Positions 1 through 5,534 of a stretch of 5,534 nt of DNA are shown here, one piece after another. Source of the stretch: a virus (Duplodnaviria; Heunggongvirae; Uroviricota; Caudoviricetes); IMG/VR virus record IMGVR_UViG_2690316273_000004, positions 1 through 5,534 of that record; one strand, 5' to 3'. How positions within the stretch are numbered: the first letter of the stretch is position 1; each line of letters starts with the position of its first letter. A model generated the notes under the pieces. It was given only the letters and a program-made list of their open reading frames with translations, was not told the DNA's origin and searched no databases. Both the position numbers and the translations under genes were made by a program.

Positions 1-26
1 ATGACAAGATGTGTATCTACCTTAAC

Positions 27-728
27 TTAATGATTTTGATAAAAATCATTAGGGGATTCATCAGTGTTTAGCATGCTCGCGATACGGTATTCAGGCGGAG
101 TACCTTCATCATCGTCTTTTTGCTGATCGCGCATTTCCTGCACCAGGCGAATACACGTATCCCTGGCGTTCTCCAGCATAAGGAGATGAGAAAGAGACTT
201 TTCAAGAAGAGTGGTTTCCAGAACATCGGCCCCGGACCGACGCAACATAGCGCGCGCGGCCTTCCGCGCTTCAACGTTATCTATCAGGTAATCGCCAGCT
301 TCGAATTCAAAGCGTTCACCATCATCATCCAGGGTGTCGCGTTCCAGGCGATCACGTAAGGTCCGGTGGGCGCGGGTGATCACGTCATGATCATCTGAAC
401 GATCATTTATGCGCTTATTTTGGCGCTTCGCATTCTCGACTGCGGCACTGACAACGGCATTAACTCTCTGTTTTTCCGCTATTTCAGCCGCAATATGATC
501 ACCTGCATGTTGATCATTAGAGTGATCAATGATCATGCTTTTTAGTGGCTTCCTGACTGGCTTATTTGGCTTGCGGCTGTCCGCAGTCCTAGTGTCTTCT
601 TTGAAGGCACGGAGATAACGACGTGCGGTATTAGGGTTAAGATTAAACTCGGCGGCATACTGTGCGATGGTGTAACCACCATCTCGCGCCAGGCGAGCAA
701 AATTCTTCTTGTGATCGTCCCAGGTCAC
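27..728 (-). CDS. Phage-associated DNA-binding protein with N-terminal helix-turn-helix (233 aa); function unresolved, possibly a regulator or small-terminase-like protein
   Basis: Long minus-strand ORF from the track. GTG start at 728 preceded by AAAGGAAG about 5 nt upstream (seen in sequence). N-terminus [22 protein letters not shown] has an HTH-like pattern, followed by a charged, acidic and Arg-rich region. Product is a guess. Confidence 0.55.
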
Positions 729-785
729 TTATGCTTCCTTTCGTAAAAACTCTTTTTGACGCGAGGGTAACGAAAGTCACATGTC

Positions 786-803
786 AAAAGGCCCGGAACG
801 GGC
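786..803 (-). terminator. Candidate weak intrinsic terminator: 5-bp GC stem (GCCCG/CGGGC, loop of 3) followed on the minus transcript by CUUUUG
   Basis: Hairpin gcccggaacgggc at 791-803 lies 11 nt beyond the stop of the 814-1266 gene. Stem is short and the U-run is only 4 nt. Confidence 0.2.
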
Positions 804-813
804 AAGCAATCAA

Positions 814-1266
814 TCAGATACGTGCGGATGTGGCATTACCGTAATGACGGTGCTGACGGGCCACCTTATTGAAAAGTTGACGCGCCATTACCCAAGGCTG
901 GTGCTCCCGGCGTTCCTTTTCGTCCTGCGTCATATAGAGTTCGTTCTGGAGTTTTTCATCAAACCGGCGCGGCGCGCGGCTGCGGCGAAAGAATTCAGGA
1001 TTCAAAGAGTGGATCTGAAATCTACGTGGGCGTGTACTGTCATCAATCAAAACAGACGAATACTTAGACACAGCGATAGCCTTTAAGCGCAGATAAACGT
1101 CGCGCTTATCGACATCCAGATGCGGGTATTCCTTTTCAAGGATTGCTGCGAGTTCTTTCGCTGATAGAAGAGACTTAGTGCGGATCATGTAATCCGCAAT
1201 CTCATACGATGTTATTCGTGAGTGATTTATTTCCATGAAGTGGCGTCCCTGCCAGTTAAGTAACAT
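814..1266 (-). CDS. Hypothetical phage protein (150 aa), Arg-rich, no Cys
   Basis: Minus-strand ORF from the track. ATG at 1266 preceded by AGGTGA 4 nt upstream. An internal ATG 10 codons in (MEINHS) is an alternative start. No recognisable motif. Confidence 0.5.
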   Translation of the reverse strand: MLLNWQGRHFMEINHSRITSYEIADYMIRTKSLLSAKELAAILEKEYPHLDVDKRDVYLRLKAIAVSKYSSVLIDDSTRPRRFQIHSLNPEFFRRSRAPRRFDEKLQNELYMTQDEKERREHQPWVMARQLFNKVARQHRHYGNATSARI

Positions 1267-1311
1267 CCTGTCACCTACTGATTAGCCCATGTCAACTAAT
1301 CAACGTGGAAT

Positions 1312-1339
1312 ATAATACCCTCTATTAAAGAAATAGCAA
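1312..1339 (-). promoter_or_regulatory. Candidate sigma70 promoter for the 814-1266 gene: -35 TTGCTA (1334-1339), 16-bp spacer, -10 TATTAT (1312-1317), read on the minus strand
   Basis: Hexamers read directly from the reverse complement of the 1267-1354 intergenic region. Purely a sequence-pattern call. Confidence 0.2.
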
Positions 1340-1354
1340 TACATTAGAGCAATT

Positions 1355-2398
1355 TTATCTAACGCTCGACGAGTGACTTGTGATAGCGCCGACTCCAAGC
1401 GCGTAATCAAAGAACAATCGTTGATGCATCGCCAGCCTACCGTGCGTCTTCTCCCAATTATCGCGGTCACGCTCAATATCACGCTGGCATGACTGGCACA
1501 GAGGAATTGCGTAAATGTCATGCGCGCATAATCGACTATGACGAACGATATAAGGCGTAATGTGAGCGCCAGCTCCCGCCGCTCCACACCCACAGCATGG
1601 ACGGGAAGCAACAAAGTCCATGTACTCAGGTAATTTTAGCGATTGCAGTTTTGGTATTTTGAAATGCGCCATGCCAGGGTCGGAGTCAACATCCACAGAG
1701 CATACTTTTGCACGCATCGGCGCGGCGCGTTCTTCCATCATCTGAACATATGCTGTAGCGCGATCGTCATACGGGCGAATATCCGCCTCTTTCAGAGGTC
1801 CGCTATCCTGCGTTGCGGCTTTCATCTTATTTATTGATATACGGCAAACTTCTTCCGGCATCAGGTGCATCATGTTGCGCATGAAAGCCCACCAGCACAG
1901 TTCCTGAATACTTAAATCATGGCCATCTGAAAGCCCCATTTCCTGACGGGCGACATCCAGTATCCAGTTAACGCGATTATTATGCAGCGTTTCTTTCAGC
2001 TCATTAAAACCACGCATCCGGTAATGGTTATCGTGATGCCAGCACAACAACACCGCGCTATTGTCTCGTTCTGCGTGGACAATATGGTTGTCACACCAGC
2101 TACGATCTGCGGCCTGGCATTGCCCCTCTTTCCTGCGCAACCACGCCACCAGCGAGTCAATTCCACCAATACGGCGAAACAGTTCATCGCTGTTAAAAAA
2201 CGGCTGCAACGCCTCATTTGTTGCCATAGTTTGCTCGGAAACAACGAGGCCGTCGTCCATGTGCTCGATTAACTCACGCGGCACCGGCTCCATAATAAAT
2301 TTACGGCCAGCCTCCACCAGCTTTCTGACTTCCTGATCCACTTTGAATGTGGCGACGCCAAGCTCTTTTTGTACAAAGGGAGTAATTACGGCTTTCAC
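1355..2398 (-). CDS. DUF968/YdfU-like prophage protein (347 aa) with two Cys/His clusters, putative zinc-binding HNH-like domains
   Basis: Minus-strand ORF from the track. GTG start at 2398 with GAAAGG Shine-Dalgarno. Cys/His clusters [17 protein letters not shown]...LCWHHDNH and CCGCG...H...LCAHD...CQSC. Size and motif pattern match my recollection of E. coli Qin-prophage YdfU (DUF968); not verified by search. Confidence 0.6.
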
Positions 2399-2425
2399 AT
2401 CACACCTTTCATCACTGATTGGGCT

Positions 2426-2626
2426 TTATCTGCTGCCCGGCATTCTCTGTTTAAGCACAACCATTTCCTGACGGCATAACACAGCAATAGCGGTCCTGGC
2501 ACCAATTTGCTTACCAACCAGGTATTGCTTTACCTCGCGGCGACTCACGCCATCAAGAAGCATCTTTAACGCTTCACGGGACAATTTGTTGTATTTACAT
2601 GCCATTAATCTACTCCGCGGAACCAT
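2426..2626 (-). CDS. Small hypothetical protein (66 aa from ATG 2626, or 59 aa from ATG 2605), translationally coupled to the doc 3' end
   Basis: Minus-strand ORF from the track. Its start overlaps the doc stop (2610-2612) by 17 nt, or lies 4 nt downstream of it if ATG 2605 is used. Its stop (2426-2428) is in frame with and 27 nt upstream of the DUF968 start. Basic, possibly DNA-binding; no family recognised. Confidence 0.4.
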
Positions 2627-2990
2627 ACAATCTACGTAACGTGTCGGCGACAGAAGATACAGATATCTCTCCGGTCGCAGCCCCTACGGTAAGGTCTGCC
2701 AGTTCAGGTGAATCAAATACCTGCACCCCGTTACGGCGTAGAAATAACAGCGCACTGTTTAGCGCGGTACGCTTATTGGCATCATTGAATATATGCCCTC
2801 TCGCTGTAGCCACCAGGTAGGTGGCGGAGACTTCGAAAAGGTCGGTGATCTCTTCGTAGGCAACTCTGGCCTGAACTCTCCCGATAATGGCCTCTGCCCT
2901 ACCCGGATCTGACATTCCCGGCAGGCCGCCGTAGCGGTTTATATTCGCATCATGAAGCGCAATAAGTTCTTCCGGTGATATATGCCTCAT
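2610..2990 (-). CDS. doc: Doc toxin (death on curing), Fic/Doc-family kinase, 126 aa
   Basis: Translation [16 protein letters not shown]...[30 protein letters not shown]...LRRLYGSAE matches phage P1 Doc as I recall it. Fic motif HIFNDANKR is intact at 2769-2795. ATG at 2988-2990 overlaps the phd stop by 1 nt. Confidence 0.93.
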
Positions 2991-3211
2991 TATCGGTTAA
3001 CCAGTTCCTTGTTGGTGGAGTCCAGGGTGTCAAACAGGGATGCAAATTCAGCATCCAGCGCCGCTTTTTTGTAGGCTTCGAAAGTAGCCTTGCTGACAAT
3101 TACTGCTGGCTCACGGCCTCTGCGGGTGATTTCAACCTCTTCCCCGGCTTCAACATTGTTGAGCACTTCAGAAAGGTTGCCACGCGCGGTACGGAAGTTA
3201 ATGGATTGCAT
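2990..3211 (-). CDS. phd: Phd antitoxin (prevent host death), 73 aa
   Basis: Translation from ATG 3211, [73 protein letters not shown], matches P1 Phd as I recall it. The track ORF begins 2 codons earlier at a GTG (3217); ATG 3211 with GAGGTG upstream is preferred. Confidence 0.93.
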
Positions 3212-3250
3212 AAACACCTCGTGTACTCGTTATGTGTACACAATTATAAA
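3212..3250 (-). promoter_or_regulatory. phd-doc promoter/operator: -10 TATAAT (3243-3248, minus strand) followed by perfect 10-bp palindrome TGTGTACACA (3233-3242), a second GTGTAC half-site (3221-3226) and GAGGTG Shine-Dalgarno
   Basis: Palindromes and -10 read directly from the sequence. Two palindromic Phd/Doc-binding operator sites overlapping the promoter is the known architecture of P1 phd-doc autoregulation. No good -35 was found. Confidence 0.5.
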
Positions 3251-3321
3251 CTTCACAAGCATAAAGCACCAGCACTTTGCAGCTTAAATCACCGGACAAT
3301 CGTCAAACTCCCCACTTCGGG

Positions 3322-3340
3322 CATCATTGATGAAATGATG
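3322..3340. repeat. Perfect 7-bp inverted repeat catcatt-gatga-aatgatg
   Basis: Seen directly. Lies 16 nt beyond the stop of the 3356-3820 gene and about 75 nt upstream of the phd -10. AT-rich stem and no U-run, so not a canonical terminator; possible protein-binding site. Confidence 0.4.
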
Positions 3341-3355
3341 TGGTCACACCAAACT

Positions 3356-3820
3356 TTAATCTTCAAGGTCTGCTTCTGATACCACTGTATAACCCAGAAA
3401 TATTTTAATCTCATCCCACAATCCCATGATCTTGCCTTCATACTCTGATGGTTCTCTTACAATTACTGAATCTGGGGGAGAGTGAGCCTCTAATTCGGTT
3501 ATGATCTCATGGCAAAGATTATGTTTGTAATATTGTTTTAGTTGCTCTCGAATAGGTTTTGGCGCACTTTCAATAGTTTCTTTTGCGGCATTTAGTGAAA
3601 GAATTATATTACTTGCGTCATTAACATCCCAGTCTGATCCAGCTTTTCCTGTTGCTATTTTATTTGCCCTATCAGCAAAGTTTATCAATGCTTCACTATA
3701 AAATTTTTCCTTATCGAATAATCCAAGCTTTTTACTTGTGCGCAAACTAATAAAAGCAGCTATTGCTGACCCAAATGCCGCAATAGCTGATGCCCAATCG
3801 GGATTGATATGAAGAAACAT
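3356..3820 (-). CDS. Hypothetical membrane-anchored protein (154 aa), AT-rich gene
   Basis: Minus-strand ORF from the track. N-terminal hydrophobic segment WASAIAAFGSAIAAFISL followed by a basic stretch, consistent with a signal-anchor, then a hydrophilic domain. Clearly AT-rich, so likely horizontally acquired. Confidence 0.55.
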   Translation of the reverse strand: MFLHINPDWASAIAAFGSAIAAFISLRTSKKLGLFDKEKFYSEALINFADRANKIATGKAGSDWDVNDASNIILSLNAAKETIESAPKPIREQLKQYYKHNLCHEIITELEAHSPPDSVIVREPSEYEGKIMGLWDEIKIFLGYTVVSEADLED

Positions 3821-3858
3821 GCTATCTCTACCTAATGCCAGATCTTTAACCTAGAAAT

Positions 3859-3886
3859 ATTGTATCAGTAGTTATGGCTTTGCCAC
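3859..3886 (-). promoter_or_regulatory. Candidate promoter for the 3356-3820 gene: -35 GTGGCA (3881-3886), 16-bp spacer, -10 TACAAT (3859-3864), read on the minus strand
   Basis: Hexamers read from the reverse complement of the 84-nt intergenic region 3821-3904. The -35 is weak. Confidence 0.2.
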
Positions 3887-3904
3887 CAGTAATGCGATTT
3901 TTTC

Positions 3905-4564
3905 CTAGTTGTCATTGCCCCCTACCAACGACAATAAAGCCCTGGCCATCTTATGAACCAACAGTGCATCAATAATGCCAAGCGTATGCCCCGGCTTAAT
4001 GTTTAATGCTGCCTCAAGATGCCCCCTTTCCAGACCGCTTTTCTCGGCTTGTTTATGATGATATGGCGTAATAACGTCGCCCAAAACACGGCTAATTCTT
4101 TCTCGTAATTGCTGGGTGCCAGCACACTTGATCGCTGTATCGTGGAGACGGTTAACCAGTTCGCGATAAACATGCGGCTTAATGCGGATACGTTCACCGG
4201 TGACGCCCTTTCCTGGCGCTGGCACCGAACTATCCGGAATATCCGGATAGTTGCCAGCCTCGTAAGCTACCCGCAGCCAGTGCATGAATGTTTCAGTGGA
4301 CACACAACCACAGTCCACATCGATTTTTCCGCGTTGCTGTTCCAGCCACTGCTCAAAATTCAATCTACACGTATTACTTTCATGTTGCTCTTTTTGTCTC
4401 AAGGCCAGCACCTGTTGGGCCAGTTCCAGAACGATACCGGGTGACGCTAACCTCTCAAATTCCAATAAATAGTTTGCGTCAGGATGACAAGTAGCCTCGC
4501 CTGCAAAAAATACCAATTGCTGTAAGTATGCTGTCGTTAGAGTAGTCATTTCTTTTTGCGCCAT
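3905..4564 (-). CDS. Hypothetical soluble protein (219 aa) containing several Cys/His residues, unknown function
   Basis: Minus-strand ORF from the track, about 50% GC. ATG 4564 lies inside the 3' end of the upstream membrane-protein gene (19-nt overlap). Contains CHPD, TCRLN and DCGC. No Walker A or other catalytic motif recognised. Confidence 0.6.
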   Translation of the reverse strand: MAQKEMTTLTTAYLQQLVFFAGEATCHPDANYLLEFERLASPGIVLELAQQVLALRQKEQHESNTCRLNFEQWLEQQRGKIDVDCGCVSTETFMHWLRVAYEAGNYPDIPDSSVPAPGKGVTGERIRIKPHVYRELVNRLHDTAIKCAGTQQLRERISRVLGDVITPYHHKQAEKSGLERGHLEAALNIKPGHTLGIIDALLVHKMARALLSLVGGNDN

Positions 4565-4920
4565 TTCTTTTCACATTCCTTAGTCCATTTTTCAATGTTC
4601 ATTTTGGCAATATCAGTCATTCCATCACCTAAGAAATACTTTTTCCGGTATGTCTTGCACTTAAACCACACTACAACAGCCACCAGCCAGAAAATAAAAG
4701 GCCATACAGCAATACCAACGACAGCCGCGATAAAGCCCAATAGCCATAAATGAAGCTCTCCAACTTCTGTTTCCGGCAATATTCTTAAAGAATTAAACAG
4801 CAGGCTGAACGAATGGTCGTATGCATTGGCAGTATAAGACATGCAATCCATATAATTAAAGTCATAGCCTGCGGCTGCCGCCCATAATGGGCGGTCAAGA
4901 AAATGTTTTAGTGTCATCAT
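4546..4920 (-). CDS. Hypothetical membrane protein (124 aa): N-terminal soluble region, about 30-residue hydrophobic core, polybasic C-terminal tail
   Basis: Minus-strand ORF from the track. Hydrophobic core LHLWLLGFIAAVVGIAVWPFIFWLVAVVVWF (one long helix or a hairpin). C-terminus ends KKWRKKK. Start is 6 nt after the upstream gene stop; no strong Shine-Dalgarno, so probably coupled. Confidence 0.55.
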   Translation of the reverse strand: MMTLKHFLDRPLWAAAAGYDFNYMDCMSYTANAYDHSFSLLFNSLRILPETEVGELHLWLLGFIAAVVGIAVWPFIFWLVAVVVWFKCKTYRKKYFLGDGMTDIAKMNIEKWTKECEKKWRKKK

Positions 4921-4926
4921 ATAAAT

Positions 4927-5220
4927 TTAAGGTTCAGACCAGTTATCTTCAATAGCAATGCTTAATCTTTGTAGCCATTCTGCTAATTTCAGCATTGCTT
5001 CTCTTTCGCTTAAACCACGAGGAAAATCATCAAGCGAAATTGTTGGCTTGAATCCACCGTAATTATCCATTTCAACTGTCAGATTTTGTTCCAGCAAGGT
5101 ATTTCTTACGCGGCTATTGTGCCGGAGCAAATATACTGAGCGTGATTTATTGGTTTTGTGGTCTAGCTTATATTCGGTAAGTATCATCTGGCTTTTGCCA
5201 TGACTATTACCTCTCCACAT
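4927..5220 (-). CDS. Hypothetical small soluble protein (97 aa), AT-rich gene
   Basis: The track ORF runs 4927-5316 from a TTG. I prefer ATG 5220 (MWRGNSHGKSQMILTEYK...) because it is preceded by GAGGT at 5-nt spacing and the N-terminal extension overlaps a better small ORF in another frame. Confidence 0.5.
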   Translation of the reverse strand: MWRGNSHGKSQMILTEYKLDHKTNKSRSVYLLRHNSRVRNTLLEQNLTVEMDNYGGFKPTISLDDFPRGLSEREAMLKLAEWLQRLSIAIEDNWSEP

Positions 5221-5227
5221 ACTTACC

Positions 5228-5350
5228 TCACTTAATAAAACAACTCCATGCGTAGTTGATGATTTTTTCCCACGCAATATAAATCTGCACTCCGGCAGTA
5301 AAACCAAAGCCAACAATTGCTGAAAAAATCAAAACATTTACTTTTGACAT
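5228..5350 (-). CDS. Candidate small hydrophobic peptide (40 aa, single predicted transmembrane helix); not in the ORF track
   Basis: Hand-translated from the reverse complement: MSKVNVLIFSAIVGFGFTAGVQIYIAWEKIINYAWSCFIK. ATG at 5348-5350, TGA at 5228-5230. Its stop overlaps the GAGGT Shine-Dalgarno of the next gene. Short ORFs are error-prone calls. Confidence 0.3.
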   Translation of the reverse strand: MSKVNVLIFSAIVGFGFTAGVQIYIAWEKIINYAWSCFIK

Positions 5351-5534
5351 TATAAATTTTCTCTCGGTGTCGTAGGTGATAGCACCATAATTGATAATTT
5401 AGTGAGTTAGCAGTTCCATTTTTTTGATGATTTCCGCATGAGCATCATCGTTATCAACACTTAGCTCTGAGAGATCCCCTCATAATTTCCCCAAAACGTA
5501 ACCATGTGTGAATAGATTTTGAGTAAGCAGGGTT

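Follow-up and report, generated by a model that had tools for sequence, protein, structure and literature searches.

The addiction module of bacteriophage P1 consists of an antitoxin, Phd, and a toxin, Doc. Doc is a Fic-fold kinase that phosphorylates EF-Tu and so blocks translation. Phd neutralises Doc and represses the operon promoter, Pphd, but is itself degraded by ClpXP; therefore, cells that lose the plasmid prophage are poisoned. Plasmids are reportedly stabilised by phd-doc alone (Lehnherr 1993). In P1, P7, SJ46 and RCS47, the module is followed by pdcA, pdcB, lpa and pacA (AF234172 / NC_005856). A toxin-antitoxin (TA) locus of another family is found in the Qin prophage of E. coli K-12, where relB, relE, hokD, rem and ydfU lie in this order on one strand, with ydfT/quuQ next.

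The DNA analysed here is a viral stretch of 5,534 nt (“the window”, meaning the whole of that stretch). The first-pass annotation gave the Qin order correctly and proposed that the window has a similar one, namely phd-doc, a small ORF and a Cys/His-rich 347-aa protein, in a lambdoid prophage in which one TA family can be exchanged for another upstream of a ydfU homologue. All four ORFs are indeed present on the minus strand, among the following features.

1-64, minus strand: IS10/ISVsa5, first 64 nt (transposase-proximal end); 100% identical to R100 36132-36195, with the remainder outside the window.
65-728, minus strand: pacA', the 5' 222 codons of P1 pacase subunit A; 98.6% identical to residues 1-222 of the 397-aa P1 PacA; PHROG 1711 'terminase', 5e-104.
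764-782, minus strand: LPpac, P1 late promoter; -10 and -22 elements, identical to the AF234172 features.
814-1266, minus strand: lpa, late promoter-activating protein (P1 gene 10); Pfam BPP1_LPA, 3.1e-57; 100% identical to P1 Lpa.
1312-1353, minus strand: sigma-70 promoter Plpa (1312-1339), overlapping C1 operator Olpa/Op94 (1337-1353); identical to the annotated P1 features.
1355-2398, minus strand: pdcB, 347 aa, DUF968; homologous to Qin YdfU; predicted His-Me (HNH) finger fold.
2426-2605, minus strand: pdcA (fdc in P7); 59 aa is the likelier length, per PGAP ('PdcA protein') and PHROG 3345; a 66-aa alternative starts at 2626 and overlaps doc.
2610-2990, minus strand: doc, Fic-fold toxin, 126 aa; Pfam Fic, 2e-9; PHROG 577 'Doc-like toxin', 3.4e-49; 99.2% identical to P1 Doc.
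2990-3211, minus strand: phd, Phd/YefM antitoxin, 73 aa, ATG at 3211; Pfam PhdYeFM_antitox, 3.1e-13; 100% identical to P1 Phd.
3243-3271, minus strand: Pphd, addiction operon promoter; -10 at 3243-3248 and -35 at 3266-3271, hexamers identical to those annotated for P1 Pphd.
3288-3353, minus strand: humD 3' remnant, the last ~20 codons; its translation ends ...INDARSGEFDDCPVI before the stop codon and equals the HumD C-terminus.
3356-5316, minus strand: cargo replacing P1 humD-lxr-hot; 154 aa (3356-3820), 219 aa (3905-4564), 124 aa (4546-4920) and 97/129 aa (4927-5220/5316).
5467-5534, minus strand: IS10/ISVsa5, last 68 nt; 100% identical to R100 37393-37460, in the same orientation as the left-end copy.

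The window is very probably a fragment of a P1-like phage-plasmid (Punavirus, IncY type), and the region of interest its phd-doc-pdcA-pdcB segment. We judge the window P1-like and not lambdoid because the proteins of the four ORFs are 96–100% identical to those of P1, matches far beyond chance, and are followed by lpa, a truncated pacA, P1 promoters and a C1 operator. Thus, the proposed lambdoid identity has to be given up: Lpa, PacA, the C1 operator and a P1 late promoter stand downstream, not Q, RusA, nin or lambda-type replication genes. Positions 65–3353 have 97.75% nucleotide identity to P1, and positions 65–5467 have 98.3% to the IncY plasmid pVPS18EC0801-3, the nearest complete relative. 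P1, P7, SJ46, RCS47 and IncY plasmids of about 93–99 kb show 97–98% identity to the window and synteny that includes lpa, pacA and C1 operators. From phd to pacA, the window agrees with the four named phages in the order, strand and spacing of its genes and in its regulatory sites. Unlike in P1, pacA is truncated by IS10, and a second IS10 end lies on the other side; the open frame of pacA' continues into IS10 to position 27. The two window ends correspond to opposite ends of one 1329-bp element (R100 36132-37460; IS10, IS4 family) whose interior is absent from the window, and the R100 annotation over the right-end match reads 'IS4-like element ISVsa5 family transposase'. Here phd-doc-pdcA-pdcB lies on a 5.4-kb fragment with an IS10 end at either side, and one of these ends cuts pacA short. 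A search of the whole window for RNA families gave no match (Rfam, E<=0.1).

On sequence grounds, phd-doc is the classical P1 addiction module, and autoregulation and post-segregational killing would be carried over from P1 at 99–100% identity. The antitoxin gene is directly upstream of the toxin gene, and the phd stop and doc start codons overlap by 1 nt (gap -1). Doc has an intact Fic motif, HIFNDANKR at residue 66, of the form HxFx(D/N)(A/G)N(K/G)R.

The relationship proposed between the 347-aa protein and YdfU is borne out. It was also already known: the P1 GenBank record has noted it ever since publication of the genome. PdcB contains 12 Cys and 16 His and is 96.3% identical to P1 PdcB. 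It matches Pfam DUF968 (PF06147) at 2.4e-50, with 171.3 bits against a cut-off of 27.8, and residues 1–339 align by BLASTP with YdfU 1–348 (E=3e-44, 26% identity over 355 columns). Searches with PdcB as a single sequence returned almost only P1-like proteins; the YdfU clade was reached only with an alignment as query.

DUF968 has been classed in group 7 of the His-Me fingers (PMC5714182), a group (DUF968/DUF1364) that includes YdfU and YbcO (PDB 3g27). A moderately confident AF2 model of PdcB (mean pLDDT 71, 38-sequence alignment) predicts a beta-beta-alpha-metal (HNH) fold. However, the canonical His-His dyad and the C-terminal metal-binding His are missing from the P1 PdcB clade, whereas YdfU keeps them: the motif is DPHH...AHD...C-x2-(C/H)H-x-ELH in the YdfU clade, and in the PdcB clade it includes GAHITPY or AARISPY. 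Pfam HNHc_6 and RecA_dep_nuc both match YdfU, and neither matches PdcB. The PdcB finger is predicted to resemble those of YbcO and of the P1 RecA-dependent nuclease Ref (PDB 3plw). A PdcB family profile matched no solved structure in the PDB at E<=1. PdcB may be non-catalytic, because its clade has lost the His-His dyad; it probably has a role in DNA processing or recombination. Our search of the ydfU/DUF968 literature found only papers on the Orf family and on His-Me fingers.

The small ORF, which the first-pass annotation had tentatively equated with rem, is pdcA. It is 95.5% identical to P1 PdcA and matches PHROG 3345 at 1.3e-42 (residues 8–66 aligned). Compared with Rem, it gave no BLASTP alignment at E<=100, no match to Pfam PF27490 (Rem) at E<=5, and an hhalign probability of 0.4%. 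The Qin gene that abuts ydfU is in fact an unannotated 92-aa ORF (orf92), not rem. We considered orf92 as a counterpart of PdcA and rejected it (hhalign probability 0.1%). An all-against-all comparison of PdcA with small ORFs that precede other DUF968 genes (orf92, 85 aa, 109 aa, 111 aa and D6 orf99) likewise found nothing, and PdcA and PdcB have no PADLOC or NCBIfam matches. Since pdcA adjoins doc in D6, in locus L103 and in IncF plasmids, it is probably a small passenger gene that moves with phd-doc.

Do phd, doc, pdcA and pdcB form one functional unit, in which PdcA and/or PdcB would work together with the TA, say as regulator and as nuclease effector or rescue factor? The four genes have the same orientation, with spacings of -1 nt, 4 nt (a 17-nt overlap if pdcA encodes 66 aa) and 27 nt, and phd-doc-pdcA-pdcB is present in 46 of 46 close P1-like contigs that include upstream DNA. 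There is no terminator-like site between doc, pdcA and pdcB, so that the TA and pdcAB may be linked in function; counts in the promoter/terminator scan did not exceed those in shuffled sequences, and P1 annotates no pdcA or pdcB promoter. However, the genes part company in other elements. P1-like elements with PdcB of 65–70% identity (including locus L047) keep pdcB-lpa-pacAB-c1, and have neither phd-doc nor any other TA there. Conversely, D6-type phages have phd-doc-pdcA about 3–5 kb from an unlinked pdcB homologue, and IncF plasmids have phd-doc-pdcA next to hsdMSR, without pdcB or with a 5' pdcB stub. More diverged copies of phd-doc, identified as matches to window positions 2619–3353, lack pdcA. 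The reported ability of phd-doc to stabilise plasmids by itself also argues against a four-gene unit. So does the dispensability of pdcB: P1 is viable after its knock-down or disruption (PMC10695390, PMC10067587). We consider such a unit very unlikely.

More probably, pdcB is a phage backbone gene. It stands directly before lpa, a late activator gene under C1 control, in the way that DUF968 genes of the YdfU type stand before (RusA and) Q in lambdoids. The C1 operator Olpa/Op94 starts 2 nt past the pdcB stop codon, and Plpa was recovered in the promoter scan as TTGCTA-16-TATTAT. Lpa and Q have no similarity and are functional analogues only.

The likeness to Qin is in the layout. Qin and the window each encode a DUF968 protein of equal length and architecture directly before a late-gene activator (Q in Qin, Lpa in the window), and TA genes stand upstream in the same orientation. 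In contrast, the TA genes are RelBE plus Hok in Qin and Phd/Doc in the window, neither the small ORFs nor the activators Lpa and Q are related to each other, and there is no DNA similarity. PdcB is the sole window protein that matches anything in 16 kb of Qin. That single homologous gene, together with the different TA families and the absence of a TA from diverged P1-like and non-E. coli DUF968 loci, is consistent with pure coincidence: accessory DNA often contains TAs, and that one lies near DUF968 in each of two unrelated phages could be meaningless. We find this doubtful, as the TA of either phage family marks the border between variable cargo and a DUF968/late-activator backbone, and patches of collinear homology further upstream connect the P1-like and lambdoid regions.

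Those patches come from pVPS18EC0801-3, which has a block of DUF551 genes further upstream. Homologues of this block, in DNA and protein, are collinear and lie before hok-orf92-DUF968 in some lambdoid prophages, with collinear DNA matches of 77–98% in three lambdoid loci (L079, L121 and L091). The nearest P1-like plasmid and some lambdoids thus have homologous DNA on both sides of the TA interval, which makes a shared “slot”, rather than independent acquisitions, possible. The first-pass annotation had proposed one homologous, exchangeable TA/defence slot upstream of DUF968, in which phd-doc was swapped for relBE-hokD. The YdfU homology, the TA/late-activator layout and the DUF551 flank agree with this, as does the differing content upstream of pdcB among P1-like clades, one of which has a DUF6884/PDC-M57A-like gene instead of phd-doc-pdcA. 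Against it, PdcA is neither Rem nor orf92, the element is not lambdoid, and phd-doc is not an exchangeable occupant of the site. The module is invariant in the close P1-likes, absent from diverged P1-like clades and unlinked to pdcB in D6, and of the 50,697 phage records searched, none from a lambdoid phage holds a Doc homologue. A repeat search found no repeats or cassette boundaries around phd-doc, only short matches expected by chance.

The lambdoid side is likewise fixed. All 28 distinct genome contexts from E. coli (28 of 28) show the order hok-(rem or lipoprotein gene)-orf92-DUF968-RusA-Q, and just 1 of the 21 viral loci of lambdoid type has relBE, which the literature describes as inserted at hokD (PMC6379469). 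Hence, hok-orf92-DUF968-(RusA)-Q forms a constant block in the lambdoids of E. coli, to which relBE is seldom added. At 13 DUF968 loci from more distant phages, the upstream genes encode RusA, Dam, antirepressor and colicin proteins, and no type II TA. With the TA fixed per lineage in this way, a single exchangeable slot appears unlikely. We favour instead modular mosaicism as the source of the resemblance: a DUF968-plus-late-activator backbone would be common to both phage types, and a different TA would have become fixed independently in each lineage, phd-doc-pdcA in P1 proper and hok in the lambdoids of E. coli, where K-12 has gained relBE as well.

Exchange does occur, one step further upstream. 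Homology of the window to P1 and P7 (blastn) ends at 3353, where the element's own cargo begins; unlike in P1, four genes of unknown function replace humD-lxr-hot upstream of phd, leaving the humD 3' stub. The cargo has a low G+C content (35–40% over most of 3356–5316). Its four genes match only PHROG families of unknown function, with no Pfam, NCBIfam or PADLOC matches, and the same genes are found in CP063718. Directly upstream of phd, the 44 informative P1-like contigs have humD (29), a type IC restriction-modification system (11), the 154-aa gene (2) or a GerE-type gene (2). The hsdM-hsdS(-hsdR) genes occupy the interval upstream of Pphd in those 11 contigs and in an IncF plasmid, and the P1 record notes homologies to EcoDXXI and R124/3. 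For type IC hsd loci with P1 DNA on their flanks, PMC12707154 cites Tyndall et al. 1997, and a “variable region H” has been described for P1-like phage-plasmids (PMC9603915). The interval directly upstream of Pphd is thus an exchange site that was recognised as early as the work on type IC hsd. Unlike those cases, the site in the window holds four uncharacterised genes without a PADLOC match. In Qin-likes, the genes found upstream of hok are relBE, PDC-S39, PDC-S15 or QueH; a lambdoid defence hotspot at this position is not described in Vassallo et al. In both phage types, therefore, the exchangeable cargo sites lie one step upstream of the TA, before phd or before hok, and not at the TA position itself.

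We also considered a stronger proposal, that P1-likes and E. coli lambdoids share one recombining layout (exchangeable defence or accessory cargo, lineage-fixed TA, small ORF, DUF968 gene, late activator). The TA would be an anchor that stabilises the cargo hotspot beside it, and cargo would pass from one phage type to the other by recombination at the DUF968/late-activator edge and at DUF551-type genes. At present this seems to us distinctly unlikely.

What, then, is the significance of the locus? It is the textbook P1 addiction module, and its likeness to Qin is loose and largely documented already, so that it carries little weight as a discovery. Its use is in correcting the first reading: the window belongs with P1 and not with the lambdoids, and the TA is a constant landmark, not an exchangeable unit. 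Variable cargo adjoins the TA both here and in Qin-likes, where the candidate defence genes PDC-S39 and PDC-S15 are found at the relBE position. If the shared layout is functional, a DUF968 gene with an adjacent TA would be a simple anchor in the search for defence cargo in two kinds of mobile element that are very common in E. coli.

Every coding gene of the window lies on the minus strand, and those in 1355-3211 are transcribed in the order phd, doc, pdcA, pdcB:

2990-3211, minus: phd, 73 aa; Pfam PhdYeFM_antitox (3.1e-13); 100% identical to P1
2610-2990, minus: doc, 126 aa; Pfam Fic (2e-9); PHROG 'Doc-like toxin' (3.4e-49); Fic motif HIFNDANKR; 99.2% identical to P1
2426-2626 (66 aa) or 2426-2605 (59 aa, from the PGAP and PHROG 3345 start), minus: pdcA; PHROG 3345; 95.5% identical to P1
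1355-2398, minus: pdcB, 347 aa; Pfam DUF968 (2.4e-50); 12 Cys and 16 His; 96.3% identical to P1

Gene calls, Pfam and PHROG matches, and the P1 identities thus confirm the order reported in the first-pass annotation: phd-doc, a small ORF, and a YdfU-sized Cys/His-rich protein. The Qin order with which it was compared (relB, relE, hokD, rem and ydfU on one strand) is also right, ydfT/quuQ being next. The window is not part of a lambdoid prophage; it matches P1-type phages and IncY-type plasmids instead. Megablast against phage records returned only P1, P7, SJ46, RCS47, D6 and related phages (96-99% identity). The top plasmid matches are non-mobilisable and about 93-99 kb, the best being typed IncY, and plasmid pVPS18EC0801-3 aligns with 65-5467 without gaps at 98.3%. 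Downstream of pdcB are the late promoter activator gene lpa (100% identical to P1) and codons 1-222 of the packaging gene pacA. Every base is as in P1 in Pphd, Plpa, the late promoter LPpac and the C1 operator Olpa/Op94, which begins 2 nt past the pdcB stop codon. By this identity to P1, Phd/Doc addiction would be expressed from Pphd, and lpa would be under C1 control at Olpa. Transcription from Pphd probably reads through into pdcA and pdcB, since the stretch between has neither a terminator-like site nor an annotated promoter.

Both edges of the window are ends of IS10/ISVsa5:

1-64 and 5467-5534, same orientation: opposite termini of the 1329-bp element

Hence, the contig is a P1-like fragment bracketed by IS10, with pacA disrupted. 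The left copy cuts pacA after codon 222, which would leave the prophage unable to package DNA. The 9-mers flanking the two ends differ (TGTTTAGCA and CACTTAGCT), which suggests either two independent insertions or that the assembly broke at a repeat.

How far does the similarity to Qin extend? PdcB can be aligned with YdfU from end to end (26% identity, E=3e-44), as expected if the 347-aa protein is a YdfU homologue. Indeed, the P1 GenBank record already annotates PdcB as '25 pct identical to ... P76162', a putative E. coli protein that, from the accession mapping, we take to be YdfU. When the window is compared with 16 kb of Qin, PdcB is its sole protein with a match, and the DNA shows no similarity. 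The proposal that the small ORF corresponds to rem fails: PdcA has no BLASTP similarity to Rem and no Pfam Rem match, and hhalign gave 0.4%. In Qin, the gene abutting ydfU is not rem but an intact 92-aa ORF, orf92, that is missing from the MG1655 annotation:

8310-8585 of the extracted Qin locus L003 (NC_000913.3 about 1644309-1644584), minus: orf92, between rem and ydfU

It ends 4 nt ahead of the ydfU start; in all E. coli lambdoid contexts examined, the ORF abutting the DUF968 gene is its homologue (76% identity, E=4e-47). PdcA was rejected as its counterpart, the two being unrelated. Lpa and the lambdoid late activator Q have no sequence relationship and are functional analogues only.

DUF968 has been placed with DUF1364/YbcO in His-Me finger group 7, and a role in recombination has been proposed (PMC5714182). 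An AF2 model of PdcB (38 sequences; mean pLDDT 71) is confident at roughly residues 60-190 and most of 250-340, and has beta-beta-alpha units at 106-129 and 281-310. YdfU retains the canonical DPHH...AHD...C-x2-(C/H)H-x-ELH and weakly matches Pfam HNHc_6 and RecA_dep_nuc, whereas proteins of the PdcB clade no longer have the His-His dyad and last His and match neither family. In the PdcB Cys/His clusters (residues 94-130 and 268-310), both His-His dyads of YdfU-type proteins are replaced (WCDN for YHHS; GAHITPY or AARISPY for DPHHLIGH). These replacements point to a zinc-knuckle protein that is nuclease-dead, and PdcB of the P1 clade is possibly catalytically inactive. P1 growth does not need pdcB (PMC10695390, PMC10067587). 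We regard PdcB as a putative DNA-binding or DNA-processing accessory protein. In three 607-aa database proteins (P0024, P0026, P0028), a complete YdfU-type DUF968 is linked with an antiterminator Q domain (PF03589), probably as the result of read-through or a frameshift between the adjacent genes.

Phd-doc had been viewed as an interchangeable occupant of a slot next to DUF968. Within each lineage, the toxin-antitoxin (TA) system is fixed, not swapped. Phd-Doc-PdcA-PdcB occurs in all 46 IMG/VR contigs that have PdcB at 96% or more and upstream DNA present; P1-like elements have phd, doc and pdcB among their best-conserved genes (PMC9603915); and phd-doc-pdcA is also found in one relative with 80% PdcB. 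This constancy might suggest a four-gene functional unit, which we consider highly improbable. Relatives from Klebsiella, Salmonella and E. coli with PdcB at 65-70% retain pdcB-lpa-pacA-pacB-c1 with no TA upstream, a small unrelated ORF, often with a DUF6884 protein, replacing it. In D6-type phages the pdcB homologue is unlinked, about 3-5 kb from phd-doc-pdcA, and many IncF and other plasmids match only 2121-3287 or 2401-3287 and so carry phd-doc-pdcA, in some cases with a pdcB stub. Together, these observations argue that phd-doc-pdcA moves as a three-gene module, which one P1 sub-lineage acquired and has retained; pdcB is a backbone gene together with lpa. The DUF6884 protein lies two genes 5ʹ of pdcB in Klebsiella/Salmonella P1-like plasmids with 67-70% PdcB (L093 4984-5745; L101 1881-2945), and weakly matches PADLOC PDC-M57A (4e-9 to 5e-11) and DpdC.

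Lambdoid phages have their own arrangement. Of 50,697 phage records, only 27 contain a Doc homologue. These are P1/D6-type phages, five phages of Burkholderia and one contig from Salmonella; none is a lambdoid coliphage. The order hok-(rem or lipoprotein gene)-orf92-DUF968-RusA-Q is found in 28 of 28 distinct E. coli genome contexts derived from three YdfU-type proteins. Only one of 21 lambdoid viral loci has relBE, which has been described as having inserted at hokD/mokD (PMC6379469). The 3.5 kb upstream of 13 DUF968 loci in more distant phages encodes RusA, Dam, a C5-methylase, antirepressor, Rha, DinI and colicin-plus-immunity genes, and no type II TA. A TA beside DUF968 is thus not a general rule. 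A single homologous TA slot, as the YdfU homology and shared order could imply, is unlikely.

The idea of an exchangeable TA or defence site holds in spirit; its position does not, since the site is one step upstream of the TA that was taken for the cassette. Directly upstream of phd/Pphd, P1-like contigs carry:

29 contigs: humD
11 contigs: divergent type I R-M operon (hsdM, variable hsdS, EcoR124-type hsdR)
2 contigs: the window's 154-aa gene
2 contigs: GerE-type gene

The R-M operon is thus present in 11 of 44 informative P1-like viral contigs (L007, L013, L014, L019, L020, L022, L026, L030, L037, L039, L041), and an IncF plasmid (L125) has the same phd-hsdMSR junction. Among these contigs hsdS is highly variable, and hsdR is in fragments in L026. 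This exchange site was described by Tyndall et al. 1997, as cited in PMC12707154, is also indicated by notes in the P1 record, and corresponds to 'variable region H' (PMC9603915).

In the window, P1 homology ends at 3353, within the last humD codons:

3288-3353: humD stub, last ~20 codons

It is the point of recombination at which the conserved phd promoter region gives way to this element's cargo. Four low-G+C genes at 3356-5316 (154, 219, 124 and 97/129 aa) replace P1 humD-lxr-hot and have no match in PADLOC, Pfam or NCBIfam. In other P1-like elements their site is occupied by a type IC R-M system. Hydrophobic, membrane-like stretches are present in the 154-aa and 124-aa products, and positions 3924-4265, within the 219-aa gene, match the P1 pmgU/pmgT region at 94% identity.

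The DNA homology of Qin-like prophages starts within hok. In those that lack relBE, the corresponding position just 5ʹ of hok has other occupants, including QueH, an HTH gene paired with a GNAT gene (in some cases with IS110), and two PADLOC defence candidates:

L075 3569-5356, reverse-oriented single gene: 595 aa, DUF7380+DUF4209, PDC-S39 (E=3e-102)
L077 3896-5230, reverse-oriented single gene: 444 aa, FRG domain, PDC-S15 (E=7e-99)

In the variable region of pVPS18EC0801-3, the nearest P1-like plasmid, a DUF551 block lies with three small genes at 2-5 kb upstream of phd; these have collinear homologues 5ʹ of hok-orf92-DUF968 in three lambdoid loci (77-98% DNA and 70-99% protein identity):

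L002 (pVPS18EC0801-3) 8575-10457: collinear with L079 4234-5591, L121 1022-2439 and L091 685-1065

These patches point to exchange of material between P1-like and lambdoid phages in this region. That PdcB-YdfU is the only homologous pair would fit pure coincidence between the two gene orders, which, given the patches and the position of the TA at the edge of variable cargo in both phage types, we rather doubt.

Overall, the observation is correct and its interpretation partly supported: YdfU homology stands, and Rem, a lambdoid element and the TA as the exchangeable unit do not. Both the locus and its main relationships had been described previously.

Follow-up and report, generated by a model that had tools for sequence, protein, structure and literature searches.

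Escherichia coli P1-like plasmid prophage sequence carrying a P1-type phd-doc addiction module, very probably in its native position

The stretch of DNA analysed here (5534 bp, referred to as the window) is with high probability a 5.4-kb piece of an E. coli P1-like plasmid prophage (a Punavirus-type phage-plasmid), in which the phd-doc genes occupy their native position. No feature of the sequence speaks against this assignment. The segment presumably still sits on an autonomous plasmid; the P1 repA/par, c1 immunity and structural genes lie outside the contig. A sequence-only reading of the window had proposed that phd-doc was acquired as a unit in a foreign context. The alignment to P1, carried out as had been set beforehand, showed instead that positions 65–5466 are colinear with a P1-like plasmid prophage at 98.5% identity. 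This colinearity in one piece refutes the idea of a foreign context. The occurrence of phd-doc in a P1 setting is already known, and we are dealing with a textbook module in its ordinary location.

Colinearity was assessed with alignments to P1 and P1-like plasmids. In pairwise BLAST, window positions 65–5466 gave a single alignment of 5403 columns (98.5% identity) to the E. coli plasmid p79-13-647b (NZ_JBUBJX010000003); the alignment runs to 5467, a base that is also the first base of the insertion sequence at the right-hand end of the window. Against P1 (NC_005856), positions 65–3353 aligned at 97.75% identity over 3289 columns, uninterrupted from pacA to the 3' end of humD, and positions 3924–4265 were 94% identical at the nucleotide level to the pmgU/pmgT region. 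Beyond phd-doc, the homology to P1 spans a further 2545 bp downstream of doc, with pdcA, pdcB, lpa, pacA and the pac site, and on the other side it reaches 142 bp upstream of phd, where it enters humD. Megablast against phage records returned P1, P7, SJ46, RCS47, D6 and other P1-like phages at 96–98% identity. At least 80% of the window was present in one place in 222 complete E. coli genomes and in 194 PLSDB plasmids, and the closest relatives were all P1-like plasmids of ∼95–100 kb. In a published comparison of 54 representative P1-like phage-plasmids, phd, doc, pdcB and pacA counted among the 21 most conserved genes (PMC9603915).

The phd-doc module and its control elements comprise the following features:

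2610–2990, minus strand: doc, encoding a toxin with a Fic fold (EF-Tu kinase) of 126 residues.
2990–3211, minus strand: phd, encoding the antitoxin and autorepressor of 73 residues.
3221–3242, minus strand: predicted phd-doc operator, composed of the perfect palindrome TGTGTACACA (3233–3242) and the imperfect second site GAGTACAC (3221–3228); identical to P1.
3243–3271, minus strand: predicted sigma-70 promoter Pphd, with a −10 box TATAAT (3243–3248) and a −35 box TGGTGC (3266–3271).

Phd was identical to P1 Phd (NC_005856) in all 73 residues, and its sequence equals that of UniProt entry PHD_BPP1. Doc matched P1 Doc in 125 of 126 residues, the sole change (S18N) being located outside the Fic motif. 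At the nucleotide level, 8 of the 381 positions of doc differed from P1, 7 of them synonymously, and 1 of the 222 positions of phd, also synonymously; taken together, eight of the nine differences are synonymous, which indicates purifying selection. Residues 66–74 of Doc read HIFNDANKR, an intact Fic motif that conforms to the Doc-type motif HxFx(D/N)(A/G)NKR, in which Lys73 replaces the Fic glycine. The phd gene lies directly upstream of doc in the same operon and codes for an antitoxin of the Phd/YefM family; its TAA stop codon and the ATG start codon of doc share base 2990 (TAATG, an overlap of 1 nt). We took the ATG at 3211 as the start of phd, the GTG at 3217 in the list of open reading frames (75 residues) not being the P1 start and adding two residues. 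Thus far the sequence-only reading was accurate: it had described near-identity of both proteins to those of P1, an intact HIFNDANKR motif with no inactivating changes, and the 1-nt overlap.

Profile searches agreed with these assignments. Doc scored 38.6 bits against Pfam Fic (cutoff 24) and 133.1 bits against TIGR01550 DOC_P1 (cutoff 38.65), and it matched the crystallised P1 Doc (PDB 3K33, E = 8e-78; also 3DD7 and 3KH2). Phd scored 49.8 bits against PF02604 PhdYeFM_antitox (cutoff 29.8) and 48.1 bits against TIGR01552 phd_fam (cutoff 20.8). The exact Doc sequence with S18N was found on at least 1000 public contigs, which argues that the substitution is neutral. Residue 18 adjoins a conserved RYGG stretch.

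The promoter and operator were assessed by direct pattern tests and by comparison with the P1 annotation. A generic promoter scan missed Pphd because the −35 box is weak, and an inverted-repeat finder missed the operator because the arms of the palindrome are shorter than its seed. Both promoter hexamers are identical to the annotated P1 hexamers (6/6 each). The 28-nt stretch TATAAT-TGTGTACACA-TAAC-GAGTACAC (3221–3248, minus strand) is identical to the P1 −10 box and operator, bearing out the earlier description of a palindromic operator beside a TATAAT −10 box. In the window it is found a single time (0.00 occurrences expected by chance), as is the 10-bp palindrome TGTGTACACA alone (0.01 expected). 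For the E. coli/P1 system, a pair of adjacent palindromic Phd sites has been described (PMC13034048), and the predicted autoregulatory operator in the window likewise consists of two such sites overlapping the promoter.

Judged by its sequence, phd-doc in the window is a P1-type addiction module without inactivating changes, and it probably works as in P1, stabilising the element that carries it. The mechanism proposed here is drawn from the near-identity to the experimentally studied P1 module. Transcription from Pphd would yield phd and then doc, with translation of the two coupled via the TAATG overlap. The C-terminus of Phd would bind Doc, which is thereby neutralised. Phd is degraded by ClpXP; because the antitoxin is proteolytically unstable, cells that have lost the plasmid would be arrested or killed (death on curing). 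Doc, as a Fic-fold kinase with the Doc-specific Lys73, would phosphorylate EF-Tu at Thr382, upon which translation stops; the kinase activity on Thr382 and the inversion of the ATP orientation by Lys73 have been reported (PMC7180214). A Phd dimer would bind the pair of neighbouring palindromes that lie immediately downstream of the −10 box, with the degree of repression set by the Doc:Phd ratio, that is, by the conditional cooperativity known from phd-doc regulation (PMC3920265). A role in phage defence had also been suggested; PADLOC lent it no support, giving weak Fic-domain matches for Doc to candidate systems and none for the neighbouring genes.

Downstream of doc, the window contains the following genes and sites:

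2426–2626, minus strand: pdcA; 63/66 residues identical to P1 PdcA; phrog_3345.
1355–2398, minus strand: pdcB (DUF968, HNH-like); 334/347 residues identical to P1 PdcB; Pfam DUF968, E = 2.4e-50.
1312–1353, minus strand: promoter Plpa and C1 repressor operator Olpa (1337–1353); 27/28 and 17/17 nt identical to P1, respectively.
814–1266, minus strand: lpa (gene 10), late promoter activator; 150/150 residues identical to P1 Lpa.
764–782, minus strand: late promoter LPpac; 19/19 nt identical to the annotated P1 feature.
349–540: P1 packaging site pac, flanked by hexamers that contain GATC, with cleavage region (444–453) and IHF site (461–473).
27–728, minus strand: pacA', gene for the terminase subunit PacA, which an insertion sequence interrupts after codon 221 of 397; a 12-codon tail comes from the insertion sequence.

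The P1 gene order pacA-lpa-pdcB-pdcA-doc-phd is present in the window together with the control sites (pac, LPpac and Plpa/Olpa). The P1 annotation (NC_005856) has the same order, humD-phd-doc-pdcA-pdcB-lpa-pacA, and the published P1 gene table reads hot-lxr-humD-phd-doc-pdcA-pdcB-lpa-pacA-pacB (PMC10695390). The pdcA product has 66 residues in the P1 annotation and 59 in RefSeq calls, which start at the ATG at 2605. The pac region is identical to P1 in 179 of 181 nt, including the entire cleavage decamer (10/10). The start of pacA' is that of P1 pacA, and residues 1–221 match the phrog_1711 terminase, not phrog_1779; P1 homology ends at window position 65. The flanks of phd-doc had been considered foreign to P1. 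For the DUF968 gene this was mistaken, since it is P1 pdcB; for the side upstream of phd, from 3354 onward, it was correct with respect to reference P1.

Both ends of the window are formed by insertion sequences:

1–64, minus strand: transposase-proximal outside end of an IS10/ISVsa5 copy situated to the left; 64/64 nt identical to NZ_CP027199 3266–3329.
5467–5534, minus strand: inside end of a second IS10/ISVsa5 copy situated to the right; 68/68 nt identical to NZ_CP027199 2001–2068.

The window is an entire short-read contig of 5534 bp (CYEU01000077.1) from draft assembly GCA_001284625.1, and its ends are IS10/ISVsa5 termini at which the short-read assembly broke. The ISVsa5/IS10 annotated in NZ_CP027199 measures 1329 bp, and its two termini match the window ends at 100%. 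The two copies (IS4 family) point the same way, and only 64 and 68 nt of them lie inside the window, the IS bodies and any 9-bp target-site duplications falling beyond the contig. The only recorded contig with the fusion protein of truncated PacA is CYEU01000077.1, the window itself. A search of 72,556 PLSDB plasmids, 5,426 complete E. coli genomes and the species representatives of GTDB returned neither of the two junctions. The IS10 target consensus is NGCTNAGCN, and the nonamers on the P1 side of the junctions, TGTTTAGCA and CACTTAGCT, each agree with it in 5 of the 6 specified bases. An intact pacA, as expected of a functional phage, is lacking, the gene being cut after codon 221. The disruption by the IS copy implies that the element is not an intact phage and that the prophage is unable to package its DNA unless a second copy of pacA exists. 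In a CRISPRi screen of P1, pacA was essential for plaque formation (PMC10695390).

The IS10 ends allow a different reading, in which the window is a 5.4-kb P1 remnant between two directly oriented IS10 copies that now resides on another replicon. Such a remnant could be a composite-transposon-like or translocatable unit, or else what IS-mediated deletions have left behind, kept because phd-doc penalises its loss. The termini at both ends of the window, their common orientation, the cut in pacA, and the lack of a match to either junction in the three collections searched (PLSDB, complete E. coli genomes, GTDB representatives) all speak for it. However, a contig that ends at a multicopy insertion sequence is the expected artefact of short reads and is silent on the sequence beyond. 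Moreover, TGTTTAGCA and CACTTAGCT fit the IS10 target just as expected had IS10 simply inserted twice into a P1-like plasmid that is otherwise intact, and the nearest relatives are without exception P1-like plasmids of ∼95–100 kb. On balance, we consider this reading unlikely. That the segment has in fact left a P1-like plasmid, as an IS10-bounded block with phd-doc, the pac site and orf154 (described below), appears, at slightly longer odds, improbable as well. If true, an IS10-bounded addiction unit could move to, or persist on, other replicons.

The disrupted pacA also bears on the state of the module. A phd-doc pair that is present but inactive, as a decaying toxin-antitoxin system in a defective prophage, would be in keeping with the packaging defect that results from the disruption and with the one substitution in Doc (S18N). 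We regard this as very unlikely: both open reading frames are full length, the promoter and operator are identical to those of P1, the nucleotide differences are synonymous in all but one case, and the catalytic motif of Doc is intact. Furthermore, an allele of Doc that occurs on at least 1000 contigs is unlike a private inactivating mutation.

We return to the P1-like plasmid prophage and to the side upstream of phd, which has the following features:

3284–3353, minus strand: degenerate remnant of the humD 3' end; 63/69 nt identical to the terminal 69 nt of humD in P1.
3354–3923, minus strand: low-GC replacement segment of 570 bp with orf154 (3356–3820); no match in P1.
3905–4564, minus strand: orf219; C-terminal half PmgU-like, N-terminal half unrelated to P1.
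4546–4920, minus strand: orf124, membrane protein; phrog_2638.
4927–5220, minus strand: orf97; phrog_1258.
5228–5350, minus strand: orf40, membrane protein; phrog_5525.

Only this side, from 3354 onward, departs from reference P1. The humD remnant carries a 1-nt insertion at 3339 and in-frame stop codons, and its presence at the phd promoter implies that the lineage formerly had a P1-type humD-phd junction. At 3353/3354 the homology to P1, as well as to P1-like plasmids that carry humD (e.g. NZ_CP027199), comes to an end. The segment that follows stands in the place of P1 humD-lxr-hot-upfO-upfN-upfM-pmgV (2381 bp), and the GC content at 3300–3900 is 0.35–0.39, compared to ∼0.50 in the P1 core. 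The PmgU-like part of orf219 is 88.7% identical to P1 PmgU over 106 residues. The region from pmgT to humD is known as variable region 8 of P1-like phage-plasmids (PMC9603915). The upstream side is a variant of this hypervariable region and the sole departure from reference P1; recombination with a breakpoint inside humD very probably exchanged humD to pmgV for the low-GC segment encoding a 154-residue protein. Of the 5,426 complete E. coli genomes, 10 share the exact junction of phd, the humD remnant and orf154, in all cases on plasmids of 94–100 kb.

The genes upstream of phd had been described as AT-rich and as coding for membrane proteins. The first part holds, given the GC content of 0.35–0.39, and the second holds for orf124 and orf40, the only genes of this flank with clear transmembrane segments; orf154, orf219 and orf97 stayed below the Kyte-Doolittle threshold of 1.6. 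The PHROGs of orf154, orf219, orf124, orf97 and orf40 are all families with no assigned function.

The product of orf154 (154 residues, phrog_1779) has an N-terminal hydrophobic helix. It had no match in Pfam, NCBIfam or PADLOC, and a word-indexed search returned its own cluster only. Its family is tiny, with 21 representative clusters (E ≤ 0.001) out of 1.84 billion recovered by an exhaustive HMMER search; tblastn revealed relatives, 35% identical, in two lambdoid Escherichia phages. In one of these, PhiR26_1, rha and ybcN flank the relative, which lies in an accessory region at a distance of two genes from a PD-lambda-1 gene. AlphaFold, run on the single sequence, gave an all-helical model of low confidence (mean pLDDT 49.9). 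We conclude that orf154 belongs to the accessory genes of an accessory hotspot; it may have an uncharacterised role in exclusion or defence.

The independent acquisition of phd-doc as a cassette by an unrelated prophage-like element is extremely unlikely. In its favour, reference P1 lacks a counterpart of the upstream flank (3354–3923 and beyond 4265), and the cassette does move as a unit elsewhere: according to the P1 record, a 679-bp doc-phd-promoter block is 98% identical to sequence upstream of the EcoDXXI hsd locus in a conjugative plasmid unrelated to P1. Against it, the P1 homology passes both edges of the cassette (by 2545 bp past doc and 142 bp past phd), more than 200 P1-like plasmids are colinear with the entire window, and the non-reference flank itself belongs to P1-like plasmids and to phages, SJ46 and RCS47 among them. 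The foreign-context reading was accordingly rejected, the alignments to P1 and to P1-like plasmids continuing past phd-doc.

Overall, the analysis re-identified a well-studied toxin-antitoxin module in its canonical setting; the finding matters little in itself, and the locus should not be flagged as a transplanted cassette. Two points are of minor use: (i) the P1-like element of this strain is packaging-defective owing to IS10 in pacA; and (ii) the known hypervariable region is present in the window as a rare allele with an uncharacterised gene for a 154-residue protein.

Compared with known systems, the module corresponds to P1 phd-doc (NC_005856, P1_gp104/gp105), with which it shares the same Phd, gene overlap, −10 and −35 boxes, two-site operator and downstream neighbours. 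It differs from P1 in the S18N substitution of Doc, a common natural allele, and in the reduction of humD to a remnant of ∼69 nt. Among the P1-like phage-plasmids of Enterobacteriaceae, several (p79-13-647b, pMINF_9A [NZ_LR890336] and others) are colinear with positions 65–5466 at 97.3–98.5% identity, including the humD-less junction and orf154, whereas the two IS10/ISVsa5 junctions, one of them in pacA, set the window apart from the records searched. Phages SJ46 and RCS47 also have the genes of the right-hand variable region. From 3354 onward, where the window departs from reference P1, it falls exactly inside the published hypervariable region from pmgT to humD; relative to that description, the window has a rare allele (10/5,426) in which orf154 replaces humD to pmgV.

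The window begins (1-64) and ends (5467-5534) in termini of IS10/ISVsa5, each matching its end of this 1329-bp element with 100% identity; both termini lie in the same orientation. The window corresponds to the whole of the 5534-bp draft contig CYEU01000077.1 (assembly GCA_001284625.1), and the IS10/ISVsa5 ends are therefore assembly breaks at a repeat. Neither the left nor the right junction was found in PLSDB, complete E. coli genomes or GTDB representatives. The features discussed here are:

27-728, minus strand: the P1 terminase gene pacA (397 codons), which the left IS copy interrupts after codon 221
2426-2626, minus strand: pdcA, whose annotated start is inconsistent between records
3284-3353: degenerate remnant of the humD 3' end (~69 nt; 63/69 identical)
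3356-3820, minus strand: orf154, within a low-GC segment (about 36%)
3905-4564, minus strand: orf219, a mosaic gene

The cut made by the left IS copy in pacA produces a 233-aa fusion ORF, and the pac site (window about 349-540) is intact. Since pacA is essential for lytic growth of P1, the prophage should be packaging-defective.

Upstream of phd, the humD remnant contains in-frame stops and a 1-nt insertion, and it marks the recombination breakpoint at which the P1 genes from humD to pmgV were replaced. Residues 114-219 of orf219 are 88.7% identical to P1 PmgU (111 aa), the N-terminal 113 residues having no counterpart in P1; the exact orf219 sequence is borne by only 4 contigs. The orf154 product has a hydrophobic, alanine-rich N-terminus and belongs to phrog_1779, with no match in Pfam, NCBIfam or PADLOC; the quality of a single-sequence structure model was too poor for use. 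Its relatives formed only 21 representative clusters among the 1.84 billion proteins searched. One relative, 35% identical, is carried by the lambdoid phage PhiR26_1 (3899-4408 in the record used), in which a PD-lambda-1 defence gene lies two genes away.

Downstream of doc, the P1 record gives pdcA as a 66-aa ORF with a 17-nt overlap with the doc 3' end; RefSeq/PGAP and the source assembly give a 59-aa ORF starting at 2605. The doc-phd-promoter block of P1 measures 679 bp (5550-6228 of the reference P1 sequence used; 87969-88647 of the P1 record). A separate unit outside P1 is not what the window holds. According to a note in the P1 GenBank record, however, a conjugative plasmid carries, upstream of its EcoDXXI hsd locus, a sequence with 98% identity to this block, and the doc-phd cassette therefore occurs elsewhere as a unit outside P1.

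Follow-up and report, generated by a model that had tools for sequence, protein, structure and literature searches.

The small basic gene directly after doc in a P1-like element is phage P1 pdcA, most often carried as the third gene of a mobile phd-doc cassette

A small extra cistron accompanies the type II antitoxin-toxin pair in a number of three-gene toxin-antitoxin operons, such as pasABC of pTF-FC2, in which the third gene lies after the toxin gene, the HigBA system with a SecB-like chaperone (TAC), paaR-paaA-parE and omega-epsilon-zeta. The gene order of pasABC, i.e. antitoxin, toxin and third gene, is also that of phd-doc-pdcA, the genes considered in the current study, whereas pdcA differs from the third genes of those operons in showing no sequence or fold similarity to them and in not being obligately linked to its pair. 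The phd-doc promoter, Pphd, is repressed by Phd-Doc. Phd-Doc has been described and studied as a two-protein system, and the autoregulation of type II toxin-antitoxin systems has been summarised (PMC5086665). The original phd-doc record, M95666, holds no feature at the open reading frame (ORF) behind doc.

This small ORF is an already annotated gene of phage P1, pdcA, and does not represent a new gene. In the P1 record AF234172, this very ORF bears the name pdcA ('unknown protein function', 201 nt) and the DUF968 gene the name pdcB, the same ORF is named fdc in the P7 GenBank record, and the NCBI name for the 59-aa form of its product is 'PdcA protein'; the ORF is thus not undescribed. In a CRISPRi essentiality screen of P1, pdcA was one of three genes that could not be targeted for want of PAM sites (PMC10695390). 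The table of that paper lists the gene as 'unknown function, not tested' and as non-essential for lytic growth, the latter by citation of another paper, Gonzales 2022, in the main text of which pdc is not mentioned.

The window, that is, the whole stretch of DNA analysed here (5,534 nucleotides), derives from a P1-like element in which pdcA lies directly after doc and before pdcB. Positions 1300-3300 are 97-99% identical at the nucleotide level to phages P1, P7, RCS47 and relatives, while positions 62-5467 are collinear with P1-like plasmids of 93-99 kb. The relevant genes and signals are listed below, with P1 annotations transferred from AF234172 by the conversion window = locus - 1701.

3243-3271, minus strand: promoter Pphd of the phd-doc operon, mapped from the annotation of P1 record AF234172
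3266-3271, minus strand: -35 element of Pphd, as annotated in P1 AF234172
3243-3248, minus strand: -10 element of Pphd, TATAAT, from the sequence and the AF234172 mapping
2990-3211, minus strand: phd, antitoxin, 73 aa (Pfam PhdYeFM_antitox, E=3e-13; P1 annotation)
2610-2990, minus strand: doc, toxin of the Fic/Doc family, 126 aa (Pfam Fic, E=2e-9)
2613-2616, minus strand: GGAG, Shine-Dalgarno of pdcA, within the last two sense codons of doc and 7 nt upstream of ATG2605
2426-2626, minus strand: pdcA, 66-aa form, as in the P1 and P7 GenBank records (201 nt) and as first listed for the window
2426-2605, minus strand: pdcA, 59-aa form, favoured here (PHROG 3345, NCBI naming, pN/pS, AF2 model)
2399-2425, minus strand: pdcA-pdcB spacer, 27 nt, with an AAGGTG Shine-Dalgarno for the pdcB GTG (sequence)
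1355-2398, minus strand: pdcB, 347 aa, DUF968/HNH-endonuclease-like (Pfam DUF968, E=2e-50; PHROG 96 'HNH endonuclease', E=3e-128; P1 annotation)
814-1266, minus strand: lpa, followed by the 5' part of pacA

Phd and Doc of the window are 100% and 99% identical, respectively, to their P1 counterparts, and its PdcA shares 97% aa identity with P1 PdcA. P1 pdcA (AAQ14076, P1_gp106) and P7 fdc (AAQ07578) are the same gene as that of the window, at 93-98% aa identity, and occupy the same position between doc and pdcB with the same junction and spacer. The protein matches PHROG 3345, an unnamed family, over its full length (1-59 of 59; E=8.8e-43). The element of the window departs from P1 upstream of phd, where it does not carry humD, and in pacA, which is cut by IS10; its PdcA has Cys at residue 3 (MACKYNK; window 2597-2599), a position occupied by Arg in each of the 84 other full-length copies examined.

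At the phd-doc boundary, stop and ATG share 1 nt (TAATG), the doc TAG stop lies at 2612-2610, and pdcA may be read from an ATG at 2626, from which its frame overlaps doc by 17 nt, or from an internal ATG at 2605, 4 nt past the doc stop, to a TAA stop at 2428-2426. The initial annotation had described a basic protein of 59-66 aa encoded at 2426-2626, starting within or just after the doc stop and ending 27 nt before a DUF968-like gene, and this description is accurate in its coordinates, its two ATGs and its charge (pI 10.4-11), the distance of 27 nt being exact as pdcB, the fourth gene of this tightly packed array, starts with GTG at 2398. The spacer itself is conserved in 83/84 copies examined. 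No promoter or terminator of its own could be detected for the ORF: a consensus scan of the minus strand found no promoter-like or terminator-like site between doc, pdcA and pdcB, and neither kind of site is annotated there in AF234172, which has no promoter between Pphd and Plpa. Nor did the scan reveal anything terminator-like in the stretch from the pdcB stop to lpa (window 1266-1355). In P1, the C1 operator Olpa and the promoter Plpa are annotated directly after pdcB (AF234172), and some means would be needed to keep transcription that starts at Pphd from running on into lpa, the late-gene activator. Searches of the window against Rfam and for repeats returned nothing relevant and nothing meaningful, respectively.

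The P1 and P7 records use the upstream ATG, giving 66 aa; the present evidence favours a 59-aa product starting at ATG2605, and the 66-aa form given for the window is probably an over-extension. Several features of the sequence argue for the shorter form: ATG2605 is preceded at 7 nt by a GGAG (2616-2613) and nothing resembling a Shine-Dalgarno is found in the sequence upstream of ATG2626; the PHROG 3345 profile is 59 positions long and is matched from 1 to 59; and a homologue in Yersinia (see below) has no counterpart of the seven-residue extension. The junction GCGGAGTA(G/A)ATTAATGGCA is moreover conserved, being kept in 83 of 85 copies with a single base changed in the other two, and an IMG/VR locus that lacks doc (L078) keeps both this junction and ATG2605 while ATG2626 is absent, although in-frame GTG codons are present there. 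The longer form might still be used in doc-linked loci. Folding of the junction showed no RNA structure that would enforce coupling of pdcA to doc; the junction RNA is less structured than shuffled controls (z = +1.57), so that the ribosome-binding site of pdcA would be open and a strict dependence on doc translation unnecessary.

In order to assess coding, 85 full-length pdcA copies comprising 35 distinct alleles were gathered from phage records and IMG/VR loci, the latter being the best 80 matches and biased towards P1-like elements. No internal stop occurs among these 35 alleles and 85 copies, and the pN/pS of pdcA is 0.19, compared to 0.08 for phd, 0.07 for doc, 0.11 for pdcB and 0.05 for lpa, indicating that pdcA is less strongly constrained than the genes around it. 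When the same stretch is read in the other frames, pN/pS is 0.9-2.0 in four of five; the antisense frame that shares third positions with pdcA has a value of 0.22 but contains a stop. Comparison with a lineage at 92.6% nt identity revealed, over the first 50 codons of pdcA, seven synonymous and seven non-synonymous differences (pN/pS 0.28), while phd and doc gave 0.04 and 0.12 in the same comparison. Many truncated or frameshifted PdcA variants are present in the sequence databases. We conclude that pdcA genuinely codes for a protein and that purifying selection on it is moderate.

Homologues of PdcA were sought by two word-indexed searches (single sequence and profile) and by one exhaustive HMMER search of 1.84 billion representative proteins. 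The exhaustive search returned only 14 matches, namely PdcA variants, two repetitive artefacts and a 61-aa protein of Yersinia mollaretii; the profile search added one further Yersinia sequence, and the two long repetitive proteins (P0098 and P0100) were set aside as compositional matches. The only distant homologues found are thus Y. mollaretii HB976_01235 (P0102) and P0103, of 61-62 aa and pI 11, which are 44-45% identical to PdcA over a matched stretch of about 48 residues and share 16 invariant alignment columns with it across both lineages; the Yersinia homologue itself matches PHROG 3345 at E=9e-12. The homology search called for in the initial annotation therefore bears out conservation of the ORF, through PdcA copies and a Yersinia homologue at 44% identity. 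Unlike pdcA, the Yersinia genes are chromosomal and stand alone with their own 148-nt upstream region; they are flanked by a gene for a GNAT acetyltransferase and by umuDC, at the end of a prophage, and neither doc nor phd nor a DUF968 gene is nearby. A perfect 9-bp inverted repeat, ATTATTGTC-ATC-GACAATAAT, is located at about 5953-5973 of a Y. mollaretii-type locus (L005), some 30 nt upstream of the start of the PdcA homologue, and could be an operator. Downstream of the homologue gene, at a distance of 318 nt, is umuD, with a LexA box of its own at 6469-6484, and in P1 and D6 a UmuD homologue (humD) is found near phd-doc-pdcA. A link between PdcA and UmuD-like genes was considered and left as a coincidence or an unexplained lead, given that the gene order differs, that umuD has its own LexA box and that neither the window nor L078 contains humD.

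With a pI of 10.4-11 and a net charge between about +8.5 and +9.7, PdcA is strongly basic, and its AF2 model, built on a shallow alignment of 11 sequences in two lineages, consists of three helices at 2-17, 22-31 and 36-54 (pLDDT 86.5, pTM 0.70), the third of which is long and rather hydrophobic. No match to PdcA was found in Pfam (also at E<=10), NCBIfam or PADLOC, a sequence-profile search of the PDB gave as its best hit a designed repeat protein at E=0.012, and tblastn against GenBank phages revealed no distant homologue. Foldseek comparison of the model with the PDB and BFVD returned nothing at E<=0.1: the top PDB matches were to ribosomal protein eL36, helix-turn-helix (HTH) proteins appeared only at E>3.8, and the BFVD matches were all to uncharacterised proteins at E>=0.15. 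In being a three-helix bundle of similar size and strong positive charge, PdcA resembles small HTH domains such as those of Mu transposase I-beta, GerE/FixJ, KorA and the small-terminase N-domain, and HTH domains among the weak Foldseek matches reach query-normalised TM-scores of 0.4-0.63; these matches are nevertheless not significant (E>3.8, probability at most 0.35), nor is there any Pfam HTH match at E<=10. Since the modelled fold has three helices and the protein is so positively charged (pI about 11, charge about +9), a role in nucleic-acid binding may tentatively be proposed, a suggestion that comes from model and charge and is unsupported by homology.

The distribution of pdcA was followed through homology breakpoints, which are given in window coordinates. 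In phage D6, which has a different phage-plasmid backbone, the homologous segment runs from 3248 to 2424 and holds phd-doc-pdcA without pdcB, pdcA being a 65-aa variant that runs into the backbone terminator. An Escherichia coli chromosomal island beside a fimbrial usher/adhesin operon carries 3248 to 2451 at 92.6% identity, here phd-doc-pdcA followed by an insertion sequence (IS), again without pdcB. The left boundary common to both, 3248, is the upstream edge of the annotated Pphd -10. A longer P1 fragment, 3287 to 2121, is found on IncF plasmids beside the hsd type I restriction-modification locus, with an intact pdcA and the first ~92 codons of pdcB, which is cut by an IS. These data show that pdcA has been carried together with phd-doc, in a single mobile cassette of ~0.8 kb, to a number of unrelated backbones; we read pdcA as most often a part of this cassette, which comprises the Pphd -10, phd, doc and pdcA.

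The two sides of the doc-pdcA boundary also occur apart. On a D6-like plasmid (NZ_CP021720), phd-doc is present at 93% identity but homology ends at 2619 and pdcA is lacking, doc running directly into the backbone terminator that follows pdcA in D6. Conversely, L078 contains pdcA-pdcB-lpa without phd-doc, and its homology begins at 2625, shortly before the ribosome-binding site of pdcA. The breakpoints mark the interval 2619-2625, from doc to the pdcA ribosome-binding site, as a recurrent recombination joint, either side of which can exist alone.

Further observations concern the sequences that adjoin this joint. In the D6-type backbone (L004 3826-3860 and L096 2965-3000), pdcA (D6) and doc (NZ_CP021720) are each followed by one and the same TGA stop and terminator-like hairpin (AAGAAGCCCGC...GCGGGCTT), and the backbone therefore supplies the final gene of the inserted cassette with its last codons and stop. 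In L078 (IMGVR_UViG_2913167280_000003), the place of phd-doc is taken by a small ORF at 2772-2996, of 66 aa from an internal ATG or 74 aa as listed, whose similarity to RHH/NikA-like proteins lies below threshold and whose C-terminal end is ...AGAAE*; it is joined to pdcA by GCGGAGTAAATTAATG, the junction found after doc. In its layout, an RHH gene with a small basic protein encoded behind it recalls a toxin-antitoxin pair. The arrangement is a singleton, the L078 upstream region having no match in PLSDB. In another locus (L075 2693-2996, IMGVR_UViG_648276647_000006) and in plasmid matches H73 and H75, a 91-aa ORF (phrog_31462) is inserted between doc and pdcA, with the last 49 nt of doc duplicated, and the inserted ORF therefore ends with the C-terminal residues of Doc and keeps the coupling junction to pdcA.

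Among PLSDB records, which are not phylogenetically independent, 1240 contain this phd-doc, 1138 pdcA and 679 the distal pdcB, with phd-doc lacking pdcA in about 100. Of 5426 complete E. coli genomes, 1097 carry the doc-pdcA junction, nearly always on a plasmid. In the set biased towards P1-like elements, pdcA and pdcB are adjacent, with the conserved 27-nt spacer, in 84 of the 86 loci with a close pdcA copy. Consistent co-occurrence of pdcA is thus found neither with phd-doc (D6-like plasmid, L078, Yersinia and the PLSDB counts) nor with the DUF968 gene (D6, chromosomal island, Yersinia and the IncF truncation); linkage always to DUF968 and never to doc, the outcome which the initial annotation held would assign the ORF to the downstream module, is contradicted by D6, the chromosomal island and the IncF plasmids.

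On balance, we favour a joint reading in which the ORF encodes the real, basic, three-helix P1 PdcA, forms the third cistron of the cassette, is not an obligate toxin-antitoxin component and has a putative role in nucleic-acid binding. It is unlikely that PdcA is instead a functional third component of Phd-Doc, tuning Doc neutralisation or activity, Phd turnover by ClpXP or operator binding, for which PasC of pasABC would be a comparable case. Such a role would fit the translational juxtaposition of pdcA to doc, its co-mobilisation with phd-doc into D6 and the chromosomal island from one and the same left boundary, its retention there under constraint (pN/pS 0.28 at 92.6% nt identity), its presence in most PLSDB records with this phd-doc and its frequency in complete E. 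coli genomes, and repeated co-transfer is also what would be expected of a true functional partner. The D6-like plasmid, with its terminator directly after doc, L078, which keeps pdcA without phd-doc, and the Yersinia homologue, the only distant one and far from any Fic/Doc gene, all argue against it, as do the two-protein description of Phd-Doc, the blank at this ORF in M95666 and the lack of similarity to known third components (SecB-like chaperone, RHH omega, PaaR and PasC) by Pfam, PDB and Foldseek. Of the third component of the operon suggested in the initial annotation, what stands is a third cistron packed behind doc, and what falls is an obligate toxin-antitoxin component; for a modulator of the pair the argument is one of linkage alone, and both phd-doc without pdcA and pdcA without doc occur.

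The 84/86 adjacency of pdcA and pdcB across their conserved spacer, in a set biased towards P1-like elements, and the loss of phd-doc from L078 with retention of pdcA-pdcB-lpa from breakpoint 2625 would alternatively suit a PdcA that belongs to the downstream module as its first gene, e.g. as a DNA-targeting subunit of PdcB (DUF968/HNH), its place behind doc being fortuitous. This, too, we consider improbable, in that intact pdcA is found without pdcB in D6 and the chromosomal island and beside an IS-truncated pdcB on IncF plasmids, the Yersinia homologue has no DUF968 neighbour, and PLSDB records with pdcA outnumber those with distal pdcB (1138 versus only 679). The suggestion that the ORF is the first gene of the neighbouring module is in line with L078 but is at odds with the more frequent association of pdcA with phd-doc than with DUF968. 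Least credible, and indeed very improbable, is that the ORF is non-functional, being a frame left open by chance or a decaying relic that hitchhikes with the adjacent genes; the absence of a family annotation in any library, the reported non-essentiality for lytic growth (table of PMC10695390), the many truncated and frameshifted variants and a pN/pS above that of the neighbouring genes are compatible with it, but these are outweighed by the frame-specific synonymous excess and the lack of stops in 85 copies, the 44% protein identity and 16 invariant columns in Yersinia, the confident AF2 fold, and a Shine-Dalgarno and start codon conserved even where the upstream gene has been replaced.

Returning to the reading of PdcA as a non-obligate third cistron, the gene would be transcribed, to judge by the geometry of the array, from the Phd/Doc-autoregulated Pphd as part of the tightly packed phd-doc-pdcA-pdcB series, with its own GGAG ribosome-binding site inside the end of doc. 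The level of PdcA in a lysogen or plasmid-bearing cell would then track the state of the toxin-antitoxin operon, being low and autoregulated, and translation would initiate at its own Shine-Dalgarno, presumably aided by ribosomes terminating on doc. We infer this co-transcription and translation from geometry and selection only. PdcA itself would most likely be a small HTH-like accessory or regulatory factor binding nucleic acid. As phd-doc and pdcA each occur without the other, PdcA is not obligate in the toxin-antitoxin mechanism; the D6-like plasmid, L078 and the stand-alone Yersinia homologue argue against an obligate toxin-antitoxin role and an obligate partnership with PdcB alike.

The ends of the window, 1-61 and 5468-5534, resemble IS10-family termini, the left one an outside end and the right one an inside end. 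Intact P1-like plasmids without exception match no more than window 62-5467, and in one record that extends across the window ends the matched sequence encodes an ISVsa5 (IS10-like) transposase; the window may be a short-read contig bounded by IS copies. With its pacA interrupted at position 62, the P1-like element is probably packaging-defective. In place of P1 humD-lxr-hot, the minus strand of window 3356-5350 contains four or five ORFs (154, 219, 124, 129 and 40 aa), for which no match was found in Pfam, NCBIfam or PADLOC, and this arrangement recurs in a subset of P1-like plasmids, e.g. CP063718.

Phd-Doc is among the founding models for toxin-antitoxin biology, and the gene at its 3' end, pdcA, moves along with phd-doc among phage-plasmids, IncF plasmids and one chromosomal island. 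Should PdcA have no effect on the addiction module or on plasmid biology, it would be an ordinary small accessory gene on a constitutive promoter. If, on the other hand, it works in Phd-Doc, the P1 module that textbooks describe as a pair of genes would in fact comprise three, in a cassette carried by roughly one in five complete E. coli genomes, and any effect of PdcA on the addiction module or on plasmid biology would have a bearing on plasmid stability in clinical E. coli.

What the first reader, a model, noticed from the sequence alone, without database searches (positions are those of the whole stretch)
3356..3820. AT-rich singleton encoding a membrane-anchored 154-aa protein with its own candidate promoter
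This gene is clearly more AT-rich than the flanking 219-aa gene and phd-doc, and is separated from the upstream cluster by an 84-nt spacer containing a candidate promoter. An N-terminal signal-anchor plus a hydrophilic domain is the typical shape of prophage superinfection-exclusion or lysogenic-conversion proteins.
Basis: partly seen in the sequence, partly recalled or inferred. Interest (0 to 1): 0.4.

Follow-up and report, generated by a model that had tools for sequence, protein, structure and literature searches.

The report
Uncharacterised phage membrane protein, swapped-in cassette
This is a real but functionally unknown gene for a small, probably membrane-tethered phage protein that arrived on a 570-bp cassette replacing the DNA-repair genes hot, lxr and humD in a P1-like phage-plasmid, and it may take part in phage-phage or phage-host conflict, though nothing yet shows what it does.

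Summary
A 154-aa ORF lies on the minus strand at 3356-3820, with GC 37% (GC3 25%) against 48-52% for its neighbours, and an 84-nt upstream spacer holds the window's only exact extended -10 motif.

The window is a P1-like phage-plasmid (pacA-lpa-pdcB-pdcA-doc-phd). The ORF sits on a 570-bp cassette (3354-3923) that replaced hot, lxr and most of humD. A humD 3' remnant survives at 3284-3353. The slot lies in the published hypervariable region 8 of P1-like elements. The cassette is rare: 10 of 5,426 complete E. coli genomes.

The protein belongs to PHROG 1779 (function unknown), about 21 clusters among 1.8 billion proteins. All 31 family loci examined lie in temperate phages of Enterobacterales, co-directional in early accessory arrays with no conserved partner gene. 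It has no Pfam, NCBIfam or PADLOC match. Two confident AlphaFold models (pLDDT 86 and 88) find no significant fold relative.

A conserved small-residue N-terminal helix with positive-inside flanks predicts N-out/C-in topology, so the helical domain is cytoplasmic.

The superinfection-exclusion reading is plausible but untested. Embedding of the family in early lytic operons argues against a classic lysogenic-conversion moron. Interest is modest.

The parts
3356..3820 (-). CDS of the 154-aa protein (PHROG 1779 family), stop codon included
   Evidence: ORF list. PHROG 1779 match at E=4.7e-63 over the full length. Homologues. AlphaFold2 pLDDT 86.3.
3743..3796 (-). Codons 9-26: N-terminal Ala/Gly/Ser-rich hydrophobic helix (WASAIAAFGSAIAAFISL), predicted N-out/C-in membrane helix
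   Evidence: Hydrophobicity and flank charges across 37 family members. A11, A18, A21 and S24 are among the most conserved residues of the family. Low-pLDDT protruding start of a 49-residue helix in the model.
3821..3904 (-). 84-nt spacer holding a promoter-like site (-35 GTGGCA 3881-3886; extended -10 TGATACAAT 3859-3867) and a Shine-Dalgarno-like AGGTAGAG (3826-3833)
   Evidence: No LexA box, no C1 operator and no P1 late-promoter element in the spacer.
3354..3923 (-). 570-bp cassette specific to this variant of P1-like plasmids (ORF + spacer + last ~19 nt of the 219-aa gene); replaces humD(5')-lxr-hot, or humD plus a small ORF, of relatives
   Evidence: Pairwise BLAST breakpoints against L002 and L003. 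P1/P7 homology ends at about 3353. Only 0-3 differences in 570 nt among copies, against 1.7-2.5% in the flanks.
3284..3353 (-). 3' remnant of humD (...INDARSGEFDDCPVI*), left behind by the replacement
   Evidence: Translation compared with HumD of L002 and L003.
3243..3271 (-). Intact phd promoter (Pphd) downstream of the ORF, with no terminator in between
   Evidence: Match to the annotated Pphd of P1. No terminator-like site. Fold z-score 0.25.

Best explanation
ORF154 encodes a bitopic inner-membrane protein of an uncharacterised, fast-evolving family (PHROG 1779) restricted to temperate phages of Enterobacterales.

Shown:
- It entered this P1-like phage-plasmid on a 570-bp cassette that replaced hot, lxr and most of humD in hypervariable region 8.
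- The family always occupies early-region accessory arrays and has no conserved partner gene.
- The protein is an all-helical domain of no recognisable fold carried on a long N-terminal helix. The small residues (Ala/Gly/Ser) of that helix are as conserved as the core of the globular domain.

Inferred:
- The N-terminal helix inserts N-out/C-in and packs tightly against copies of itself or against a host or phage membrane protein. The conserved cytoplasmic domain (R50, N52, W63, N70, P115-D116, acidic C-terminal tail) would then sit at the inner face of the membrane.
- From there it acts as a single-gene interference factor in phage-phage or phage-host conflict. The most likely modes are blocking or aborting a competing phage at the membrane, either by superinfection exclusion or by abortive infection through membrane perturbation.
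- In this plasmid it would be made from the cassette's own extended -10 promoter, and also as the last gene of the C1-repressed early operon that starts after pap. Transcription would run on into phd-doc.
For: - Real, conserved gene.
- Cassette replacement with a humD remnant.
- Known hypervariable, low-GC region 8 (pmgT...humD): PMC9603915.
- Rarity and recent spread: 10 of 5,426 E. coli genomes, all on 94-100 kb plasmids; 9 near-identical plasmid copies in E. coli, E. albertii and E. marmotae; cassette 0-3 differences in 570 nt against flanks at 1.7-2.5%.
- Family only in temperate-phage accessory arrays. These are slots that also hold defence or counter-defence cargo, such as a gene annotated PD-lambda-1 in the same ren-ninB slot of PhiR26_1.
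- Two diverged paralogues (28% identity) in one prophage, and about 30% identity between clades in closely related hosts. Both fit arms-race diversification.
- Lower GC than the flanks throughout the family.
- Conserved small-residue helix with positive-inside flanks. It resembles the hole-forming TMD2 of S21-type pinholins in pattern and orientation (hhalign P=1.8e-4, probability 48%).
- A 288-aa variant is fused to extra hydrophobic segments.
- Promoter-like extended -10, unique in the window.
- C1-operator-like site about 4.1 kb upstream, after pap.
Against: - There is no functional evidence of any kind, and the function is inferred from architecture and context only.
- No match to any PADLOC defence model or to SieB, RexB or Ren.
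- In lambdoid relatives the gene is embedded in early lytic operons without a consistent promoter. It need not be expressed in lysogens, and a role in the phage's own lytic cycle is equally compatible.
- The same arrays mostly hold DNA-metabolism accessories (theta, SSB, ERF/RecT, DUF551, Ead/Ea22, NinB), not defence genes.
- The window's hydrophobic helix is marginal (KD 1.44), so membrane insertion itself is unproven.
- The window copy lacks a 7-residue segment, including a nearly invariant Gln, that is present in most relatives.
Confidence: 0.38

Rival explanations
1. It is an early-lytic accessory protein serving the phage's own development. It is made from the early operon after derepression and acts at the inner membrane on a host protein, as host takeover or as a counter to a membrane-bound host defence (in the way T4 RII counters Rex). 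It does not protect the lysogen.
For: In every lambdoid/P22-like locus the gene is co-directional in the pR or pL early operon. It often lies 13-34 nt from the preceding gene or just after a terminator-like hairpin, with no consistent own promoter. In P1-like elements it is the last gene of an operon that begins at a C1-operator-like site after pap. Its neighbours are early accessory genes (theta, SSB, ERF/RecT, Ead/Ea22, DUF551).
Against: In this window the gene has an 84-nt spacer containing the only exact extended -10 motif of the window. It also sits next to constitutively expressed phd-doc, in a slot that in P1 holds lysogen-expressed, LexA-regulated genes. No known anti-defence family matches. 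Membrane-anchored counter-defence proteins are uncommon (general knowledge).
Confidence: 0.28
2. It modulates lysis timing or membrane integrity. The pinholin-TMD2-like helix would let it co-assemble with holins (its own or a competitor's), so that it acts as an antiholin or a premature-lysis trigger.
For: The best non-family profile matches among about 320 phage ORF products are three S21-type pinholins. They align family residues 4-38 to holin TMD2 plus its basic tail, in the same predicted orientation. The small-residue face is conserved.
Against: Transmembrane helices have biased composition, and P=1.8e-4 among about 330 comparisons is borderline. Loci carrying the family have at least four different holin families, and P1 uses LydA, so there is no co-occurrence. 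The gene is never in a lysis cassette.
Confidence: 0.1
3. It is a DNA-replication or repair accessory functionally linked to theta/Hot (for example tethering Pol III epsilon-theta to the membrane). On this reading it is a functional substitute for the hot-humD module it replaced.
For: Theta genes lie 13-15 nt upstream in L014-16 and L025-26, as a decayed remnant in L010-13, and nearby in L030. The cassette replaces hot. There is a weak profile similarity to the C-terminal half of Hot (hhalign score 20.6, above 100 of 100 column shuffles), and Hot ranks second in the PDB profile search at E=1.1.
Against: Against real proteins theta ranks only fourth, below the holins. hhalign probability is 7-10%. 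No Foldseek hit to Hot structures appears in either model's top 50. Adjacency is specific to some clades and absent in L004/5, L006-9, L023, L024 and L028. Theta is simply a common occupant of these arrays.
Confidence: 0.06
4. It is a neutral hitch-hiker or a decaying gene with no current function in this plasmid.
For: Among the copies there are 4 non-synonymous changes to 1 synonymous. The window copy is the shortest and least hydrophobic member and lacks a 7-residue segment containing a nearly invariant Gln.
Against: The ORF is intact in all 10 E. coli genomes and in E. albertii and E. marmotae plasmids. All other conserved motifs are retained and the fold prediction is confident. Five substitutions are too few to infer relaxed selection.
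Confidence: 0.06

Closest known systems
PHROG 1779 (phage protein family, function unknown)
   Same: Full-length match at E=4.7e-63. Same length class and same temperate-phage origin.
   Different: Nothing is known about the family. The window copy is a divergent, shorter member (154 aa against 159-173 aa) and is the only clade found on P1-like phage-plasmids.
Prophage superinfection-exclusion / abortive-infection membrane proteins of lambdoid phages and P1 (SieB, SieA, RexB, HK97 gp15, T4 Imm, P1 Sim)
   Same: Small, non-essential, AT-rich, fast-evolving membrane-associated proteins encoded in accessory positions of temperate phages. SieB also lies within an early operon.
   Different: No sequence or profile similarity to lambda SieB, RexB or Ren and no Pfam or PADLOC hit. 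It has a single N-out/C-in helix with a large cytoplasmic domain. Expression in lysogens and any exclusion phenotype are untested.
HeLo / HeLo-like (PF17111) / SesA / BELL / MLKL-4HB membrane-targeting cell-death domains
   Same: Architecture: an N-terminal hydrophobic helix rich in small residues, preceded by an acidic residue, on a helical bundle of about 150 residues (10.1101/2020.01.06.895854). One member (Hafnia P0007) carries the UniRef name of PF17111.
   Different: The current Pfam gives no hit for P0007 even at E<=10, and no HeLo-type family appeared among those listed for the other members. The PDB profile search and two Foldseek searches give no HET-S or MLKL match in the top 50. 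The hydrophobic helix starts at about residue 9, not residue 1-3. There is no amyloid or NLR partner.
S21-type pinholin (Phage_holin_2_1), TMD2
   Same: Interfacial Trp, then a small-xxx-small helix, then a basic cytoplasmic flank, in the same orientation (hhalign probability 48%, P=1.8e-4).
   Different: One helix rather than two, no SAR-type TMD1, a cytoplasmic domain of about 125 residues that holins lack, and never located in a lysis cassette.
P1 hot-lxr-humD module (the genes it replaces)
   Same: Same slot next to Pphd. Theta genes neighbour family members in other phages.
   Different: No LexA box or late promoter. No credible homology to Hot or to HumD.

Membership tests
PHROG 1779 | Significant full-length match to the family profile | tested here: met
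   E=4.7e-63, residues 1-154 against profile positions 1-169 of 169.
Moron (autonomous lysogen-expressed cargo unit) | Nucleotide composition distinct from the flanks | tested here: met
   GC 0.370 and GC3 0.252 against 0.48-0.525 in the 219-aa gene, phd and doc. Family members are 0.43-0.445 against flanks of about 0.49-0.52 in six of the eight loci measured; in L004/L005 the gene is not lower than its upstream flank.
Moron (autonomous lysogen-expressed cargo unit) | Own promoter | tested here: inconclusive
   GTGGCA-16-TGaTACAAT lies in the spacer. The generic scan is at chance level, but this is the only exact TGnTAnAAT in the window. Relatives have no consistent promoter.
Moron (autonomous lysogen-expressed cargo unit) | Own terminator | tested here: not met
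   No terminator-like site lies between the stop codon and Pphd, and the fold z-score is 0.25.
SieB / RexB / Ren exclusion proteins of lambda | Sequence or profile homology | tested here: not met
   hhalign probabilities 0.2%, 0.1% and 0.1%. No Pfam hit.
Superinfection exclusion (functional class) | Expressed in the lysogen and blocks entry or development of a superinfecting phage | not testable with these tools
   Needs plaque, DNA-entry and expression assays.
Known anti-phage defence systems (PADLOC-DB 2.0) | Match to a defence protein model | tested here: not met
   No families for the window protein. Among 34 members there are only scattered sub-threshold hits to unrelated models.
HeLo / HeLo-like / SesA / BELL | Match to PF14479, PF17111 or PF17707, or to HET-S/MLKL structures | tested here: not met
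   No Pfam hit for P0007 at E<=10, and no HeLo-type family among the 25 of 41 families listed for the 34 members. PDB profile search: none. Foldseek best E is 0.49 and 0.52, with no HeLo or MLKL in the top 50.
HeLo / HeLo-like / SesA / BELL | N-terminal hydrophobic helix on an alpha-helical bundle | tested here: met
   Models; hydrophobicity. This is an architectural resemblance only.
Pinholin (Phage_holin_2_1) | Two TMDs (SAR TMD1 plus hole-forming TMD2), encoded in a lysis cassette | tested here: not met
   A single hydrophobic helix, and the gene lies in early arrays rather than next to an endolysin. Only a TMD2-like pattern is present.
DNA polymerase III theta / Hot (PF06440) | Homology to theta | tested here: not met
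   hhalign probability 7-10%. Theta ranks fourth among about 320 unrelated ORF products. No Pfam hit.
Bitopic inner-membrane protein, N-out/C-in | Hydrophobic helix of about 18-20 residues with a positive-inside charge bias | tested here: inconclusive
   The charge bias is consistent in 35 of 37 members scored; the exceptions are the truncated P0013 and the extended P0012. Family KD means are 1.45-2.5, but the window copy is marginal at KD 1.44 and Hessa sum +3.9. No dedicated topology predictor or experiment was available.

The most novel reading that the evidence does not exclude
The family is a phage-borne, single-gene membrane-permeabilising executioner. Its cytoplasmic helical domain holds the conserved small-residue N-terminal helix in check until a trigger (a competing phage's protein, or a step of the phage's own cycle) releases it. 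The helix then oligomerises into pores, analogous to HeLo/BELL/MLKL-type cell-death domains or to pinholin TMD2. That would be a new fold for abortive infection or exclusion carried by temperate phages and P1-like plasmids.
Probability: 0.12. Interest if true: 0.7.

Novelty: new member of a known kind. Interest (0 to 1): 0.32.

Why it matters
P1-like phage-plasmids are widespread in clinical and food-chain E. coli. Their eight hypervariable regions are where cargo such as resistance genes and defence or exclusion functions is exchanged. This case shows a clean cassette swap: an SOS-linked module (hot-lxr-humD) was replaced by a gene from the lambdoid early-accessory pool. It links region 8 of P1 to the O/P-ninB and distal-pL arrays of lambdoid phages as one shared gene market. 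The protein family is small, fast-evolving, confined to phages and of unrecognised fold. Its membrane helix is as conserved as its globular core, which makes it a reasonable candidate for a new phage-conflict function. If it proved to be an exclusion or abortive-infection protein it would add a single-gene system missing from current defence catalogues. If it serves the phage's own lytic cycle it would annotate a recurrent 'ea'/nin-region ORF. Either way the practical gain is modest until a phenotype is found.

Tried and rejected
1. Known families. Pfam, NCBIfam and PADLOC scans of the window protein, and Pfam and PADLOC scans of all 34 family members, gave only sub-threshold noise such as Ribosomal_L12, DUF503 and Vpu.
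2. Fold recognition. Recurrent but insignificant HEPN/MntA-HepT hits were checked by eye for a conserved Rx4-6H motif, and none is present. The PDB sequence-profile search found nothing.
3. Theta/Hot homology. The score exceeds column shuffles but is no better than real unrelated proteins, so it was dropped.
4. HeLo-like lead from a UniRef name. It was not reproduced.
5. SieB, RexB and Ren comparisons were negative.
6. Regulatory elements in the spacer. No LexA box, C1 operator or P1 late promoter.
7. Rfam. Only a chance-level sX8 hit elsewhere in the window.
8. Donor of the cassette. There is no DNA match outside P1-like elements in phages, plasmids, E. coli genomes, GTDB genomes or IMG/VR, and no trace in the lambdoid loci.
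9. Boundary repeats as a recombination signature. They are at chance level.
10. Pattern-based locus search with the family alignment failed because the alignment is too divergent.
11. Literature. No paper addresses this gene or PHROG 1779. PhiR26_1 is not described in the held library.

Full report
WHAT THE WINDOW IS

All sizeable genes are on the minus strand. Their order is that of phage P1: pacA (27-728, partial), lpa (814-1266), pdcB/DUF968 (1355-2398), pdcA (2426-2626), doc (2610-2990) and phd (2990-3217). Then come the ORF in question (3356-3820), a 219-aa gene (3905-4564), a 124-aa gene (4546-4920) and a 97/129-aa gene.

Megablast against phages gives 94-95.5% identity to P1, P7, SJ46 and RCS47, but only for window 3200-3353. 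The matched stretch is annotated 'humD | phd'. The closest full-length matches are circular plasmids of 93-99 kb from E. coli, typed IncY or similar and non-mobilizable, that is, P1-like phage-plasmids.

CHECKING THE OBSERVATION

The ORF, its length, the 84-nt spacer and the AT-richness are all as described. GC is 0.370 and GC3 0.252, against 0.48-0.525 for the 219-aa gene, phd and doc. The two genes further upstream are also AT-rich (0.39-0.40), so this is not the only low-GC gene in the region.

The promoter-like site GTGGCA-16-TACAAT scores 9/12, which the shuffles reach equally often. It does carry a TG extension, and TGATACAAT (3859-3867) is the only exact TGnTAnAAT in the 5.5-kb window on either strand. 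This test was chosen after seeing the sequence, so I treat it as moderate support.

A Shine-Dalgarno-like AGGTAGAG ends 5 nt before the ATG. The start codon is confirmed by homologues that begin at the same place and share a Trp at about position 8-9.

THE CASSETTE

Pairwise BLAST against humD-type relatives puts the breakpoints at 3353/3354 and 3923/3924. The 570 bp in between contain the ORF, its spacer and the last ~19 nt of the 219-aa gene, whose C-terminal tail therefore differs between variants. Relatives carry other cargo in the same place:
- humD, hot (theta) and lxr, 1,370 bp in L002 as in P1.
- humD plus a small ORF, 1,033 bp in L003.

Immediately downstream of the ORF's stop, the last ~16 codons of humD (...INDARSGEFDDCPVI*) survive at 3284-3353. 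The arrangement therefore derives from a humD-bearing ancestor by replacement.

With the replacement went P1's LexA box and the late promoter LPhot. Pphd is intact at 3243-3271, and nothing terminator-like separates it from the ORF.

The slot lies in 'highly variable region 8 (pmgT...humD)' of P1-like phage-plasmids, a region noted for low G+C (PMC9603915).

The cassette is rare and recent:
- It occurs in 10 of 5,426 complete E. coli genomes, always on plasmids of 94-100 kb.
- Near-identical copies occur on 9 PLSDB plasmids, including E. albertii and E. marmotae.
- Copies differ at 0-3 of 570 positions, while the flanks differ by 1.7-2.5%.
- No donor DNA was found in any collection.

THE PROTEIN FAMILY

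Pfam, NCBIfam and PADLOC give nothing. PHROG 1779 (function unknown) matches over the full length at E=4.7e-63. An exhaustive HMMER scan of 1.84 billion cluster representatives finds only 21 clusters at E<=0.001. A profile search of the 5.8-billion set adds close variants from Cronobacter, Enterobacter, Citrobacter and Klebsiella. A cluster look-up adds Raoultella, Hafnia and Pantoea sources.

Members are 153-173 aa and 25-41% identical to the window protein. Conserved features are:
- An N-terminal Trp followed by an Ala/Gly/Ser-rich hydrophobic helix. A11, A18, A21 and S24 are invariant or nearly so.
- An 'A-RAN' motif.
- An invariant Trp in 'DW.F..ANI'.
- 'YF..L.H.I' and 'PPD' motifs.
- 'W...FF' and, in many members, an acidic tail D-x-D-L-x-D.

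There is no catalytic-looking constellation. The window copy is the shortest full-length member. It lacks a 7-residue segment containing a nearly invariant Gln just after the hydrophobic helix.

STRUCTURE AND TOPOLOGY

AlphaFold2 on a 34-sequence alignment gives pLDDT 86.3 and pTM 0.73. The model has one 49-residue helix (7-55) whose first third protrudes at lower confidence, then four to five helices forming a compact bundle. A second model, for the Hafnia member, has the same layout (pLDDT 88.3).

Foldseek finds nothing significant in the PDB (best E 0.49 and 0.52) or in BFVD (best E 0.33). The hits are generic helical bundles. A PDB sequence-profile search is also empty.

Across 37 members the hydrophobic helix has KD means of 1.45-2.5. 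In 35 of them it has an acidic N-flank with almost no Lys/Arg and a C-flank with 1-3 Lys/Arg. That is a consistent positive-inside signature for N-out/C-in, so the globular domain should be cytoplasmic. The two exceptions are a truncated member (P0013) and a 288-aa variant.

The window copy is the least hydrophobic (KD 1.44, Hessa sum +3.9), so insertion is plausible but unproven. The 288-aa variant carries additional clearly hydrophobic segments upstream.

The small residues of the helix are as conserved as the core of the domain. This argues that the helix makes specific packing contacts rather than serving as a passive anchor. This step is inference.

GENOMIC CONTEXT OF RELATIVES

I examined 31 family-bearing loci (L001, L004-L016, L018-L026, L028-L031 and the window). 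All relatives outside the P1-like elements are in lambdoid or P22-like prophages or phages, always co-directional with early genes. They occupy three positions:
- The last gene of the variable array between O/P (or ren/rha) and ninB.
- Directly after a theta gene, with a 13-15 nt gap in L014-16 and L025-26 and a decayed theta remnant in L010-13.
- The distal pL operon, after RecT/ERF/Rad52 and SSB and before xis/int.

No neighbouring gene is conserved. The ~260 nt downstream (the ninB leader) are 85-97% identical across loci whose family genes are only ~30% identical. Upstream DNA does not travel with the gene. This is the signature of cassette exchange at a conserved boundary.

L014 and L015 hold two diverged paralogues (28% identity) flanking theta. 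The window protein is closer to the upstream one (36%).

These lambdoid arrays contain the same kinds of genes (Ead/Ea22, DUF551, theta) as region 8 of the P1-like plasmids. A C1-operator-like site lies right after pap, about 4.1 kb upstream of the ORF, with only co-directional genes in between. The ORF is therefore also the last gene of what looks like a C1-repressed early operon.

Promoter and terminator scans in four lambdoid contexts show no consistent promoter of the gene's own. In Cronobacter the gene is bracketed by terminator-like hairpins.

LEADS TESTED

Theta/Hot. Hot appeared second in the PDB profile search (E=1.1). It aligns with pairwise P=0.003-0.005, above 100 of 100 column shuffles. 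Against about 320 real ORF products from the fetched loci, however, it ranks only fourth outside the family. I do not count it as homology.

Pinholins. The three proteins ranking above theta are S21-type pinholins. Their TMD2 plus basic tail aligns to family residues 4-38 (probability 48%, P=1.8e-4). This is a resemblance of helix type and orientation, not evidence of common descent. Holin families also differ among loci that carry the family.

HeLo-like. UniRef names the Hafnia member 'Fungal N-terminal domain-containing protein', which is the description of PF17111. [quoted passage not shown] The current Pfam copy gives no hit even at E<=10, and the fold searches show no HET-S or MLKL match. 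The analogy is architectural only.

SieB, RexB and Ren. No similarity.

INTERPRETATION

Shown: this is a real, horizontally acquired gene of a small family found only in phages. It was inserted by cassette replacement into a known hypervariable slot, and it encodes an all-helical protein of unrecognised fold with a conserved hydrophobic N-terminal helix.

Inferred: the N-out/C-in membrane topology, specific helix packing, and a role in conflict at the inner membrane.

I put about 0.38 on an exclusion or abortive-infection type of interference. I put about 0.28 on an early-lytic host-takeover or counter-defence role, 0.10 on lysis-timing modulation, 0.06 on a theta-linked replication role and 0.06 on no current function. 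The remainder is for something not considered.

The predicted topology is the reverse of a signal-anchor, and the family's usual embedding in early lytic operons is not what a lysogenic-conversion moron looks like. Even so, in this particular plasmid the cassette brings a credible promoter and sits beside constitutively expressed phd-doc.

VERDICT

This is an ordinary kind of thing, an uncharacterised accessory ORF in a phage variable region, documented here in some detail. It carries a modest chance of hiding a new single-gene membrane-acting conflict system. Interest 0.32.

Noticed in passing
window 3284-3353 (-): A 3' remnant of humD (about 16 recognisable codons plus the stop) lies directly after the ORF's stop codon. 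It shows the present arrangement arose by replacement within a humD-bearing P1-type ancestor. The listed 50-aa ORF at 3289-3441 is a spurious out-of-frame reading across it.
   Followed up: yes
L014 and L015 7150-7662, 7730-7987, 8001-8483 (L016 by gene layout): Two diverged paralogues of the family (170 aa and 160 aa, 28% identical) flank a theta (Pol III theta/Hot-like) gene in one lambdoid prophage. In the Klebsiella loci L010-13 the 207-nt gap upstream of the family gene is a decayed theta remnant.
   Followed up: partly
L004 6421-6449, L010 8483-8511, L014 8480-8508 and about 260 nt downstream of each family gene: The DNA just after the family gene (the ninB leader, including a TTGATT-17-CATAAT motif and a tR2-like hairpin) is 85-97% identical across lambdoid loci whose family genes share only about 30% protein identity. 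It is a conserved recombination boundary for cassette exchange.
   Followed up: partly
window 4546-4920 (-): The 124-aa gene two positions upstream has a strongly hydrophobic stretch (LHLWLLGFIAAVVGIAVWPFIFWLVAVVVWF, probably two transmembrane helices). It matches PHROG 2638 (function unknown), has a weak sub-threshold hit to the CptA membrane-toxin family (E=0.08), and overlaps the 219-aa gene by 19 nt.
   Followed up: no
window 3905-4564 (-): The 219-aa gene is mosaic. Its N-terminal ~45 residues and its C-terminal tail differ between P1-like variants while the middle is conserved. It matches PHROG 21459 and partial PHROGs, all of unknown function.
   Followed up: no
window 1337-1353 (-) and about 782 (-): The C1 operator upstream of lpa (Olpa, 3 mismatches to the consensus) and the late-promoter -22 element upstream of pacA (LPpac) are conserved where P1's annotation places them.
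   Followed up: partly
L019 3868-3884: A C1-operator-like site (2 mismatches) lies right after pap, at the position of P1's Op88/OpmgT. It suggests the whole ~4-kb variable array ending in the ORF is a C1-repressed early operon.
   Followed up: partly
L004 2740-4242 (-): In phage PhiR26_1 the same ren-ninB accessory slot that holds the distant homologue also holds a gene annotated PD-lambda-1 (DUF4041), on the opposite strand.
   Followed up: no
P0007 (Hafnia alvei; L028 and L029 7001-7519): UniRef labels this member 'Fungal N-terminal domain-containing protein' (the HeLo-like domain, PF17111). The label is not reproduced by the current Pfam copy.
   Followed up: yes
window 3320-3340 and 3959-3979: An imperfect 21-nt inverted repeat (81% complementary) brackets the cassette, lying in the conserved flanks. 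It is about what chance gives for a region of this size.
   Followed up: partly
window 965-1047 (+): A weak Rfam hit to sRNA sX8 (21.8 bits against a gathering score of 50, E=0.56) lies antisense within lpa. It is almost certainly chance.
   Followed up: no

Follow-up and report, generated by a model that had tools for sequence, protein, structure and literature searches.

The window analysed here is the whole stretch of 5,534 nucleotides that forms positions 1 to 5,534 of the IMG/VR virus record IMGVR_UViG_2690316273_000004 (Caudoviricetes). All of its genes are located on the minus strand, and it carries a bacteriophage P1 backbone. The backbone part comprises pacA (27-728), lpa (814-1266, Pfam BPP1_LPA), pdcB (1355-2398, Pfam DUF968), pdcA, which stands between pdcB and doc in the gene list, doc (2610-2990, Pfam Fic/DOC) and phd (2990-3217, Pfam PhdYeFM). 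Upstream of phd follows a block of genes that is absent from P1 itself. It consists of a gene for a 154-aa protein of unknown function with a PHROG match (3356-3820, phrog_1779), a PmgT-like mosaic gene of 219 aa known from the ORF listing and the PHROG scan (3905-4564), the gene of a 124-aa protein (4546-4920, phrog_2638), which is the next operon gene after a 97-aa gene (4927-5220, phrog_1258), and the 40-aa gene (5228-5350) that is the subject of this report. Megablast recovered the same block in P1-like phage-plasmids, among them SJ46, vB_EcoM-813R1 and RCS47, and it can be equated with the region pmgT to humD that is known as variable region 8 of P1-like phage-plasmids (PMC9603915).

Between pmgV and phd, P1 carries humD, lxr, hot and upfM-O, in place of which the window (3217-3905) holds the single 154-aa gene; through this replacement the element is devoid of the SOS-linked humD/lxr module. 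The 124-aa protein contains a long hydrophobic stretch in which two transmembrane segments can be recognized by eye, its gene overlaps the following one by 19 nt, and its only Pfam match, to CptA-toxin, is sub-threshold (E 0.08). The middle part of the 219-aa protein is found again in another sequence (L073), at the N-terminal end of a DUF551 protein.

At its upper end the window closes with 68 bp of an IS10 terminus (5467-5534, ISVsa5 family), whose transposase gene, on the minus strand, is oriented towards the peptide gene. The element has cut the 77-aa phrog_3876 gene, of which a 3' remnant of the last approximately 22 codons with the TAA stop is left (5399-5466, minus strand). The 9 bp beside the IS10 end (5458-5466) read CACTTAGCT and resemble an IS10 target hotspot, the consensus of which is NGCTNAGCN. 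The insertion is probably polar on the 40-aa, 97-aa, 124-aa and PmgT-like genes, and since it parts the peptide gene from its normal promoter, expression in this copy is probably lowered.

The 40-codon gene and its family

The ORF MSKVNVLIFSAIVGFGFTAGVQIYIAWEKIINYAWSCFIK (5228-5350, minus strand) is present in the ORF listing, is a member of phrog_5525 and encodes a predicted single-pass membrane peptide. It is as first described with respect to its ATG start, its 40 codons and its single hydrophobic helix. The best Kyte-Doolittle mean over 19 residues is 1.83 (residues 7-25; 1.69-1.85 over four family representatives), and AlphaFold2, run on ten family sequences, predicts for the single chain one continuous helix from residue 2 to 39 (pLDDT 86). 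A crude sum on the Hessa scale amounts to about +2 kcal/mol, by which the hydrophobicity of the transmembrane segment is marginal. The charge bias of the peptide is ambiguous as to topology.

A weak SD-like GAGAG (5361-5365, minus strand), read from the sequence, precedes the ATG (5350-5348) by 10 nt. At the other end, the junction TGAGGTAAGTATG (5218-5230, minus strand) joins the gene to its neighbour: the TGA stop (5230-5228) overlaps GAGG (5229-5226), the SD of the 97-aa gene, and the ATG of that gene (5220-5218) follows 5 nt further on. The peptide stop thus sits within the SD of the next gene, in agreement with the coupling that the original prediction had proposed, and the two genes appear closely coupled as judged from this arrangement. 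The intergenic gaps around the ORF are 48 nt on the upstream and 7 nt on the downstream side.

The peptide matches the phrog_5525 profile over its entire length (residues 1-40 against positions 1-40 of 40, E 1.1e-24). PHROG already lists this family, with no assigned function, among the phage proteins, and J46_0090 of SJ46 (AMR60008.1), which is annotated there, is 100% identical to the protein of the window. A literature search by accession numbers, PHROG identifier and peptide strings found no paper on phrog_5525 members. Exhaustive HMMER searches over 1.84 billion representative proteins recovered two subfamilies only, which characterizes the family as narrow and enterobacterial; one further match, a repeat protein, was judged spurious. 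Members of both subfamilies are 40 aa long and share approximately 50% identity.

Subfamily 2, with the peptide MNKCNALLYAMVIGFGLAAGIRVYIAWESLINLAWSAIRG, is annotated by PGAP as WP_001030561.1 (40 aa) and matches phrog_5525 with E 7e-30. It is found in epsilon15-like (Uetakevirus) phages and in prophages, with Escherichia, Klebsiella, Citrobacter and Pseudescherichia represented. Its SD, GGAGGTGA, is strong and near-perfect and lies 4-5 nt before the ATG, which overlaps the upstream stop (TAATG or TGATG); its last codons share 8 nt with the start of the gene downstream. Among 5,426 complete genomes of E. coli, this prophage form is present in about 195 and the P1-like form in about 204, so that both together place the peptide gene in roughly 7% of them.

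A pattern scan of IMG/VR delivered 128 relatives, 80 of which were kept for a count of codons. The ORF has exactly 40 codons in 77 of these 80 loci (one of the 77 starts with CTG); of the remaining three, two have lost the stop and reach 47 aa, and the third is unresolved. The subfamilies differ at 52 of the 120 nucleotides, and the similarity of the DNA is confined to the ORF, falling to background at both of its borders. Frame 0 is the only frame open in both subfamilies, the other five being interrupted by stops in one or both of the sequences compared. Synonymous sites are near saturation (pS 0.66-0.73 versus pN of about 0.34, dN/dS 0.16-0.30). When the 52 substitutions were placed at random, the observed BLOSUM62 score of 122 was reached in 0 of 20,000 trials (randomised mean 37, sd 15). 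Conservation of the frame in relatives had been suggested as a check together with the original prediction; the frame is indeed kept, under purifying selection between the subfamilies. Within the P1-like loci, the 40-aa gene has a pN/pS of 0.59, a value from 63 IMG/VR loci with few sites and high variance, versus 0.14, 0.14 and 0.28 for the 77-aa, 97-aa and 124-aa neighbours in the same loci; here the constraint on the 40-aa gene is clearly looser than on its neighbours. Overall, the pattern of sequence conservation allows the 40-aa ORF to be regarded with high confidence as a real protein-coding gene.

In an alignment of 32 members the positions K3, L7, G14, F15, G16, A19, G20, Y24, I25, W27, I31, N32 and W35 are invariant or nearly so, and position 22 is polar throughout (Q, R or H). 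On a helical wheel of the family, L7, G14, I25 and N32 fall on one face and G16, G20, W27 and I31 on a second. The conservation moment of the helix is only 0.02-0.08, with conserved positions all round it. Conserved positions on at least two faces point to contacts with two or more adjacent helices, whether of a homo-oligomer or inside a partner protein.

Operon context and exchange of cassettes

The original prediction placed the peptide gene at the head of its cluster. This position is owed to the window, which starts inside the IS10 copy that cuts the 77-aa gene; elsewhere about ten co-oriented genes precede the ORF. In intact relatives it lies about 5 kb into an operon controlled by a C1 operator. 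In p2RM9154-C1, where the peptide gene is about the tenth in the co-oriented array, the array starts with two hypothetical genes, two Ead/Ea22-like genes, several small ORFs and a DUF551 gene, followed by the 77-aa, 40-aa, 97-aa, 124-aa, PmgT-like and PmgV genes. In the intact relative L007 a C1 operator with one mismatch is found directly after the pap homologue, where the array begins; it is the counterpart of P1 OpmgT/Op88. No convincing minus-strand terminator was detected in L007 between this operator and the 40-aa ORF. As the array starts at a C1 operator, the peptide gene should be expressed once C1 repression is lifted.

A scan for promoters and terminators detected none belonging to the 40-aa ORF itself on the minus strand near it. 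On the plus strand a promoter-like site (5195-5223, TTGCCA-17-CATACT) lies antisense to the peptide ORF; one such site was found where 3.4 are expected by chance, so that it is probably meaningless.

In the epsilon15-like prophages the gene is the last of the early operon: the replication genes precede it, and a gp49-like regulator and the terminase genes come directly after it. Downstream of subfamily 2 there is usually the gene of the 112-aa gp49-like 'transcriptional regulator' (phrog_536) and then that of the small terminase subunit. A tie to phrog_536 was rejected, as that family occurs in 149 phage records versus six for the peptide (a seventh tblastn match to the peptide, in an Acutalibacteraceae phage with E 0.7, is due to chance), and as the slot before the regulator is occupied by the peptide in phiv142-3, by gp48 in epsilon15 and by an ASCH cassette in O157 typing phage 9 (L098, 927-1208). 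On the upstream side subfamily 2 is accompanied by DUF551 proteins with many different N-termini, by Lar in Citrobacter and by others. A tie to DUF551 was likewise rejected, because Citrobacter has Lar, P. vulneris has another gene and the P1-like loci have a 77-aa gene in between.

The P1-like backbone presents the same picture. Homology between the window and P1 variants of the MH422554 type ends at 5226, just 5' of the start of the 97-aa gene, and in MH422554 an ASCH-domain gene, MANLQLAVKGEYFDAMIRGEKTEEYR..., fills the slot before the 97-aa gene (L002, 4298-4601). ASCH and 40-aa cassettes thus alternate in the same slot across two unrelated backbones. Plasmid records contain the 97-aa gene in 368 cases versus 225 for the peptide. 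A fixed system with the 97-aa and 124-aa neighbours was rejected, since their co-occurrence with the peptide is not constant, a P1 variant is free of the cassette and the neighbours of subfamily 2 are different ones. With neighbours differing between the backbones, the peptide gene is best described as an independent accessory cassette.

A Klebsiella pneumoniae phage-plasmid (NZ_CP146603.1; L099, 1037-1171) carries, two genes upstream of its homologue of the 97-aa gene, a hydrophobic 44-aa ORF, MNSELFNYSLKTLQVLNVVADLVLSVALFGFGYGLLNLLEWWLA, with a GFG motif. It was rejected as a family member (hhalign probability of 1% against the 40-aa family) and may represent an analogous small membrane cassette.

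Possible roles of the peptide

Scans of the peptide and four neighbours with Pfam, NCBIfam and PADLOC yielded nothing above threshold; the best NCBIfam match to the peptide, CydH, has an E of 0.15 and is far below the cut-off. PDB sequences, searched with a profile, contained no match at E<=10, and an Rfam scan of positions 4800-5534 gave none at E<=1.

We consider it rather probable that this is a real gene for a single-helix peptide of the inner membrane, carried as an accessory cassette, expressed in the lytic phase and packing on membrane partners. The most likely role, as inferred from the sequence features of the family, is that of a small single-pass inner-membrane protein which packs against such partners. 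The cassette belongs to the long arrays of small, co-oriented and translationally coupled 'ea-type' genes (Ead/Ea22, DUF551, Lar, ASCH and others) of temperate enterobacterial phages, and the peptide would be made during lytic development and not in the lysogen. It would insert into the inner membrane and pack there by means of G14, F15, G16, A19, G20, Y24, I25, W27, I31, N32 and W35 on two faces of its helix, against other helices, for which either the same peptide or a membrane protein of the host is a candidate. Such packing would modulate a function of the host membrane to the benefit of the phage. Expression in the lytic phase, taken together with the lack of a constant phage-encoded partner, makes a small inner-membrane modulator of host function the best guess.

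Among known proteins, phrog_5525 with J46_0090 and WP_001030561.1 is the family itself and shows no difference. The small single-pass membrane regulators of bacteria, of the type of AcrZ, MgrB, MgtS, SgrT and CydX/CydH, have in common with the peptide a length of 30-50 aa, one transmembrane helix and conserved small and aromatic residues of the packing type. They are the favoured functional analogy for the peptide, an analogy that extends to form only: there is no sequence relationship to AcrZ/CydH-type regulators, and the 40-aa gene is phage-borne and of the lytic phase.

A narrower version, which we rate as rather unlikely, would make the peptide a stand-alone early-lytic effector that inhibits one specific host inner-membrane protein. 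Candidate targets would be, for instance, a membrane-bound effector of abortive infection or defence, a protease, or a transporter that competing phages make use of.

Levivirus single-gene lysis peptides (such as LysM) and superinfection-exclusion proteins (such as T4 Imm/Sp and HK97 gp15) are short transmembrane peptides directed against a host membrane target, and their way of acting alone fits a cassette without a constant phage partner. No homology was detected between the 40-aa peptide and the LysM, T4 Imm/Sp or HK97 gp15 types, and different from these it is encoded in temperate dsDNA phages, in an accessory array and not in a lysis or immunity locus.

The original prediction saw in the peptide a possible lethal or triggering component. 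Under this view it would act as a toxin on the membrane, or would serve as trigger or effector in a toxin-antitoxin or defence-like cluster that also includes the 97-aa and 124-aa genes beside phd-doc; we regard this as unlikely. In size and in having a single hydrophobic helix the peptide is similar to Hok, Ldr and TisB among the type I toxins, and more generally the type I toxins (Hok/Gef, Ldr, TisB, Ibs, ShoB) are, like this peptide, small hydrophobic helical peptides on mobile elements. Tight coupling to the next gene, the membrane protein of 124 aa with its sub-threshold CptA-toxin match that follows, and repression of the operon in the lysogen, by which a toxic product would be tolerable, point in the same direction. 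However, no toxin or defence model of Pfam, NCBIfam or PADLOC matches the ORF, which unlike the type I genes lies inside a polycistronic operon with gaps of 48 nt and 7 nt and has neither a promoter or terminator of its own nor an antisense RNA or a family match; Rfam revealed no antitoxin RNA, and the antisense site is below chance expectation. Nor is any neighbour constant: the 97-aa and 124-aa genes are also encountered where the peptide is missing, subfamily 2 stands beside a regulator, DUF551 or Lar, and the ORF is one among about a dozen cassettes of an ea-type array.

A homo-oligomeric pore or viroporin-like assembly, or a modulator of holin or antiholin type, that alters the membrane potential or the timing of lysis is given an equally low probability. 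The small residues on two faces (G14 with position 18, G16 with G20), the conserved polar position 22 (Q, R, H) and N32 would fit a ring in which each helix touches the one on either side, and expression in the lytic phase would suit such a function. However, the C-terminus is not highly charged, and no endolysin, holin or spanin gene adjoins the peptide gene in either backbone. It does not lie in a lysis cassette; around it are accessory genes of the ea type, a regulator and the terminase genes.

It is very unlikely that the ORF is only a translated spacer, or leader, which brings ribosomes to the downstream gene and yields a functionless peptide. Both subfamilies preserve an overlap of the stop with the SD or the start of the gene downstream, and the relaxed constraint within the P1-like loci (pN/pS 0.59) is in line with such a spacer; against it, amino acid sequence and exact length are conserved across subfamilies with unrelated downstream genes, and the 13 positions invariant or nearly so are retained at near saturation of the synonymous sites. 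Toxin, pore and pure translational leader are all considered less likely than the modulator of host membrane function.

The downstream gene and its annotation

The 97-aa gene (4927-5220, minus strand), whose product starts with MWRG, is delimited by profile, PGAP and homologues. The protein reads as soluble, with a beta-sheet plus helix in its AlphaFold2 model (pLDDT 87); a Foldseek search of this model against the PDB gave no match at E<=0.001, and so the model says nothing on function. The ORF listing contains in the same frame a longer, TTG-initiated ORF of 129 aa (4927-5316, minus strand), and translation from this TTG had been named with the original prediction as one finding that would speak against the peptide gene.

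That the true product is this 129-aa protein from TTG 5316, and the 40-aa ORF a chance overlapping frame, is hardly credible: every P1-like haplotype keeps 30-39 codons of the extended frame free of stops and 129- or 140-aa forms are predicted by the JGI, ENA and Logan gene callers, but the protein of the window aligns from MWRG to a phrog_1258 profile of 97 positions, the PGAP call for the downstream gene is 294 nt, homologues with 62-69% identity (Klebsiella, Citrobacter, Salmonella, Erwinia, Pantoea) are 97 aa long and start with MWRG, the cassette-free P1 variant MH422554 has an in-frame stop 4 codons 5' of the MWRG ATG, subfamily 2 has stops in the extension frame, and the SD GAGG lies 5 nt 5' of the ATG at 5220.

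From the evidence for 97 aa and MWRG, the 129-aa form is an over-extension that is seen only where the peptide gene lies upstream. The original prediction called the 40-aa gene unannotated, which is correct for P1-like plasmids in RefSeq/PLSDB (no feature under the match among the 30 listed of 225) and does not extend to J46_0090 and WP_001030561.1. In those plasmid records the gene is without annotation because it is masked by the over-extended frame. The artefact is systematic: wherever the 40-aa cassette lies upstream, the predictions of 129 or 140 aa by JGI, ENA and Logan hide the small gene. The practical value of the present analysis is one of annotation, the gene having been missed in the RefSeq/PLSDB records of P1-like plasmids that were examined.

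For the biology of these phages, the family adds one more uncharacterised small membrane protein to the fast-swapping accessory arrays that also carry anti-restriction genes (Lar). With 40 aa the peptide is short enough for easy synthesis and for genetic testing. If a host membrane protein is targeted, it would be a neat minimal effector, and if inhibition of a specific inner-membrane protein should be true, it would represent a new, peptide-sized factor of counter-defence or host takeover, swapped in the slots of Lar-type anti-restriction and ASCH cassettes.
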